This document shows, piece by piece, positions 1 to 64,000 of a stretch of 64,000 nucleotides of DNA. The notes beneath the pieces were generated by a model, which saw nothing but the letters and a program-made list of their open reading frames with translations, searched no databases and was not told the origin of the DNA. How positions within the stretch are numbered: the first letter of the stretch is position 1; each line of letters opens with the position of its first letter. The DNA lies in NCBI GenBank assembly GCA_963788375.1, contig CAWBGT010000027.1, forward strand, positions 1,168,047 to 1,232,046. Direction: 5' to 3'. This DNA comes from an uncultured Chloroflexia bacterium. GTDB taxonomy: Bacteria > Chloroflexota > Limnocylindria > Limnocylindrales > CSP1-4. A program made the translations under genes and the position numbers.

Positions 1-291
1 GAGGTGCCCGCCCTGGTGGATGGCATGGGCGTCCACGCCACGGCGATCGCCGCGCTGCCGCCGCAGCTCGCGGCGTACACCCGGCCCGCCGTCGATTGCC
101 AGGAGCTCACCGTCCGCGCCGCGCTCGACGAGGACCGCGATCTCGTCTATCACGCCGTGCTCACCGATCCCATCGTCCAGGCCAGCCTCACGCTCGACCA
201 GGCCTGGCAGCTCACCGACGAGCTCATCGATGCCGAAGGGGAATGGCTCCCCCGCTGGCTCGGCGGCTCGGCACCGGACTGGCTCGAATGA
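1..291 (+). CDS. Family 4 glycoside hydrolase (alpha-galactosidase/MelA-like), C-terminal fragment, 5'-truncated by the window
   Basis: EVPALVD...QELTVRAAL...VYHAVLTDP...LTDELI matches the GH4 C-terminus; lies directly upstream of a sugar ABC transporter. Confidence 0.75.
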   Translation, partial: EVPALVDGMGVHATAIAALPPQLAAYTRPAVDCQELTVRAALDEDRDLVYHAVLTDPIVQASLTLDQAWQLTDELIDAEGEWLPRWLGGSAPDWLE

Positions 292-311
292 GCCGCAGGA
301 GGAGGACCACG

Positions 312-1682
312 ATGCTCGCGAAGAGTGGATTCGGGCGGTGGCGCGGCGTCGCCGTCGCCGCGGCCGGGCTGGCCCTGGTGGCCGGCGCCTGTGGTGGAAC
401 CACGACGACGCCGGCGCCCGCGACACCCGCAGCCGCGACCTCAGCACCCGCGACGTCCGGCGAGCCCGATGGCGATACCGGCTACTCGGGACCGCCCGTG
501 AAGATCGAGTACGCGATCTGGGGCGACCCGGCCGAGATCAATAGCCAGAAGGCCGTCGTCGAGGGGTTCACCGCGGCCAACCCCAACATCACCGTCGACG
601 TGACGGTGTCCGACTGGGACGCCTATTGGGACAAGCTGCAGACCGGCCTCGCCGGCGGCGCCGCCCCCGACGTGTTCGCGATGGACGGCCCCCTCGGTCC
701 CGACTACCAGGGTCGCGACGTGCTGCTCGACCTGACCCCGTACATCGAGGGTGAGGGCTACGACCTCGGCCAGCTCGATGACAACGCCGTCAAGGACTTC
801 ACCACCAAGGACGGGAAGGTGTTCGGCCTGCCCCGCGACCTCAACGTGATCGCCCTGTTCTACAACAAGGACATGTTCGATGCGGCCGGCATCGCCTACC
901 CGGACGACACGTGGACGTGGGACAAGCTGGTCGAGGTCGGGAAGCAGCTGACCAAGGACACCAACGGCGACGGCACGGTCGACCAGTGGGGCCTGTACAC
1001 GGAGACCACCGACATGGAGAACGCCTGGTCGGAATTCGTGTGGCAGGCGGGAGGCGACATCATCACCGCGGACGGGACGAAGTCGGCGCTCGACCAGCCC
1101 GAATCCGCCGCCGGAATCCAGTTCCTGCAGGACCTCATCTGGAAGGAAAAGGTGATCCCCGACCCGGCGCTGTTCGCCGAGACGGGCGATGCCTTCGAGC
1201 AGGGCGTGGCGGCGATGGAGATCAACGGCTCATGGCTCGTGCCGACCCACGAGGCGGCCGGCATCAACCTCGGGATCGCACCCCTCCCAGCCGGCCCGGC
1301 CGGCAAGGCCACCTCGGTCAACCCCACGGGGGCGGTCGTGTACTCCGGGACCAAGGCTCCCGAAGCGTCCTGGCTGCTGGCCAAGTACCTCGCGAGCCCG
1401 GAGGCCCAGACCAAGATCATGGCCCTCAAGGCCTCGGTGCCGGTCAACAAGGAGATCCTGGCCACCACCTACCCGGCGTCCTTCGACGGGGCGCAGGTGT
1501 TCGCGGACTCGCTCGCGTTCGCTCATCTCAAACCGGCATTCGCCGGCTACAACGAGTTCAACACGATCCTCCAGACCGAGCTCGACGCTAACGTGTTCAA
1601 CGCCCCCAACAAGACCGCCGCCGAGGCGCTCGCATCGGTGAACGACGAGTTGAACGGCATCCTGGCAGCCGGCCAGCCGTAG
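312..1682 (+). CDS. Sugar ABC transporter substrate-binding lipoprotein
   Basis: AGGAGG RBS before ATG 312; lipobox-like LVAGAC; Pro/Ala/Thr linker; APDVF, FYNKDMF and WTWD motifs of carbohydrate-binding proteins. Confidence 0.92.
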   Translation: MLAKSGFGRWRGVAVAAAGLALVAGACGGTTTTPAPATPAAATSAPATSGEPDGDTGYSGPPVKIEYAIWGDPAEINSQKAVVEGFTAANPNITVDVTVSDWDAYWDKLQTGLAGGAAPDVFAMDGPLGPDYQGRDVLLDLTPYIEGEGYDLGQLDDNAVKDFTTKDGKVFGLPRDLNVIALFYNKDMFDAAGIAYPDDTWTWDKLVEVGKQLTKDTNGDGTVDQWGLYTETTDMENAWSEFVWQAGGDIITADGTKSALDQPESAAGIQFLQDLIWKEKVIPDPALFAETGDAFEQGVAAMEINGSWLVPTHEAAGINLGIAPLPAGPAGKATSVNPTGAVVYSGTKAPEASWLLAKYLASPEAQTKIMALKASVPVNKEILATTYPASFDGAQVFADSLAFAHLKPAFAGYNEFNTILQTELDANVFNAPNKTAAEALASVNDELNGILAAGQP

Positions 1683-1723
1683 GCCCGGCGGTCCGGTCAA
1701 CCCATCGTGCTTGAGGGGCAGCC

Positions 1724-2689
1724 ATGAGCGACCCGACGGAGCGCCGGTCGTTCGGGTCGGGCTGGATCGGCATGCGCTTCTCGCGGGACCGCGGCGGGGC
1801 CCCGTCGCGCCGCGGTCCGAGGGGGCGCGACGAACGCTGGGCGTTCCTGTTCGTCGCGCCCATGGTCGTGGGCCTGGTGTTCCTCTCGGCCGGGCCGATC
1901 CTCGCCACGCTCGGGATCAGCTTCACGAACTGGGACCTCCTGCGGCCGCCCGACTTCGCCGGCCTGGACAACTACCTGAAGCTGGTCGACGACAAGCGGT
2001 TCCTGATGGCGCTGCGCAACACGACCTTCTACACCGTGGTCTCCGTGCCACTGGGGATGGTCCTGTCCCTGGCCATTGCCCTGGCGCTGAACCAGGCGAT
2101 CAGGGGGATCTCGTGGATCCGGACGATGTACTTCCTGCCGCTGGTCACGTCGGCCATCGCGGTCGGTCTCGTCTGGGCCTGGATCTACAGCCCGTCCACC
2201 GGCCTTCTCAACCAGGTCCTGGTCGCGCTGGGCGTCCCGCCCCAGAAGTGGATCACCGACCCCTTCTGGGCCATGCCTTCGATCATCGCGATGTCGATCT
2301 GGCAGGGCCTGCCGGCGAACACGATCATCTTCCTGGCCGGCCTGCAGGCGATCCCCGGTGACTACTACGACGCCGCCAGCGTCGATGGCGCCGGCCGGCC
2401 CGCCCGGTTCCGGCACGTCACGCTGCCCCTGCTCACGCCGAGCCTGTTCTTCACCGGGATCCTGAGCCTGATCGGCTCGTTCCAGGTGTTCGACCAGGTC
2501 TTCGTGCTGTCCCGTCCCGGCAAGCCCACAGACGCGACGATCACGATGGTCTACTTCATCTACGAGAACGGGTTCAAGAACTTCAAGATGGGCTACGCGA
2601 GCGCCGCCTCGTGGGTCCTGTTCCTCATCGTCGCGGCCCTGATGTACGTCTACTTCCGGTCGCAGCGGCGCTGGGTCCACTACCAGTGA
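1724..2689 (+). CDS. Sugar ABC transporter permease (MalF/UgpA-like)
   Basis: Multiple TM segments; EAA-like loop YYDAASVDGA; GYASA motif. Confidence 0.93.
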   Translation: MSDPTERRSFGSGWIGMRFSRDRGGAPSRRGPRGRDERWAFLFVAPMVVGLVFLSAGPILATLGISFTNWDLLRPPDFAGLDNYLKLVDDKRFLMALRNTTFYTVVSVPLGMVLSLAIALALNQAIRGISWIRTMYFLPLVTSAIAVGLVWAWIYSPSTGLLNQVLVALGVPPQKWITDPFWAMPSIIAMSIWQGLPANTIIFLAGLQAIPGDYYDAASVDGAGRPARFRHVTLPLLTPSLFFTGILSLIGSFQVFDQVFVLSRPGKPTDATITMVYFIYENGFKNFKMGYASAASWVLFLIVAALMYVYFRSQRRWVHYQ

Positions 2690-2699
2690 GGCGGTTTCG

Positions 2700-3611
2700 G
2701 TGAGCGCCGTGTCAGTCCCTGCGTCGGCCCGCCGCCCGTACCGGCGGAGCCGGTCCCGCTTCATCGCGGGCCGAGTGGCCGCCTATGCGACCCTCATCGC
2801 CGGCGGCCTGCTGATGATGATCCCGTTCTTCTGGATGCTCCTCACGTCGCTCAAGACGCGCGCCGAGGTCTTCGCCGCGCCGCCGCTCTCGCTCCCCAGC
2901 GGGCCGCACTGGGACAACTACGAGCGGATGTGGAACGCCTTTGGCGACGTCACGTTCGGGACGTTCTTCCTCAACTCGCTCAAGATCGCGGGTCTCAACA
3001 CCATCGGCGAGCTGTTCGCCTGCTCGCTGGCGGCGTTCGCGTTTGCCGTGCTCCCATTCCGCGGCCGGGGTTTCCTGTTCGGCGTCCTGATGGCCACCCT
3101 GATCATCCCCTTCCAGGTGGTGCTGGTGCCGAACTTCATCCTGTGGAGGACGCTGCCGAACCCGTTCAGCGACTCGGGCAACTTCATCGGCACCCAGGAG
3201 CCCCTGTGGCTGGGCGCCTTCTTCGGCGGCGCCTTCGGGATCTTCCTCCTGCGCCAGTTCTTCCTCGCCATTCCCAGCGAGCTGGCCGATGCGGCCCGGG
3301 TCGACGGCGCGAACGCGTGGCAGATCTACCGCCACATCTACATCCCACTCGCACGTCCCGTGCTGGCCACCCTGGCGATCTTCATCTTCATGTGGTCGTG
3401 GAACGACCTGCTGCTCCCGCTCATCTATCTCCGCAACCTCGACCAGTACACGACGACCGTGGGGCTGGCGTTCTTCCAGGGCCAGTACGTGGGCAAGTGG
3501 CCGGAGATGATGGCCGGGGCGATGGTGAGCCTGGTGCCGATGGTGACCCTGTTCATCATTGCGCAGAAGTACTTCGTCCGCGGCATCGCGCTCACCGGCC
3601 TCAAGGGCTGA
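2700..3611 (+). CDS. Sugar ABC transporter permease (MalG/UgpE-like)
   Basis: EAA-like loop ELADAARVDGA; WNDLL; C-terminal QKYFVRG...GLKG. Confidence 0.93.
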   Translation: MSAVSVPASARRPYRRSRSRFIAGRVAAYATLIAGGLLMMIPFFWMLLTSLKTRAEVFAAPPLSLPSGPHWDNYERMWNAFGDVTFGTFFLNSLKIAGLNTIGELFACSLAAFAFAVLPFRGRGFLFGVLMATLIIPFQVVLVPNFILWRTLPNPFSDSGNFIGTQEPLWLGAFFGGAFGIFLLRQFFLAIPSELADAARVDGANAWQIYRHIYIPLARPVLATLAIFIFMWSWNDLLLPLIYLRNLDQYTTTVGLAFFQGQYVGKWPEMMAGAMVSLVPMVTLFIIAQKYFVRGIALTGLKG

Positions 3612-3618
3612 GGTGGCG

Positions 3619-4686
3619 GTGGATCGCCTGGCCCTCGACGACTACCGGCCCCGGCAGGCCCTGCGCGTCGCGGAGAACCGCGTGCCGCTGCCCCGGTTCC
3701 CGGTCATCGACGCCCACAACCATCTCGGCGTGCCCTTCGGGGGTGACTGGTCCACCCGGGCCGCCGGCGAGCTCGCCGCGGTCCTGGACGGCTCGGGCGT
3801 CGAGAGCATCGTCGACCTCGACGGCGGTTGGGGCGAAGCGCTGCGGTGCGAGATCGAGCGGTGGCAGGCGGCACTGCCGGGCCGGGTCGCCATATTCGCG
3901 GGCCTGGACTACGGCGGCTGGGCGGCCGATCCGGGCTTCGGGGAGACCGAGGCCGCCCGGCTGAAGGATGGCGTGGCGGCCGGTGCGCGGGGCCTCAAGG
4001 TCTGGAAGATGCTGGGTCTGCGGGCGCGGGACCCGGGGGGCCGGCTCGTCGCCGTGGACGATCCGCGGCTGGATGCGCTGTGGGCGACGGCCGGTGAGCT
4101 GGGCGTCCCGGTGACGATCCACGTCGCGGACCCGGTCGCCTTCTTCGAGCCTCTTGACGCGGGGAACGAGCGATGGGAGGAGCTCCGCGCGCATCCCGAC
4201 TGGCACTTCTGGCCGACGCGGCCCGCGGGCCGCCCGGAGCTGGATGGGTTCCCGCCGTTCGACGAGCTCATCGACGGGCTCGAGGCGGTCGTGACCCGCC
4301 ACCCGCGCACGACCTTCATCGGTGCCCACGTCGGGTGTGCCGCCGAGGATCTAGAGCGGGTCTCGCGGATCCTGGAGCGTGCCCAGAACTTCCATGTGGA
4401 CCTCGCCGCGCGGATCAGCGAGCTGGGTCGCCAGCCATACGGTGCACGGGCCTTCATCACCCGCTGGGCGGATCGCGTCCTGTTCGGCACGGATATGGCG
4501 CCCGATCCGGCCTGGTGGTCCGTCTACTACCGGTTCCTCGAGACGGCGGACGAGTCCTTCGCCTACGACAGCGACGAGTCAGGGCCACCCAGCCAGGGGC
4601 GCTGGCGCATCCACGGTCTCGAGCTTGCCGACGACGTGCTGCGGCGGGTGTACCACGACAACGCGGCGGCGCTGATCCGCTTCTGA
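3619..4686 (+). CDS. Amidohydrolase-superfamily metal-dependent hydrolase
   Basis: IDAHNH metal motif; GLKVWK; IHVADP; GAHVG; LFGTD. Start could be 3613 or 3619. Confidence 0.85.
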   Translation: MDRLALDDYRPRQALRVAENRVPLPRFPVIDAHNHLGVPFGGDWSTRAAGELAAVLDGSGVESIVDLDGGWGEALRCEIERWQAALPGRVAIFAGLDYGGWAADPGFGETEAARLKDGVAAGARGLKVWKMLGLRARDPGGRLVAVDDPRLDALWATAGELGVPVTIHVADPVAFFEPLDAGNERWEELRAHPDWHFWPTRPAGRPELDGFPPFDELIDGLEAVVTRHPRTTFIGAHVGCAAEDLERVSRILERAQNFHVDLAARISELGRQPYGARAFITRWADRVLFGTDMAPDPAWWSVYYRFLETADESFAYDSDESGPPSQGRWRIHGLELADDVLRRVYHDNAAALIRF

Positions 4687-4989
4687 CGCCGCGCCGCTTC
4701 TGACGCCGGGGCTGTAGATCCGGGCGTCGGTCCACGGCCCAGTTCTGAGTCGGCTGGGACTCAGCGGAACGTGTCCCGAGCGTGGTTCGAGCATCGGGGC
4801 GCGACTTTGCAGCGCGAGTCGTGCGGCAGCATCGCCCGTCCGAGTCCTGGGCGACTCAGGCGAATGGCCACGAGTCCAGCCTGAGTCCCGCCCTGGCCCG
4901 CCCGAGACTCGGGCGACGCGGGCGAATCGCAAAGCGCACGGCCGCACCTCATGACCGTCAACGCACCACCGGGCAACAACCCCCCGCCT

Positions 4990-5018
4990 TTGACGGTTCG
5001 GGGTTCCCCCGATACCAT
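4990..5018 (+). promoter_or_regulatory. Sigma70-type promoter of greA
   Basis: TTGACG (4990-4995), 17-bp spacer, TACCAT (5013-5018). Confidence 0.65.
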
Positions 5019-5034
5019 TCCGCCCGATCAGTGA

Positions 5035-5074
5035 ACCTCGGCGGCGCCAGGAAACGCCCCGGGGTCCTTTTGTT
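5035..5074 (+). terminator. Terminator-like hairpin in the greA leader (candidate attenuator)
   Basis: ACCTCGG-cGGCG...CGCC-CCGGGGT stem followed by CCTTTTGTT. Confidence 0.55.
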
Positions 5075-5133
5075 CAAATCGACCGAGCGGCCGCATCTGT
5101 CGATGCCGGACCGCACCCCGGGGGCTCGCCCGC

Positions 5134-5598
5134 GTGAACAGCAAGACCACCTATATCAGCAAGGACGGCCTCGAGAAGCTCCGCGCGGAGCTCGACGAGA
5201 TGGTGAGCGTCCGGCGTCCCGAGATCGCCCAGCGGATCCACGACGCCAAGGAGCATGGGGATCTCTCGGAGAACGCCGAGTACGAGGACGCCAAGAACGA
5301 GCAGGCATTCGTCGAGGGCCGCATCCAGACCCTCGAGTCGATGATCAAGAGTGCGTCGCTGATCGACGAGCACACCTCGACGGACCACGTGCAGATCGGG
5401 TCCACCGTCAAGGTCGACGGCGACGACGGGGTCGAGACCTTCTCCATCGTCGGATCGGCCGAGGCAAAGCCTGCCGACGGTCGCATCTCCAACGAATCGC
5501 CAGTCGGCCGTGCCCTGCTGGGCCGCAAGAAGGGCGACAAGGTCGTCGTCTCGGTTCCCGCCGGCGACTTCTCCTACAAGATTCTCGAGATCAGCTAG
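5134..5598 (+). CDS. greA: Transcription elongation factor GreA
   Basis: HGDLSENAEYEDAK and ISNESPVGRALLG motifs. Confidence 0.97.
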   Translation: MNSKTTYISKDGLEKLRAELDEMVSVRRPEIAQRIHDAKEHGDLSENAEYEDAKNEQAFVEGRIQTLESMIKSASLIDEHTSTDHVQIGSTVKVDGDDGVETFSIVGSAEAKPADGRISNESPVGRALLGRKKGDKVVVSVPAGDFSYKILEIS

Positions 5599-5680
5599 AC
5601 GAACCACGGCCCGCGGCCGGCACCAGGCGGCGCGACGGGACCAACCCGGCAGCGCGCCTGCCGGAGAGAGGGGCTGCACC

Positions 5681-7294
5681 GTGGACTGGGCGGACGAGCT
5701 GGCGGCAAGCGTCGAGGGGCCGCAGGTCGTCAACGACTCCAAGACCCCGTCCGGGACCGTCCATGTTGGCAGCCTGCGCGGACCCGTGATCCTCGACGTG
5801 ATCACGCGGGCGTTGCGCGCCCGGGGCCTCGAGGCCACGCTGCTCTACGGCGTCGATGACATGGACTCCATGGACGCCCAGGCGCTGCTCACGCCCGATG
5901 CGGTGGACCGCTACATGGGCGTACCCCTGGCCCACATCCCCGACCAGGCCGGCGACTGCCACGCGTCCTACGCCCGCCACCATGCCCAGACGTTCGTAGA
6001 CACGTTTGCCGGCCTCGGCATCGTGCCCGACCGCTACTACTGGATGAGCGACATCTACCCCACCGGGCAGATGGACCCGTTCATCCGGATGGCGCTGGAC
6101 CGGGCCGCGGTGGTTCGCGCCATCTACCGCCGGGTCGCAAACGTCCAGCACCCCGATCACTGGCTGCCCCTGGGCGCCGTGTGCCCCGACTGCGGACGGG
6201 TGGGGACCACCATCGCCTCGGACTGGGACGGGGAGACCGTGGCCGTTGCCTGCCGGCCCGACCTGGTCACGTGGGCCACGGGCTGCGGCTGGAGCGGCCG
6301 GATCGCTCCGTTCGGTGGCACCGCCAAGCTGCCCTGGAACCTGGAGTGGGCGGCCCAGTGGAGCCTGTTCGGGGTGACCATCGAGCCCAACGGCAAGGAC
6401 CTCGCGACGGCGGGCGGCAGCCGGGACCGCTCGGACGCAGTTGCCCGCGAGGTGTTCGACCGGGAGCCCCCGCTCAACTTCCCGTACGAGTTCCTCAACA
6501 TCGGCGGCCGCAAGATGTCGACCTCCAAGGGCAGGGGAGCGGCCGCCCACCGGTTCACCGAGGTGGTGCCCCCGGAGCAGACCCGCTTCCTGTTCGTGCG
6601 TCACCGGCCGGAGTCGGTGATCGAGTTCGATCCCGAAGGCACCGATGCCGTCCCGCGGCTGTTCGACGAGTTCGATCGCCTGGCGGCCGCGACGGCCGGC
6701 CACGAGGTCAAGGGTGAGCTGCCGCCCGGCCACGAATCCATCTTCCGGTACTCGCTCCTGGATCCCCGGGCAGACGTGGCCGCAGCCGCGGACGCCTTCC
6801 GGCCGGCGTTCGCGCACCTCGCACTCCTGGCACAGATCCCCGGCGTGGACGTCCACGCGCGGGTGGCCGCCGAGAAGGGCTCGCCCCTGGCGGCGGGCGA
6901 GGCCGCCGATCTCGAGACCCGGCTTGCCGCCGTCGACCGCTGGCTGGAGGCCTACGCGCCGGAGCGGTCCCGGATCGAGATCCGGCGTGATGGCCTGCCC
7001 GTGGAGGCAGCCGCGCTTGATCCAGGGCAACGCGGGTTCCTGGCTGGCCTGGCGATGGCCGCCGGGGCGGTTGCCCCGGCGTCCGGCGAGCAGTGGCAGA
7101 CGACGATCTTCACCATCGCCGGCGTGGTCGGCCTGGACGCCAGGGCCGCGTTCAACGCTCTCTATCTCGCTTTCCTGGGCCGGGCCAACGGTCCGCGAGC
7201 CGGCTGGCTGCTGGCCAGCCTGGACCCCGACTTCGTCATCCGCCGGCTGACCGAGGCGGGTGCCGCCGGGGACACCGTGGAGGCGACCGCATGA
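5681..7294 (+). CDS. lysS: Lysine--tRNA ligase, class I
   Basis: TPSGTVHVGSLRG (HIGH-like), CPDCGR, GKD, KMSTSKG (KMSKS-like), GPRAG C-terminus of LysRS1. Confidence 0.93.
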   Translation: MDWADELAASVEGPQVVNDSKTPSGTVHVGSLRGPVILDVITRALRARGLEATLLYGVDDMDSMDAQALLTPDAVDRYMGVPLAHIPDQAGDCHASYARHHAQTFVDTFAGLGIVPDRYYWMSDIYPTGQMDPFIRMALDRAAVVRAIYRRVANVQHPDHWLPLGAVCPDCGRVGTTIASDWDGETVAVACRPDLVTWATGCGWSGRIAPFGGTAKLPWNLEWAAQWSLFGVTIEPNGKDLATAGGSRDRSDAVAREVFDREPPLNFPYEFLNIGGRKMSTSKGRGAAAHRFTEVVPPEQTRFLFVRHRPESVIEFDPEGTDAVPRLFDEFDRLAAATAGHEVKGELPPGHESIFRYSLLDPRADVAAAADAFRPAFAHLALLAQIPGVDVHARVAAEKGSPLAAGEAADLETRLAAVDRWLEAYAPERSRIEIRRDGLPVEAAALDPGQRGFLAGLAMAAGAVAPASGEQWQTTIFTIAGVVGLDARAAFNALYLAFLGRANGPRAGWLLASLDPDFVIRRLTEAGAAGDTVEATA

Positions 7295-8616
7295 GCGTCG
7301 GCGTGCAGCGGCTGCGGGACGAGCCAGAGCGGATCCGCCAGGGTGCCATCGACAAACGCGAGGACCCGGGGCTCGTGGACCGGGCGATCGAAGCCGATGC
7401 CCGCCGAAGGCGGCTCCAGGCGGAGTCCGACGGGCTCAAGGCGGACCGCAACACCGCCAGCAAGCGGATCGGCGAGGCCATTCGCGGTGGTGCCCGCCCG
7501 GACGGTCCGGAGGTCGCGGATCTCCGGGAGGCATCGACGCGGGCCGGAATGCGGATCGACGAGATCGACGCCGAGCTTGCCGCGGCCGAGGAGGAGCTCT
7601 CGGACCTGCTCCTGCGGATCCCGAACCCCGCGGACCCCGAGGTCCCCGTGGGTGGCGAGGAAGCCAACGTCACGGTTCGCACCTGGGGCGAGCCTGCCAG
7701 CCGCGACTCGGCCGGTCCCGACGGCAGGGCATGGGAGCGCCGCCCGCACTGGGAGGTCGGCGAGGCGCTGGACATCATCGACAACCCGCGCGGCGCCAAG
7801 ATCGCGGGATCCGGTTTCCCGGTCTACAAGGGCGCCGGGTCGCGTCTCCAGCGCAGCCTGATCAGCTGGTTCCTTGACGTCCACACCACCGAGCACGGCT
7901 TCACCGAGGTGTGGCCGCCGGCCGTCGTCAACACGGCATCGGCTCGCGGAACCGGCCAGATCCCGGACAAGGAAGACCAGATGTACGTCGCCACCCGCGA
8001 CGAGCTGTACCTGGTCCCCACCGCCGAGGTCCCGGTAACGAACCTCCACCGCGACGAGATCCTCGAAGCGTCCGACCTTCCGATCCGCTACGCGGCGTAC
8101 TCGCCGTGCTTCCGGCGCGAGGCGGGGGCCGCTGGCAAGGACACGCGTGGCATCCTGCGGGTCCACCAGTTCGACAAGGTGGAGATGGTCCTGTTCGAGA
8201 AGCCGGACGACAGCCCCGAGGCGCTCGAGTGGATGACCGCCCGCGCCGAGGTCCTCCTCCAGCGCCTGGGCCTGCCGTACCGGGTGCTGCTGATGAGCAC
8301 CGGTGAGATGGGCTTCGTCCAGCGCAAGAAGTACGACCTCGAGGTCTGGGCCCCGGGCGTGGAGCGCTGGCTGGAGGTCAGCTCGTGCTCCAACTTCGGC
8401 GACTACCAGGCTCGCCGCATGGCGATCCGCTATCGACCCGAGCCGGGCGCGAAGCCCGAGCTCGTGCACACGCTCAATGGCTCCGGGCTCGCGCTGCCCC
8501 GAATCGTGGCCGCGATCCTCGAGGCCTGCCAGCAGGCGGACGGGACGGTTGTCGTCCCGGACGTCCTGCGCTCGTACATGGGCACGGATAGGATTGGCGC
8601 ACCGGCCACGGCCTGA
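7291..8616 (+). CDS. serS: Serine--tRNA ligase
   Basis: LVPTAEVP, FRREAG, RVHQFDKVE, EVSSCSN, HTLNGSGLA; ATGA overlap with lysS. Confidence 0.98.
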   Translation: MSVGVQRLRDEPERIRQGAIDKREDPGLVDRAIEADARRRRLQAESDGLKADRNTASKRIGEAIRGGARPDGPEVADLREASTRAGMRIDEIDAELAAAEEELSDLLLRIPNPADPEVPVGGEEANVTVRTWGEPASRDSAGPDGRAWERRPHWEVGEALDIIDNPRGAKIAGSGFPVYKGAGSRLQRSLISWFLDVHTTEHGFTEVWPPAVVNTASARGTGQIPDKEDQMYVATRDELYLVPTAEVPVTNLHRDEILEASDLPIRYAAYSPCFRREAGAAGKDTRGILRVHQFDKVEMVLFEKPDDSPEALEWMTARAEVLLQRLGLPYRVLLMSTGEMGFVQRKKYDLEVWAPGVERWLEVSSCSNFGDYQARRMAIRYRPEPGAKPELVHTLNGSGLALPRIVAAILEACQQADGTVVVPDVLRSYMGTDRIGAPATA

Positions 8617-8658
8617 GGGGCTATGCCGCCGGCGAGCAGTCCCAGGAGGATCTCCGCG

Positions 8659-9138
8659 ATGGCACAGCCCTACCAGCCCGCATCCGCGCCGGACGGCCCG
8701 GCACCGGGGGTCAGATTTGCCAGCTCCTTCAAGCGCCTCATCGCCTACTGGATCGACGGCATGGTCGCGGGCGTCGCCGCGGTTGCCATCATGTTCGTGT
8801 TCGGGTCGATCGGAGGGGTCGCCGGCGAGGACGACATGAACATCATCGCCGGGGTGAGCATCGTGATCGCCATCCTCGGCGTGTTCATCGTCACCTTCCT
8901 GTACTTCCCGTACTTCTGGTCCCACGGCGGGCAGACGCCGGGCGCGAAGCTGCTGGGGATCAAGGTGGTGCGGGACGAGGACGGCGGCCCGATCGGCTGG
9001 GGTTCGGCAATCCTGCGCCTGATCGGGTACTACATCAGCATCATGGTGTTCTACCTGGGCTTCATCTGGATCCTGTTCGACAAGCGCAAGCGCGGCTGGC
9101 ATGACCTCATGGCGGGCACCTGCGTGGTCGCCGTCTAG
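8659..9138 (+). CDS. RDD family membrane protein
   Basis: KRLIAYWID, GQTPG, WHDLMAGTCVV; AGGAGG RBS. Confidence 0.9.
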   Translation: MAQPYQPASAPDGPAPGVRFASSFKRLIAYWIDGMVAGVAAVAIMFVFGSIGGVAGEDDMNIIAGVSIVIAILGVFIVTFLYFPYFWSHGGQTPGAKLLGIKVVRDEDGGPIGWGSAILRLIGYYISIMVFYLGFIWILFDKRKRGWHDLMAGTCVVAV

Positions 9139-9220
9139 GGCTGCGGTCCGCTGTCCCGTGGCTGGTTGACCCGCCACGGGACCGGACCGGGGCGCCTCGG
9201 CCGCTGCTATGCTCGCCCGC

Positions 9221-9306
9221 GGCGAGGTGGCCGAGCGGTCTAAGGCAGCGCTCTTGAAAAGCGCCGGGCGCAAGCCCCGTGGGTTCGAATCCCACCCTCG
9301 CCGCCA
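9221..9306 (+). tRNA. tRNA-Ser(UGA)
   Basis: Acceptor GGCGAGG/CCTCGCC, G73, CCA; anticodon arm GCGCT-CT-TGA-AA-AGCGC; long variable arm; GTTCGAATC. Confidence 0.97.
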
Positions 9307-9397
9307 CCGGTCATCTGGACCTTGACGCTGGCGCGTTCGCTGCGATCATCGGGACGGGCCCCGATGGGCCCACGCCACTGCCGTGGGGGATCGCCCG

Positions 9398-10723
9398 ATG
9401 AACATCGTTGCCGTCGTGCTGGCCGGAGGCGCGGGCGAGCGCCTCTCGGTCCTCTCCGATCACCGCGCGAAGCCGGCCGTCCCGTTTGGTGGCAAGTACC
9501 GGATCATCGACTTCGTGCTGTCCAACTGCGTCAACTCCGGGATCGACCGGGTCCTGGTGCTGACCATGTACAGCCCCCGCTCGCTGATCGACCACATCGG
9601 CCTCGGCCGTCCCTGGGATCTCGACCGGACGTTCGGCGGGGGCATCCGTGTGCTGCAGCCCTATCTCTCCCGGACCGACAAGATCGGCTGGTATGCGGGC
9701 ACTGCCGACGCGGTCCGCCGGAATGCGACGCAGATCGCGGAGGAGAAGCCGGACCTCCTGCTGGTCCTGGCGGGTGACCACGTCTACAAGATGGACTACC
9801 GGCCGTTCATCAAGACCCACATCGAGAAGCAGGCCGACCTGACGGTCGCCGTCCTCGAGGTTCCGCCGGACGAGGCGACCCGGATGGGGATCTGCCTGAC
9901 CGATGCCGGCGACCGGATCGTCGAGTGGGAGGAGAAGCCGGCCGAGCCGCGCGGCAACCTCGCCTCGATGGGTGTCTACGTCTTCTCGCCCGAGGCGCTG
10001 CGCAAGTGGGTGACGCCGAGCCGGCACGACTTCGGCAGGGACGTCGTCCCCGCGATGATCAAGGCTGGTCGCCGGGTGTTCGCCCACCGGTTCGAGGGCT
10101 ACTGGCGCGACGTCGGGACGGTCGAGGCATTCTGGGCGGCGAACCTCGATCTGGTGGGCCTCGTGCCGCCACTCGACTTGTTCGACCGCAGCTGGCTGAT
10201 CCACACGCGGTCCGAGGAGCGATCGCCCGCCAAGAGCGGACCCCACGCCGTGTTCCGCCACTCCCTCGCCAGTCACGGCTGCATCATCAACGGGACGGTC
10301 GTGAACAGCCTTCTCTCGCCCGGCGTCAGGGTCTATGACGGCGCGGTCGTCCGGGACTCCGTGATCATGCTGGATGCCGAGATCGGTGCCGGAGCGATCG
10401 TCGACGGCTCGATCATCGACAAGCACGTCAGGATCGGTGAGGGCGCGGTCGTGGGGTTGGGGGAGGACCGCTGGATCGTCAATGCGGAGGAGCCGGACCG
10501 GCTCACGACCGGCATCACCGTGATTGGCAAGCGCGCCATCGTGCCTCCGGGCGTTCGTCTCGGCAGAAACGTCCGGGTCGACACGGACGTGACCCCGGAT
10601 GACTTCAGGTCGGTCGATATCCCCTCGGGCGGGACGGTGCATCACCTGGAGACCCCGCCGGCAGGCAGGAAGACGCCACGCCGGGGCACCCGTGCCGGGC
10701 GGACGCCCCGCGCGTCCGGCTGA
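9398..10723 (+). CDS. glgC: Glucose-1-phosphate adenylyltransferase
   Basis: LAGGAGERL, AKPAVPFGGKYRIIDF, WYAGTADA, GDHVYKMDY, EEKP, hexapeptide-repeat C-terminus. Confidence 0.95.
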   Translation: MNIVAVVLAGGAGERLSVLSDHRAKPAVPFGGKYRIIDFVLSNCVNSGIDRVLVLTMYSPRSLIDHIGLGRPWDLDRTFGGGIRVLQPYLSRTDKIGWYAGTADAVRRNATQIAEEKPDLLLVLAGDHVYKMDYRPFIKTHIEKQADLTVAVLEVPPDEATRMGICLTDAGDRIVEWEEKPAEPRGNLASMGVYVFSPEALRKWVTPSRHDFGRDVVPAMIKAGRRVFAHRFEGYWRDVGTVEAFWAANLDLVGLVPPLDLFDRSWLIHTRSEERSPAKSGPHAVFRHSLASHGCIINGTVVNSLLSPGVRVYDGAVVRDSVIMLDAEIGAGAIVDGSIIDKHVRIGEGAVVGLGEDRWIVNAEEPDRLTTGITVIGKRAIVPPGVRLGRNVRVDTDVTPDDFRSVDIPSGGTVHHLETPPAGRKTPRRGTRAGRTPRASG

Positions 10724-10773
10724 CCTTGCGACGGGCGCCCGTCAGGTTGCCCATCGATCCGCCTATCCTCCGC

Positions 10774-10803
10774 TTGACGCTTCCGCTGACGCCACCCTAG
10801 ACT
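10774..10803 (+). promoter_or_regulatory. Sigma70-type promoter of the trp leader
   Basis: TTGACG (10774-10779), 18-bp spacer, TAGACT (10798-10803). Confidence 0.6.
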
Positions 10804-10814
10804 CCCGCCACAAC

Positions 10815-11160
10815 TGAACACGGGCCTTGATCGGGACGAGTACCCGGCGGGCGCCATCACAGAGACCCGGCGGCTGGTGCGAGCCGGGATGGCGGCGGCG
10901 GCGAATGGACCCGGGAGCCCCCGGACCGAACACGGGGCGACGGACGCGGACGCGAAAGCGGAACCGGACGGAGCGGACGACAAGTAGGCTCCGGCGCAGA
11001 GCGCCAGCGATACAGGGCAGCGCCGATCGATCGGCCGGGTGAGTCCCGGCAGCAGGCGATCCGTCGGTCAGAGTGCGGCACACCGCCGAACGTGGGTGGC
11101 ACCGCGGAAGGAGCAACGACCTTTCGTCCCGGAAGAGACGAATCTGGTCGTTTCTGATTC
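10815..11160 (+). ncRNA. T-box riboswitch (Trp specifier) upstream of trpE
   Basis: Stem I with GAGTA, AGAGA bulge and GCTGGTG loop; specifier GAA-TGG (10906-10908); T-box GGGTGGCACCGCG (~11095-11107); terminator AACGACC...GGTCGTTTCT. Confidence 0.9.
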
Positions 11161-11211
11161 TCGGGTGCCGACGGCCTCCGAGCCGTCAAGCCGCCGAAGG
11201 GAACCACCGCC

Positions 11212-12807
11212 ATGACCGACCCGCTCAGCCTTGCCGAAGCCAGGCGCCTCGCCGGCACCGCCGACACGATCCTGCTGCGCGCCACGCGCACCGCGGATCT
11301 CGAGACGCCCATCGGCGCGTTCCTGCGCCTGGACGACGGCGTCACGCCGGCCTACCTCCTCGAGTCCGTCGAGGGTGGCGAGCGGCTGGGGCGTTACAGC
11401 TTCCTGGGGATCGGCCCGCGCCGGATCCTCGAGGTGCGGGACGGCCTCGCGCGGACCACCACGCGCCCGGTCGGGGTGGTGGCGTACGAGCCCGGCCTGC
11501 CGGTCACCACGGAGGCGACCCCCGATCCGCTCGCGGCGCTGCGCGCGTTCGTCCCGCGCCGCCGGGTCATCCCGGTCGAAGGCATGCCGCGCTTCACGGG
11601 CGGGGCGGTGGGCGCGCTGGCGTACGACGCCATCTCCACCTTCGAGCCCTCCGTGCCGCTGCCGGATGCCGATCCGGTCGGGGTGCCGATGGCCACGTTC
11701 ATCGAGACCGATCTGGTGATCGTGTTCGACCACCTGACGCACCAGCTGTCCGCGATCGCCTCGCTCCACACCGAGGCACCGGACCTCGAGGGCCGCTACC
11801 GGATCGCGGAGCGCGCGATCTTCGAGGCGCTCGAGCGCACGGCGCGCCCGTCCGCCGCCGAGATGACCGCCGCCTTCACCCGCCCCAGCGACGCGGCCGA
11901 GACCCCGGACCTGGGCCGGGTCGAGACGAGCCTCGGTCGCGACGAGTACATCCGCGCGGTGGAGCGGGCCAAGGACGCGATTGCCGCGGGCGAGGCCATC
12001 CAGGTCGTGCTCGCCCGCCGCCAGTCATTCGACCTCCCGGCGATGGCCAACGGGACGCCGCTTGACGGCATCGGCCTCTACCGCGCCCTGCGCCGCGTGA
12101 ACCCCTCGCCCTACCTGTTCTTCACCAGGGCCCCCGGGTTCGAGGTCGTTGGCGCGAGCCCGGAGCTCCTGGTCCAGGTCGTGGGCGACCGCATGGCCAC
12201 GCATCCCATCGCCGGGACCCGGCCGCGCGGCACCACCCCGGCCGACGACGAGCGCCTTGCCGACGAGCTGCGGCGCGATCCCAAGGAACGTGCGGAGCAC
12301 GTGATGCTCGTGGACCTCGGGCGCAACGACCTCGGACGCGTCGCCCGGCCGGGCACCGTCACCACCAGCCAGTACATGGAGGTCGAGCGCTACAGCCATG
12401 TCCTCCACCTGGTCAGTCACGTGGAGGCGAAGCTGAGGCCAGACCTGGACTCGCTGGACGCCCTCCGCTCGGTGTTCCCGGCCGGCACGCTCAGCGGTGC
12501 GCCGAAGATCCGGGCGATGCAGCTGATCGCCGCCGCCGAGGGCGAGCGGCGCGGCCTGTATGGTGGAGCCGTGGGCTATCTCGGCTACGACGGGAGCATG
12601 GACACGGCGATCACGATCCGCAGCGCCGTGCTCAAGGACGGCATGGCCCACGTCCACACGGGTGCCGGGATCGTGGCCCGGAGCGTGCCCGAGAGCGAGT
12701 TCGAGGAGACCGAGCACAAGGCCGCCGCGCTCCGGCGCGCGATCGAGCTCGCCGCCGCTCCTGCCTCACCGGCCGCGCGGCCCACGGGCGGGGAGGCGGC
12801 CCGGTGA
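11212..12807 (+). CDS. trpE: Anthranilate synthase component I
   Basis: LLESVEGGE..GRYS, NPSPY, SPE, PIAGTRPRG, EHVMLVDLGRND, PAGTLSGAPK. Confidence 0.97.
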   Translation: MTDPLSLAEARRLAGTADTILLRATRTADLETPIGAFLRLDDGVTPAYLLESVEGGERLGRYSFLGIGPRRILEVRDGLARTTTRPVGVVAYEPGLPVTTEATPDPLAALRAFVPRRRVIPVEGMPRFTGGAVGALAYDAISTFEPSVPLPDADPVGVPMATFIETDLVIVFDHLTHQLSAIASLHTEAPDLEGRYRIAERAIFEALERTARPSAAEMTAAFTRPSDAAETPDLGRVETSLGRDEYIRAVERAKDAIAAGEAIQVVLARRQSFDLPAMANGTPLDGIGLYRALRRVNPSPYLFFTRAPGFEVVGASPELLVQVVGDRMATHPIAGTRPRGTTPADDERLADELRRDPKERAEHVMLVDLGRNDLGRVARPGTVTTSQYMEVERYSHVLHLVSHVEAKLRPDLDSLDALRSVFPAGTLSGAPKIRAMQLIAAAEGERRGLYGGAVGYLGYDGSMDTAITIRSAVLKDGMAHVHTGAGIVARSVPESEFEETEHKAAALRRAIELAAAPASPAARPTGGEAAR

Positions 12808-13511
12808 TCCTCATGATCGACAACTACGACTCGTTCACGTTCAACCTGGTCCAGGCCCTCCAGGCCGCCGGGGCGGACGTGCACGTCGTCCGCAACGACC
12901 AGATCACGGCCGACGAGGTGGAGGCGATGGCGGCGGACCCGGCGCTGGAGCTGCGCGGCATCGTGATCTCGCCGGGACCCGGCAATCCCGGGACCGCCGG
13001 CGTGTCCGTGGACACGATCAGGATCGCGGCCGGCCGCGGGATCCCGCTGCTGGGCGTGTGCCTGGGCATGCAGTCGATGGGGGCCGCCTGGGGGGCTTCG
13101 ATCGTCAGGGCGCCCACCCTCGTCCACGGCGAGGCGTCGGAGGTCGAGCACGACGGGCGAGGTCTCCTGGCCGGCATGCCAGCGGACTTCCCCGCGGCGC
13201 GCTACCACTCCCTGTGCGTGGACCCGGCCACGCTCCCCAAGGATCTCTACGTGACCGCCACCAGCCCTGAGGACGGCGTGGTCATGGGCCTGCGCCACAG
13301 GACCCTGCCCATCGAGGGCGTCCAGTTCCACCCGGAGTCCGTGCTGACGCCCGACGGTCCGCACCTGCTGGCCAATTTCCTGCGCCTTGCGGGCGAGGGA
13401 GAGGCCTCGCGGCTCGACGCGGTGACGGGCTCGTTCGCAACACGGGGCATGGCCGAGGCGGCCCCGGCGACGGGAGCCGCGGTCGCCCCGGCGGCCGGAG
13501 CCATCCGATGA
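12804..13511 (+). CDS. trpG: Anthranilate synthase component II (glutamine amidotransferase)
   Basis: IDNYDSFT, SPGPG, GVCLGMQ, RYHSL, QFHPES. Confidence 0.96.
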   Translation: MILMIDNYDSFTFNLVQALQAAGADVHVVRNDQITADEVEAMAADPALELRGIVISPGPGNPGTAGVSVDTIRIAAGRGIPLLGVCLGMQSMGAAWGASIVRAPTLVHGEASEVEHDGRGLLAGMPADFPAARYHSLCVDPATLPKDLYVTATSPEDGVVMGLRHRTLPIEGVQFHPESVLTPDGPHLLANFLRLAGEGEASRLDAVTGSFATRGMAEAAPATGAAVAPAAGAIR

Positions 13512-14587
13512 GCGAGCTGGTCCGGGCGGCGGTCGCGGCGATCGTCGAGGGCCGCACGCTCACGCTCGACGACGCGCGCCTGGCGATGGGCGCGGTCATG
13601 GATGGCGAGGCCACGCCGTCCCAGCTGGCGGCGCTGCTCATGGGCCTGCGGATGCGCGGCGAGACCGTCGAGGAGCTCGCCGGCTTCGCGACCGCGATGC
13701 GCGAGCGCGTTGTTCACGTGGACGCTCCCGTTGGGACGATGGATATCGTGGGCACCGGCGGCGACGGCTCGGGGACCTTCAACATCTCCACCACCGCCGC
13801 CCTGATCGTGGCCTCGACCGGCGTTCCGGTGGCCAAGCACGGCAACCGGGCGATCACGTCGAAGTCGGGATCCGCGGACGTCCTCGACGCCCTGGGCATC
13901 CGCATCGACCACGACGCCGACTCGGCCGGGCGGGCGATCCGCGAGCTGGGCTTCGCGTTCCTGTTCGCGCCGGCCTTCCACCCCGCGATGCGCCACGCGG
14001 GCCCCACCCGCCGCGAGATCGGCGTGCGGACCGCGTTCAACCTCCTGGGACCCCTTACCAACCCGGCTGGTGCCACCCGCGGCCTGATCGGGGTGGGCGA
14101 TGAGGCTGCCGCCCCGCGGCTGGCCGAGGTGCTGCGCATGCTGGGCACGGAGCGCTCCCTCGTGGTCCACGGCGCTGGCGTCGACGAGCTTCCGCTCGAC
14201 GGGTCGGGCGTCGTCTACGACGTGACCCCGGACCGGATCGAGCGCCGCACCGTGGACCCCGAAGCGCTGGGCCTGCGCAGGGCGAAGACCTCGGCCCTGG
14301 GCGGTTCCGACCCGGCTGCCAACGCCTCGCTGGTCGAGGGCGTGCTGCGCGGTGAGCCCGGGGCGAGGCGGGACGTGGTCCTGCTCAATGCGGGTGCCGC
14401 GCTGGTCGCGGCGGGCACGGTGGAATCGATCGAGGAGGGCATCGACCGTGCCTCCCTGACCGTGGATGCCGGCCTCACCGTTGAGCTGCTGATGGCCCTG
14501 AGGGCGGAGCGCCGGGTAGCCGGCGCGGCCCCAACGACCCAGCGCTCCCCTAGCGAGCAGGGTGGCCCAGCGGGGAACAAGGCATGA
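13508..14587 (+). CDS. trpD: Anthranilate phosphoribosyltransferase
   Basis: GTGGDG, NIST, KHGNR, SGSAD, FNLLGPLTNP. Confidence 0.97.
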   Translation: MSELVRAAVAAIVEGRTLTLDDARLAMGAVMDGEATPSQLAALLMGLRMRGETVEELAGFATAMRERVVHVDAPVGTMDIVGTGGDGSGTFNISTTAALIVASTGVPVAKHGNRAITSKSGSADVLDALGIRIDHDADSAGRAIRELGFAFLFAPAFHPAMRHAGPTRREIGVRTAFNLLGPLTNPAGATRGLIGVGDEAAAPRLAEVLRMLGTERSLVVHGAGVDELPLDGSGVVYDVTPDRIERRTVDPEALGLRRAKTSALGGSDPAANASLVEGVLRGEPGARRDVVLLNAGAALVAAGTVESIEEGIDRASLTVDAGLTVELLMALRAERRVAGAAPTTQRSPSEQGGPAGNKA

Positions 14588-17406
14588 GTGCGGGCGTCGT
14601 CGCGGAGATCGCCGCCCGGCGGCTCGCCGAGATCGTCCCCGAGCTGGACGCCCTCGGCCGTGACGGCCTGCGGCGAGCGGTGGCCGCCGCGCCGGCTCCG
14701 CGTCCAGTCGCGGTGGCGCTCGCCGCTCCCGGCACCCACCTGATCGCCGAGGTCAAGCGCCGCTCGCCGTCCGCGGGTGCCATCTCCGGCACGGACGACG
14801 CGGTCGCGCGTGCCCGCGCGTACGTGGCCGGAGGGGCTGCCGCGATCTCCGTCCTGTGCGAGCCCCACTGGTTCGGCGGATCGGTGGACGACCTGCGCGC
14901 CGTGCGCGCTGCCGTCCCGGTCCCCGTGCTGGCCAAGGAGTTCGTCGTCGATCCCCGGCAGCTGGACCTGCTTCGGAGTGCAGGGGCGGACCTCGTGCTC
15001 CTGCTGGCGGTCCTCCACCCGGCAAGACGCCTCGCCCGTCTGGTGGCGGTCGCTCGGGACCTGGGCCTCGAGCCGCTGGTGGAGGCCCACGACGCCAGGG
15101 AGCTCGACGCGGCCATCATGTCCGGCGCACGGCTGATCGGGATCAACAACCGCGACCTGCGGACCCTGGAGGTGGATCCCGAGCGGGCGGTGCGACTCCG
15201 GGACACCATCCCCGGGGACCGGCTGGCGGTCGCCGAGTCGGGCGTCCGGGACGCCGCCACGATCGCCCGCTGGCGCGCGACCGGGTTCGACGCGGCCCTC
15301 GTCGGAGAGGCGTTGATGCGGGCGGCGGATCCCGCGGCCGCTGCGCGGGCATTCGTCGCCGCGGGCTGCGACCCGGCGGACCTGGCCGGGCTCGCGCGGG
15401 CCCCCGGCGTGAAGGTCTGTGGCGTCACGGACGCGGCGGGGATCCTCGCCGCGACCCGGGCCGGCGCGGATGCGATCGGCCTCAACTTCGCCCCCGGGAC
15501 GCCACGCGAGCTCTCGATCGACGAAGGGGTTGAGCTCGCCCGCCTGGCGCGCGCCTCGGCTGCTGCCGGCGCCGCACCGCCGAAGATCGTCGTGGTCACC
15601 GCGGATCTGCCCAAGGCCGAGCTCGCCCGAGTGATCGCGGCCGTCGACCCGGACGAGGTCCAGCTCAGCGGCGACGAGCCGCCGTCGGCTATCGGTGGGG
15701 TGGGCCGGCCCGTGTGGAAGGCACTGCGCGTGAGAGCGGACGCCAGCCCTGATGACGTGATCGCGCGCGCCCGAGCCTACCTGGACGCCGGCGCGGGAGG
15801 GATCCTGCTCGATGCGGCCGGTGGCACGCACCCGGGCGGGACCGGCATCCGCGTCGACGTCGCGCTCGCGGCGGCCGTCGCCCGTGAGGTCCCGATCACC
15901 CTTGCGGGAGGCCTGGATCCCGCGACGGTTGGCGAGGCCGTCCTGGCCGTCCCCGCAGTCGGCGTGGACGCCGCGTCCGGGACGGAGGGACCCCGCGAGG
16001 AGGGCGTCCGACCCCGGAAGGACCCGGTCAAGGTGGCCCTGTTCGTCAAGCGCGCGCGAGACGCCCGCCGCCACCGGCCGAACGTCGCCTTCGGGCCCAC
16101 CCCGGTCCATCCCGGCCTGCTCCAGGCCGACGGCGCGGGCCGGTGGGGGATGGAGCGTGACTTCGGAGGTCGCTACGTGCCGGAGACGCTGGTCGGCGCG
16201 CTTGAACAGCTCGAGTCCGCCTACGACGCCGTCCGCCACGACCCCCGGTTCTGGGCGGAGCTGGACGACCTGCTGGCTCGCTTCGCCGGCCGTCCCACCG
16301 CGCTGTACCGGGCGGACCGGCTTGCGGGGGCGGTCACCACCGAGGCTCGGCGCCAGGCACTGGCCGCCGGCCGCCGGGACCCGCACATCCCCACGTTCCG
16401 GCTGTACCTCAAGCGCGAGGACCTGGCACACACCGGCGCCCACAAGATCAACAACGCCCTCGGCCAGGCGCTGCTCACCCGGCGCCTGGGCAAGACACGG
16501 GTCATCGCCGAGACCGGTGCCGGCCAGCACGGGGTCGCGACCGCCACCGCCTGCGCCCTGCTCGGCCTCCCGTGCGTGGTGTTCATGGGCGAGGAGGACA
16601 TCCGGCGCCAGGCTCCCAACGTGCTCCGGATGCGGGCGCTGGGCGCAGAGGTCCGGTCCGTCACGTCGGGGACGGCGACCCTCAAGGATGCGGTCAACGA
16701 GGCGATGCGCGACTGGGTCACCAACGTGGAGACCACCCACTACGTGCTGGGTTCGGCGATGGGCCCGCACCCCTATCCCACCATCGTCCGCGACCTGCAG
16801 CGCCGGATCGGAGACGAGGCCGCGGCCCAGCTGTGGGACGTCGAGGGGCGCCTGCCCGGGCTCGCGCTCGCCTGCGTGGGCGGCGGGTCCAACGCCATCG
16901 GGCTGCTCGCCCGGTTCATCGGTGAGCCCTCCGTCCGCCTCGCGGTCGCCGAGGCGGCGGGCGACGGGATGGAGACGGGGCGTCACGCCGCCGCCATCGC
17001 GGGTGGCACGCCGGGCATCCTCCACGGTGCCCGCTCGCTCATGCTCCAGGACCACGATGGCCAGGTGACCGAGGCGCACAGCGCGTCCGCGGGCCTCGAC
17101 TACCCGGGCGTCGGTCCGCAGCTCGCCGCTCTCGCCGAGGCCGGACGCATGGAGGTGGGCACCGCCACCGACCGCGAGGCGATCGCGGCCATGAAGACGG
17201 TCACCCGGACCGAGGGCATCCTGCCCGCCCTGGAGACGTCGCACGCCGTTGCGGCATTGCCCAAGCTCCTGGCGGGGCTCCAGGGATCCGGCGTGCCGTA
17301 CGCCGACGATGCCGTGATCGTGGTCGGGTTCTCGGGTCGCGGCGACAAGGACTTGGCCGCCCTCGAACGGTTCGACCACGTCCTGCCGTGGGAGGGGATC
17401 GGGTGA
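14584..17406 (+). CDS. trpB: Trifunctional fusion: indole-3-glycerol-phosphate synthase / PRA isomerase / tryptophan synthase beta (TrpC-TrpF-TrpB)
   Basis: One 940-aa ORF with IAEVKRRSPS, GINNRDL, ESG (TrpC); VKVCGVT, GGTG, LAGGL (TrpF); FGGRYVPE, KREDLAHTGAHKINN, AETGAGQHG, GGGSNA, SGRGDKD (TrpB). Confidence 0.93.
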   Translation: MSAGVVAEIAARRLAEIVPELDALGRDGLRRAVAAAPAPRPVAVALAAPGTHLIAEVKRRSPSAGAISGTDDAVARARAYVAGGAAAISVLCEPHWFGGSVDDLRAVRAAVPVPVLAKEFVVDPRQLDLLRSAGADLVLLLAVLHPARRLARLVAVARDLGLEPLVEAHDARELDAAIMSGARLIGINNRDLRTLEVDPERAVRLRDTIPGDRLAVAESGVRDAATIARWRATGFDAALVGEALMRAADPAAAARAFVAAGCDPADLAGLARAPGVKVCGVTDAAGILAATRAGADAIGLNFAPGTPRELSIDEGVELARLARASAAAGAAPPKIVVVTADLPKAELARVIAAVDPDEVQLSGDEPPSAIGGVGRPVWKALRVRADASPDDVIARARAYLDAGAGGILLDAAGGTHPGGTGIRVDVALAAAVAREVPITLAGGLDPATVGEAVLAVPAVGVDAASGTEGPREEGVRPRKDPVKVALFVKRARDARRHRPNVAFGPTPVHPGLLQADGAGRWGMERDFGGRYVPETLVGALEQLESAYDAVRHDPRFWAELDDLLARFAGRPTALYRADRLAGAVTTEARRQALAAGRRDPHIPTFRLYLKREDLAHTGAHKINNALGQALLTRRLGKTRVIAETGAGQHGVATATACALLGLPCVVFMGEEDIRRQAPNVLRMRALGAEVRSVTSGTATLKDAVNEAMRDWVTNVETTHYVLGSAMGPHPYPTIVRDLQRRIGDEAAAQLWDVEGRLPGLALACVGGGSNAIGLLARFIGEPSVRLAVAEAAGDGMETGRHAAAIAGGTPGILHGARSLMLQDHDGQVTEAHSASAGLDYPGVGPQLAALAEAGRMEVGTATDREAIAAMKTVTRTEGILPALETSHAVAALPKLLAGLQGSGVPYADDAVIVVGFSGRGDKDLAALERFDHVLPWEGIG

Positions 17407-18245
17407 GCACGGTCGCCACGCCGATGAGCACCAACGACACGGCCGGCGCACGCCGGATCGCCGGGGCCTTCGCAGCCGCCCAGGCCGGTGGTCGAGCGGC
17501 CCTGATCCCGTACGTGGTCGCCGGCTATCCGGACGCCCACGGGTCGTTCGAGGCCGCCTGCGCCGCCATCGACGCCGGCGCAGACCTGCTCGAGGTTGGC
17601 CTGCCGTACTCGGACCCGCTCGCGGACGGGGCGACCCTCCAGCGTGCGTCCCAGGGCGCCATAGCCGCAGGTGCCACGTTCGACCGTTCGCTGGCGCTCG
17701 TCGCCCGCATCGCCGCTGCCCGGCCCGCGGTCCCGGTCGTGGCGATGGGGTATGCGAACCAGCTGATCGGCGGCGGCGACGGTCGCGACCGCGCCCGGGC
17801 ACTGGCCCGGGCCGGCGTGGCGGGCGTGATCGTCGCCGACCTCACGCCGGACGAGGGCGCGCCCTTCGAGGCCGTGGCGGTGGAGGCGGGGATCGCGGTG
17901 GTCTATCTCGTTGCGCCGACGTCGTCACCAGATCGCCGTGCGGCCGTCGCGGCCCGGAGTGGTGGGTTCCTCTACTGCGTCTCGCTGGTGGGTGTGACCG
18001 GCGCCCGCACGTCGCTCCCGCCGAGCGTTGCCCGGCTCGTGCGCGAGGTCGGGGCCGTCTCGCCGGTGCCGGTCGCCGTGGGGTTCGGGGTGTCGAAGCC
18101 CACCCACGTGCGAGCGCTGGCGAGGGCCGGCGCGGACGGCGTCATCGTGGCCTCGGCGCTGGTCGATGCGCTGGGGCAGGACGGTCGGGACGTGCCTGCG
18201 CTGGCCGCGCTCGTGTCGAAGCTGCGGGCCGCGACCGGTCGCTGA
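17403..18245 (+). CDS. trpA: Tryptophan synthase alpha chain
   Basis: LEVGLPYSDPLADG, GVTGAR, VGFGV, ADGVIVASA; GTGA overlap with the fusion gene. Confidence 0.97.
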   Translation: MSTVATPMSTNDTAGARRIAGAFAAAQAGGRAALIPYVVAGYPDAHGSFEAACAAIDAGADLLEVGLPYSDPLADGATLQRASQGAIAAGATFDRSLALVARIAAARPAVPVVAMGYANQLIGGGDGRDRARALARAGVAGVIVADLTPDEGAPFEAVAVEAGIAVVYLVAPTSSPDRRAAVAARSGGFLYCVSLVGVTGARTSLPPSVARLVREVGAVSPVPVAVGFGVSKPTHVRALARAGADGVIVASALVDALGQDGRDVPALAALVSKLRAATGR

Positions 18246-18256
18246 CCGCGCACCAC

Positions 18257-19111
18257 CTACCGCGGTGGGGGCGGCGGCTCCGGACCTGATGGATCGTAGG
18301 GCGCCACCGCCTCCGCGAACCGGGGAACATGTCGAAGGCGCTGGCTCTCGTACAGCACCGCCAGAACGATCGCCGTGAACGCCTGGAGCGTGAATCCGGC
18401 CGCGGCTCCCAGCACGCCTGCCGCCGCCGGCGCGCCGGCGAGCAGGAAGTCCACCACCCAGGTGAAGGTTGAGACGAACAGGCCCAGGCCGGCCATCGCG
18501 AGACCCCAGCCGAACACCCGGAGCACACCGCCGCGCGTCGTCGTCCACGTGGCGCGGAGCGCGTCCGTGATGCCGAAGCCGTCGAAGATCGCCAGGGTCC
18601 AGAACTGGAGCCGGATCCCCAGGTAGACGAGCAGGGGGAGCAGCAGGAGCAGCACGATCAATCCCGCCGCGCCCAGCGTCAGCGCCGTGAGCAGGAGCAT
18701 GACCAGGCCCGCGGCAACGATCATGTCGGCGGCGAACGCGCGCAGGCCGGAGGCCAGCACCCAGCGGAGGCCGATCTCTCTCCCGCGCAGTCCCGCGATC
18801 GCGTTGGCAACCAGGATCCACTCCGCCACGATCGTCACCAGGCCGACGGCCAGCGGCCCGGCCAGCAGCCGCGGGAGGCCGCTGGCATCGATACTGGGGC
18901 CGTCCGGTCCCGTGACCAGCAGCGATTCGAGCGTGGCCTGGTTGAGCGCCGCCCCACCGAACACCCAGCCCGCCAGGCCATTGACGAGGGCGACGGCGGC
19001 GACCGGCAGGATCCAGCGCTCCGCCGAGGACCGCCAGTAGCGCGCAGCGACGCGCAGGCCCTCACCGATCGTGACGAAGACGGGGGACCGGGCGAAGGAG
19101 ATGGAGGGCAT
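18257..19111 (-). CDS. Hypothetical multi-pass membrane protein
   Basis: About 6 hydrophobic segments and a Pro-rich tail; TACCCT -10-like hexamer 8 nt before ATG. Confidence 0.7.
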   Translation of the reverse strand: MPSISFARSPVFVTIGEGLRVAARYWRSSAERWILPVAAVALVNGLAGWVFGGAALNQATLESLLVTGPDGPSIDASGLPRLLAGPLAVGLVTIVAEWILVANAIAGLRGREIGLRWVLASGLRAFAADMIVAAGLVMLLLTALTLGAAGLIVLLLLLPLLVYLGIRLQFWTLAIFDGFGITDALRATWTTTRGGVLRVFGWGLAMAGLGLFVSTFTWVVDFLLAGAPAAAGVLGAAAGFTLQAFTAIVLAVLYESQRLRHVPRFAEAVAPYDPSGPEPPPPPR

Positions 19112-19194
19112 CGCGGCCAAGGGTAGTGCCTCGCCCGTCCTTCGGGTCAGTCACCCGCCATCCCTCGTCCACCGCCGTCCGCCATACTTGCCGC

Positions 19195-19842
19195 ATGCCC
19201 GAGCCCATCCTCCGACTCCTGGTCGAGTCCACGCCGAAGAAGGTGTTCGTGTCTGCCCTCGACTGGCCCGGGCTCTCGAGGGCCGGTCGGGACGAGCCCG
19301 CGGCGGTCGAGGCGCTCCTGGTGGCGGCGAAGCGGTACGTCGAGGTGGCGGGGGCGGCCGGTCAGGCATTCGGCGGGGCCACCCTGCAGCTCGAGGTCGT
19401 CGAGCGTCTCGATGGCGACGCCGCGACGGCGTTCGGCGTCCCCTCCCGGGTCGCGGAGGCTGACCGGATGCCGGTGGATGCAACGGAGGGCGCCCGGCTG
19501 GCCGCCCTGGTCGAGGCCTCCTGGGCCGCGTTCGACAGGATCGCCGCCGCGGCACCCGAGGAGCTTCGCAAGGGCCCGCGCGGGGGCGGCCGCAACCGCA
19601 CGAAGGTGGTGGAGCACGTCCACGGGGGCGATGACAGCTACGCGAGCGTCATCGGCATCCCGGCCGCGGACCGCCGTTCGGGGACAGGCCTCCGAGAACG
19701 CGTCCTCGCGATCCTGCGCGAGCCATCGGATGGATCTCCCATCGCGGGCAAGCGGTGGCCGCCCCGCTACGCCGCCCGGCGGATCGCGTGGCACGCGCTG
19801 GACCACGCCTGGGAGATCGAGGACCGCACGGAACCGGCCTGA
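19195..19842 (+). CDS. Conserved hypothetical protein (His-containing, possibly DinB-like)
   Basis: ALDWPG, GPRGGGR and WHALDHAWEIEDR motifs; CATACT 6 nt before ATG. Confidence 0.7.
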   Translation: MPEPILRLLVESTPKKVFVSALDWPGLSRAGRDEPAAVEALLVAAKRYVEVAGAAGQAFGGATLQLEVVERLDGDAATAFGVPSRVAEADRMPVDATEGARLAALVEASWAAFDRIAAAAPEELRKGPRGGGRNRTKVVEHVHGGDDSYASVIGIPAADRRSGTGLRERVLAILREPSDGSPIAGKRWPPRYAARRIAWHALDHAWEIEDRTEPA

Positions 19843-20041
19843 CGCAACCCTGGCCACAAGGACCGCGGGACAGGAGATCCATCCCTGTGGGCGACGGGCG
19901 TGGGTTGCCCGGGCGGGGGGCCGAGGGTCCCGGTCGGCGCACGGAGGACGGGTCGCCTTCGGGCCCTTCGGCCGATCATGCGGCTAGGTGTCCCAGACAT
20001 ACTCCTGGTGCCGGTTCATGCCAGGGAGGAGTCGTTCGCTC

Positions 20042-21448
20042 GTGGATCCGCTGATGCTCTCGCGGTGGCAGTTCGGGATCACCACCGTCTACCACTTCCT
20101 GTTCGTCCCCCTCACGATCGGCCTGGCGTTCTCGGTGGCCGGGTTCCAGACGGCGTGGTACCGGACCCGCAAGGAGTCGTACCTGCGGCTGACCCGGTTC
20201 TTCGGCGAGCTGTTCCTGATCAACTTCGCCCTGGGTCTCGTGACCGGCATCGTCCAGGAGTTCCAGTTCGGCATGAACTGGAGCAGCTACAGCCGCTTCG
20301 TGGGCGACATCTTCGGCGCTCCGCTGGCGATCGAGGGGCTGCTCGCATTCTTCCTCGAGTCGACGTTCCTGGGGCTCTGGATCTTCGGCTGGGGCAGGCT
20401 CTCCCCGAGGGTCCACCTCGCCACGATCTGGGTGGCCGCCATCGGCACGGTCCTGTCCGCGTACTTCATCCTCGCCGCCAACTCCTGGATGCAGCACCCG
20501 GTGGGCTACGAGTACAACCCCGTCACCGGTCGCGCCGAGCTCACGGACTTCATGGCCCTGCTGACCAACAGCACGGCCCTGATCACGTTCCCGCACACGA
20601 TCGCGGCCGCGTTCATGACGACCGGCGCGTTCCTGGCGGGCATCGGCATGTACCGGATGCTCAAGGACCGGGGCGATCCCGATGCCGCGGGGCCCTTCCG
20701 TGCCGCCGCCAAGGCCGGCTCGATCATGCTCCTGGTGTCGGGCCTGCTGGTCGCGGTCACGGGCGACATCCAGGGCAAGCTGATGACCGAGCAGCAGCCG
20801 ATGAAGATGGCCGCGGCCGAGGCGCTCTGGGAGACCCAGCAGCCCGCCTCGTTCTCGATCTTCACCATCGGCACCCCCGACGGATCAGAGGACGTCTTCT
20901 CGATCCGGATCCCGTACCTGCTCTCCTTCCTGGCGACGGGCACCTTCGACGGCAAGGTCGAGGGCATCAACGATCTCCAGGCGAAGGAGGAGGCCCAGTT
21001 CGGGCCCGGTGACTACACGCCCAACACGCCCATCACCTACTGGACCTTCCGCTGGATGATCGGGATGGGTGCCCTGGCAGCGCTCGCCGCCGCCTGGTTC
21101 CTGTTCCGGATGCGCAGAGGGCGAACGCCGGCCGGGCGCACCCTGCTGGTCGCGGTGATCCTGCCGTTCCTGCCCCTGGCCGCCAACTCCTTCGCCTGGA
21201 TGTTCACGGAGATCGGCCGCCAGCCCTGGATCGTCTACGGCCTGATGTTCACCGCCACCGGCGTGTCGCCCACCGCCACCACGGCCGAGGTGCTGATCAC
21301 GATGATCGGCTTCACGCTGCTGTACGGCGTCCTCGCGGTGGTGATGGTCGGCCTCGTCCTCCGGCGCGTGCGGGCGGGTCTGCCACCCGCCACCTCCGAC
21401 CAGGGGTTCGAACACGAGGCCGAGCCGGCGCTCGGGCTCGGGTACTAG
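20042..21448 (+). CDS. cydA: Cytochrome bd oxidase subunit I
   Basis: RWQF..YHFLF, QEFQFG, NSWMQHP, KMAAAE, EIGRQPW; GGAGG RBS. Confidence 0.97.
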   Translation: MDPLMLSRWQFGITTVYHFLFVPLTIGLAFSVAGFQTAWYRTRKESYLRLTRFFGELFLINFALGLVTGIVQEFQFGMNWSSYSRFVGDIFGAPLAIEGLLAFFLESTFLGLWIFGWGRLSPRVHLATIWVAAIGTVLSAYFILAANSWMQHPVGYEYNPVTGRAELTDFMALLTNSTALITFPHTIAAAFMTTGAFLAGIGMYRMLKDRGDPDAAGPFRAAAKAGSIMLLVSGLLVAVTGDIQGKLMTEQQPMKMAAAEALWETQQPASFSIFTIGTPDGSEDVFSIRIPYLLSFLATGTFDGKVEGINDLQAKEEAQFGPGDYTPNTPITYWTFRWMIGMGALAALAAAWFLFRMRRGRTPAGRTLLVAVILPFLPLAANSFAWMFTEIGRQPWIVYGLMFTATGVSPTATTAEVLITMIGFTLLYGVLAVVMVGLVLRRVRAGLPPATSDQGFEHEAEPALGLGY

Positions 21449-21457
21449 GGGAACGTC

Positions 21458-22459
21458 ATGGAACTCACGACGCTCTGGTTCGCCCTGATCGCGATCCTGT
21501 TCATCGGCTACTTCATTCTCGAGGGCTTCGACTTCGGCGTGGGCATGCTGCTCCACGTGATCGGCAGAAACGAGCCCGAGCGGAGGGCGATGATCCGCAC
21601 CATCGGCCCGGTCTGGGATGGCAACGAGGTGTGGGTCCTGGTCGCGGGCGGGGCCATGTTCGCGGCGTTCCCGGAGTGGTACGCGACGCTGTTCTCGGGG
21701 TTCTACCTCGCGCTGTTCCTGATCCTCGTGGGGCTGATCGTCCGCGGCATCGGGATCGAGTATCGAAACAAGCGCGGCGACCTCGCCTGGCGCGGCCGGA
21801 TGGACCTGCTCATCGCCGTGGGCAGCTTCCTGCCAGCGCTCCTGTGGGGCGTGGCATTCGCCAACATCGTGGCGGGAGTGCCCATCGATGCCGACAAGGA
21901 GTTCACGGGCAACCTGCTGACGCTGCTCAACCCGTTCGGGCTCCTGGGCGGGCTGACCACCCTGCTCCTGTTCCTCACCCACGGCCTGATCTTCCTGACC
22001 CTCAAGACCGACGGCGAGATCCGGGAGCGGGCGCGCGGGCTCACCCTTCCGATGGGCCTCGTGACGGCGGTCGTGGCCGTGGCCTTCCTGCTCTGGGCGA
22101 ACTACATCCGTGGCGACGCCCTGTCCGTCGTGATCGCCGTGGCCGCCGCCGTGGTGTTCCTGCTCGCCCTCCTGGCGGTCCGCCTCAAGCGCGAAGGATG
22201 GGCGTTCCTGGGGTCCGCGCTCACGATCGGCCTGGCCGTGGCCAGCCTGTTCCTGGCACTGTTCCCGGACGTGATGCCATCGTCCACCGACCCGGCGTTC
22301 AGCCTCACGGCCACCAACGCGTCGTCCACGCCGTATACGCTCGGCATCATGACGATCGTGGCGGTGATCTTCGTGCCGGTGGTCCTCATCTACCAGGGAT
22401 GGACCTACTACGTGTTCCGGAAGCGGGTGACCGTCCCGCGGGCCGCCGTCGAGTCCTGA
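21458..22459 (+). CDS. cydB: Cytochrome bd oxidase subunit II
   Basis: EGFDFGVG, GPVWDGNEVW, FAAFPEWYA. Confidence 0.97.
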   Translation: MELTTLWFALIAILFIGYFILEGFDFGVGMLLHVIGRNEPERRAMIRTIGPVWDGNEVWVLVAGGAMFAAFPEWYATLFSGFYLALFLILVGLIVRGIGIEYRNKRGDLAWRGRMDLLIAVGSFLPALLWGVAFANIVAGVPIDADKEFTGNLLTLLNPFGLLGGLTTLLLFLTHGLIFLTLKTDGEIRERARGLTLPMGLVTAVVAVAFLLWANYIRGDALSVVIAVAAAVVFLLALLAVRLKREGWAFLGSALTIGLAVASLFLALFPDVMPSSTDPAFSLTATNASSTPYTLGIMTIVAVIFVPVVLIYQGWTYYVFRKRVTVPRAAVES

Positions 22460-22487
22460 GCATGCGGCCGCGTCCCCACGGCCATCC

Positions 22488-24158
22488 GTGAGCCCCACCC
22501 GCCGCCTCCTCGACGCAGCCCGGATCGCGCGCGGGTCGCTTGTCCTCGCCGTCTGCCTGGGAGTCGCGATCGCCCTGCTCGCGGTAGCCCAGGCCTGGCT
22601 GCTGGCGCGGGCGATCAGCGGCGCGTTCATGGGCGGCGAGGGGCTCGCGGACCTCACTCCCGTGCTGGTGGCACTGGCCATCGTGCTGGCGATCCGGGCG
22701 CTGCTGGGCTGGGGCACGGACATGGTCGCCCGGCGCACCAGCGGGGCCGTCAAGGCGGACCTGCGCCTCCGGCTGCTGGAGCGATCCCTGGCGCTCGGCC
22801 CTCGCTGGGCTGCCGCGCAGGCGAGTGGCGAGCTGGCGGTGCTGGCCACGCGGGGGCTCGACGCCCTCGATGGCTACTTCGGGCGGTACCTGCCCCAGCT
22901 GGCGCTGGCGGCGATCGTCCCGGTCACCGTGGTGGTCTGCCTGCTTGCCGTGGACGTGGTGGCGGCCCTGACCGTGGCCGTCACGGTCCCGCTGATTCCC
23001 GTGTTCATGATCCTGATCGGGAAGATGTCGGCCGCCCACAGGTCGCGGCGCTGGGTGGCCCTGGGGCGGCTGGCACACCGGTTCACGGATGTGGTCGCGG
23101 GGCTGCCGACGCTCCGGGCCTACGGGCGCGCGGACGACCAGGTGGCGATCCTGCGCCGGGTCACGGAAACGTACCGGACCACGACGATGGCGACCCTGCG
23201 GGTTGCCTTCCTGTCTGCCATGACGCTGGAGCTGCTGGCGACCATCTCGGTGGCTCTGGTCGCCGTCGGGATCGGCCTGCGGCTTGCCGTTGGCGAGTTG
23301 ATGCTCCAGACGGGGCTGTTCGCCCTGATCCTCGCCCCGGAGGCGTACCTCCCGCTCCGCCGCCTCGGCGCGGAGTTCCACGCCGGCGAGGAGGGGGTGA
23401 CGGCCGCTGCGCGGGCGTTCGAGATCATCGACGCGCCGGTGGAGCGTCCCGAGGGCGTGCTGCAGCCGCCTGCGGACATCGCGGGGATCGTGGTGGAGGG
23501 CGTGTCCGCCGAGCAGCCGGGCAGGGACCTGGCGGCGCCCTTCCAGGCGTCCCTGGCCGTGCGCCGGGGCGAGGTGGTGGCGATCTCCGGTCCCTCCGGC
23601 ACAGGCAAGTCCACGCTTCTCGCCGTCATCCTCGGGCTTCTCGAGCCGTCGGCCGGGCGCGCGGCCGTGGTCGGCGGCGACGGTGGCGCGACGGACGTCC
23701 GGGAGCTCGATCCCGATGCCTGGCGTGCCCGCGTCGCCTGGGTTCCGCAGGTCCCGTACGTGTTCGCCGGGTCGGTGGCGGAGAACGTCCGGCTGGGCTC
23801 GCCCGACGCCGGTGACGACGACGTGGCGGCCGCGCTCTGCGCGGTGGGTCTCGAGCACGTGGAGCCCGGGCGCGTGCTGGGGGAGCGCGGGTCAGGCCTC
23901 TCCAGCGGGCAGCGCCGGCGCGTGGGGATCGCGCGGGCGCTGGTGCGCAACGCCCCGATCCTGCTCCTCGATGAGCCCACGGCCGGCCTGGACGGAGCGG
24001 CCGAGAGGGCGGTGCTTGCGGCGGTGCGCGCCCAGGCCGCGAGGGGAGCTGCGGTCCTGCTGGTTGCCCACCGGCCGGGCGCGGTGTCGGGGGCGGATCG
24101 GAGCGTCGAGGTCTCGTGGCAATCCGTGCCCGACGCGGCGGTGGGGGAGACGGCATGA
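22488..24158 (+). CDS. cydD: ABC exporter subunit CydD
   Basis: TM domain, LAPEAYLPLR, Walker A GPSGTGKS, LSSGQ, LLLDEPT; follows cydAB. Confidence 0.92.
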   Translation: MSPTRRLLDAARIARGSLVLAVCLGVAIALLAVAQAWLLARAISGAFMGGEGLADLTPVLVALAIVLAIRALLGWGTDMVARRTSGAVKADLRLRLLERSLALGPRWAAAQASGELAVLATRGLDALDGYFGRYLPQLALAAIVPVTVVVCLLAVDVVAALTVAVTVPLIPVFMILIGKMSAAHRSRRWVALGRLAHRFTDVVAGLPTLRAYGRADDQVAILRRVTETYRTTTMATLRVAFLSAMTLELLATISVALVAVGIGLRLAVGELMLQTGLFALILAPEAYLPLRRLGAEFHAGEEGVTAAARAFEIIDAPVERPEGVLQPPADIAGIVVEGVSAEQPGRDLAAPFQASLAVRRGEVVAISGPSGTGKSTLLAVILGLLEPSAGRAAVVGGDGGATDVRELDPDAWRARVAWVPQVPYVFAGSVAENVRLGSPDAGDDDVAAALCAVGLEHVEPGRVLGERGSGLSSGQRRRVGIARALVRNAPILLLDEPTAGLDGAAERAVLAAVRAQAARGAAVLLVAHRPGAVSGADRSVEVSWQSVPDAAVGETA

Positions 24159-25837
24159 CGGCCCTGCTCGCGGTCCTGCGCATCGGCCGGCCCGTCACCG
24201 GTCGACTCGTGCTCGCCATCCTGGCCGGCGTGGCGGCTGCGGGCGCCGCGATCGGCCTCACCGCGACATCCGCATGGCTGATCAGCAAGGCCGCGGAACA
24301 GCCGGTCATGCTCACGCTGCTGGCGGCGATCACCGCGGTGCGCTTCTTCGGGATCAGCCGCGGCGTGTTTCGCTATCTCGAGCGCGTGGCCGCCCATGAC
24401 GCCGCGTTTCGGGTGCTGGGTGAGCTGCGCGGGACGGCCTATGCGCGCCTGGCGCGCCTGGCCCCCGCCGGCCTGGCGGAGCTTCGGTCCGGCGACCTGC
24501 TGGCGAGGCTCGTCGGCGACGTGGACGGCCTGGCCGACCTGTGGCTCAGGGTCCTGCTGCCCTATGCGGCGGCGGCCGTCGTGGCCGTCGGCTCGGTGGT
24601 GCTTCTCGCCTGGTTCGTGCCGGCGGCCGGGCTGGCCCTCGCGGTGACGCTGCTCATCACCGCCGTGGTGGCGCCACTGGTCGCGGCGGGCGTGTCGCAC
24701 CGCTCCGAGGCCCGGCTGGCGCCGGCGCGCGGCGACCTCGCGGACACGGTCCTCGACCTGCTGCACGGAGCGTCCGAGATCGTGGTCACCGGGGCGGCAC
24801 CTCGGGCGCTGGAGGAGGCGCGGCGCGTGGACGACCGCCTCGCGACGGCAGAACGGGGCTCCGCCATGGGCGCGGGCGTCAGCGGGCTCGTGGCGGCCCT
24901 CTCCGCCGGATTCGCGGTCTGGGCGGCGCTCGTGGTCGGGATCGCTGCCGTGCGGGACGGGAGCCTCGCCGGGGTCGCGCTGGCGGTGGTCGTGCTGACG
25001 CCGATCGCGGTCCACGAGGTGGTCGCACCGCTCGCCCCGTCGGCACGCCTGCTCCCGGGCCTGGTGTCGTCGGCACGACGCGTCCTGGAGATCCTCCGCC
25101 GGCAGGATCCGATCGCGGATCCGGAGCCCGCAACCGCGCTGGCCGTTCCCGGAGGGCACCTCGGGCTCCGGGCCCGGGGTCTCACCGTTCGCTATCCCGG
25201 TGCCAGTGTCATCTCGCTGGACAGGCTTGACATCGACCTCCCCGCCGGGGACCGTCTCGTCCTCACCGGTCCCAGCGGCTCGGGCAAGAGCACGTTGGCC
25301 GCGACCTGCCTCCGGTTCCTCGAGCTGGAATCCGGAACCCTCGAGGTGGTGGGACCGGGCAGCGCCGTCGACGTGCGCTCGATCCCCGGCAACCAGGTCC
25401 GCCGCGCTATCGGCCTGTGCGAGCAGGATCCCCACATCTTCGACGCGACCATCGCGGACAACCTGCGCCTCGCCAGGCCGGGCGCAGATCCGGCGACGCT
25501 GGAGCGGGCCCTGGAGCATGCGGGCCTCCTGGCCTGGGTCCGGTCGCTCCCGAACGGGGTCGAGACGCCCGTCGGCGAGCACGGTGCCCGACTGTCGGGT
25601 GGACAGCGCCAGCGGATCGCCCTCGCCCGGGCCCTGCTTGCGGACGTCCGGATCCTCATCCTCGACGAACCGACCGAGCATCTCGACGACGTCGCCGCCC
25701 GCGGGTTCGTCGCAGACCTGGGAACGGCGGCGGCGGACCGGACGCTGCTCGTCCTGACCCACCGCCCGGAGCTGTTCGACGGTGCGGGCTGGACCCGCGG
25801 GCCGGAACTGGTCCCGGTCGCAAGCCCGGGAGCCTAG
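24155..25837 (+). CDS. cydC: ABC exporter subunit CydC
   Basis: VRFFGISRGVFRYLER..HD, GPSGSGKS, LSGGQ, DEPTEHLD. Confidence 0.92.
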   Translation: MTALLAVLRIGRPVTGRLVLAILAGVAAAGAAIGLTATSAWLISKAAEQPVMLTLLAAITAVRFFGISRGVFRYLERVAAHDAAFRVLGELRGTAYARLARLAPAGLAELRSGDLLARLVGDVDGLADLWLRVLLPYAAAAVVAVGSVVLLAWFVPAAGLALAVTLLITAVVAPLVAAGVSHRSEARLAPARGDLADTVLDLLHGASEIVVTGAAPRALEEARRVDDRLATAERGSAMGAGVSGLVAALSAGFAVWAALVVGIAAVRDGSLAGVALAVVVLTPIAVHEVVAPLAPSARLLPGLVSSARRVLEILRRQDPIADPEPATALAVPGGHLGLRARGLTVRYPGASVISLDRLDIDLPAGDRLVLTGPSGSGKSTLAATCLRFLELESGTLEVVGPGSAVDVRSIPGNQVRRAIGLCEQDPHIFDATIADNLRLARPGADPATLERALEHAGLLAWVRSLPNGVETPVGEHGARLSGGQRQRIALARALLADVRILILDEPTEHLDDVAARGFVADLGTAAADRTLLVLTHRPELFDGAGWTRGPELVPVASPGA

Positions 25838-26847
25838 CGCTCCACCCGGAACACTGTCGCGAGCGCCTCCGGTTCGATGGGAGCTTCGGTCGCCTGCAGC
25901 CCGGCCAGCCGGGCAGCGAGTCCGAACAGCTCCGCCGGCATGCGTCCGGCGTCGAGCAGAGAGCGGACCGCGGTGTCGCCATCGGCCTTCGAGAGCTTCT
26001 GGCCGGACACGCGGCGGATGAGGGGGTGATGCAGGAACTGCGGCTGAACCTCCCGTCCCAGGAGCCCGGCCAGGCGCAGCTGCACGGGCGTCGAGCCCAG
26101 CAGGTCGCGACCGCGGATCACGAGGTCCACCCCGTGCCGCGCGTCGTCCACGACCACGCAGAAGGCGTAGGTCCAGTTGCCCACGCGGTCGCGGACGAGG
26201 AGGTCGCCGTCCGCCGCCGGCTCGTCGGACAGCGGCCCGGCGAGGAGGTCCACCCAGCGTTCCGAACCCGCCCCGACCGCCACCCGCAGGCCGGTGCCCT
26301 GCACCTCCGGGAGGGCCAGCGTCCGGCAGGCCCCCGGGCACCCGATCCCACGCCACGGCCGCCCATGATCCGCCTCCCAGGACGCAAAGGCCGCCCTCGA
26401 GCAGGCGCAGGCGTAGACCAGACCCTGGTCCCGGAGCCGCCCCAGCGCGGCCGCATACACGGCGCCTGAGTCGGACTGGCGATACGACGTCGGCCCGGCG
26501 CGAAGGTCGGCGACGTCCGGCCGGTCCGGCACCAGGCCCAGCCGCTCGATATCGTCCAGCAGCGCGGTCCCGTACTCAGGACGGGACCGCTGCCGGTCGT
26601 GGTCCTCGATGCGCAGGATGACCCGTCCGCCGGTCGCCCTCGCCACACCCCAGGTGTAGAGCGCGTTGGCCACGTGGCCGAGGTGCAGCAGCCCCGTGGG
26701 CGCGGGTGCGAAGCGTGTGACCGGCGACGCCGGAAGGACGCGCGGGTCGGGCAGGGCCGCCCCGCCGGGGGCGGGCACCAGCAACTCGCCGCTATCGTCG
26801 GCCGCGACCTGATCTCCGGCGTCGTCAGCTCCCGGATCGGCCGTCAT
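25834..26847 (-). CDS. gluQ: Glutamyl-Q tRNA(Asp) synthetase-like (truncated GluRS paralog)
   Basis: RFAPAPTGLLHLGH, LRIEDHD, YRQS, VVDD, RGRDL, KLSK; no anticodon-binding domain; start uncertain. Confidence 0.8.
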   Translation of the reverse strand: MTADPGADDAGDQVAADDSGELLVPAPGGAALPDPRVLPASPVTRFAPAPTGLLHLGHVANALYTWGVARATGGRVILRIEDHDRQRSRPEYGTALLDDIERLGLVPDRPDVADLRAGPTSYRQSDSGAVYAAALGRLRDQGLVYACACSRAAFASWEADHGRPWRGIGCPGACRTLALPEVQGTGLRVAVGAGSERWVDLLAGPLSDEPAADGDLLVRDRVGNWTYAFCVVVDDARHGVDLVIRGRDLLGSTPVQLRLAGLLGREVQPQFLHHPLIRRVSGQKLSKADGDTAVRSLLDAGRMPAELFGLAARLAGLQATEAPIEPEALATVFRVER

Positions 26848-27181
26848 GGGTCCGGTCACGTGACTCCAGGCCACGGGTGACGCCGACGATGCGTCGGTAG
26901 ATCGACAGCAGGTCGGCCTGCGACAGCGGGCCCGGGTTCGCCATGGCCACGCGCAGAAGGACCTCGCGCTCGCGCTCCGGATCCTTGACGGCGCGGCGGC
27001 CGGCCAGGTGTTTCGCCCGCCCCGCGGAGCGACCCAGCGCGGCGCGCTCGTTGAGGAGCTCCACGATGGCCTTGTCCAGCTCGTCGATCCGGTCCCGGAT
27101 CCGCGCGAGCTCGACCGCCGCCTCGTCGCGCTCGGCGGCGGTCGGCGTCCGCCGCCGAGGCGTCCGGTCGTCGCCCTTCAT
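26825..27181 (-). CDS. Monofunctional chorismate mutase (AroQ class)
   Basis: RDRIDELDKAIVELLNERA...K...DPEREREVL; inside the aro operon. Confidence 0.85.
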   Translation of the reverse strand: MKGDDRTPRRRTPTAAERDEAAVELARIRDRIDELDKAIVELLNERAALGRSAGRAKHLAGRRAVKDPEREREVLLRVAMANPGPLSQADLLSIYRRIVGVTRGLESRDRTHDGRSGS

Positions 27182-28857
27182 CGGCCGGCTTCCGCCTCGA
27201 CCGTTCCCACGCCTGCGAGCACACCGCGCACCGCCTCGGTCACGGCCTCGGCCGGCACGTCGTCCCGCACGACCATGCCATCCGCCGTGGGCAGCACCCA
27301 GCGCAGCCGCCCGCCCGCGTGCTTCTTGTCCGTGCCCATGGCCAGGACGACGTCCTCGGGCGGGTAGGGGAGCGGGGCGGAGCCCAGTGCCAGCTGGTCC
27401 AGGAGGCCTTCGATGCGGGCGGCACGAGCTGCCGGGGTCACGCCCATCGCCACTCCGACCCGGGTCGCCGCCCGCAGGCCGTAGGCCACGGCCTCCCCGT
27501 GGAGGAGGTGCTCGTAGCCATCCACGGCCTCGAGCGCGTGGGCCACCGTGTGCCCCAGGTTGAGCGAGATCCGCCCGCCGGCACCGCCCTGCTCGCGCTC
27601 GTCGGCGGACACGACCGCGACCTTGGCCCACGCCGGTCGCTCGACCACCTCCGCGAGGACGCCGGACTCGAGGGCGGCATCCGCTCCGGCGGCCACGGCG
27701 GCACCGTCCGTCTCCAGGGTTGCGAACAGCGCCTCGTCGCCCAGGGCCGCCATCTTCACCACCTCGCCCAGGGCCGCACGGAGCTGGCGCTCCGGGAGCG
27801 GGCGCAGCGCAGCGATGTCGAGCACGATCGAGACCGGGTGATGGAACGCGCCGAGCAGGTTCTTGCCTTCCGGCAGGTCGACGCCGGTCTTGCCGCCGAT
27901 GGACGAGTCCACTTGGGCCACCAGCGTCGTGGGTACGCCGATCCAGGGCACGCCACGCAGGTAGGCGGCCGCCAGGAACCCCACCGGGTCACCGAGCGCC
28001 CCGCCGCCCACGGCGATCAGTGGCTCGCGGCGCTCCACGCGCCGCCGGGCCAGCTCGCGCGCGGCATCCTCGATGACCGGCAGGCGCTTGGCGCCCTCGC
28101 CGCCCGGCAGCATCAGGACCTCCACCGGCCAGCCGCGGGAGCGCAGGGTGTCGGCCAGGTTCCCACCGAACGCCGCCCAGGCGCCGGGCTCCGAGACCAG
28201 GATGGCGCGCCGCGCCTCGAGCCGTCGCAGCGTGGCCCCCACCGCCTCCGCCGCGATGTGCTCGCCAACGACCAGCTCGCCGATGGCGGTGGTCGCGCGC
28301 AGGAGGGTCGTCGAAGCGGGAGGCCCGGAGGCGGGACCTGTCGGTCCGGCGGCCGCCAGCCGGTCCACGGCATCCACGACGGCGCCGATCTCCGCGAGAC
28401 CGTTGATCCTCGCCGCCGCGGCGTAGAAGCGCTCCCGCGCCGCCGCCAGCTGCCGGATGCGCCCGAGCGGGTCGCCACCGTGGACCAGCGGCCGGACGGT
28501 CGGCGAGCGTCGCAGCCGCTGGGCGATGACCTCCGGTCGCACGTCCAGCCACACGGGGACGCGCCCGCGGTAGAGCGCCCAGCGGTTGCGTGGGTCGACC
28601 ACCGCGCCGCCGCCCGGCGAGATCACGCGCCGGATCGAGGCGTCGACGTCCGCGGGGCCAAGCGCCGCCACGGCCTCCCGCTCCAGCTGCCGGAACGCGG
28701 GCTCGCCCTGGTCCGCGAAGATCTCCGGGATGGAATGCCCGGAACCGTCAGCGATCCGTGCGTCCAGGTCGATGAACTCCGCCCCGTGGCGGGTCGCGAG
28801 GCGGCGGCCGACCGCGGTCTTGCCGGAGCCGGGCAGGCCGACGAGGACGATGTCCAT
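27178..28857 (-). CDS. aroB: Bifunctional shikimate kinase / 3-dehydroquinate synthase (AroK-AroB)
   Basis: GLPGSGKT, GEPAFR, GGG (kinase); GGGALGD, PTTLVAQVDSSIGGKT, KN, LNLGHT..H, HGEAV, DKK (synthase). Confidence 0.93.
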   Translation of the reverse strand: MDIVLVGLPGSGKTAVGRRLATRHGAEFIDLDARIADGSGHSIPEIFADQGEPAFRQLEREAVAALGPADVDASIRRVISPGGGAVVDPRNRWALYRGRVPVWLDVRPEVIAQRLRRSPTVRPLVHGGDPLGRIRQLAAARERFYAAAARINGLAEIGAVVDAVDRLAAAGPTGPASGPPASTTLLRATTAIGELVVGEHIAAEAVGATLRRLEARRAILVSEPGAWAAFGGNLADTLRSRGWPVEVLMLPGGEGAKRLPVIEDAARELARRRVERREPLIAVGGGALGDPVGFLAAAYLRGVPWIGVPTTLVAQVDSSIGGKTGVDLPEGKNLLGAFHHPVSIVLDIAALRPLPERQLRAALGEVVKMAALGDEALFATLETDGAAVAAGADAALESGVLAEVVERPAWAKVAVVSADEREQGGAGGRISLNLGHTVAHALEAVDGYEHLLHGEAVAYGLRAATRVGVAMGVTPAARAARIEGLLDQLALGSAPLPYPPEDVVLAMGTDKKHAGGRLRWVLPTADGMVVRDDVPAEAVTEAVRGVLAGVGTVEAEAGR

Positions 28858-28867
28858 GTCGCGGCCC

Positions 28868-30193
28868 TCAGCCGTCCGACGGGGTCGCGCGTGTGCCCGG
28901 CGTCGCGCGTGTGCCCGGCGTCGCCGCCTCATCGCCGCCCGTGCCTGCGTGGCCACCGCTGCCGTCCCCGGCGACGGGTGCGGACGGCGTGCGCGCGATG
29001 CGGTCCTGATAGCGACGGAGGTTGTCGATCACCTCGACCATCGAGTCGCCGCCCGTCTTCTCCAGGACGAACCGGGCGAGCGTCAGCATCACCATGGCTT
29101 CGCCGATCACCCCGGCCGCCGGGACCACCGAGATATCGCTGCGCTCATAGTGCGCCCGGTCGGCCGGCTCCCCGGTCACCAGGTCGGCGGTCGGCAGCGG
29201 TCGCGCGAGCGTCGAGATCGGCTTGACCGCACCGCGGACGACGATCGGCTCGCCATTGGTAACGCCGCCGGTGAGCCCGCCTGCGTTGTTGCTGCGGTGG
29301 ATCCAGGTGCCATCCTCGCGCCGTCCGTCGATGACGTCGTGGACCTGCGAGCCAAAGCGGCGCGTCTGCTCGAAGCCGAGGCCGATCTCGACACCCTTGA
29401 CGATGTTGATGCTCATGATCGCGGCTGCGAGCGCCCCATCCAGGCGCCGGTCCCAGTGAACGTAGCTGCCCAGCCCGATCGGCGCCCCGTGGACGACCAC
29501 CTCGAACACGCCGCCGACCGTGTCGCCGTTCGAGCGGGCCTCATCGATGCGGGCGACCATCGCCGTCTCGGCGTCAGGATCCGGGCAGCGCAGCGGCGAC
29601 GCCTCGGCCTCGTCGCGCGACCGGGAGCAGCGGGCAGGATCAACCGCCACGCCGCCCACCTCGGCGGTGAACGACCAGACCTCGATCCCGAGCTCGCGCA
29701 GGAACGCCCGAGCGATCCCGCCGGCCGCGACGCGCGCCGTCGTCTCGCGCGCCGACGAGCGCTCGAGGGCGTTGCGGACGTCGTTGAAGCCGTACTTGAG
29801 CGACCCCGCCAGATCTGCGTGACCCGGGCGAACTGCGGTAATCGGCATCGAGCGCTTGTTGCCCTCACCGGCAAGCCGGGCGAGCTCCTCTGCCTCGGCG
29901 TCCGAGAGCGGGCCGACCTGCATGACCCGGGTCCAGTTGTCCCAGTCGCGGTTGGCGACCTCGAGCAGGATGGGCGAGCCAAGCGTGCGGCCGTGGCGGA
30001 CCCCCGACAGGATCCGCGCCCGGTCCTGCTCGATTGCCTGGCGGGCACCGCGCCCGTAGCCGCGCTGGCGGCGCGCCAGGTCAACCGCGAGGTCGTCCTC
30101 GGTCAGGGAAAGGCCGGCGGGCACACCCTCGACCACGGCGCCGAGCATGGGTCCATGGCTCTCGCCCCCGGTGAGGAATTGGAACCGCTCCAC
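28868..30193 (-). CDS. aroC: Chorismate synthase
   Basis: GESHG, RPGHAD, ERSSARET, NNAGG, ERSD. Confidence 0.97.
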   Translation of the reverse strand: MERFQFLTGGESHGPMLGAVVEGVPAGLSLTEDDLAVDLARRQRGYGRGARQAIEQDRARILSGVRHGRTLGSPILLEVANRDWDNWTRVMQVGPLSDAEAEELARLAGEGNKRSMPITAVRPGHADLAGSLKYGFNDVRNALERSSARETTARVAAGGIARAFLRELGIEVWSFTAEVGGVAVDPARCSRSRDEAEASPLRCPDPDAETAMVARIDEARSNGDTVGGVFEVVVHGAPIGLGSYVHWDRRLDGALAAAIMSINIVKGVEIGLGFEQTRRFGSQVHDVIDGRREDGTWIHRSNNAGGLTGGVTNGEPIVVRGAVKPISTLARPLPTADLVTGEPADRAHYERSDISVVPAAGVIGEAMVMLTLARFVLEKTGGDSMVEVIDNLRRYQDRIARTPSAPVAGDGSGGHAGTGGDEAATPGTRATPGTRATPSDG

Positions 30194-30213
30194 GACGGTC
30201 GCCGCGGCTGCCG

Positions 30214-31155
30214 TCAGGCGCCCGCAGGCTCGGCCCCGTGGGGCTCCGCCGGAATGGGCTCCGCCGGCACGGGCTCGTCCGGGTCCACGCCCGCCGGTTC
30301 GCCCTCGGCGGAGGTCAGGCCACGGGCGCGGGCGTCCTTGAGCGCGGCCTGCATCTCGTCGAGGGGTGCCGGCTGTCCGGTCCACAGCGTGAATGCGGCG
30401 GCCCCCTGGTGGAGCAGCATCGTGCCGCCGTCGAGCGTCCCGCAGCCCGCCTTCTCGGCGTCCCGCAGAAGCATCGTCCGGGCGTAGATCAGGTCGAGCA
30501 CGAGCAGGTCCTGGGGCAGGATCTCGCCCGGCACCGGCGACTCCTCGTCAAGCAGTCCGATCGACGTCGCGTTCACCAGCACCTTCGTCTTGGCCAGCTC
30601 GGCCTCGATGATCGACTCGTGCCAGGGCATCGCCCGGAGCTCCATGTGGGCGGCGCTGCGGCTGAAGTGCTTGACCATGCTCTCGGCGCGGTGGAGATGG
30701 CGGTTGAACACGATGACCCGCTGGAATCCCTCGCGGATCAGCCCGTGGACCACCGCCCGGGCACCGCCGCCGGCGCCCAGCACCACGGCGTGGCGGGGCA
30801 TCTTCTGGCGACCTACCAGCTTGTCCAGGGCGACCTTGAAGCCCGCGACGTCGGTGTTGTGCCCGACGAGCTTCTTGCCCTCCCGGGTGATCGTGTTGAG
30901 CGCACCGATAGCGTGCGCCTCCTCGGTGAGCTTGTCGACGTGGGCCACGACCCGCTCCTTGTGCGGGATCGTGATGTTGGCGCCCAGGAACTCCTCCGCC
31001 CGGAGGTCGGCGATCGCCTCGGCGAGGGCGACGGGCGCCCGGTCCCAGAGCTCGTACCGGGCATCGATGCCCAGGTGGTCGAACGCCGCCTGCTGCATCG
31101 CTCCGGAGAGCGAGTGGGCCACCGGGTGGCCGATGAGGACGACGCGCTTCGTCAT
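30214..31155 (-). CDS. aroE: Shikimate dehydrogenase
   Basis: GHPVAHSLS, NITIPHK, NTD, GAGGGA, NATS. Confidence 0.95.
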   Translation of the reverse strand: MTKRVVLIGHPVAHSLSGAMQQAAFDHLGIDARYELWDRAPVALAEAIADLRAEEFLGANITIPHKERVVAHVDKLTEEAHAIGALNTITREGKKLVGHNTDVAGFKVALDKLVGRQKMPRHAVVLGAGGGARAVVHGLIREGFQRVIVFNRHLHRAESMVKHFSRSAAHMELRAMPWHESIIEAELAKTKVLVNATSIGLLDEESPVPGEILPQDLLVLDLIYARTMLLRDAEKAGCGTLDGGTMLLHQGAAAFTLWTGQPAPLDEMQAALKDARARGLTSAEGEPAGVDPDEPVPAEPIPAEPHGAEPAGA

Positions 31156-32552
31156 GCTCGCACCCCTCCGAGTTGTGAGAAGAAGCCGGGGTAGGAGACC
31201 GCCGCCGACCCGGGTCGGGTGACCGTGGTCTCGCCCTCGGCAATGAGGCCGGCGATGGCAAAGGTCATCGCCAGCCGGTGATCGTTCATGGTCTCGGTGA
31301 CCGCACCGGTCAGGCGCGAGCCACCCTTGATCTCGATGTCGTCACCGAGGACACGCACGCGCGCCCCGAGCGCCGTCAGGCCGGCCACGATCCCTGCGAT
31401 CCGGTCGGACTCCTTGTGGCGGAGCTCCCCGGCTCCGATGATGCGGGTGGTACCGGACGCCGCCGTTGCGGCCAGGCACAGGATCGGGATCTCGTCGATC
31501 GCCGCCACCACCTCGGCGGGGGAGACCTCGACGCCCCGAAGCTCACTCGACCGGACCACGAGGTCCGCGAGGGGCTCGCCGTCCCGGCCACCGGGGCCCG
31601 GAAGGTCGCGTTCCTCGATATCGGCGCCCATGCGCCGCAAGATGTCGATGATGGCACGCCGGGTCGGGTTCGTGCTGACTCCGGCGAGGTGCAGCTCGGC
31701 GTCCGGGTGGATGGACCCGGCAACGAGCCAGAATGCCGCCGCGGACGGATCGGCCGGCACGGTCTCGGCGACGGAGGAGACACGGGAGGGGCCGGTCACC
31801 ACCACCGAGTGGGCTCCCTCGGGACCCGTCTCCTCGCTGACGATCACGCCGCGGGCCCGGAGCATCCGCTCCGTGTGGTCGCGGGTGGCCACGGACTCGG
31901 TCACGCGGGTCCTGCCATCCGCGGCGAGGGCGGCGAGCAGGATGGCGGACTTGACCTGCGCGCTCGGTACGGCCGTACGGATGTCGATGGGCACGAGCCT
32001 CGCGTGACCGGTCACCGTCAGCGGCAGCAGCGTGTCCCGGTCGCGGCCGGCCAGCGTGGCGCCCATCGCCCGCAGCGGCTCGATCACCCGACCCATGGGT
32101 CGCCGGCGCAGCGATTCGTCCCCATCCAGCACGGCGGACATGGGCCGGCCGGCGAGCAGCCCCGCGACGAGACGCGCCGTGGTCCCGGAGTTGCCGCAGT
32201 CCAGGATGTCGTCGGGCTCGGCCAGCGCGTCCCCTCCGGGCGAGATGACGCGATAGTCAACGCGGCCGGCATGCTCCTCGAGTCGCTCAACCCGGGCCCC
32301 CAGCGCCTCGGCAACGCCGGCCGTGGATCGGACGTCCGCGCCGTCGCCGGCGGCCGTGATCAGGGACTCACCCTCGGCGAGCAGCGCCAGGAGCAGGGCG
32401 CGGTGAGAGATCGACTTGTCGCCGGGCAGCGCCGGGCGACCGCGCAGCCGTGCCGCCCGCCGAACGACGAGCGCGTCCTCGCCGCCCGCGTCGGCACGAC
32501 CCCATGCCCCGTTGGCGGACCCATTGCCCCCTGGCGTCACCACCATGGTCAA
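31152..32552 (-). CDS. aroA: EPSP synthase
   Basis: [36 protein letters not shown]. Confidence 0.97.
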
Positions 32553-33625
32553 ACGCCCTCGGCCGCGGCCGTCGTGTCGGGGCCGGTTGCCCTGAGCAGG
32601 TCCCCGTGGAGGTCCTTCACGTGCGCGTGCACGCCGGTGATCGCGGTCATCATCTGGTCGAACAGCTCGAACGTCAGCGACTGCTCACCGTCCGAGAGCG
32701 CCTCCTCGGGGCGGGGATGCACCTCGACCATGATGCCGTCGGCGCCGACGGCCACGCTGCCGATCGCAAGCGGCTTGACCAGCCAGCGCTTGCCGGTGGC
32801 ATGCGACGGGTCCACCACCACCGGCAGGTGGGTCAGGTGGTGGAGCAGCGGGACGGCTGTCAGGTCCAGCGTGTTGCGGGTGCTCGTCTCGAAGGTCCGG
32901 ATGCCACGCTCGCAGAGAATGATCTGGCTGTTCCCCACGGACGCGATGTACTCGGCGGCCATCAGCCACTCCTCGATGGTGGCGCCAAAGCCACGCTTGA
33001 GCATCACCGGCCGGCCAGCCCGACCGCAGGCGAGCAGCAGCGAGAAGTTCTGCATGTTCCGGGTGCCGATCTGGAGGATGTCCGCGTACTCCGCGACAAT
33101 GTCCACCTGGCTCGGCTCCATGACCTCGGTGATGACGGGCAGCCCCGTCCGCTCGCGGGCCTCGGCCAGGTAGCGCAACCCCTCCACTCCCAACCCCTGG
33201 AAGCTGTAGGGGCTGGTGCGGGGCTTGAACGCCCCGCCGCGGATGATCGTGGCTCCGTTGCCGGCAACGTGGTCGACGGTCTCGAGGAGCTGGTCGCGGC
33301 TCTCCACCGAGCACGGCCCAGCCATCACGGTGAGCCCGCCGTCGCCGACGGCGCTGTCCAGCACCCTGATCACCGTGTTGTCCGGGTGGAACTCGCGCGA
33401 CACCAGCTTGTACGGCTTGGAGATAGGGGTCACCGTGGCGACGCCCGGCGTGCCCTCGAGGCGGACGCGGAGCGCCTCCCGGCGGCGGCCGATCTCGCCC
33501 ACGATCGCGATCACCGTCCGGTCCGCGCCGGCGTTCTCGAACGGCGTCAGGCCCTCGGCCAGGATGAGGCCCTTGACGCCGATGACCTCGGCCTCGGTGG
33601 CTCCGGTCCGCATCACCACGAACAT
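32549..33625 (-). CDS. aroF: DAHP synthase, type I-beta, with N-terminal regulatory domain
   Basis: [34 protein letters not shown]. Confidence 0.96.
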
Positions 33626-33661
33626 CTGATTTCCAGGTCCTTCGAAGCGAACGTGATCGTG

Positions 33662-33696
33662 AAAACAAAAAGAGCAGAGGTCCGAAACCTCTGCTC
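33662..33696 (-). terminator. Intrinsic terminator in the aroF leader
   Basis: Minus strand GAGCAGAGGT-TTCGG-ACCTCTGCTC-TTTTTGTTTT, 36 nt upstream of the aroF ATG. Confidence 0.8.
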
Positions 33697-33743
33697 ACCC
33701 GGCACGACCCGCCGACTCCCGGGTCTCTAGGTTCCGGGGGCGG

Positions 33744-33779
33744 TCATGCCGGGCAGGTAAAGAGATAGATGGCGCACAT
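33744..33779 (-). CDS. Putative leader peptide MCAIYLFTCPA of the aro operon
   Basis: 11-codon ORF with Tyr and Phe codons between the promoter and the terminator. Confidence 0.45.
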   Translation of the reverse strand: MCAIYLFTCPA

Positions 33780-33790
33780 CGGTGCCACCG

Positions 33791-33819
33791 ACGGTATCCA
33801 AGGCGCCTGCCCGTGTCAA
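33791..33819 (-). promoter_or_regulatory. Sigma70-type promoter of the aro operon
   Basis: Minus strand TTGACA, 17-bp spacer, TACCGT. Confidence 0.7.
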
Positions 33820-33905
33820 TTCGGGCGCCCCGCCGCCCGCCCGCGCCGGAGCCGAGCAACCGGGTCGTCCCGATGGCGGATGCTATGATCCCGGGCGCTG
33901 CACGT

Positions 33906-33997
<92 letters not shown>

Positions 33998-34007
33998 GTC
34001 ACAGCGT

Positions 34008-34083
34008 GCGCCCGTAGCTCAGTGGATAGAGCACCAGCTTGCGGAGCTGGGGGTCGTGGGTTCGAATCCCGCCGGGCGCGCCA
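34008..34083 (+). tRNA. tRNA-Arg(GCG)
   Basis: GCGCCCG/CGGGCGC acceptor; A20 in D-loop; CCAGC-TT-GCG-GA-GCTGG; G73; CCA. Confidence 0.95.
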
Positions 34084-34106
34084 ACCACCCGACCGTGACA
34101 CGAAGA

Positions 34107-34130
34107 AGACCTCCGGGTCCCCGGAGGTCT
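34107..34130. terminator. Hairpin between the tRNA pair and the convergent gene
   Basis: AGACCTCCGG-gtcc-CCGGAGGTCT perfect 10-bp stem. Confidence 0.55.
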
Positions 34131-34167
34131 ACTTGATTCACTGGGGCGCCGGCGCGGCGCCCGGCCC

Positions 34168-34467
34168 TCAGGCCTGCGCGGGCGCCGTGGTCCGGCGGGC
34201 GCGACGGCGGAAGACCAGCACGTTCTTGCCCGCGTTCTCACGCACGTCGATGGTGGCGTGGTCCAGCGTTCCCGCGACCTCGGGGGCGACGAAGACCCGG
34301 ATCGGGTCGCTCTGGGTGAGGCGGTCACCCTCCTTGGGTGTCTGCACGAACGTCAGTCGCACGCGACCCTCGTTCGGGACGAGCCTGGCACCAGCGCTCT
34401 CGTCCACGCCGCGCTCGCGGCGGACTCGCAGCAGATGATCCTTCGCTCGGCTCGTCAGTTGCAGCAT
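34168..34467 (-). CDS. Small HesB/IscA-fold-like protein lacking cysteines
   Basis: MLQLTSRA...P.EGD...VFVAPEV...LDHATIDV resembles HesB-like proteins; GGGAG RBS. Confidence 0.6.
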   Translation of the reverse strand: MLQLTSRAKDHLLRVRRERGVDESAGARLVPNEGRVRLTFVQTPKEGDRLTQSDPIRVFVAPEVAGTLDHATIDVRENAGKNVLVFRRRARRTTAPAQA

Positions 34468-34707
34468 TGAGACTCCCTTGTGCTCCGATCGGCCCTCGTG
34501 GTCGATGTGGCCATATGCTAGCCGGTAGGCAAGTATCGCGCCAGTGTCCGTCCGGGCCTCCGATTGGCCATGGCCGGGCGCTAGACTCCCCCGGACCGGC
34601 TGTCGGTGCCAGCCTGGGCCGATTTCGAACCCACGCCGCGACTGGCTGGATCGCAGGCCCGGACGCGGCTGCGGCGGCCCACCCCGTGTCCAATCGGTCG
34701 AGGGACG

Positions 34708-35151
34708 ATGACAGTCACCACGCAAGCAACGATCGCGGAGTCACTCGAGCGGATCATCTTTGCCGGTGTTGCCCTGACCACCGTCGCAATCGGGGCCGCG
34801 CGACCCGACTTCGATCTCACGTTCCCGCAGTGGCGGGTGCTGGTGGTGCTCGGCGAGTCCGAGGCAGGGATGCGCATCGGCGAGGTGGCCCGTCGGGTCG
34901 GGGTGACGCTGCCGGCGACGAGCCGCCAGGTTCATCGTCTCGAGCGGCGCGGACTGATCGAGGTGCGCCCGGACGAGCGGGACCGCAGGGCGTCACGCGC
35001 TCACCTGACCGTCGCAGGCCGGGAGGCTCAGGACGCGGTCGTCGCCTACCGGCGCGCGCGCGTCGCCGAGATCGCGCAGCCGCTGGAAGGCGACGAGGCG
35101 CTGCGGGACGGGATCGTGCGGATTGCCGCGGCCTTCAGCCGGGTCGGCTGA
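34708..35151 (+). CDS. MarR family transcriptional regulator
   Basis: LTFPQWRVL, HTH, RLERRGLI, DERDRR, LT.AG. Confidence 0.9.
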   Translation: MTVTTQATIAESLERIIFAGVALTTVAIGAARPDFDLTFPQWRVLVVLGESEAGMRIGEVARRVGVTLPATSRQVHRLERRGLIEVRPDERDRRASRAHLTVAGREAQDAVVAYRRARVAEIAQPLEGDEALRDGIVRIAAAFSRVG

Positions 35152-35196
35152 CCGGATCGGCGTCAGCCGGCGACGCCGGCGCTGGCCCTGGCCGCC

Positions 35197-36177
35197 TCAG
35201 CCGGCGGAGCCCCCGACGAGCGTGGCCAGCAGACGGTTCGACTCCGCGACGAGCGACGGGTGGGCCACCAGGCGGATCTCCACGTCCCGTGGCGCAGCAC
35301 CCACCGTCACGGCGAGCGAGTCCCCGCTGCCTCCAATCTTGCGCAGGCGGTTTCGCGCAACGACGAGCAGGTCGACGCCGTACTGCGCCATGCTGACGTC
35401 CGGCGTGGGGTCCGTCGCGACGACGAGCTCGGTGCCGGACAGCACAGCCACCCCGTCGTGCAGGTGCGGCGTCGGGTTGGCGACGTCGCCGGCCGCCACG
35501 ACCAGGCTGTCCATGCCGCGGGGCATGACCTCCCTCGAGCGGACCAGCGCCATCCACTTGTGCGGAAGGTCGGCCGGGTCGCAGCCGAGACCCTCGGGGA
35601 GGGGCTCGCCGGCCGGCGTCGCGTGCTGTCGCACGGGCAGCAGCATCCCGCGGAGCTCAGGCTGGCCCACCGTGTTGTAGCGCACGACGATGGTCGAATC
35701 GGGCCCGATGATCTCCAGGCGACCATAGAGCAGGATGCTCCTGTCGAGCATCGCCACGACGTCGTCGAACGGCATGGTCGCCCGGATGCGGGGCCCGTCC
35801 GCGTCCTTGATCCAGATCACGATGCGGTCGGCCCCGACCGCGACAACCTCCGTCGCCGTCACCACCCATTGGGCGCGTCCGGCGCCGATCGTCCGGGACG
35901 ACCGGGGGATGACGAACAGCCGCTCGGGACCCAGGTCGCCGACGACGTCCCGGAGGTCCGCCAGCGCCCCCTCGGGGACCTCGGCCAGGGTCGCGGGCCG
36001 GTGAGGCAGTCGCTCGAAGCGCCGCGTGGACAGTTCCCTGAGGATCTCCTCGTCCGCCGGCAGCTCCCAGGGTTCGGCGGGATCCTCCTGCTCGTGGGTT
36101 CGCGTCTGGATGATCCTGGGTCCGGCCGGGACCGGAGCCTCGAGGACGCTGCTGCCTGGTCGCCCGCTGGTCGTCAT
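35197..36177 (-). CDS. Hypothetical protein
   Basis: 326-aa ORF with GAGGAGG RBS and GC3-biased codons; no motif recognised. Confidence 0.7.
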   Translation of the reverse strand: MTTSGRPGSSVLEAPVPAGPRIIQTRTHEQEDPAEPWELPADEEILRELSTRRFERLPHRPATLAEVPEGALADLRDVVGDLGPERLFVIPRSSRTIGAGRAQWVVTATEVVAVGADRIVIWIKDADGPRIRATMPFDDVVAMLDRSILLYGRLEIIGPDSTIVVRYNTVGQPELRGMLLPVRQHATPAGEPLPEGLGCDPADLPHKWMALVRSREVMPRGMDSLVVAAGDVANPTPHLHDGVAVLSGTELVVATDPTPDVSMAQYGVDLLVVARNRLRKIGGSGDSLAVTVGAAPRDVEIRLVAHPSLVAESNRLLATLVGGSAG

Positions 36178-36383
36178 GTCCGCCTCCTCGCCGCCTTCGC
36201 GGCTGGGTCACATGCTAACCGTGGGCTCCTCGCCTGTCAGATGCCGCGGCCGTTGGAACCGATCGGCCGAGCCGTTCGGCGTTCCCGACCCTGGCGCGGC
36301 CGGCCAGGGACCGGTGCGCAGGCCATGCAGGTCGGCCGATGCGCCGATCCCCCCGGGGTCGCGCCGTCCCCCCGGGCGCGCCG

Positions 36384-37349
36384 TCAGGCGGAGCGGCCGA
36401 GGATGTCCAGCAGCATCGAGACGAACTTCGGCTCGTCCGCATCCAGCGCGAAGTGGACGTTCGGAGGCTCGAACGCGAAGTTGGCCTCGGCCGGATGCCG
36501 TCCGCTGAACCGGAAGTCGCACACTGTCCGCCCCGTCGAGAGCACGCCCGCCGTCTCGACGTCCACGTGCGCGAACCGGGTCGAGATCACCGACGGATCG
36601 ATGACCGCGCACACCGCGAGCGCGTCGTGGACGGGCGCCGCGCCCATCCGGTGCATCGGCTGGGTCGCGTCGTAGCCCTCGATGCGCTTGCTGATGAACC
36701 GGTACGCCGCCTCGCCGGCGGGCGTGCCGAGGGCCCGCAGCCGCGTCGCGTCCTCGAGCGACACGAGCGCACGGTGGGTCGCGTCGAGCGGCACCATCCG
36801 GATCGGGCGGCGGCAGTTGACGACGATCCGTGCCGCCTCCGGGTCCAGCCAGATGTTGAACTCGGCGGAGGCCGTCGCATTGCCGTGGTCGTGGGCCCCG
36901 CCCATGATCACGATCTCCGGGATCCGCTCGATGATCCGCGGCTCCTTCTGCATCGCCGTGGCGACATTCGTGAGCGGCCCCACGGGGATGAGCGTGATGT
37001 CGCCGTCGGAGGCGAGGTAGGTGTCGATGAGCCAGTCGACCGCGTGCTGCGGCTGCGCCGTGATCGTCGCCTCCGGGAGGTCGAGCTTGTCGCCGTGGAT
37101 CCGGGTCGCCGGGTTGTGCGCCGCCTGGGCGCGCGCAATCGGCCGCGACATGCCCCGGAACACGGGCACCTCTGGCATCCCGATCCACTCGAACACCCGG
37201 AGCGTGTTCTCCACGCACGAGTCGAGCACCGTGTTGCCGTTCACCACGGTTGCCCCGATGAGGTCGATGTCCGGGGAGAGCGCGGCGACCATGAGCGCGA
37301 CCGCGTCGTCGGTGCCGGTGTCGACGTCGAGGATGATCTTCGTAGCCAT
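36384..37349 (-). CDS. Nucleoside hydrolase (IU-NH family)
   Basis: DVDTGTDD, GPLTN, MGG, AEFNIWLDPEAA, VHDA. Confidence 0.93.
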   Translation of the reverse strand: MATKIILDVDTGTDDAVALMVAALSPDIDLIGATVVNGNTVLDSCVENTLRVFEWIGMPEVPVFRGMSRPIARAQAAHNPATRIHGDKLDLPEATITAQPQHAVDWLIDTYLASDGDITLIPVGPLTNVATAMQKEPRIIERIPEIVIMGGAHDHGNATASAEFNIWLDPEAARIVVNCRRPIRMVPLDATHRALVSLEDATRLRALGTPAGEAAYRFISKRIEGYDATQPMHRMGAAPVHDALAVCAVIDPSVISTRFAHVDVETAGVLSTGRTVCDFRFSGRHPAEANFAFEPPNVHFALDADEPKFVSMLLDILGRSA

Positions 37350-37381
37350 GTCGGCAGTGTGCCGCACCTGGCCGCCGCGTG

Positions 37382-38521
37382 TCAGGTCCCGGGCGGCCCG
37401 GCTGGCAGGAAGCGCTCCACGAACCGTTCGCTGGCGCCCCCGTCGCAGGAGGCCATGTGCCGGGCGATGAAGGCATCCCAGGCCGCGGCGTCAACCTCGC
37501 CCGCGAGCACCGCCTCCGCCACGCCGTCCGTGTCGCGGACCTGGGTCCCGATCATCTCGGTCCGGTAGTCAAGGTAGAGACCCGGATCCCGCTCGTACGC
37601 GTCGAGATCATCGACCAGGAGCACCAGCGGCCGACGCAGCAATGACCACTCGAAGATCGCCGAGGAGTAGTCCGTGACCAGCACGTCCGCAACCGCGAGC
37701 CAGTCGTTGAGGTCCTCGGCGGGGTCGCCCACGAGGTCGAAGCCGGCGGTGGGCTGCGTGGCCGGATCCAGGTTCGGGTGGGTCTTGGCGACGAGCGCCC
37801 ATGTCGCCGGGAGGAGCTCGCGGAGCCGGGCGCCGTCGAGCCCCAGGGCACCCGTGCGGTCGCGGCCTCGACCGCGGAAGGTCGGCGCGAAGAGCACGAT
37901 CCGCCGATCGCGGAGGACCGGATGTGCGGCCAGGATCCGGTCCCGGGAGCGGGCCACGGCGCCGGGATCGAAGAAGATGTCCGTGCGTGGAGCGCCGAGG
38001 GGGAGCACCCGCTCGACCGGCGTCCGGAGGGCTCGCGACCACGGGACGCGGCTCTGCTCGCCGGCCGCGATCACGTAGTCGTAGTAGCGGTGGAGGAAGG
38101 TCGCCTCCGGCTCCACGGGCGGCACGACCGTGTCCACGCCGAACCGCTTCAAGGCACCGGTCGCGTGCCACACCTGGACGACGGTCGCCCGCCGCCGGTG
38201 TGGTGCGACGTGGACCGGCAGGTAGGCGTTGTCGACGACGACCAGCCCCGCGGTCCGCACGTGGTAGAGCCCGCGGACCACGCGGACCAGGTAACGCGCC
38301 TTCGCCACCATCCCGTACCCGTAGGGCTCCAGCAGGAGGACCGGCCGGATGTCAGGGCGCAGCCGGCCGATGGCGTCGCGGATACCGCGCAGGTTGCCCT
38401 CCAGGACATCGAGCCTGGCCGTCGCGAGCACCACCCGGTCGGGATGCCCCGGCAGCAGGTCGAACAGGCGGCCCAGCACGCGCAGCAGGACACTCGCGAA
38501 CCGGTACTCCAGGCTGCTCAT
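37382..38521 (-). CDS. CDP-glycerol/ribitol phosphotransferase (TagB/TagF family)
   Basis: QVWHATGALKRFG, GAPRTD, FAPTFR, KTHP, LVTDYSS. Confidence 0.9.
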   Translation of the reverse strand: MSSLEYRFASVLLRVLGRLFDLLPGHPDRVVLATARLDVLEGNLRGIRDAIGRLRPDIRPVLLLEPYGYGMVAKARYLVRVVRGLYHVRTAGLVVVDNAYLPVHVAPHRRRATVVQVWHATGALKRFGVDTVVPPVEPEATFLHRYYDYVIAAGEQSRVPWSRALRTPVERVLPLGAPRTDIFFDPGAVARSRDRILAAHPVLRDRRIVLFAPTFRGRGRDRTGALGLDGARLRELLPATWALVAKTHPNLDPATQPTAGFDLVGDPAEDLNDWLAVADVLVTDYSSAIFEWSLLRRPLVLLVDDLDAYERDPGLYLDYRTEMIGTQVRDTDGVAEAVLAGEVDAAAWDAFIARHMASCDGGASERFVERFLPAGPPGT

Positions 38522-38558
38522 GGCGTGGGGGCCCGATCGAGGCCGTCCCGGCCCATGG

Positions 38559-39971
38559 TCAGGACGGGACGCCCGGGGCCGGCCGGACTCCGGTCGCGGG
38601 TCCCGCCAGGTCGAGGCGCTTGACGTCCACCACCTGCCCGGTGAGGTCGGACCGGAGCAGCCGCAGCGTCGCCGCCGCCACGTCGAGAGCGGTCAGCATC
38701 CCGTCCGCCGACTCGGCCGGGAATGCCCTGCGCCGCATCGGGGTGTCGGTCCGCTCGGGGCTCACGGCATTGACGCGGATGCCGTCGGGTGCCCACTCAT
38801 CGGCAAGGCCCTGGGTCATGTTGACGACACCGGCCTTGCTGGCGGAGTAGGGGACGTAGTCGGGCCGGCCCCGGGTGAACGAACTCGAGGCGAAGAGGGT
38901 GACCGAGCCGCGGCTGTCCCGCAGGTACGGGTGGGCGGCGCGTGCGACATTGAGGCTGCCGGTGAGGTTGACGTCGATCACCTCGGCAAATGAGGCGGGC
39001 TCGGTCTCCGCCAGTGGTCCGATGCGCAGGACGCCTGCCGTGCAGACGACATGGTCCAGTCCGCCGAGGCGCTCCGCGGCTGCCCTGACGCTGGCCTCGA
39101 CCGCGGCGTAGTCGCGCACGTCCAGGCCCATCGACGACCCGACCACCTCGGCGCGGCCCCCCTGCTCTGCCGCGAGGTCCGCGATCGCGCGCCCGATGCC
39201 GTTGGTCCCCCCGACGACGAGGATCCGGGCACCGGCCAGCGTGCTGGTTGGCGTCGGGTCGGGGCCCGGCACGAGGATCGACATCTGGAGCATACGGTCC
39301 GCCATGACCATGTCGATCCGGGTGGTGACCTTCATGTTGATCTCGTCGCCGGCCACCGCGACCATCCTGGCGTCGGGCACATAGCGCAGCACGAGGCTGC
39401 AGTCGTCGGTGGCGCCCAGGTCCCCGGCCTGCCCGGCGGCGGCGTAGGCGCGCTTCAGCACGCCGACCAGGAACGTCTGCGGCGTCTGGCCCCTGCGGTA
39501 GCGCCCGCGATCCGGGATCTCCACCACGTCCTCGCCGTCGACGATCACCAGCGTGTCGGCGCTCGGGATCACGGTGTCCGTCGCGTCGGCCCGGCCCGAG
39601 ATGATGGGCTCGATCGCGCGCTGGATCACCTCGAGAGGGAGCAGCGGTCGCACGGCGTCATGGACCAGGACCACGTCGTCGTCCGCCCCGCCCAGGGCGT
39701 CGAGGCCGTTGCGCGTGCTCTCGTTGCGAGTCGCGCCACCCGCGACCACCACCACGTCCATTGTCAGGCCGGCGTCCCCGATGAGACGGCGGGTCTCCTC
39801 GATCCAGGCCGGGTGGGAGACCACGACCAGCCGTTCGATCCGCGCCCCGGCCAGCCGGCGCAGGGTGCGCAGCAGGATCGGGTCACCCGCGAGCCGGACG
39901 AACTGCTTGGGCAGCTCGCCGCCGAACCGGTTGCCGTCGCCACCGGCGAGGACGATGGCGTGGATCTGCAT
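38559..39971 (-). CDS. Cytidylyltransferase (IspD/TarI-like)-SDR reductase fusion, Bcs1-like CDP-ribitol synthase
   Basis: LAGGDGNRFG..PKQF, HDAVRP, QTPQ, TDD, then SDR GGTNGIG and YSASK. Confidence 0.88.
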   Translation of the reverse strand: MQIHAIVLAGGDGNRFGGELPKQFVRLAGDPILLRTLRRLAGARIERLVVVSHPAWIEETRRLIGDAGLTMDVVVVAGGATRNESTRNGLDALGGADDDVVLVHDAVRPLLPLEVIQRAIEPIISGRADATDTVIPSADTLVIVDGEDVVEIPDRGRYRRGQTPQTFLVGVLKRAYAAAGQAGDLGATDDCSLVLRYVPDARMVAVAGDEINMKVTTRIDMVMADRMLQMSILVPGPDPTPTSTLAGARILVVGGTNGIGRAIADLAAEQGGRAEVVGSSMGLDVRDYAAVEASVRAAAERLGGLDHVVCTAGVLRIGPLAETEPASFAEVIDVNLTGSLNVARAAHPYLRDSRGSVTLFASSSFTRGRPDYVPYSASKAGVVNMTQGLADEWAPDGIRVNAVSPERTDTPMRRRAFPAESADGMLTALDVAAATLRLLRSDLTGQVVDVKRLDLAGPATGVRPAPGVPS

Positions 39972-40083
39972 AGGACGAAGCGGCCTCCGGCGAGCTGGGC
40001 GTCGTGTCCCGGACAGGGTAGCCTCCACGCCCGGATCGCGGCGTCCTAGGTACCATGCGCCAGATGTTGTCGCACCGCTGCCC

Positions 40084-41328
40084 GTGAGCCGCCGCCGCGT
40101 CGCGCGCACGTCCCTGACCCGGCTGGGCTTCACGTTTGGACGCCTTGGTCCCGTGCGCCCGAGGGTGGTCCTGGCCACGTCGCACACGCCGGCGTTGACC
40201 GGCAACCTGCGCTTCATCCACGAGGAGCTCGTGGGAAACGTGGCCACCGATCGGGATCTGTCGGTGGTGACGCTGACGCTGCGGCGGGGCGGCCGGGTGC
40301 CGCGGCTCTCGCGCATCTGGAGCACCTTCCTTGCCGGCTACTACCTGGCCTCGTCGCGGGTGACGGTGGTGGACGACTACTTCTTCCCGATGTACGTCAT
40401 CAAGCCCCGCAGGGGGACGACCCGCGTGCAGGTCTGGCATGCGGCGGGGGCGTTCAAGAAGTTCGGGTTCTCCGTGCTGGACAAGGCCTTCGGGGTCGAT
40501 GACGACTTCGTGGCCAAGGTCAGGATCCACTCCAACTACAGCGTGGCGCTCGTCTCGTCGATGTCCATCGCGCCGCATTACGCCGAGGCCTTCGGCCAAC
40601 CCCTGGACATCTTCACCTCGCGGATCGGGGTGCCGCGCACCGACCTGTTCAGCGATCCGGAGCGGAGGACACGTGCCGAGGCCCGGGTCCGGGCAACGTA
40701 CCCGCTGCCGGCCGGCCGCCGCGTGATCCTGTACGCCCCAACGTTCCGGGGCGAGACGGTGGGCAAGGCACGCTACGCGGACCTCATGGACCTCGAGGTC
40801 ATGCACCGGATGCTGGGCGCGGATCACGTCCTCCTGCTCAAGCTGCACCCGTTCGTCCGCGACGCCGTGACCATCCCACCCGAGCTCGCGCAGTTCGCGA
40901 TCGACGCCTCGGCCGACCCCGACGTCAACGAGCTGATGCTCGTGAGCGACGTCCTGGTGACGGACTACTCCAGCGTGATCTACGAGTTCGCGCTGCTGGG
41001 ACGCCCGATCGCGTTCCTCGCCCCCGACGATGGCGCCTATGTCGAGGAACGCGGCTTCTACTTCGACTTCCGTGCCGAGGCACCGGGTCCCATCGTCGAC
41101 ACCACGGAGGACCTGGCGGCCGTGATCCGCGCGAACGCGTTCGACCTCGAGCGGGTGAGGGCGTTCGCCGCAGCGTCCTTTGATGTCACCGAGGGTGGCG
41201 CGACAAGGCGGCTCGTCGACGATGTCATCCTCCCGGCCCTCGCGGGCGTCGAGGTGACCGCCGCATCGCTCGGGGCCAGGCCCGCTTCGGCGCCGCGGTC
41301 GGACGCCACGCAACCCGGAGCCGGCTAG
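40084..41328 (+). CDS. CDP-glycerol/ribitol phosphotransferase (TagB/TagF family)
   Basis: QVWHAAGAFKKFG, GVPRTD, YAPTFRG, KLHP, LVTDYSS; start uncertain. Confidence 0.9.
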   Translation: MSRRRVARTSLTRLGFTFGRLGPVRPRVVLATSHTPALTGNLRFIHEELVGNVATDRDLSVVTLTLRRGGRVPRLSRIWSTFLAGYYLASSRVTVVDDYFFPMYVIKPRRGTTRVQVWHAAGAFKKFGFSVLDKAFGVDDDFVAKVRIHSNYSVALVSSMSIAPHYAEAFGQPLDIFTSRIGVPRTDLFSDPERRTRAEARVRATYPLPAGRRVILYAPTFRGETVGKARYADLMDLEVMHRMLGADHVLLLKLHPFVRDAVTIPPELAQFAIDASADPDVNELMLVSDVLVTDYSSVIYEFALLGRPIAFLAPDDGAYVEERGFYFDFRAEAPGPIVDTTEDLAAVIRANAFDLERVRAFAAASFDVTEGGATRRLVDDVILPALAGVEVTAASLGARPASAPRSDATQPGAG

Positions 41329-42011
41329 GCCTCCGGCGCGTCTGCTTCGCCTGCCGCGGGCACCCTGCGCAGCCGCCAGCCCGCCCAGGCGCAGAACGCT
41401 GCCCCCACGGCGATCCATGCGGTGAGCAGCCCGCCCAGCACGATCCCGCCCAGCACCAGTCCGACGATCTCGCCGATCCGGTCGAACCCATTGACGCGCA
41501 CCGCCAGCTCGTTGACCTGGGTCGTCATCTGCCGGATCTGCTCGGCCATCGCGGTTGCGTCATCGGCGTTCTGGTCGAGGCTGATGGCAAGGGCCTCGGC
41601 ATCTCCCTCGAAGGTCTTGAGCGTCCCGGCGAGGTCCGCCAGCTTGGAGGACGCTCCGGCGAACGGCTGCCTGCCGAGGATGTCGATGTTGAGCGCGCCG
41701 GCCAGGGCGAGCGAGGTGTCCGTGGCGACATTGATGGCGTCCCTGGCATCCGCAAGGGTCTGGCTGGACGTCCTGAGCGTCGTGCCGCCGTTCTCGGTCG
41801 TGATCGCAAGCGACTCCATGGTCGCGGCGAGACGGGTCAGGGAGGCGGCGATCTTCGCCTGGTCGGCCATCAGCCGGTCGTCAAGGTTGCGCGCCGCCAC
41901 CGCGCCGCCGATGAGCGCCGCGGCGACGATGCCGGCCATCAGCACCCCGGCCAGCCCGAACGCCAGCATCCCGGTGCCCAGCCGCCGTCGATCCAGACCC
42001 AGCGTGTCCAC
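41325..42011 (-). CDS. Hypothetical membrane protein (two TM helices flanking a helical domain)
   Basis: N- and C-terminal hydrophobic helices; TACCAT 6 nt before GTG. Confidence 0.7.
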   Translation of the reverse strand: MDTLGLDRRRLGTGMLAFGLAGVLMAGIVAAALIGGAVAARNLDDRLMADQAKIAASLTRLAATMESLAITTENGGTTLRTSSQTLADARDAINVATDTSLALAGALNIDILGRQPFAGASSKLADLAGTLKTFEGDAEALAISLDQNADDATAMAEQIRQMTTQVNELAVRVNGFDRIGEIVGLVLGGIVLGGLLTAWIAVGAAFCAWAGWRLRRVPAAGEADAPEA

Positions 42012-42078
42012 GTCCGGATGGTACGCGCATGGTCGCCCGCGCGACGGGTACCCTCAGCATCCTGAAGAGGAGGTTCTC

Positions 42079-42960
42079 GTGGAGCGCATCGCGTTTGTTG
42101 GGCTGGGCACCATGGGCGCGGCGATGGCCGCCAACCTGCGCCGTGCCGGCTTCGAGCTCACCGTCTGGAACAGGACGCCAGGTCGGGCCACCGCGCTGCT
42201 GGAGCTCGGGGCCAGTGAGGCCTCGACGCCCGCTGCGGCCGCTGCAGCCGCCGACGTGGTGGTGTGCTGCGTCTCGGACACGCCCGACGTCGAGTCCGTC
42301 CTGTTCGGCGCCGATGGCGTCGCGACGGGCCTCGCCTCGGGCGGCCTCGTGATCGACTGCTCGACGATCTCGCCATCGGCCACGGTGGGCTTCGCCGGCC
42401 GGCTCGCAGACGCCGGCATCGCCTTCGTGGACGCGCCGGTCTCGGGCGGGTCGGAGGGCGCCAAGCTGGGGACCCTCACCATCTTCGTGGGTGGCGAGGA
42501 TCAAGCGGTCAAACGGGCTCACCCGGTCCTGGCCGCCATGGGCAAGACGATCACCCACTTCGGGCCTGCGGGTTCGGGCCAGGCCGTGAAGGCCGTCAAC
42601 CAGGTCGTGATCGCGGGCGTCTACCTCGGGGTCGCCGAGGGCATGGTGCTCGCGATGAAGGCCGGCCTGGACCCGGCGACGGTTGCGACGGCGCTGGGCG
42701 GCGGCGTGGCCAAGAGCTGGATCCTGGAGAACCGCAGCGCCAAGATGATCGCCAACGACTATCCGCTTGGGTTCCGCACGTCGCTCCACCTCAAGGACCT
42801 GGCGATCGCGCTCGACCTGGCCCGGTCCCTGGGGGTCGCCCTGCCCGTGTCCGCGCTGGCGGCCCAGCTGGAGGCCGGCCTCGTCGCCCGCGGCCACGGC
42901 GACGAGGACATGTCGAACCTCGCCCGGTCGATCCGCTCGCTGTCGGGTCTCGAGGGGTAG
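42079..42960 (+). CDS. NAD(P)-dependent beta-hydroxyacid dehydrogenase (3-hydroxyisobutyrate/tartronate semialdehyde reductase family)
   Basis: GLGTMG, DAPVSGG, GQAVKAVNQ, KDL; GAGGAGG RBS. Confidence 0.92.
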   Translation: MERIAFVGLGTMGAAMAANLRRAGFELTVWNRTPGRATALLELGASEASTPAAAAAAADVVVCCVSDTPDVESVLFGADGVATGLASGGLVIDCSTISPSATVGFAGRLADAGIAFVDAPVSGGSEGAKLGTLTIFVGGEDQAVKRAHPVLAAMGKTITHFGPAGSGQAVKAVNQVVIAGVYLGVAEGMVLAMKAGLDPATVATALGGGVAKSWILENRSAKMIANDYPLGFRTSLHLKDLAIALDLARSLGVALPVSALAAQLEAGLVARGHGDEDMSNLARSIRSLSGLEG

Positions 42961-43018
42961 CGCGACGGGCAGCCCGTGAAGCCTGCGCGTGACGAGAGGT
43001 CCGCGGAGGACCCCGGGG

Positions 43019-44209
43019 TCAGCTCTCGACCGGTCCCAGCGACGGGGTCAGGAGCAGGGGGTCGCCCAGGCGGTCCGCGTACTTCGGGCGGAACCGGGCC
43101 GTGTCGTACGCGGCCAGCTGGACCCGGCGCGGCGGCTTGGCCGTCTCGGCGAGGGACACGTGCGAGTACTTGCCATCGCGGATGGCGACCATGCGCCCGC
43201 CGATGCCGTCGCGGATGAGGTCCATGGCGGCATTCGCGAACGTCGTCGCGACCATCGAGTCGAGCATGTCGGGCTCGCCGGAGCGCAGGTCGTAGGTCAG
43301 GTCCGACGCGACCGCCTCGATGCCGGTCAGGGCCTTGAGCTCCGACGCCAGCACCTCGCCCACGTTCATCTTGTGGCGGTGTCCGAACGCGTCCGCCTCG
43401 CCGACATCACCGAGCTCGACACCGTTCCAGATCGCACCCTCGGCGGTGATCACGATCGCGTAGCGGCTGGGGTTGTTGCGGTGGTCCTCCTTGACGATCT
43501 CGGCCAGGGCCTTCACGTCATAGGGGAACTCGGGGATCACGCAGCGCGTGGACGTCACGTAGGCCGTGTACAGGGCGGTGAAGCCGGCGTCGCGACCGAA
43601 AATGCGGAACACGCCAATCCGCTCGTGGGATCCGAGCGTCGTGCGCTGGCGGTTGAGGACCTCCTTGGCCCGCGTGATCGCCGACGAGAACCCGATGCAG
43701 TACTCGGTCCCGTTGACGTCGTTGTCCATGGTCTTCGGGATGGCGACCAGCGGCAGGCCCCGCTCGTAGAGGACCGACGAGAAGGACAGGGTGTCGTCCC
43801 CACCGATGGTCACGAGGTTGGTGAGGCCGAGGTGGGCGATCGTGTCCAGGACGTGGTCGGTGAGGTCGTAGACGCCGTCCGAGGTCTGCTTGTTCGCGAT
43901 GGACTTCGGGTCGAGCCATGCCGGCAGGGCGGCGGTGCGCATCTTGCGCGGGTTGGTGCGCGAGGAGTGCAGGATGGTGCCGCCGGTCCGGTCGATCGTC
44001 CTCGTGTTGTTGCGGTCGAGCACCCGCACGTACTGCGGATCCAGCTCGGCCGACCGGCGCTGGTGGGTCAGGCCCTCCCAGCCGCGCCGGATGCCCACGA
44101 CCTCGTAGCCGAGGTCGGTCGCCCGGTAGACGACGCTCTTGATGACCGAGTTGAGGCCGGGGACGTCGCCGCCGCCGGTGAGGATGCCGATTCTCCGAGG
44201 TGCAGCCAT
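43019..44209 (-). CDS. pfkA: 6-phosphofructokinase, PPi-type signature
   Basis: TGGGDVPGLN, GGTIL, GGDDT, PKTMDND, GRDAG. Confidence 0.92.
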   Translation of the reverse strand: MAAPRRIGILTGGGDVPGLNSVIKSVVYRATDLGYEVVGIRRGWEGLTHQRRSAELDPQYVRVLDRNNTRTIDRTGGTILHSSRTNPRKMRTAALPAWLDPKSIANKQTSDGVYDLTDHVLDTIAHLGLTNLVTIGGDDTLSFSSVLYERGLPLVAIPKTMDNDVNGTEYCIGFSSAITRAKEVLNRQRTTLGSHERIGVFRIFGRDAGFTALYTAYVTSTRCVIPEFPYDVKALAEIVKEDHRNNPSRYAIVITAEGAIWNGVELGDVGEADAFGHRHKMNVGEVLASELKALTGIEAVASDLTYDLRSGEPDMLDSMVATTFANAAMDLIRDGIGGRMVAIRDGKYSHVSLAETAKPPRRVQLAAYDTARFRPKYADRLGDPLLLTPSLGPVES

Positions 44210-44371
44210 TGGGGACTCCGCTGGGTCCCGGACGTGATGCTTCCGGGGTGATGGTCGAAGGCGCCGGCGGCGCGCGGTGTGCGCGCTGGAATCCGGGCAC
44301 GTGGTACGCCGGAGACGCGGCGCGGTACACCCGCAATCCTAACCCGGAGGCCGGTCGCTATGATCGCCACC

Positions 44372-44824
44372 ATGAACTACGAGCTGTTCATGGGCGAGGC
44401 ACTGGCCGAGGCACGCCAGGCCGCCGCGCGCGGGGCGCCGCCCGTTGGCGCCGTCGCCGTCATGAACGACGCGATGGTGGCGCGGGGCTCGAACCGGGTC
44501 GCCGAGAGCGCCGACCCCACTGCCCATGCGGTCCTCGCGGCCCTGCGTGAGGCGGCCCGCAAGCTGGGCACTCCGACCCTCGCCGACGTGACGATCTTCA
44601 CCACCATCGAGCCCTGCCCGATGTGCGTGGGCGCGATGCTCGAGTCCGAGGCCGCGGCACTCGTGTACGCGGCACCCAACCCCGTCTGCGGTGCCGCGGG
44701 CACCGTCATCGGGCTGGCCGACGACGACCGGCTCGGCCGGCGTCTCGACGTCGTGTCCGGGATCCGCCGAGCCGAGGCGGAGGAGCTCATGGGCGAGCTG
44801 GACGGGGCGGCATCCGGGGCCTGA
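44372..44824 (+). CDS. tadA: TadA-like deaminase-fold protein lacking the catalytic Glu
   Basis: PVGA, DPTAHAV (normally HAE), EPCPMC; tadA-SRP-dnaX-ybaB-recR synteny. Confidence 0.8.
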   Translation: MNYELFMGEALAEARQAAARGAPPVGAVAVMNDAMVARGSNRVAESADPTAHAVLAALREAARKLGTPTLADVTIFTTIEPCPMCVGAMLESEAAALVYAAPNPVCGAAGTVIGLADDDRLGRRLDVVSGIRRAEAEELMGELDGAASGA

Positions 44825-44890
44825 GCCGGTTCGGACGGCGCCTCATTCGATCCGTGGGCGCCTCGGGGCGCCTTTGCTATCCTTCGCGAC

Positions 44891-44976
44891 GGAGAGGTGT
44901 CCGAGTGGTTGATGGTGCCGCTCTCGAAAAGCGGTCTGCGCAAGCAGCGTGGGTTCGAATCCCACCCTCTCCGCCA
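44891..44976 (+). tRNA. tRNA-Ser(CGA)
   Basis: CCGCT-CT-CGA-AA-AGCGG; long variable arm; CCA. Confidence 0.97.
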
Positions 44977-45033
44977 CCAGACCTGATGACGACCCGACGA
45001 GACACCTCGTCGGGTCTTGCTATGCTCCCGCGT

Positions 45034-45121
45034 GGAGAGGTCGCCTAGTGGCCTAGGGCGCCGCACTGGAAATGCGGTATGGGGCAACCCATCGCGGGTT
45101 CAAATCCCGCCCTCTCCGCCA
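45034..45121 (+). tRNA. tRNA-Ser(GGA)
   Basis: CCGCA-CT-GGA-AA-TGCGG; long variable arm; CCA. Confidence 0.97.
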
Positions 45122-45203
45122 GTCCACCCGGCCCGCCGGGCAGCGTCCGCCCGGGGACGTGCCGCGAGGCGGCCCTCCGCCCGGCCCCTGCTATCATCGC
45201 CCG

Positions 45204-45470
45204 GCCGTGCTAGGCGGGGAACTAGCGGTGCCCTGTACCTGCAATCCGCTCCAGCAGGGCTGAATTCCCTCCCGAGGTCGGCGTTCTCGAGAGCCGACGG
45301 CGTTCGCGACGTTGAGGACCGGGTCCCGCGCAGCGGCGACTCGCGAACCGTGTCAGGTCCGGAAGGAAGCAGCACTCAGCGAAGCTCGCCGGGTGCCGCG
45401 GAACGGCCTGGTCCGAGCCGCGTTCACCGGTGGGCGCGGGAGCGTCCGGATCGACGGAGGGTGCACGGCA
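45204..45470 (+). ncRNA. ffs: Large bacterial SRP RNA (with Alu domain)
   Basis: Helix 8 TCAGGTCCGGAAGGAAGCAGC; 5' GCCGTGC pairs with 3' GCACGGC; Alu-like GCGGTGCCCTGTACCTGCAATCCGC; TATCAT -10 upstream. Confidence 0.93.
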
Positions 45471-45511
45471 CTTTGCACATCGTCGCGCCACGCCCCCCAA
45501 CAGGAGCGCCG

Positions 45512-46777
45512 TTGACCACAGGGACGCCCCACCAGGCCCTCTACCGCCGCTGGCGCGCGCAGACGTTCTCAGAGATCGTCGGCCAGGAGGCGGTGGTCGC
45601 CACGCTCCGCAACGCGGTGGCGACCGACCAGGTCGCGCACGCGATCCTGTTCACGGGACCGCGCGGTACCGGCAAGACCTCACTCGCCCGCATCCTCGCG
45701 AAGGCGATCAACTGCGAGAACCTGCAGGCGGGTGCGGACCCCTGCGACACCTGTCCGTCGTGCGCGGCGATCCGCGAAGGCCGCGCCCTTGACCTGGTCG
45801 AGATCGACGCCGCCTCCAACCGCGGGATCGACGCGATCCGCGAGCTCCGGGAGCGCCTCAACTACGCGCCCACGGACCTCAGGCGCAAGGTCTACATCCT
45901 CGACGAGGCGCACCAGATCACGAAGGACGCCTGGAACGCGCTCCTCAAGTCGCTCGAGGAACCGCCCGACTTCGTGACGTTCATGTTCGCCTCCACCCAC
46001 CCCCAGGGCTTTCCGCCGGCGATCCTCTCGCGGCTCCAGCGGTTCGATGTCCGGCGGCTCACCGTCCCGGAGATCACCGGGAAGCTGGACAGGATTCTGG
46101 CTGCCGACGACCGCGAGGCGGACCCGGAGGCGGTCCGCATCATCGCGGGGCTGGCAGCGGGCGGCATGCGCGACGCCGAGTCGATCCTGGACCAGCTGCT
46201 GTCGTCCACCGGCGGCCGGATCGAGGCGGAGGCCGTCCGCGACCTCCTCGGCCTCGCGGACGCCGAGATGGTGGGCGGTTTTGTCGACGCCCTCACCACC
46301 GGCAACGCGGCCGCTGGGTTCGCCCTGCTCGACCGGCTGGAGGAACGGGGCCGGGACCTGCGGGTCCTCCTCGACCAGGTCGTGGACGCTCTGAGGGGCC
46401 GGCTCATCGCAGGCCTGGCCGCGGGTGACCCCGCCAACCACGCCGACGCCGCGGCTGCGAGGCGGCTCTCCTCCATCGATCCCACCCGCCTGGGCCCGGG
46501 CGGGCTCCGCCTGCAGCTGGAGCTGGCGCTGCTGGAGCCCCCGATCCCGTCACCCGTCTTGCTCGCGGTGGCGGAGGGCCCGTCCCGCCGGACGGTCGCC
46601 GCGCCCGCCTCCTCGTCGGCGCCAACGGCCACCCGGGACGAGGAGCCTGAGCGATCCGCCTGCAGGGAAACCGCCTTCCGCGCGCGAGCCGGCACGCGCG
46701 GACGCGTCGACACGCGGGCCCGACGCAGCGACGCCCGTGGCGCCACCGGAGTCGGCCACGCCCGAGCCCACGCCTGA
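45512..46777 (+). CDS. dnaX: DNA polymerase III gamma/tau, N-terminal clamp-loader part (frame ends in the linker)
   Basis: LYRRWR, GPRGTGKT, Cys cluster, EIDAASN, ILDEAH, LKSLEEPP, GGMRDA; AGGAG RBS before TTG. Confidence 0.93.
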   Translation: MTTGTPHQALYRRWRAQTFSEIVGQEAVVATLRNAVATDQVAHAILFTGPRGTGKTSLARILAKAINCENLQAGADPCDTCPSCAAIREGRALDLVEIDAASNRGIDAIRELRERLNYAPTDLRRKVYILDEAHQITKDAWNALLKSLEEPPDFVTFMFASTHPQGFPPAILSRLQRFDVRRLTVPEITGKLDRILAADDREADPEAVRIIAGLAAGGMRDAESILDQLLSSTGGRIEAEAVRDLLGLADAEMVGGFVDALTTGNAAAGFALLDRLEERGRDLRVLLDQVVDALRGRLIAGLAAGDPANHADAAAARRLSSIDPTRLGPGGLRLQLELALLEPPIPSPVLLAVAEGPSRRTVAAPASSSAPTATRDEEPERSACRETAFRARAGTRGRVDTRARRSDARGATGVGHARAHA

Positions 46778-47177
46778 CACGGCCGCCCTGGCGCCGTCAT
46801 CCGCTTCGGACATGGAGCCCGACGGCGACCTCGACCGGCTTCGCCACGGCTGGGCCGAGGTCCTGGCGGCCGTCAGCGCCCGCCCGTCGCTCAAGGCGAT
46901 CATCAAGGAGTGCCGCCCCGTCGCCGTAGACGGAAATGTCATCACCCTCGGGTTCCCCGAAGAGAAATCGTTCATGCGGGACGTCGCCGACGGCAAGAGG
47001 GCGCAGTTCGAGCCCTACTTCGAGCGGTTCCTGGGCCACCCTGTCGGGATCCGGTGCGTGGTGAGCAACCTGGAGTTGCTGCCGCCCCTGCCCGCGGACC
47101 AGGAGGCCGCCCACATCTTGTCCGAGGCGCATCGGATCTTCGCGGACGATCGCCTCGACGTGCCCGACATCACCTGA
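46650..47177 (+). CDS. DnaX tau-like linker and C-terminal domain, in the +1 frame relative to dnaX
   Basis: Pro/Ala linker then WAEVL...RPVAVDGNVITLGF, resembling tau C-terminal regions; start unresolved (possible ATG at 46812). Confidence 0.7.
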   Translation, partial: SDPPAGKPPSAREPARADASTRGPDAATPVAPPESATPEPTPDTAALAPSSASDMEPDGDLDRLRHGWAEVLAAVSARPSLKAIIKECRPVAVDGNVITLGFPEEKSFMRDVADGKRAQFEPYFERFLGHPVGIRCVVSNLELLPPLPADQEAAHILSEAHRIFADDRLDVPDIT

Positions 47178-47263
47178 TCCCGCTACCAGTCCGTGCATGC
47201 TGGTGGCGCATGGGCGAGACTGGGTGAGACGCACCATCCACCACAGCACGGGAGGGAACCAGC

Positions 47264-47572
47264 ATGGGCATGGGCAACCTGCAGCGCATGGCGATGCAGA
47301 TGCAGCAGGACATGGCGCGCGTCCAGGAGGAGCTCCAGACCGCGACGGTCGAAGGTTCGGCAGGCGGCGGCGCGGTCAAGGCGACGGTCACCGGAAAGCA
47401 GGAGCTGGTCGAGCTCGCGATCGATCCGTCAGCGGTGGACCCTGGCGATGTCGAGATGCTCCAGGACCTCGTCATGGCCGCCGTCAACGACGCCCTCAAG
47501 GCGTCGCAGGAGCTCGCGGAACAGAAGATGGGCGCAGTCACCGCCGGCCTGCGCATCCCCGGCATCGGCTGA
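47264..47572 (+). CDS. ybaB: YbaB/EbfC nucleoid-associated protein
   Basis: EGSAGGGAV, DVEMLQDLVMAAVNDA; between dnaX and recR. Confidence 0.95.
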   Translation: MGMGNLQRMAMQMQQDMARVQEELQTATVEGSAGGGAVKATVTGKQELVELAIDPSAVDPGDVEMLQDLVMAAVNDALKASQELAEQKMGAVTAGLRIPGIG

Positions 47573-47582
47573 TCGCCCGCCA

Positions 47583-48200
47583 GTGGCAAGCGCGGTCATC
47601 GAGCCCGTCGCGCGGCTGATCGAGGCGTTCGCGCGCCTCCCCGGGATCGGCCCCAAGACGGCCCAGCGGCTCACCTACCACCTGCTCCGGGCACCCGACG
47701 CCGAAGCGCGAGCCCTCGCCCGTGCCCTGATCGCCGTCCGCGACGAGGTGGTGTTCTGCGAGCGCTGCTTCAACATCAGCGACGCAGCGCTGTGCCCGAT
47801 CTGCCGGGATCCGGGTCGCGCCGACGACCAGCTGTGCGTGGTGGAGGAGCCACTGGACGTGCTGGCGATCGAGCGGACCGGGGAGATCCGGGGCCGGTAC
47901 CACGTGCTGCACGGGGCGATCAGCCCCATCGATGGCATCGGGCCCGAGCGCCTCAAGGTGCGCGAGCTCCTGGTCCGGGTGGACGAGGCCGCGATCGCGG
48001 GCAACCGGATCGAGGAGGTCATCATCGCCACCAACCCGACCCTCGAGGGCGAGGCGACCGCGATGTACCTGGGCGAGCGCCTGGAGGGACGCGTCGGGTC
48101 GGTCACCCGCATCGCCCGCGGCCTGCCCGTGGGCGGAGATCTCGAATACGCGGACGACGTCACGCTGATCCGCTCCTTCCAGGGACGGAGGGCCCTCTGA
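47583..48200 (+). CDS. recR: Recombination mediator RecR
   Basis: LPGIGPKTAQR, C4 zinc finger, YHVLHG, NPTLEGEATA, GGDLEYAD. Confidence 0.97.
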   Translation: MASAVIEPVARLIEAFARLPGIGPKTAQRLTYHLLRAPDAEARALARALIAVRDEVVFCERCFNISDAALCPICRDPGRADDQLCVVEEPLDVLAIERTGEIRGRYHVLHGAISPIDGIGPERLKVRELLVRVDEAAIAGNRIEEVIIATNPTLEGEATAMYLGERLEGRVGSVTRIARGLPVGGDLEYADDVTLIRSFQGRRAL

Positions 48201-48385
48201 TGCGCGAGCTCATCTTCGAAATCCTGCTGCGGTTCGGGAAGGCGCTGGCTGCCGCGCTCCTCGCGGCAGTCATCTGGCTGTTTGCCGTCGGAATCTTCGG
48301 AGCGGAAGGCTCCGTGCCCCTCGCCCTGCTGTCCTGGCTCAGCGGTGCGGCCTTCATCCTCCTCGTGGAGGAGAGCCCGATCTGA
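48200..48385 (+). CDS. Small two-TM hypothetical protein (61 aa)
   Basis: TGATG overlap with recR; GGAGGG RBS; hydrophobic sequence. Confidence 0.65.
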   Translation: MRELIFEILLRFGKALAAALLAAVIWLFAVGIFGAEGSVPLALLSWLSGAAFILLVEESPI

Positions 48386-48435
48386 CTCCCGGAAGAGGTC
48401 GAAGGCAGGCCGCTGGCGAGGCCGGAAGGAGGCGT

Positions 48436-48564
48436 TTGACAGGCCCGTCGACCCACCCTAACATCCGTCCTCGCGCCTCACGAGCCCGAGGCTCGCCGGC
48501 CTCCCGCCAAGCGGGGGACCACCCAGAACCCCTGTTTGACACGGGGGGCGAACTGCGCCAAACT
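48436..48564 (+). promoter_or_regulatory. Tandem rRNA promoters P1 and P2
   Basis: TTGACA-17-TAACAT (48436-48464) and TTGACA-17-CAAACT (48536-48564). Confidence 0.75.
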
Positions 48565-48601
48565 GGACAGTCCGCGCTCCGGGCGGTACTGGCCGGGCGC
48601 C

Positions 48602-48614
48602 GCACCTTAACAAT
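48602..48614 (+). promoter_or_regulatory. boxA-like antitermination element (repeated at ~50820 before 23S)
   Basis: GCACCTTAACAA found before both 16S and 23S. Confidence 0.6.
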
Positions 48615-48694
48615 TGAAGAGTGGTAGGAACTTCAGCACGAGAACGTGCCTGGACCAAGCTCTATGAGATTTGACTCGATCGCAAGATCGAGTT

Positions 48695-50189
<1,495 letters not shown>

Positions 50190-50418
50190 GGGAGATCCGA
50201 GTCAGGACCCTTACGGTGAGGTCCTGGCGTTGATGGCTCCCAGGTTGATCGCCCGATCGTTCGCATCTCTAGCCATGTGGGGTGCGCCGGCGCAAGCCGG
50301 AGATCGATCAGCGACATGGTGAGACACCGTAACCGGGCACGATCAGTCGGCCCTGTTCCTACCACTCTTCAAGGGTTACGGTGCGGCCACCGTGCCAGAC
50401 CGGTGATACCGGCAGTCA

Positions 50419-50495
50419 GGGCGCATAGCTCAGCTGGTTAGAGCGCGGCCCTGATAAGGCCGAGGTCCCTGGTTCGAGTCCAGGTGCGCCCACCA
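50419..50495 (+). tRNA. tRNA-Ile(GAU)
   Basis: CT-GAT-AA anticodon loop; in the 16S-23S spacer. Confidence 0.97.
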
Positions 50496-50517
50496 CTTCC
50501 CGCCGACCACGTGTCAC

Positions 50518-50593
50518 GGGGACGTAGCTCAGCTGGCAGAGCATCTCCTTTGCAAGGAGAGGGTCAGGAGTTCGAGTCTCCTCGTCTCCACCA
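50518..50593 (+). tRNA. tRNA-Ala(UGC)
   Basis: TT-TGC-AA loop; G3:U70 pair. Confidence 0.97.
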
Positions 50594-50980
50594 CCTCTCG
50601 GCCGGCAACACAACATCACGAATAGCTCGGGTCCACCCGAGATCCCGGATCCAACACCGCGAAGGACGACGGTTCGCAGGCAGGTCCTCGAACCGTCGAC
50701 TCACGTCCGGATCCACGACCACCATCCCCTGATCCGTGCGCTTGGCAGCAAGCCCACCGACCAGCGGATCGCTGGGGCGACCTGGAGCCTGGCTCCTGAC
50801 GCCGGACCGCTTCGGCGGTGCACCTTAACAACTGGATAGATGACGGCAGTAAAGAAGATCAAGACGCCTGTCGGCCGGAAGGTCGAAAGGTGTTCTGGGA
50901 TCATGATTTCGCCGTGAAATCAAGGAGAACCCCGATCACGATCCCGTCCCGCACTGACCACCCGGTCAGATGCTGGCGGA

Positions 50981-54038
<3,058 letters not shown>

Positions 54039-54172
54039 CTATACCAGCACCTGACCAGGGGTCAGCGTGCCGGGAGGTCGGGGTCTCCAAGGCGATCGTG
54101 ATCCTCGATCGATGGCGCCCTCGTCGCAGTTGCGACGCAGGTCGCTTGCCGTCATCTACCAGATGCATACGA

Positions 54173-54290
<118 letters not shown>

Positions 54291-54374
54291 TTGTTGCATT
54301 TAAGGCGGTCGCGCCCCGGGGTCTCCCGGGCGTCCCTGGACCCCTGGCCCGGCGATGGCGCTATCCTCAGGGTG

Positions 54375-55259
54375 ATGACGCTCACGGGCGACGATGCCAT
54401 CCATCCGCAGCCTGACGATGCACCCGGGACAGTCCGTGCAACCGGGATCGTCTCCCGTCCCGGCGTCCCGGGAAGCGTGGTCCACCGGGCCTGTCCATAC
54501 CTCCTCGCCGGCGATGGCTCCTGGCGCACGCTGGTTCCGGCGCGGGAACAGCGCTGCGGGGCCACGCAGCCGGCATCGCCGCTCACCATCGCCAAGCAGC
54601 GGGATCTGTGCACGCAGGACGTGCACCGCGGTTGCGCCACGTTCGTGGCCGCCCGCGAGCTCGAGCAAGGCTCGTCCGGCCGGCCAGAAGGCGCGTCCGA
54701 TGGCCTCTGGCCGCCGACGCTGGGCGCCGTGCTGGCGGTCGAGCCGGCGCGCGGTGCCGTCTCCGGGTCTGGGTCCGTTCGCGCGGGCGGCCAGGCGCTG
54801 CTGATCGGCCTGATGGTGCTGGCGTTCCTGGTCCTGGTCATCGCCCGCACGGCCCCACCGTCGGCGACAGGGGGCGCGACGCCGCTGGTCGCGGGCGGCG
54901 CTCCGGCGCCGACCTCGACACCCGCCCCCAGCACTCAAGGTGAGGGGTCTCCGGCGGTCGACGTCTCCCCCCCCGGCTTGGTCGAGCCTTCTGCAGCGCC
55001 GCCGTCGAAGGCCTCGCCGTCCCCGACGGCCTCGAGCGCCACCCCTTCCCTGCCCCCTGCTTCCCCGGCGGCCACCCCGACGGCTCCACCCACGCCGGCT
55101 GCCAGCCCGTCGGGGCAGGTGCGCTACGTCGTGAAGTCAGGTGACAGCCTCAGCTCGATCGCGACGAAGTTCAACACGACCGTCCGCAAGCTCAAGGTGG
55201 CCAACCAGATCAAGGACGCAAGCCTGATCCGGGTGGGGCAGGTGCTGATCATTCCCTGA
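54375..55259 (+). CDS. Membrane-anchored LysM protein with a Cys-rich N-terminal domain
   Basis: C-terminal YVVKSGDSLSSIA...LIRVGQVLIIP; one TM; Pro/Ser/Thr linker. Confidence 0.85.
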   Translation: MTLTGDDAIHPQPDDAPGTVRATGIVSRPGVPGSVVHRACPYLLAGDGSWRTLVPAREQRCGATQPASPLTIAKQRDLCTQDVHRGCATFVAARELEQGSSGRPEGASDGLWPPTLGAVLAVEPARGAVSGSGSVRAGGQALLIGLMVLAFLVLVIARTAPPSATGGATPLVAGGAPAPTSTPAPSTQGEGSPAVDVSPPGLVEPSAAPPSKASPSPTASSATPSLPPASPAATPTAPPTPAASPSGQVRYVVKSGDSLSSIATKFNTTVRKLKVANQIKDASLIRVGQVLIIP

Positions 55260-55289
55260 GCGGGAACGTCCGCCCAGGACGACGGGCGG

Positions 55290-56171
55290 CTAGCGCTGGC
55301 ATCCCCGGCAGAATCCGGTCGGGAACCCACCGGCCTTCACGACGGTCACACGCCCCCCACAGCGCAAGCATGGCAGGCCGCCGCGGTTGTGGACCGCCAG
55401 GTGGTCGCGGACCTGCTTCTCAAACGTCGGGGGGACTCGCCTGCGCAGGAGGTCGATGGACGAGACCAGCGTCTCGCGCATCGCAGCGTAGAGGGCGTCG
55501 ACCTCCTCCGGCGCGAGCGAGGAGCGCTTCCTGAAGGGAAGGAGGCGGGCTGCGAACAGGATCTCATCGGAGTAGGCGTTGCCGATCCCTGCCACGAACA
55601 CCTGGTTGCGGAGCAGGCTCTTGAGCTCGCCGGGGTGCCTTCGTATCCGCTCCCGCCACGCCTCGAGCGTGAGGCTGGGATCCATGGCGTCCGGGCCCAT
55701 CTCGCCCGGGCCGCGACCGGGGAGCGGCCGCTCCACGCCGGCCGGGAGCAGGTAGACCTTGCCCATCTGGGTGGGATCGCGGTAGCGCAGGATCACCGTC
55801 GCCTCGTCCGCGGGAGCCCAGGCGGCGCCGGCGGTCCATGGAGCCGCGTCGTGCGGACCGTCCCGACTGCGCCTGGGGCTGAGGACCAGTTCCACGGCCG
55901 TCCCCGCGGGCGCCTTCTCGCCGTGGCCGGCGAGCTGCAGGCGACCGGTTAGCATCGGGTTCAGGACGATTCGATCGCGATTCAGGTCGACATCGAGAAA
56001 CTTGCCCACGCGCGCGACGCGCACGACCCCCTGGCCGCGGAGCGCCTCCAGCTCACCGGGCGTGCCCCGGATGGCGAGCGGCATCAGGGCCCGCGCGTCC
56101 GTGATCCGGCGGCCGACGAGCGCGGCATGGAGCGCATCGGCGACAACAGCGAGATCGGGCAATTCGGGCAC
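55290..56171 (-). CDS. Fpg/Nei family DNA glycosylase
   Basis: N-terminal PELPD, GKFL, AGIGNAYSDEIL (H2TH), C4 zinc finger. Confidence 0.9.
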   Translation of the reverse strand: MPELPDLAVVADALHAALVGRRITDARALMPLAIRGTPGELEALRGQGVVRVARVGKFLDVDLNRDRIVLNPMLTGRLQLAGHGEKAPAGTAVELVLSPRRSRDGPHDAAPWTAGAAWAPADEATVILRYRDPTQMGKVYLLPAGVERPLPGRGPGEMGPDAMDPSLTLEAWRERIRRHPGELKSLLRNQVFVAGIGNAYSDEILFAARLLPFRKRSSLAPEEVDALYAAMRETLVSSIDLLRRRVPPTFEKQVRDHLAVHNRGGLPCLRCGGRVTVVKAGGFPTGFCRGCQR

Positions 56172-56387
56172 GGGCGGCGATTGTACCCGTGCAACAGGGG
56201 TGCTAGACTCGCCCGGCCCATGGGCACGGACAGTTGAAGAGCAACGTTCCAGGACTCGTTTGAGCGCGAAGGAGCGGACCGCCGGCCACGTCACCACGAT
56301 CCATTCCCTCTCCTCGACGGCCCCGGGGCGCGCTCCGCGGCCGTTCGTGATTCCGGGGCGAAATCCACGATAGGAGACAGGATCACC

Positions 56388-58826
56388 TTGACCGACGAGC
56401 AGCAGGGCGGGACCGCGCCGGCACCGGAGGCGGTCGCCTCCGGCAATTCTCCGGCGTCCGAGGAGACCGTCGTGGCGACCACCGCCGCCGACGAGCCCGC
56501 CCCCGAGACCGCCGCCACCGAATCCCCCGAGACGTCCGCGCCGGAGGCAGCCGACGAGCCCGCCCCCGAGACGGCCGAGGCCGCAGCCCCGGAGGCCGCA
56601 GCCCCGGAGGCCGCAGCACCGGAGGCCGCAGCACCGGAAGCCGCTGCACCGGAGGCCGTCGGCGAGGACGACGCCTCAGACGCGCCGCCCGCCGGGGACG
56701 AGGAGGAGGACGACGAACCGGCGCCGGTCGTCCGCCCGGCGGGTCCTGAGCCCACGACGATGGAGGAGCTGCTCGCCGAGCAGGACACCGACATCAAGAG
56801 CTTCAAGCACGGCGACGTAGTCGAAGGCACGGTCGTCCGGATCGACAAGGACGAGATCCTGGTCGACATCGGCGCCAAGTCCGAGGGCGTGGTCAGCAAC
56901 CGGGAGCTCTTCGGCCGCCACGGCGAGTCGCAGCCGGAGCTCAACATCGGCGACGTCGTCCTGGTCTACGTCCTCCAGCCGGAGTCGCCCGAGGGCCATG
57001 TCGTCCTCTCGCTCCGCCGCGCCGGGCTCGAGCGCAAGTGGCGCGCGATGCAGGAGCAGTTCGAGGCCGGGACCATCATCGACGCCCCCGTCATCGACCA
57101 CAACAAGGGTGGCCTGATCGTCGACTGCGGGATCCGTGGCTTCGTGCCGATCAGCCAGATCGTGGACTTCCCGCGCCGGCCGCAGAACGAGCAGCCGCGG
57201 GACGCCGCCCAGGAGATCGCCGAGAAGCTGCAGCCGTACATCGGCCGCAAGCTGCGGCTCAAGATCCTGGAGGTCAACCGCAAGGCCAACCGCCTGATCC
57301 TGTCCGAGAAGGTCGCGCTCTACGAGGAGCGCCGCGAGAAGCGGGACGAGCTGTTCAGCAGCCTGCTGGTCGGCCAGAAGGTCACGGGCAGCGTGCGCTC
57401 GATCGCCCCGTTCGGCATCTTCATCGATCTCGGTGGCATCGACGGGCTCGTCCACAAGAGCGAGCTCTCGTGGAACAAGGTCAACAACCCGGAGTCCGGC
57501 TACAAGGTCGGTGAAGAGGTCGAGGCCGAGGTCATCGACATCAACCACGAGCGAGGCAGGATCAGCCTGTCGATCCGGCGCCTCCAGCCTGATCCGTGGG
57601 AGTCGACCGTCGCGGACTTCAAGGTCGGCGACGTCATCGACGGCACCGTCACCAAGCTCGTGAACTTCGGCGCGTTCGTCCGCGTCCGCGAGGGCCTCGA
57701 GGGCCTGATCCACATCAGCGAGCTGAGCCACCAGCGCGTGGCCCATCCGGGCGACGTCGTCCACGAGGGGCAGGTCCTCAAGCTCAAGATCATCAGCCTG
57801 GACTCCGAGCGTCATCGCCTGGGGCTCAGCCTCAAGCAGGCCGAGGAGCCGCCGGTCCGCTCCATGCCCGAGCCCGGCTCGACGCCGGCTCCGGCCGGCG
57901 AGCGCCGCGAACGGCGCGAGCGCCGAGAGCGTCCGGACCGCGGGTACGCGCCCGCGGACACGCATTCGGAGCCGGAAGGCGGGATCGACACGACCCTCGC
58001 CGCCGCCTTCGCCCAGGTGCGCAGCCAGCTGGCCGCCGCCGAGGCGGGTGATGGCGAGCCTGGCGCCGCCGAGGCTGTCGCCCAGGCAGAGGTGGTCATC
58101 GCGGCCGCCGAGGACGCCGAAGCCGATGCCATCGAGACGGCGATCGAGGCCGAGGCCGTCGTCGAGGCTGCCGAAGCGATCGAGGCCGAGGCCGTCGTCG
58201 AGGCCGTCGTGGCCGAGGAGATCGTCGCGGCCGCCGAGAACGCCGAAGCCGATGCCATCGAGACGGCGATCGAGGCCGAGGCCGTCGTCGAGGCGATCGA
58301 GGACATCGAAGCCGAGGCCATCGTCGAAGCTGACGAGGCCGAGGTGGTCATCGAGGCCGCCCAGGACGCCCAGGCCGATGCGGTCGCCAAGGCCGTCGAG
58401 GCCGAGAAGTACATCGATGCCGTCGAGGCCGGTGGCGTCTCCGACCCCGTGGAGGCCGAGGCCCTGCTCGAGGCCGCCGAGGCTGACGAGGCAGAGGCAA
58501 TCGCGGAAGCGGTCGAGGCCGAGGAGATCATCGAGGCGGCCGAGGACGCCCAGGCGGATGCGGTGGCCGAGGCTGTCGAGGCCGAGGAGCTGATCGAGGC
58601 TGTCGAGGCCGTCGAGGCCGAGGCGGTTGCCGAGGCGATCGAGGACGAAGCCGTCGTCGAGGCCGTTGAGGCCATCGAGGTCGAGGCCATCGCGGAGGCG
58701 GTCGAGGCCGAAGCGATCGTCGAGATCGCGGAAGCGGTCGAGGCCGAGGCAGTCTCCGAAGCACTCGAGGCCGAAGCCGTCGTCGAGGCCGCCGAAGCGC
58801 TCGAGGCCGAGGTCGAGAAGGCCTGA
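56388..58826 (+). CDS. rpsA: Ribosomal protein bS1 (about 4 S1 domains) with long acidic N- and C-terminal extensions
   Basis: VDIGAKSEG, GFVPISQ, IDGLVHKSELSW, LEGLIHISELSH, RLGLSLKQ. Confidence 0.9.
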   Translation: MTDEQQGGTAPAPEAVASGNSPASEETVVATTAADEPAPETAATESPETSAPEAADEPAPETAEAAAPEAAAPEAAAPEAAAPEAAAPEAVGEDDASDAPPAGDEEEDDEPAPVVRPAGPEPTTMEELLAEQDTDIKSFKHGDVVEGTVVRIDKDEILVDIGAKSEGVVSNRELFGRHGESQPELNIGDVVLVYVLQPESPEGHVVLSLRRAGLERKWRAMQEQFEAGTIIDAPVIDHNKGGLIVDCGIRGFVPISQIVDFPRRPQNEQPRDAAQEIAEKLQPYIGRKLRLKILEVNRKANRLILSEKVALYEERREKRDELFSSLLVGQKVTGSVRSIAPFGIFIDLGGIDGLVHKSELSWNKVNNPESGYKVGEEVEAEVIDINHERGRISLSIRRLQPDPWESTVADFKVGDVIDGTVTKLVNFGAFVRVREGLEGLIHISELSHQRVAHPGDVVHEGQVLKLKIISLDSERHRLGLSLKQAEEPPVRSMPEPGSTPAPAGERRERRERRERPDRGYAPADTHSEPEGGIDTTLAAAFAQVRSQLAAAEAGDGEPGAAEAVAQAEVVIAAAEDAEADAIETAIEAEAVVEAAEAIEAEAVVEAVVAEEIVAAAENAEADAIETAIEAEAVVEAIEDIEAEAIVEADEAEVVIEAAQDAQADAVAKAVEAEKYIDAVEAGGVSDPVEAEALLEAAEADEAEAIAEAVEAEEIIEAAEDAQADAVAEAVEAEELIEAVEAVEAEAVAEAIEDEAVVEAVEAIEVEAIAEAVEAEAIVEIAEAVEAEAVSEALEAEAVVEAAEALEAEVEKA
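56577..56657 (+). repeat. 15-bp tandem repeat (about 5 copies) encoding EAAAP
   Basis: GAGGCCGCAGCCCCG / GAGGCCGCAGCACCG units. Confidence 0.9.
58070..58820 (+). repeat. Degenerate coding repeats (EAEAVVEA, AAEDAEADAI) in the rpsA tail
   Basis: Recurrent ATCGAGGCCGAGGCCGTCGTCGAG and GCCGCCGAGGACGCC blocks. Confidence 0.85.
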
Positions 58827-59085
58827 CGCGGGGGAGCGCCTGCTCCCGCCAGCCACGAACCGAGCACAGGCACGGCCCGCCGGTCCCCGGCGGGCCGTTT
58901 CGATTCCGGTACGCGGATCGAGCCGGGGACACATCCAGTCGCTGTCAGGGAGGCGCCCGCGCGGCGGGTGCCGCGACGGCGCCGGGCGCTGCCGCGCGCC
59001 TGGAGAGGCCAGCATTGCCCTCGGGGATCAGGTGCTAGGATGGCCGTCAGGTCGCCTCCGCGACCAGGGAGACGAGTTCGACCGG

Positions 59086-61560
59086 ATGGATCGCTTCGAC
59101 AAGTTCACGGATCGCGCGCGCAAGGTGCTGACGCTTGCGCAGGACGAGGCGCAGCGGTTCAACCACAACTACATCGGCACCGAGCATCTGCTGCTCGGCC
59201 TCGTCCGCGAGGGCGAGGGCGTCGCCGCCCGCGTGCTCGAGAACATGAACGTCGAGCTCGCCAAGGTGCGGACGGCCGTGGAGTTCATCATCGGCCGCGG
59301 GGACCGGCCCGTCGTCGGCGAGGTGGGGCTCACGCCGCGGGCCAAGCGCGTTATCGAGCTGGCCATCGACGAAGCCCGCCGCCTGGGCCACAACTACATC
59401 GGCACCGAGCACCTGCTGCTGGGCCTCGTGCGCGAGGGCGAGGGCATCGCGGCTGGCGTGCTGGAGAGCCTTGGCGTGAACCTGGACAAGGTCCGCCATG
59501 AGGTCATCCGCGTCCTGTCCCAGTCCTCCTCGGCCGGACCCGCCCAGGAGACGAAGCGGGCGAGCAAGACGCCGACCGTCGATGCCCTGGGTATCAACCT
59601 CACGGATGCCGCGCGAGCCGACAAGCTCGATCCGGTCATCGGCCGGGAGAAGGAGATCGAGCGGGTCATCCAGATCCTGGGCCGCAAGACCAAGAACAAC
59701 CCGGCCCTGATCGGGGAGCCTGGCGTCGGCAAGACCGCCATCGCGGAGGGGCTGGCCCATCGCATCGTGGCCGGCGACGTGCCCGACATCCTGCTCAACA
59801 AGCGCGTCCTGACCCTGGACATCGGATCGCTCGTCGCCGGCACGAAGTACCGCGGCGAGTTTGAGGAGCGCCTCAAGAAGATCATCGAGGAGCTCCGCAA
59901 CACCAGCGACGCGATCCTGTTCATCGACGAGCTGCACACCCTCGTGGGAGCGGGCGCCGCCGAGGGCGCGATCGACGCGGCGAACATTCTCAAGCCCCCG
60001 CTCTCGCGCGGCGAGCTGCAGTGCATCGGGGCCACGACGCTCGACGAGTACCGCAAGTACATCGAGAAGGACGCGGCCCTGGAGCGGCGCTTCCAGCCGG
60101 TCATGGTCGAGGAGCCCACGCTCGAGCAGACGATCGAGATCCTGCTTGGGATCCGGGAGCGCTACGAGCAGCACCACAAGGTCACCATCACCGACGACGC
60201 CGTCCGCGCGGCCGCCGACCTCTCGATCCGGTACATCACGGACCGCCATCTTCCCGACAAGGCCATCGACCTGATCGACGAGGCCTCGAGCCGCGTCCGC
60301 CTCCGCCACTCGTCCGCCCCGCCGGAGCTGCGCGCCGCGCAGAAGGAGCTGGACCGGATCACGAAGGAGAAGGACGCGGCCATCAACGCCCAGGAGTACG
60401 AGCAGGCCGCGACGCTGCGCGAGGCGGAGGCCGGCTCCCGCGAGCAGGTCGACGAGATGCGCGCGGCGTGGCAGTCCTCCGTCTCGGGTGAGCCGCCGAA
60501 GGTGGACGACGAGGAGATCGCCCAGGTCGTCGCGATGTGGACCGGGATCCCGGTCACCCGCATCGCACAGGAGGAGTCGGAGCGGCTGCTCAAGATGGAG
60601 GAGGTCCTCCACGGCCGCCTGATCGGGCAGGAGGAGGCGATTGAGACCGTCTCCCGTGCGGTACGCCGCGCCCGGGCGGGCCTCAAGGATCCCAAGCGCC
60701 CTATCGGCTCGTTCGTGTTCCTCGGTCCCACCGGGGTCGGCAAGACGGAGCTCGCCAAGGCCCTCGCGGAGTTCATGTTCGGCTCCGAGGACACGCTCAT
60801 CAAGATCGACATGAGCGAGTTCATGGAGCGCCACAACGTGAGCCGCCTCGTCGGCGCGCCGCCAGGCTACGTCGGGTTCGACGAGGGCGGCCAGCTGACC
60901 GAGGCCGTGCGCCGCAAGAGCTACGCCGTGATCCTGCTCGACGAGATCGAGAAGGCCCACGCCGAGGTGTTCAACATCCTGCTCCAGATCATGGAGGACG
61001 GGCACCTCACGGACGCGAAGGGCCGCCGGGTGGACTTCCGGAACACGATCATCATCATGACCTCCAACCTCGGGGCAGCGAAGATCCAGACCAACTCCAG
61101 TCTCGGGTTCCGACAGCAGGGCGACACGGTCGAGACGCGGGCCACGGCCTCGTACGACCTGATGAAGGAGAAGGTCCAGGCCGAGCTGAAGTCGAACTTC
61201 CGCCCGGAGTTCCTCAACCGCATCGATGCGACGGTCGTCTTCCGGAGCCTGACGGTGGAGGAGATCGCGAAGATCGTGGACCTCATGCTCAAGCGGGTGC
61301 GGGACCAGCTGAAGGCCCAGGGCATGGGGCTCGAGATCACGCAGGCAGCCAAGGAGCACATCATCCGGCTGGGCTACAACGTCGCGTACGGTGCCCGTCC
61401 GCTGCGCAGGACGATCCAGAACCTGATCGAGGACCCGCTCGCCGAGCACCTGCTCCTGGGCCGCTACCGGGATGGCGACGCCATCGTGGTCGACCTGGAT
61501 CCCGACGGCAAGGGTCTCTCGATCAGCGTCACCGAGGCAAAGACCCCGGTCGAAGCCTGA
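59086..61560 (+). CDS. clpC: ATP-dependent Clp protease ATPase subunit ClpC
   Basis: Two Clp_N repeats ([13 protein letters not shown]), [11 protein letters not shown]-type middle domain, [11 protein letters not shown] loop, GARPLRR. Confidence 0.96.
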
Positions 61561-61581
61561 CGATCGGGCCGAGCGCCGCCG

Positions 61582-62985
61582 GTGGCCCGTAGCCAGAGCC
61601 GCTTCATCTGCCAGTCGTGCGGTGCGTCAGTGTTGCGCTGGGAGGGCCAGTGCCGCACCTGTGGTGAGTGGAACACGCTCGTCGAAACCGTCGTCCGCGA
61701 TGCCTCGCGCCCCCGGTCAACCACGCCGTCACCCGCCGGATCGGCCCCGGTCCCGCTGAGCCAGGCCGGCGAGGGCGATGCCGAGGTCCGCCGGCCCGTC
61801 GGGATCGGCGAGCTCGACCGGGTCCTGGGTGGAGGCCTGGTCGCGGGGTCGGTGGTGCTGTTGGGCGGCGAGCCGGGGATCGGCAAGTCCACCCTCCTGC
61901 TCCAGGTGGCGGCGGGAGTTGCGCGGGACGGGGCGACGGTCCTCTACGCGACGGGCGAGGAATCGACCGGCCAGGTGCGGCTGCGGGCATCGCGCCTGGG
62001 CCTTGCCAGCGGGCCCGTCCCGGACGCCATCCGCGTGGTCGCCGAGACGGGTGTGGGCCGCATCCTGGACCTGGCCCGGGAGGGCCGGCCGGGCCTGCTG
62101 GTCGTTGACTCCGTGCAGACGGTGGCCTCCGAGGAGCTTGACGGCCCGCCGGGTTCGGTCGGCCAGGTTCGCGAGGCGACCCTGCGCCTGATGGAGGTCG
62201 CCAAAGGGGAGGGCATCCCCGTCGTCCTGGTGGGTCACGTGACCAAGGATGGGACGCTGGCCGGCCCGAAGACCCTGGAGCACCTCGTCGACGTGGTGCT
62301 CTCCATCGAGGGCGATCGGACCGGTGGCCTGCGGATCCTGCGCGCCACCAAGAACCGCTTCGGCTCCACGGAGGAGGTCGGCGTGTTCGAGATGGGAGAG
62401 CGAGGGCTTGCGGAGGTCGCGGATCCCGCCCGAGCCTTCCTGGCGGAGCACGACGCACCGGCGCCGGGGAGCGTGGTGGCACCCGTGCTGGAGGGCTCCC
62501 GGCCGCTGCTGGTGGAGGTCCAGGCACTCGTCGCGCCGACCGCAGCACCGTCGCCCCGGCGGACGGCATCGGGCGTGGATCCCAACCGGCTCGCGCTGCT
62601 GATCGCGGTGCTGGGCCGGCGTGCCGGGATCGGCCTCGGCGCACACGACGTGTACGCCAACCTGGCCGGCGGGCTGTCGGTCACCGAGCCAGGCCTGGAC
62701 CTGCCCCTTGCGCTCGCCCTCGCGTCCTCGCTGCGGGACCAGCCCCTGGTGCCTGGAACCGTCGCCGTCGGCGAGGTTGGCCTGCTGGGCGAGCTTCGCT
62801 CGGTTGGCGGCCTCGATCGCCGGCTGCGCGAGGCGGCCCGATTGGGGTTCACCCGGGCTGTGGTGCCGCGGGCACCGGCGCGCGGTGCGGCGCGTGCCCC
62901 GGTGATCGAGGTCGTGGAGGTCGGCACCCTGGCCGACGCCGTGCTCGCGTCCATCGGGGCCTCCGCCGGTGGCCGGCGCAGGTGA
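61582..62985 (+). CDS. radA: DNA repair protein RadA/Sms
   Basis: C4 zinc finger, GEPGIGKST, KNRFG, Lon-like C-terminus. Confidence 0.97.
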   Translation: MARSQSRFICQSCGASVLRWEGQCRTCGEWNTLVETVVRDASRPRSTTPSPAGSAPVPLSQAGEGDAEVRRPVGIGELDRVLGGGLVAGSVVLLGGEPGIGKSTLLLQVAAGVARDGATVLYATGEESTGQVRLRASRLGLASGPVPDAIRVVAETGVGRILDLAREGRPGLLVVDSVQTVASEELDGPPGSVGQVREATLRLMEVAKGEGIPVVLVGHVTKDGTLAGPKTLEHLVDVVLSIEGDRTGGLRILRATKNRFGSTEEVGVFEMGERGLAEVADPARAFLAEHDAPAPGSVVAPVLEGSRPLLVEVQALVAPTAAPSPRRTASGVDPNRLALLIAVLGRRAGIGLGAHDVYANLAGGLSVTEPGLDLPLALALASSLRDQPLVPGTVAVGEVGLLGELRSVGGLDRRLREAARLGFTRAVVPRAPARGAARAPVIEVVEVGTLADAVLASIGASAGGRRR

Positions 62986-63147
62986 GCCGGGCGGCACGAC
63001 GGGGCGTGCCGGAATCCACCTGACCCGGAGGTACTGCCCAGTGCGCGGACGCACGGCTCGCTGCGGGGCCGCGCTGCCGCGTGCTAGGCTCGGCGGGCCT
63101 CGCGCCCATCTCGCGCGCGGGCGCGACATCCAGCATCGAGGACCAGC

Positions 63148-64000
63148 GTGATTCGGACCATCCGTGTCCTTGGGGCGGCGCTCGGCGCCCTTGTCGGGCT
63201 CGGGATCGCCGTCTCCGGGACGGGCATGTTCACCGGCGTCGACTACGCCGGGTTCTTCGTCGCTGCCTGGACGATCGCCTGGATGGTCGTCGGTTTCGCC
63301 GTGCTCCCGTACCTGACCGTCGTGCCGGCCACCTGGCTGATCCGCCAGGTCCAGGACATGTCCACGGCGGAGTTCGTCGCCGCGGTCCTCGGCCTGTTCG
63401 TCGGACTCCTGCTCGGCCTGCTGCTCAGCCTGCCCCTTGCCCAGATCGAGGGTCCGCTGGGCACCTGGCTGCCGCTGGGGATCTCCCTGTTCCTGGGCCT
63501 CGGGATGATGGGTCTGACCGTGGCCAAGCGGATGGACCTGATCGCGGCCGCCGAGGGCGCCGGCCTGATCCGCCGGCCGGGCAGCGAGCCGGACGACCGG
63601 GAGGGTGAGCCATACATCGTCGTCGACACCAGCGTCCTGATCGACGGGCGCGTCGCCGAGATCGTCGAGTCCGGGTTCATTCACGGGACGCTGGTCGTGC
63701 CCCAGTTCGTCCTGGAAGAGCTCCAGCACATCGCCGACTCGTCCGACACGCTCAGGCGCAACCGTGGCCGCCGCGGGCTGGAGATCCTTGCCCGCATGCA
63801 GCGCGATCCGCGGACGCCAGTCGAGATCGTAGACGACGATGCCCCCGGCATCGCCGAAGTCGACGCCAAGCTGGTCGAGCTTGCCAAGCGGCGGAGCCGC
63901 GTGGTCCTGACCAACGACTTCAACCTCAACCGCGTCGCCGAGCTGCAGGGCGTGCGGGTCATGAACATCAACTCGCTGGCCAACGCGGTGAAGCCCGCGG
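63148..64000 (+). CDS. PIN/TRAM domain membrane protein (YacL-like), 3'-truncated by the window
   Basis: TM region then VDTSVLIDGR, ELQHIADS, RGRRGL, TNDFNLN; clpC-radA-yacL synteny. Absent from the ORF track because it runs off the end. Confidence 0.9.
   Translation, partial: MIRTIRVLGAALGALVGLGIAVSGTGMFTGVDYAGFFVAAWTIAWMVVGFAVLPYLTVVPATWLIRQVQDMSTAEFVAAVLGLFVGLLLGLLLSLPLAQIEGPLGTWLPLGISLFLGLGMMGLTVAKRMDLIAAAEGAGLIRRPGSEPDDREGEPYIVVDTSVLIDGRVAEIVESGFIHGTLVVPQFVLEELQHIADSSDTLRRNRGRRGLEILARMQRDPRTPVEIVDDDAPGIAEVDAKLVELAKRRSRVVLTNDFNLNRVAELQGVRVMNINSLANAVKPA

Follow-up and report, generated by a model that had tools for sequence, protein, structure and literature searches.

The 64,000-nucleotide stretch of DNA analyzed here in full (the window), from an uncultured member of the Limnocylindrales in the phylum Chloroflexota, carries a tRNA-Arg gene with the anticodon GCG and, downstream of it, an ortholog of the tRNA adenosine deaminase TadA (here tadA*) in which the HAE motif of the active site reads HAV. 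We propose that the tRNA would be a working decoder of CGU and CGC in an organism without wobble inosine and that tadA*, lodged in its ancestral genomic slot, would have lost both the proton-shuttling Glu (HAE to HAV) and the residues that contact tRNA. We place the probability of this explanation as a whole, i.e., an inosine-free decoder together with a TadA inactivated in place, at roughly 0.8. The tRNA by itself is ordinary for Chloroflexota, and tRNAs of this kind are on record from other bacteria; the object of greater interest is its neighbor, a conserved and apparently dead TadA of Limnocylindria that is found in two families and sits in the ancestral slot.

The tRNA-Arg(GCG) gene and its conservation

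Of the seven tRNA genes that ARAGORN calls in the window, one is the tRNA-Arg with the anticodon gcg (Table 1). Its match to the Rfam tRNA model (RF00005) reaches 70.7 bits, well over the gathering threshold of 29, and covers model positions 1-71 in full, and its minimum-energy fold is the cloverleaf. The anticodon loop runs T34039, T34040, G34041, C34042, G34043, G34044 and A34045, which is exactly the TT-GCG-GA loop, with GCG at 34041-34043, that an earlier sequence-only reading of this DNA had described. Recognition by ArgRS calls for a purine discriminator and for an A at position 20 of the D-loop. The identity elements listed in that reading (A20, C35 and G73) are all found: A20 lies at 34026, after the GG of the D-loop; C35 at 34042, within an NCG anticodon that has both C35 and G36; and the discriminator G73 at 34080, followed by an encoded CCA at 34081-34083. 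The segment is thus confirmed as a canonical tRNA-Arg with the anticodon GCG.

The same 76 bases recur at 100% identity in six other genomes of the genus, and hence the GCG anticodon is not a slip of the assembly. More broadly, ARAGORN calls tRNA-Arg(GCG) in 28 of 29 related loci, comprising 15 genomes of the genus and 13 of a sister family, with the 29th being a UCG tRNA; in all 28 the gene is downstream of tRNA-Ser(GCT), directly so in most of them. Relative to the ACG tRNAs of the class, the GCG tRNAs have changed from C to U at position 32 and from A to G at position 37.

Table 1. Features of the window discussed in the text, with coordinates counted from its first nucleotide.
Feature	Position	Strand	Basis or remark
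tRNA-Ser(GCT), first of the tRNA pair	33906..33997	+	ARAGORN; Rfam tRNA 55.3 bits
tRNA-Arg(GCG)	34008..34083	+	ARAGORN; Rfam tRNA model; MFE fold
Interval of ~10 kb between tRNA pair and tadA*	34606..44209	.	Pfam scan
tadA*, TadA ortholog with HAV for HAE	44279..44824	+	Profile searches, alignment, AF2 model
Val codon at the catalytic Glu position (DPTAHAV)	44531..44533	+	Alignment to solved TadA structures
tRNA-Ser(CGA), next gene after tadA*	44891..44976	+	ARAGORN
tRNA-Ser(GGA), last tRNA of the ancestral cluster, then dnaX	45034..45121	+	ARAGORN
dnaX domains	45122-46777		After the tRNA-Ser genes

The arginine decoding set and codon use

Most bacteria read CGU, CGC and CGA by means of a TadA-edited tRNA-Arg(ICG). 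In the assembly to which the window belongs (33 contigs, 93% complete, 4.3 Mb, G+C 70.8%), a genome-wide scan yields 59 tRNAs, those for Arg being GCG, UCG, CCG, CCU and two copies of UCU. Neither a tRNA-Arg(ACG) nor an A34 tRNA of any kind is among the 59 tRNAs of this 93%-complete assembly. The sequence-only reading had anticipated GCG and UCG with no ACG from such a scan, and this is what was found, along with CCG; the tRNA-Arg(UCG) that it expected to exist elsewhere, on the ground that CGA codons are used, is located on contig C16.

Codon use, estimated on 2368 ORFs picked by third-position G+C (GC3), is dominated by CGC (41.9% of Arg codons) and CGG (34.4%), followed by AGG (8.1%), CGU (7.5%), CGA (7.0%) and AGA (1.1%). 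As CGC is the top Arg codon, the main Arg codon is the Watson-Crick partner of G34. CGA is in use and has its own U34 tRNA, and CGG has a C34 tRNA. The CGN set would therefore be inosine-free, with G34 and U34 tRNA-Arg present and an A34 tRNA-Arg absent from the 93%-complete assembly; the missing part is unlikely to hide an ACG tRNA or a TadA, and an order-wide scan argues against it. G34 pairs with C in Watson-Crick fashion and with U by wobble. The role of tRNA-Arg(GCG) would very probably be that of the CGU/CGC decoder, with CGA predicted to be read by tRNA-Arg(UCG) and CGG by tRNA-Arg(CCG). Since there is no A34 tRNA, a tRNA adenosine deaminase would be dispensable to such a cell.

A TadA ortholog with valine in place of the catalytic glutamate

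Whether the genome is searched with PF14437, with PF00383 or with the NCBIfam model for TadA, the same two places come up. The first is tadA*, whose longest ORF starts from 44279 and whose likely start is an M at 44360 (154 aa) or 44372 (150 aa). In a full-length alignment with the B. subtilis, E. coli-derived and Salmonella TadAs, it displays DPTAHAV against their HAE and has the zinc-site His and the PCxxC cysteines; a DNA probe for DPTAH[A/P]V matches 44513-44532 of the window and so locates the Val codon. On the NCBIfam TadA equivalog (NF008113) the protein scores 102 bits, below a cut-off of 150 that is strict enough to be reached by only 6 of 14 control genomes. The AlphaFold (AF2) model of tadA*, with a pLDDT of 86.6, is predicted to superimpose on the S. 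aureus TadA (2b3j) with a TM-score of 0.89 and an rmsd of 1.8 Å. The homologues of tadA* are single-domain proteins of 150-154 aa, without an extra N-terminal tRNA-binding domain, many of which the annotation pipeline has automatically named 'tRNA(adenine34) deaminase'. In a search of sequencing runs, the best-matching ones share at most 0.14 of the words; in four metatranscriptome contig sets, at 80% likeness, both tRNA-Ser genes are covered and tadA* is represented by fragments of 36-81 bases with many mismatches.

The second place with a CDA fold, on contig C1, reads HAE but is fragmentary, with its frame interrupted by shifts. In a relative, the intact ortholog matches the B. subtilis guanine deaminase (PDB 1wkq) at 1.2e-45, as against about 1e-16 for TadAs, which points to a frameshifted GuaD-type guanine deaminase and not a TadA. 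An ADAT2-like HAE partner for tadA* was also considered and rejected: the paralog is of the GuaD type, patchy among relatives and frameshifted here. With the PF14437, PF00383 and NCBIfam TadA searches, no HAE TadA was recovered from the 93%-complete assembly. The sequence-only reading had named a tRNA-Arg(ACG) together with an active TadA elsewhere as the observation that would speak against it, and neither was found in the assembly at this completeness.

The valine is a property of an entire clade. All 19 tadA* orthologs retrieved from the genus (the window's own included; 68-100% identity) read HAV, and when the query is taken with its closest 120 homologues, Val occupies the catalytic position in 121 of 121 sequences, namely 112 HAV with an intact PCxxC, 8 HPV and one HAV with a broken PCxxC. 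In a collection of species-representative genomes, the 38 loci most like the query have H[A/P]V throughout, and the other 42, from other phyla, have H[A/S]E throughout; the records of the former are titled Chloroflexota, Limnocylindria or Limnocylindrales, with one labelled Steroidobacteraceae and one Anaerolineaceae. The best 150 representatives of a 1.8-billion-protein library comprise 31 HAV and 111 HAE sequences, two that do not cover the site, and six others (HGE, HPI, HAP and three misaligned fragments).

A residue-level comparison of 59 HAV with 45 HAE sequences reveals what was kept and what was given up. Each of the 59 HAV sequences used has an open frame and retains the His, both Cys and the Glu of the EPC motif; the catalytic Glu is replaced by Val (E56V) in 59 of 59, with neither Glu nor Asp at that position. 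Several residues that are invariant in the HAE sequences, viz., N43, R71, R95, the N124-H125 pair and the FFxxxR motif of the C-terminal helix (F145-F146 and R150), are replaced or less strictly kept in the HAV set, with R95 turned to Asp in 50 of the 59. Other residues have become fixed specifically in the clade, e.g., Phe for Tyr at about position 76-78 (59/59). The median net charge is -6 in the HAV sequences versus -1 in the HAE sequences, and that of the C-terminal tail is -2 versus +2. By a crude Nei-Gojobori estimate on these GC-rich genes, the median dN/dS is 0.19 within the genus (171/171 pairs), 0.33 across the whole HAV clade (dS being usable in 1704 of 1711 pairs) and 0.25 for the HAE sequences (285 of 990 pairs). 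On this estimate for the genus, tadA* is under purifying selection, and because the frames are open, key residues are kept and dN/dS is low, it is a conserved protein and not a pseudogene. The sequence-only reading had taken the TadA 10 kb downstream for an apparently dead one; the Val in place of the catalytic Glu bears this out, but the picture of a decaying relic fails, since the protein is under purifying selection.

In a quick maximum-likelihood tree (IQ-TREE, midpoint-rooted and provisional), the HAV sequences form one group with an SH-aLRT of 100 on a long stem, and the HAE sequences from within the class group with Myxococcota and Bacillota, not beside the HAV clade. Most simply, these sequences would be explained by one E-to-V event, after which change came in a burst. 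As for the biochemical consequence, the Glu of the CDA fold is reported to shuttle the proton during deamination (PMC8216470); the HAV protein should therefore not deaminate, and we infer that the cell would be without I34. Analogy with Glu mutants and with ADAT3 makes it highly likely that tadA* is devoid of deaminase activity. That it has been retained for a new, selected and non-catalytic role has, in our estimate, a somewhat better than even chance of being correct.

Genomic context and the ancestral slot

The tRNA-Ser(GCT) and tRNA-Arg(GCG) genes are separated by ten bases. The interval between this pair and tadA* contains genes for a MarR regulator, a nucleoside hydrolase, two TagF-like glycerophosphotransferases of the teichoic-acid type, an IspD-SDR fusion, a 3-hydroxyisobutyrate-dehydrogenase-like protein and PFK; in a relative (locus L103), the same tRNA pair is just 0.9 kb from tadA*. 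On the other side, tRNA-Ser(CGA) comes after tadA* in 37 of 38 Limnocylindria loci, and it also comes after the true tadA in other phyla. Two Myxococcota loci (L112 and L117) present tRNA-Ser(TGA), tRNA-Ser(GCT), tRNA-Arg(ACG), tadA (HAE), tRNA-Ser(CGA) and tRNA-Ser(GGA) in a row, and the Limnocylindrales locus L103 has this very gene order, but with tRNA-Arg(GCG) and an HAV gene in the respective places. The order shared by L103 with L112 and L117 thus indicates that the tRNA and tadA* descend in place from an ACG/tadA pair: they are the positional orthologs of the corresponding members of a tRNA-Ser(GCT)-tRNA-Arg(ACG)-tadA-tRNA-Ser(CGA)-tRNA-Ser(GGA)-dnaX cluster.

Distribution in the order, class and phylum

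The tallies for the class and phylum use a 22-base D-arm/anticodon-loop pattern as a proxy in place of a tRNA caller; when five ACG/GCG pattern hits were rechecked with ARAGORN, two were not called as tRNAs. In the order of the window (families f1 and f2), a D-arm/anticodon-loop pattern that allows A, G or T as residue 34 is present in 108 of 121 genomes, and the loops are all GCG or UCG among the matches listed. An ACG-only pattern turned up in the order in 1 of 251 genomes and in none of 141 high-quality ones, and this single hit resembles the UCG tRNA of its family with a T34A change.

Within the class, the state of the tRNA was set beside the results of a DNA probe for DPTAH[A/P]V, which gave 0 control hits. 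Family f1 has tRNA-Arg(GCG) and is positive with the HAV probe in 52 of 60 genomes; f4 has GCG in 14/14 and ACG in 0/14 genomes (GCG also in 5/5 in a separate tally), with the HAV probe positive in 62 of 66. Families f3 and f5 have ACG loops in at least 25 genomes; the HAV probe is positive in 1 of 66 (f3) and 0 of 1 (f5), and HAE was found in 3 of 3 genomes examined, namely G153 and G157 (f3) and G151 (f5). The ACG-type hit of G151 is a truncated tRNA by ARAGORN. G157 was considered as an intermediate with both states and rejected, as its GCG-type hit is no tRNA by ARAGORN. In f2, genomes of 1.1 Mb have kept the GCG tRNA; the HAV probe is negative (0/7), a protein query detected no TadA-like gene in 16 genomes, the sole kind of hit with PF00383 was a Cdd-type deaminase, in 4 of 5 genomes, and other genes occupy the slot upstream of tRNA-Ser(CGA).

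Across the phylum, 251 Chloroflexota genomes were sampled. A GCG-type loop is present in 152 of them, which represent 85 of 145 genera, and 17 have an ACG-type loop; both patterns occur in two genomes (G511 and G529) and neither in 84. TadA was checked in 49 Chloroflexota genomes chosen by tRNA pattern (30 GCG, 7 ACG and 12 with neither), and the TadA model exceeded its cut-off in 6 of 7 ACG, 0 of 30 GCG and 1 of 12 neither-pattern genomes. The true Chloroflexota TadAs score 150-194 on this model and adjoin tRNA-Ser(CGA) in 6 of the 7 TadA-positive genomes, and the best hits in the GCG genomes are GuaD-like or RibD, all of them HAE. Some of these tallies draw on unpublished genomes: G187, G200, G203, G206, G213, G217 and G248 in the ACG listing of f3/f5, G433, G529 and G554 in the loop tallies of the phylum, and G224 and G248 in that of the HAV probe; dropping them shifts each count by at most their number, and no claim depends on those alone.

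Thus, the state of the anticodon and the state of TadA co-vary across Chloroflexota, as emerged when the two were mapped against each other as the sequence-only reading had suggested, with TadA in 6/7 ACG versus 0/30 GCG genomes. In this phylum, ACG with TadA is the exception to an inosine-free rule. That G34 is a minority state, as had been stated at the outset, holds among bacteria overall but not in Chloroflexota, where it is the majority (152/251); tRNA-Arg(GCG) is therefore less remarkable than first rated.

Alternative explanations

The order of events could be the reverse of the one favored here, with GCG and no TadA being ancestral in Chloroflexota, and ACG with tadA being regained in a few lineages by transfer of the neighboring genes, one of these lineages having later inactivated the gene again to give HAV. 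The predominance of GCG (152 versus 17 of 251 Chloroflexota genomes), the fact that neighboring genes for a tRNA and tadA could move jointly, and the placement of the in-class HAE sequences with Myxococcota and Bacillota, apart from the HAV clade, in the quick tree would all accord with such a history. However, the long HAV stem may distort that tree, and the true tadA is beside tRNA-Ser(CGA) in 6 of 7 TadA-positive Chloroflexota, as in other phyla, an arrangement that fits vertical descent with many losses; we consider the reversed order unlikely. It is hardly credible that the GCG anticodon is artefactual or belongs to a silent additional copy, with the true decoder being an unassembled ACG tRNA: bins frequently lack tRNAs and this is a draft assembly, but identical or near-identical GCG tRNAs are found in 28 of 29 related loci, and the one ACG pattern among 251 genomes of the order resembles a UCG-type tRNA with T34A.

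Two further alternatives concern tadA* alone. It might be a relic on the way to being lost after the switch to G34, surviving upstream of two tRNA-Ser genes, perhaps as their promoter. Such a fate is suggested by the reduced-genome sister family f2, which has lost tadA* (0/16 by protein query, 0/7 by HAV probe), by the relaxation of the tRNA-contact residues in the HAV sequences, and by the constancy with which the gene abuts tRNA-Ser(CGA) (37/38 Limnocylindria loci). A promoter function, though, would place no constraint on amino acids, and the frame is open in 59/59 sequences, with a genus median dN/dS of 0.19, zinc ligands kept in all 59 and new clade-specific residues fixed; moreover, 52/60 f1 and 62/66 f4 genomes have the gene, making this a distinctly improbable account. 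Slightly more doubtful still is the notion that tadA* remains an enzyme acting on another base or RNA site, or with another zinc chemistry, wherein the proton shuttle would come from another residue or from the substrate. In its favor, the zinc site is preserved along with the predicted TadA fold, the protein is conserved as judged by dN/dS, and E. coli TadA is reported to edit mRNA too (PMC13170351). Against this, Val is never replaced by Glu or Asp in 59 sequences, the residues for RNA contact have gone, as has the basic C-terminal helix, and both ADAT3, with the same Val, and a Glu-to-Ala mutant of ADAT2 are reported to be inactive (PMC8216470). We accordingly retain as the preferred reading a TadA inactivated in place next to an inosine-free decoder.

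Relationship to known systems

The replacement of ACG by GCG accompanied by UCG, with TadA absent, is reported in Mollicutes, for which a stepwise model has been put forward in which the deaminase weakens before it is lost (Yokobori et al., 2013; PMC3711424). According to the same account, the Pneumoniae group of Mollicutes and M. pulmonis, which are tiny AT-rich parasites, have lost tadA and tRNA-Arg(CCG) outright (PMC3711424). In contrast, the genome studied here is of 4.3 Mb with 71% G+C, and has kept CCG as well as a conserved, apparently dead tadA. Further cases are Thermotogae and Spirochaetes, all sequenced members of which are said to have GCG in place of ACG (PMC8007984), and the Candidate Phyla Radiation, said to use GCG, UCG and CCG (PMC8629427); as described, these lineages decode CGN throughout with GCG, UCG and CCG, as would be the case here. 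The loss of the inosine modification is likewise reported for Spirochaetes and one proteobacterial class (PMC6063277). Our literature search returned no statement on tRNA-Arg(GCG) in Chloroflexota or Limnocylindria and, covering main texts, no description of a conserved catalytically dead bacterial TadA. Two studies may bear on the claim for the phylum: Rafels-Ybern et al. 2018 may treat Chloroflexota, and Rafels-Ybern et al. 2019, reportedly cited for 'deeply branching bacteria', may already cover them.

Set against the bacterial TadAs of E. coli, S. aureus and B. subtilis (PDB 1z3a, 2b3j and 7cph), tadA* is predicted to have the same fold (TM 0.88-0.89) and has the same zinc ligands and the same slot beside tRNA-Arg and tRNA-Ser genes. 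Unlike them, it is without the catalytic Glu, the FFxxxR motif and several further invariant residues, scores below the NCBIfam cut-off, and is found in a genome from which the substrate tRNA-Arg(ACG) is absent (0/59 tRNAs). The eukaryotic ADAT3/Tad3 offers the closer likeness, being, as reported, a TadA derivative that underwent the same Glu-to-Val change, kept its zinc ligands, lost its tRNA determinants and altered its C-terminal helix (PMC8216470). ADAT3 differs in having an extra N-terminal domain and in acting on A34 tRNAs as a heterodimer with active ADAT2, per the same source (PMC8216470), whereas tadA* is of about 150 aa, and neither an active TadA paralog nor an A34 tRNA was found in its genome. 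On balance, we lean slightly toward viewing the Limnocylindria protein as a stand-alone pseudo-TadA that would have acquired its Glu-to-Val change independently of ADAT3 and taken up a new non-catalytic job, e.g., RNA or protein binding, as an intermediate between an enzyme and a lost gene.

Implications

These observations place Chloroflexota among the bacterial groups in which CGN decoding would do without inosine. At a practical level, they raise an annotation issue, as homologues without the catalytic residue carry the name of 'tRNA(adenine34) deaminase'. More generally, they bear on attempts to model the loss of tRNA modification enzymes. A conserved and seemingly dead TadA would provide a natural case in which to ask what task a deaminase scaffold performs once its substrate is gone, and tadA* may be regarded as a counterpart, in bacteria, of the way ADAT3 arose. 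If the reading as a stand-alone pseudo-TadA is true, tadA* would be a living intermediate in the passage from an essential enzyme to a lost gene, a loss that most lineages of the phylum would have completed.

Sequence features flanking the tRNA-Arg and tadA* genes

About 20 bases after the tRNA-Arg(GCG) gene of the window lies a G+C-rich inverted repeat, AGACCTCCGGG...CCCGGAGGTCT, which is absent from the list returned by the terminator scan because no T-run follows it. Farther along the same strand, dnaX is presented as two reading frames that overlap by approximately 350 bases, a split that could stem from an assembly error or from a frameshift, which may or may not be programmed.

Coordinates of the features considered here (G, genome, with G000 holding the window; C, contig; L, locus; f4 and f5, other families of the class Limnocylindria)
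Feature	Genome	Position	Strand	Remarks
Inverted repeat	G000	window 34100-34135		
dnaX frame 1	G000	window 45122-46777	+	ATPase and domain III
dnaX frame 2	G000	window 46425-47177	+	tau C-terminal domain
tRNA-Ile(UAU)	G000	C16:397263-397339		outside window; ARAGORN
tRNA-Ile(UAU)	G000	C25:35168-35245		outside window; ARAGORN
GuaD-type guanine deaminase (L002)	G000	C1:503269-503499	minus	outside window
Partial tRNA-Arg(UCG) copies (L192)	G164 (f4)	C2:292500-298300		
Partial tRNA-Arg(UCG) copies	G152 (f4)	C4:346220-358231		
tRNA-Arg(ACG) (L157)	G355	C276:522-597	minus	
tRNA-Arg(ACG) 5' portion (L188)	G151 (f5)	C140:14440-14560		ACG-type pattern match

TadA-like motif variants and a broken guanine deaminase gene

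Among the best 150 representatives retrieved with the tadA* protein from the library of 1.8 billion proteins, three other TadA-like representatives deviate from the H-A-E motif: P0192 (HPI, 41% identity to the query) and P0199 (HAP, 52% identity), both devoid of the catalytic glutamate, and P0134, whose motif reads HGE. Two of the loci with HAV, L106 and L085, come from records whose titles name Steroidobacteraceae (Pseudomonadota) and Anaerolineaceae; both fall within the Limnocylindria HAV clade and retain the synteny with tRNA-Ser, and these titles are probably bin labels mismatched to the contig. In G000 the GuaD-type guanine deaminase gene is disrupted, its reading frame changing at each of its two ends, and its counterpart in the relative G006 is unbroken.

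Variant tRNA genes in G000 and its relatives

Isoleucine tRNAs with the UAU anticodon are uncommon in bacteria. Across the whole assembly of G000, ARAGORN calls two of them, along with tRNA-Ile(GAU) and three CAU tRNAs.

Four to five copies of the 5' part of tRNA-Arg(UCG), spaced about 0.9 to 5.7 kb apart, occur in f4, and along the G164 segment ARAGORN recognizes a single complete tRNA; the partial copies may be remnants of repeated integrations. The ACG-type match in the f5 genome has no recognizable T-arm and elicits no tRNA call from ARAGORN, and that genome nonetheless carries a TadA with the HAE motif of the active enzyme. The tRNA-Arg(ACG) of L157, found in one genome of the order Limnocylindrales, agrees in its D-arm and anticodon stem with the UCG tRNA of its family, apart from a single T34A change. 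If real rather than the product of a sequencing error, this tRNA would bear an unmodified A34, the TadA of that lineage being dead.

Follow-up and report, generated by a model that had tools for sequence, protein, structure and literature searches.

The window, that is, the whole stretch of 64,000 nucleotides that we analysed, contains a gene for a TadA-like protein in which the catalytic glutamate is replaced by valine. We refer to it as the Glu-less tadA, and to its product as the Glu-less TadA. The gene and its surroundings are as follows:

43019 to 44209, minus strand: 6-phosphofructokinase gene (pfk), which lies upstream in divergent orientation and served as control for dN/dS (PF00365, 3.3e-65)
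44346 to 44364, plus strand: GGAGG (44346-44350), the letters TATGAT (44359-44364) and, overlapping them, an upstream ATG (44360), as read from the sequence
44372 to 44824, plus strand: Glu-less tadA orthologue, a stop-free ORF of 150 aa
44525 to 44527, plus strand: CAT codon of the zinc ligand His52 (His in 130/130 orthologues)
44531 to 44533, plus strand: GTC codon of Val54, in the column of the catalytic HAE Glu (V 124, I 4 and L 2 among 130 orthologues)
44609 to 44626, plus strand: E80-P-C82-P-M-C85, the zinc-binding EPCxMC motif (Cys82 and Cys85 in 130/130)
44891 to 44976, plus strand: tRNA-Ser(CGA), directly downstream of the Glu-less tadA (in 75/80 related loci)
45034 to 45121, plus strand: tRNA-Ser(GGA) (in 70/80 related loci)
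45205 to 45468, plus strand: large bacterial SRP RNA (Rfam RF01854, 181.7 bits)
45581 to 46777, plus strand: dnaX (PF13177 at 5.7e-38, plus PF22608 and PF12169); the left coordinate is where the Pfam match begins, and the gene itself starts somewhat further upstream, after the SRP RNA
47264 to 47572, plus strand: ybaB/ebfC (PF02575, 2.6e-33)
47610 to 48200, plus strand: recR (PF21176, PF02132, PF13662 and PF21175); here too the left coordinate is where the Pfam match begins, the gene starting slightly upstream

The tadA-SRP-dnaX-ybaB-recR block named in a preliminary description of this DNA is borne out, with two tRNA-Ser genes between tadA and the SRP RNA, and its place beside SRP RNA, dnaX, ybaB and recR makes the Glu-less gene an orthologue of tadA by position. 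That description was also accurate about the intact 150-aa frame, the His codon, the PCPMC motif and the GTC codon, as well as about the drift of the usual GEVP and DPK motifs to GAPP (residues 21-24) and NPV (residues 103-105); Ala53, between His52 and Val54, is encoded by GCG. The putative -10 box fared differently: the letters TATGAT are there, but a promoter is not supported, as a consensus scan of 44100-45300 returned no sigma-70-like promoters and no terminator-like sites. The same letters overlap the in-frame ATG at 44360 which, preceded by GGAGG, gives the alternative 154-aa form (P0002) reported by gene callers. In public sequencing runs only small shares (0.08-0.14) of the sampled words from the locus were matched, most likely stemming from the conserved tRNA and SRP RNA parts.

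The protein matches PF14437 (1.1e-22) and PF00383 (1.3e-22), its best PDB sequence match is a bacterial TadA (6.5e-27), and phmmer alignment with solved TadA chains (7cph, 8e2q and 3ocq) places Val54 opposite their HAE glutamate. The AF2 model (mean pLDDT 94.1) has a TadA-like CDA fold of the helix-4 division and superposes in Foldseek on solved TadA structures with TM-scores of 0.94-0.96 and rmsd of 0.7-1.1 A; it is a single 150-aa domain with no additional N-terminal domain. The substitution of Val54 for Glu in a TadA-fold protein that retains His52, Cys82 and Cys85 is therefore confirmed. At 101.8 bits the sequence does not reach the cut-off of 150 for the NCBIfam TadA equivalog NF008113. 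We also considered and rejected the possibility that the protein is a GuaD-type guanine deaminase: the PDB GuaD match spans residues 1-110 only, short of the C-terminal segment that belongs to the domain-swapped GuaD dimer, the HAE Glu is absent, and the gene does not resemble the genuine GuaD-type genes that relatives have.

To describe the distribution of the substitution, we designate the two Limnocylindria families with Glu-less TadA as f1 and f4, their reduced-genome sister as f2, a further sister family as f3 and a family represented by a single genome as f5; all genomes compared are metagenome-assembled. Among the 130 distinct orthologues from f1 and f4 there is no HAE, the Glu column being occupied by V, I or L throughout. 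Within the source genus all 18 orthologues, recovered from 19 loci (locus L022 of genome G018 gave no ORF with the simple start pattern), have HAV, with the Val codon being GTC in ten and GTG in eight. Residue checks found HAV in 27/27 loci of f1, and seven HAV and one HAL in eight loci of f4, while the 80 species-representative loci comprise 73 HAV, 2 HPV, 4 HAI and 1 HAL, and have EPC[AP]MC without exception. These aligned counts supersede a first pattern count, in which HAV was seen in 113/121 sequences, the other eight being five without a match and three with other first matches. Since the loss of Glu is conserved across species, a sequencing error is excluded, as the preliminary description had expected. 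However, its argument that two base changes would be required is unneeded, because GTG, the codon in 8/18 genus orthologues, is one step from GAG. In the tree the V/I/L sequences of f1 and f4 (21 rows) form a single clade (SH-aLRT 100) whose stem measures 0.97 changes per site, which points to one origin of the Glu loss. Outside this main clade P0142 and P0199 are outlying Glu-less proteins; P0142 and five relatives make up a group of Rhodothermales-like metagenome proteins with HAV.

The substrate of TadA is the other half of the picture. Most bacteria have tRNA-Arg(ACG) where the source genome has tRNA-Arg(GCG), a gene located in the same window:

33906 to 33997: tRNA-Ser(GCT), adjoining tRNA-Arg(GCG)
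34008 to 34083, plus strand: tRNA-Arg(GCG), a G34 tRNA (paired with tRNA-Ser(GCT) in relatives as well)

Not one of the 59 tRNAs of the source genome (93% complete) has A34, and its arginine set consists of GCG, CCG, TCG, CCT and two copies of TCT, so that GCG stands in place of the absent tRNA-Arg(ACG). The same tRNA-Arg(GCG) is present in 29/30 loci from the source genus and f2 and in 5/5 genomes of f4, where the Glu-less tadA lies within about 1.3 kb of it. It occurs within 6 kb of the Glu-less tadA in 43/80 loci, and ACG in none. A single 'tRNA-His(atg)' called in one of the 80 loci was discarded as a false positive, being a poor ARAGORN model with mismatched stems at the expected position of the SRP RNA. 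In every relative checked of the three families without active TadA the arginine tRNA is GCG. The suggestion of the preliminary description that the lineage may no longer need I34 is thus upheld: the Glu-less TadA lineage has no substrate for TadA editing.

Family f3 provides the comparison. Here HAE together with EFFxxxR was found in 11/11 loci checked (and in the 1/1 of f5), and tRNA-Arg(ACG) was found in nine genomes, with the ACG and UCG tRNAs coexisting. By contrast, tRNA-Arg(GCG) occurs in two other f3 genomes, G044 (97% complete) and G090 (86%), and our searches of them found no TadA, only RibD and Cdd. For the single f5 genome no tRNA-Arg for CGU/CGC was found. In other words, ACG goes with HAE TadA (f3), whereas GCG goes with Glu-less or no TadA. 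This pattern represents few independent events, namely one for f1 and f4 (together with f2) and up to two further ones in f3, whose GCG genes may share ancestry with those of f4, judging from the tRNA tree.

Pairwise comparison of 17 orthologues of the Glu-less tadA (136 pairs) gave a median dN of 0.139, a median dS of 0.698 and a median dN/dS of 0.19 (range 0.02-0.31); for pfk from the same 19 loci dN/dS is 0.18 (171 pairs, 391 codons). In other words, the Glu-less tadA is not decaying neutrally but is under purifying selection as strong as that on its pfk neighbour. Nonetheless, the gene is not universal. We did not find an orthologue in 6/24 genomes of the source genus (those 69-88% complete) or in 5/44 genomes of f1 (those 90-97% complete). 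In f2 it had no match in any of the 16 genomes, the syntenic slot contains no tadA, and a PF00383 search of five of these genomes returned only Cdd-type matches, in four of them; this reduced-genome family has lost tadA. As the gene was not found in f2 and in the two GCG-bearing f3 genomes, it is dispensable in some settings. Together with the long stem of the clade, which fits a period of relaxed constraint, these absences could be taken to mean that the gene is a slowly decaying relic, deprived of its function by the tRNA switch and without a role today. We consider this improbable: at a dS of about 0.7 the dN/dS equals that of the control, the frame and the zinc ligands are intact in 130/130 orthologues from two families at about 50-60% identity, and conservation reaches 95% or more at 45 of the first 140 positions. 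Being intact under selection across two families, the Glu-less tadA therefore probably has another job.

One such job might still be enzymatic, with the zinc site hydrolysing another substrate, either through some other proton shuttle or without a shuttle altogether. The entire core is invariant, E80 and the three zinc ligands included, and with an aliphatic residue in its lining the pocket could accommodate another ligand. On the other hand, with V, I and L all accepted at the Glu position, selection does not maintain a chemical group at this site. Changing the Glu is the standard way to inactivate TadA (E59A; PMC9333457). The HxE glutamate is present in 112/153 aligned rows of the nearest representatives, the exceptions being nearly all members of the Glu-less clade or fragments, and there is no clade-specific acidic or His residue beside the site, although this last test, made without coordinates, is a weak one. 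We thus regard continued catalysis as very unlikely, and the Glu-less TadA as presumably catalytically dead.

The changes extend well beyond the active site. At TadA-conserved positions the protein has E22A, V23P, D103N, K105V, N122G and H123R, and in the C-terminal FFxxxR helix F143/F144 are changed to L/D and R148 to S; in 55 HAE sequences the columns of E22, V23, D103, K105, F143/F144 and R148 are 80-100% conserved. Iyer et al. 2011 list several features of TadA, among them a Glu ahead of strand 1 (GEVP), a basic residue following strand 4 (DxK), a conserved F in the first C-terminal helix and an N in strand 2. The first three are missing from the Glu-less TadA; the strand-2 N is present as N41, yet this position is less than 80% conserved across the clade. 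The clade has also become acidic relative to HAE TadA, with a median pI of 4.95 vs 6.66 and a net charge of -5 vs -1, the C-terminal part accounting for -3 vs +1. It therefore seems hardly plausible that the protein serves as a chaperone or regulator by binding, without catalysis, to the anticodon loop of an RNA such as tRNA-Arg(GCG), and the RNA-binding role offered as an example in the preliminary description is disfavoured. Inactive deaminases have been proposed as RNA-binding proteins (PMC3239186), and the gene does sit among tRNA genes, in f4 close to tRNA-Arg(GCG) itself. However, this neighbourhood is ancestral, since the HAE TadA of f3 is likewise near tRNA-Ser(CGA) and tRNA-Ser(GGA), and the replaced residues and the reversed C-terminal charge suggest that RNA binding has been lost.

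In contrast to these losses, an N-terminal helix, NYELxM, is newly invariant in the Glu-less clade. In addition, the protein is predicted to self-pair: the homodimer has an ipSAE of 0.84 against 0.00 for the best control, a mark reached by 20/30 proteins solved as same-chain pairs and 1/23 solved as single chains, and across runs contacts agree at 98% or more with a partner pLDDT of at least 90. The Glu-less TadA may thus form a TadA-like homodimer, although the prediction may pass simply owing to the likeness to solved TadA dimers. Conservation is not enriched in the predicted interface (12/36 positions vs 33/104 others, Fisher p = 0.84).

Self-pairing bears on the second example role proposed earlier, that of partnering an active paralogue. 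The Glu-less TadA would then be an ADAT3-like regulatory subunit of an active CDA-fold protein, as Tad3 is with Tad2; Tad3 likewise lacks the E of HxE, having undergone the same Glu to Val change (PMC3239186), and some relatives do carry GuaD-type or other nucleoside-deaminase paralogues. In the source genome, however, searches with PF00383 and PF14437 found no second tadA with an intact HAE, the only other locus being a GuaD-type gene whose coding sequence is broken up into three reading frames. A second CDA-type match (E <= 1e-8) is present in only 12/40 genomes of f1 and 26/49 of f4. The heterodimer was rejected on account of this patchy phyletic pattern and the frameshift in the only candidate; given also that there is no A34 tRNA to edit, a role of this kind is highly unlikely.

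Taken together, the fold, the zinc site, the predicted dimer and the NYELxM helix are preserved, and we therefore read the protein as a pseudo-deaminase acting by binding and not by catalysis. It is quite probable, in our judgement, that the Glu-less TadA is a vertical descendant of tadA, a zinc-bound and probably dimeric pseudo-deaminase kept for a binding role other than editing, for which a protein partner or a small ligand would be the candidates. This agrees with the central proposal of the preliminary description, a Glu-less TadA kept for another role, in view of the complete loss of Glu, the purifying selection and the missing A34 tRNA. The course of events might have been as follows. 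The gene would have descended vertically from tadA in its ancestral position before tRNA-Ser, SRP RNA, dnaX, ybaB and recR. The lineage would have come to read CGU/CGC through the G34 tRNA-Arg(GCG) and not through an inosine-bearing tRNA-Arg(ACG), and with the A34 tRNA the editing job would have gone. The proton-shuttle Glu, now V, I or L, would have been lost next, as would E22, V23, D103, K105, N122, H123 and the FFxxxR helix, with the protein turning acidic. What presumably remained under selection are the CDA fold, the His/Cys/Cys zinc site, the predicted homodimer and the N-terminal helix.

With bacterial TadA (7cph of B. subtilis, 2b3j of S. aureus with RNA, 1z3a of E. coli and 1wwr of A. 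aeolicus) the protein shares the fold, the size, the His/Cys/Cys zinc motif, the predicted homodimer and the genomic position. It differs in lacking the catalytic Glu, in its changed GEVP, DxK, NH and FFxxxR elements, in its acidity, in falling below the NCBIfam equivalog cut-off and in belonging to a genome without tRNA-Arg(ACG). As a claim about activity, the label 'tRNA(adenine34) deaminase' which such proteins bear in the source records is very probably mistaken. The likeness to Tad3/ADAT3, in which zinc ligands are kept and Val replaces the HxE Glu (PMC3239186), extends to a match at 1.5e-10 with PDB chains named 'probable inactive ... deaminase-like protein 3'. However, ADAT3 pairs with active ADAT2 on A34 tRNAs and has an extra N-terminal domain (chain length 317), whereas the Glu-less TadA consists of one 150-aa domain and lacks both an active partner and an A34 tRNA. 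In the tree its Glu loss is a bacterial event independent of ADAT3.

As for the tRNA switch, the closest parallel is found in Mollicutes, where, according to Yokobori et al. 2013 (PMC3711424), tadA was lost and tRNA-Arg(ACG) was replaced by tRNA-Arg(GCG) plus UCG. The rewiring of CGN decoding is the same, with UCG present, ACG replaced by GCG and A-to-I editing unneeded, and the side-by-side occurrence of ACG and UCG in f3 matches the order of steps in their Mollicutes model. The difference is that in Mollicutes the gene was lost in tiny parasitic genomes (PMC3711424), whereas the hosts of the Glu-less TadA are free-living, have genomes of 2-4.4 Mb and have kept the protein over family-level time spans; among the related families only the reduced-genome f2 lost the gene, as Mollicutes did. 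B. subtilis, which has a similar tadA-scr-dnaX neighbourhood, indicates that life without editing is possible, since its yaaJ (tadA) is described as dispensable (PMC10454642). There, however, the enzyme is active and the ACG tRNA present, while in the Glu-less lineage both have changed. Both ADAT3 in eukaryotes and tadA loss in Mollicutes are thus already known parallels; the Glu-less TadA of Limnocylindria is, as far as our literature searches reach, previously unpublished.

In bacteria, I34 in tRNA and the enzyme TadA usually count as nearly universal and essential, and G34 reading of arginine codons is the archaeal way. Here a free-living, large-genome group of Chloroflexota, a lineage of soil and freshwater bacteria, reads Arg codons with G34, making the known job of TadA unnecessary. 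It offers a natural example of decoding rewiring: with UCG already present, ACG gives way to GCG, after which TadA becomes inactive and, where the genome is reduced, disappears. The Glu-less TadA, a pseudo-enzyme that does without an active partner, is a bacterial equivalent of ADAT3 and gives access to a second role that the TadA fold may have. It is tempting to go one step further and to suppose, as a tentative idea to which we give somewhat less than even chances, that the TadA fold has a second function independent of editing, and that this function alone has kept the Limnocylindria protein under selection since the A34-to-G34 switch of tRNA-Arg. If this were true, the Glu to Val route to a zinc-bound pseudo-deaminase would have been taken independently on at least three occasions, in ADAT3, in Limnocylindria and in the Rhodothermales-like metagenome proteins, and the Glu-less clade would be a natural separation-of-function mutant for finding the role that TadA has besides inosine.

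The HxE glutamate is the proton shuttle of CDA-fold deaminases, and the TadA homologue of the window has Val54 in its place. The gene is an open frame of 150 codons (window 44372-44824, + strand). The window codons and the translation agree with the preliminary description in that the frame is intact, the zinc ligands and the GTC codon are present and two motifs have drifted to GAPP and NPV:

44525-44527, + strand, codon CAT of His52 (window sequence)
44531-44533, + strand, codon GTC of Val54 (window sequence)
44609-44626, + strand, E80-P-C82-P-M-C85 (window sequence)
residues 21-24 of the translated ORF, GAPP
residues 103-105 of the translated ORF, NPV

The protein belongs to PF14437 and PF00383 (each about 1e-22), and the top NCBIfam model is the TadA equivalog, at 101.8 bits, below the cut-off of 150. 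In phmmer alignments with solved TadA chains, which end near residue 140, Val54 falls in the column of the HAE glutamate. The AlphaFold2 model, built from a 101-row alignment, has a pLDDT of 94.1 with disorder confined to residues 145-150, and it superposes on TadA structures with a TM of 0.94-0.96 and rmsd of 0.7-1.1 A. Upstream lies a divergent pfk; downstream follow tRNA-Ser(CGA), tRNA-Ser(GGA), SRP RNA, dnaX, ybaB, recR and then an rRNA operon, so that the described tadA-SRP-dnaX-ybaB-recR block is present, with two tRNA-Ser genes before the SRP RNA. The proposed TATGAT -10 box is doubtful: it overlaps an in-frame ATG at 44360, which has GGAGG nine bases before it and yields the 154-aa form reported by gene callers, and a consensus scan of the gene region found no promoter-like sites.

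Loss of the glutamate is a property of the whole group of orthologues. A word-indexed protein search listed 120 relatives with identities of 75-100%; one of these has a source named Candidatus Limnocylindrales, and many carry the label tRNA(adenine34) deaminase. Close relatives do not show HAE: 18 orthologous ORFs were recovered from 19 loci of same-genus whole genomes, and all 18 have HAV, encoded by GTC (10) or GTG (8). A one-genome-per-species scan gave 80 loci; except for a few bins with other labels, their titles name Limnocylindria, Limnocylindrales or Chloroflexota MAGs. The triad is HAV in 73, HPV in two, HAI in four and HAL in one, and EPC[AP]MC is found in 80/80. When the distinct sequences were pooled, position 54 was aliphatic in 130/130 (V 124, I 4, L 2), and His52, Cys82 and Cys85 were each invariant (130/130). 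Judged by these sequences, the loss is neither a sequencing error nor a one-off. The restriction to V, I or L together with the invariant ligands indicates that position 54 calls for an aliphatic residue rather than for a chemical group, and that the zinc site is strictly kept; both points bear on the rival reading of an altered enzyme. Another reading, that the protein is a relic, has to be set against the selection data. For 17 equal-length genus orthologues (136 pairs, Nei-Gojobori; one 151-aa sequence was excluded), the medians were 0.139 for dN, 0.698 for dS and 0.19 for dN/dS (range 0.02-0.31), compared with a dN/dS of 0.18 for pfk from the same 19 loci (171 pairs, 391 ungapped codons). 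The Glu-less protein is therefore constrained like a glycolytic enzyme of the same genomes, and neutral decay is excluded at the level of pairwise dN/dS analysis.

To place the loss within class Limnocylindria, we compared five families (f1-f5), f1 being that of the window and f2 one with reduced genomes (1.0-1.4 Mb). Matches to the protein query at E <= 1e-8 were found in 39/44 genomes of f1, 49/50 of f4, 42/49 of f3, 1/1 of f5 and 0/6 of f2, tallies that include the unpublished-flagged genomes G156, G145, G139, G102, G126 and G131; residue-level statements are made without these six. An earlier, separate draw of f2 likewise gave no match in 16 genomes. Among fetched loci, HAV is present in 27/27 of f1 and 7/8 of f4 (the eighth has HAL), and HAE in 1/1 of f5 and 11/11 of f3, the f3 proteins also having an EFFxxxR helix at the C-terminus. 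A quick maximum-likelihood tree of 58 sequences unites the f1 and f4 proteins in a clade (SH-aLRT 100) whose stem measures 0.97 changes per site, and those of f3 and f5 in a second (support 100); deeper branches are unresolved. In f2, the slot between tRNA-Arg(GCG) and tRNA-Ser(CGA) contains no tadA; a dehydrogenase gene and a 154-aa ORF lie there instead, and PF00383 matches solely a Cdd-type cytidine deaminase, in 4/5 genomes. The 154-aa ORF (f2 locus L056, 184-648, - strand), which adjoins the conserved dehydrogenase gene before tRNA-Ser(CGA), has no family assignment. A 2026 paper on Limnocylindria (PMC13212565) presents CSP1-4 as the sister family of the genome-reduced Limnocylindraceae, alongside QHBO01 and P2-11E; the terms tRNA, tadA and deaminase are absent from its main text. 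From genome sizes and kinship we infer that f1 is CSP1-4 and f2 Limnocylindraceae.

Glu-less triads also occur elsewhere. In a separate listing of 120 proteins, six metagenome proteins (P0142, P0272, P0274, P0279, P0283 and P0300) have HAV; they share about 65% identity with Rhodothermales TadA and in other respects retain TadA motifs (GE.P, NH and, partly, FF..R). In the 58-sequence tree P0142 falls among HAE sequences, apart from the Limnocylindria clade, which suggests a further independent and probably more recent Glu-to-Val event. P0199, a 155-aa metagenome protein from a 1.3-kb contig and a singleton cluster, is a TadA homologue with an HPI triad, labelled tRNA(adenine34) deaminase at its source.

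The preliminary description had proposed that the lineage may no longer need I34, and the tRNA complement agrees with this. ARAGORN found 59 tRNAs in the 4.27-Mb, 93%-complete genome, none of them with A34. The arginine set consists of GCG, CCG, TCG, CCT and two TCT genes; tRNA-Arg(ACG) is absent, with GCG instead, as in two f3 genomes:

34008-34083 of the window, tRNA-Arg(GCG), adjoining tRNA-Ser(GCT)
L160 1407-1481, tRNA-Arg(GCG) of f3 genome G044
L182 1501-1575, tRNA-Arg(GCG) of f3 genome G090

The tRNA-Arg(GCG)/tRNA-Ser(GCT) pair recurs in 29 of 30 fetched genus and f2 loci (the thirtieth has a TCG gene) and in 5/5 f4 genomes, which have no ACG among their tRNA-Arg matches. GCG lies within 6 kb of the Glu-less gene in 43/80 species loci, and ACG in none of these. 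Nine f3 genomes have tRNA-Arg(ACG) next to tRNA-Arg(UCG) (G047, G064, G100, G082, G175, G134, G163, G123 and G070; one f3 tRNA-Arg tally takes in the flagged genomes G122 and G102). G044 (97% complete) and G090 (86%) have GCG beside UCG where their relatives have ACG, and in both PF00383 finds no TadA, RibD and Cdd being the sole matches. TadA was also not found in ACG-bearing G070, G123 and G175 (81-89% complete), which we tentatively read as assembly gaps. The single f5 genome yielded TCG, CCT and TCT genes, and a CGU/CGC-reading tRNA was not found there. In other words, HAE accompanies ACG, and GCG occurs where the Glu or the whole gene is missing, a pattern that amounts to few independent events: one for f1 and f4 (and f2) and, in f3, two at the most. 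A tree of 76-base tRNAs unites all GCG genes (support 85). Those of f3 have an acceptor stem of the f3 type but anticodon and T arms resembling those of f4, so that they may have arisen otherwise than by a simple A-to-G change in place. Differences in the anticodon loop are not confined to position 34, the sequence being T-T-GCG-G-A (U32, G37) in GCG tRNAs and C-T-ACG-A/G-A in ACG tRNAs (window 34008-34083 against f3 loci, e.g. L142 1501-1576).

Comparable changes have been described. In Mollicutes, tadA was lost and tRNA-Arg(ACG) became GCG after UCG had been gained (PMC3711424), B. subtilis is reported to be viable without yaaJ (PMC10454642), and Diwan and Agashe trace TadA back to the root of the bacteria, with inosine modification lost in Spirochaetes and one proteobacterial class (PMC6063277). 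In full-text searches of the literature, where supplementary tables may hold presence/absence data, we found no description of a Glu-less bacterial TadA orthologue or of a Chloroflexota tRNA-Arg(GCG). Separately, the genome has two tRNA-Ile(UAU) genes (contigs C16, 397263-397339, + strand, and C25, 35168-35245, - strand), and the TilS model, TIGR02432, finds nothing in it while matching 14/14 control genomes. A U34 tRNA, rather than lysidine, may decode AUA; if so, the rewiring would extend to a second wobble system of this genome.

E59A is the standard inactivating change in TadA (PMC9333457), and Tad3 is described as lacking the E of HxE (PMC3239186), a precedent for an ADAT3-like subunit that partners an active paralogue. 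Searches with PF00383 and PF14437 found no second intact active tadA or other CDA-fold paralogue in the genome. The one other locus is:

contig C1 about 503,100-503,600 (locus L030 1407-1891), - strand, GuaD-type guanine deaminase gene, the sole other CDA-fold gene

Its parts lie in three reading frames when set against a relative's intact gene, so it would be either a pseudogene or a product of assembly indel errors. A second match (E <= 1e-8) is present in only 12/40 f1 and 26/49 f4 genomes of the class draw. We therefore reject ADAT2/ADAT3-like pairing as a general explanation.

The remaining reading, an RNA binder, is disfavoured by the protein sequence. In one alignment of 46 V/I/L-clade and 55 HAE sequences, the clade differs from HAE TadA at columns where the latter is 70-100% conserved, with E22 replaced by A, V23 by P, E54 by V, Y76 by F, V77 by T, R93 by D, G100 by A, D103 by N, K105 by V, N122 by G, H123 by R, F143 and F144 by L/D, and R148 by S. 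Several replaced positions coincide with TadA-family features given by Iyer et al. (PMC3239186), namely a Glu preceding strand 1, a basic residue following strand 4 and a Phe in the first of the C-terminal helices. D103, K105 and N122 align with S. aureus Asp104, Lys106 and Asn123, discussed as RNA contacts by Yokobori et al. (PMC3711424). The median pI shifts from 6.66 to 4.95 and the net charge from -1 to -5, that of the C-terminal part from +1 to -3. Given the loss of Glu, the absence of the substrate and the exchange of residues conserved in TadA, the protein is very probably not a deaminase and very probably does not bind tRNA.

The clade has also gained invariants of its own, chiefly an N-terminal helix NYELxM, which hint at a surface with a new function. 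Predicted as two copies, the protein passed (ipSAE 0.84 against 0.00 for the best control; the mark is reached by 20/30 proteins solved as pairs of one chain and 1/23 solved as single chains), with contact agreement of at least 98% and pLDDT of at least 90. Since TadA homodimers are solved, this predicted pairing shows likeness to them and is not proof of present pairing; conserved positions are not enriched in the predicted interface. Nonetheless, conservation as strong as that of pfk across two families means that the protein must do something, and we consider it likely that it serves as a zinc-bound, probably dimeric binding protein for some partner or ligand.
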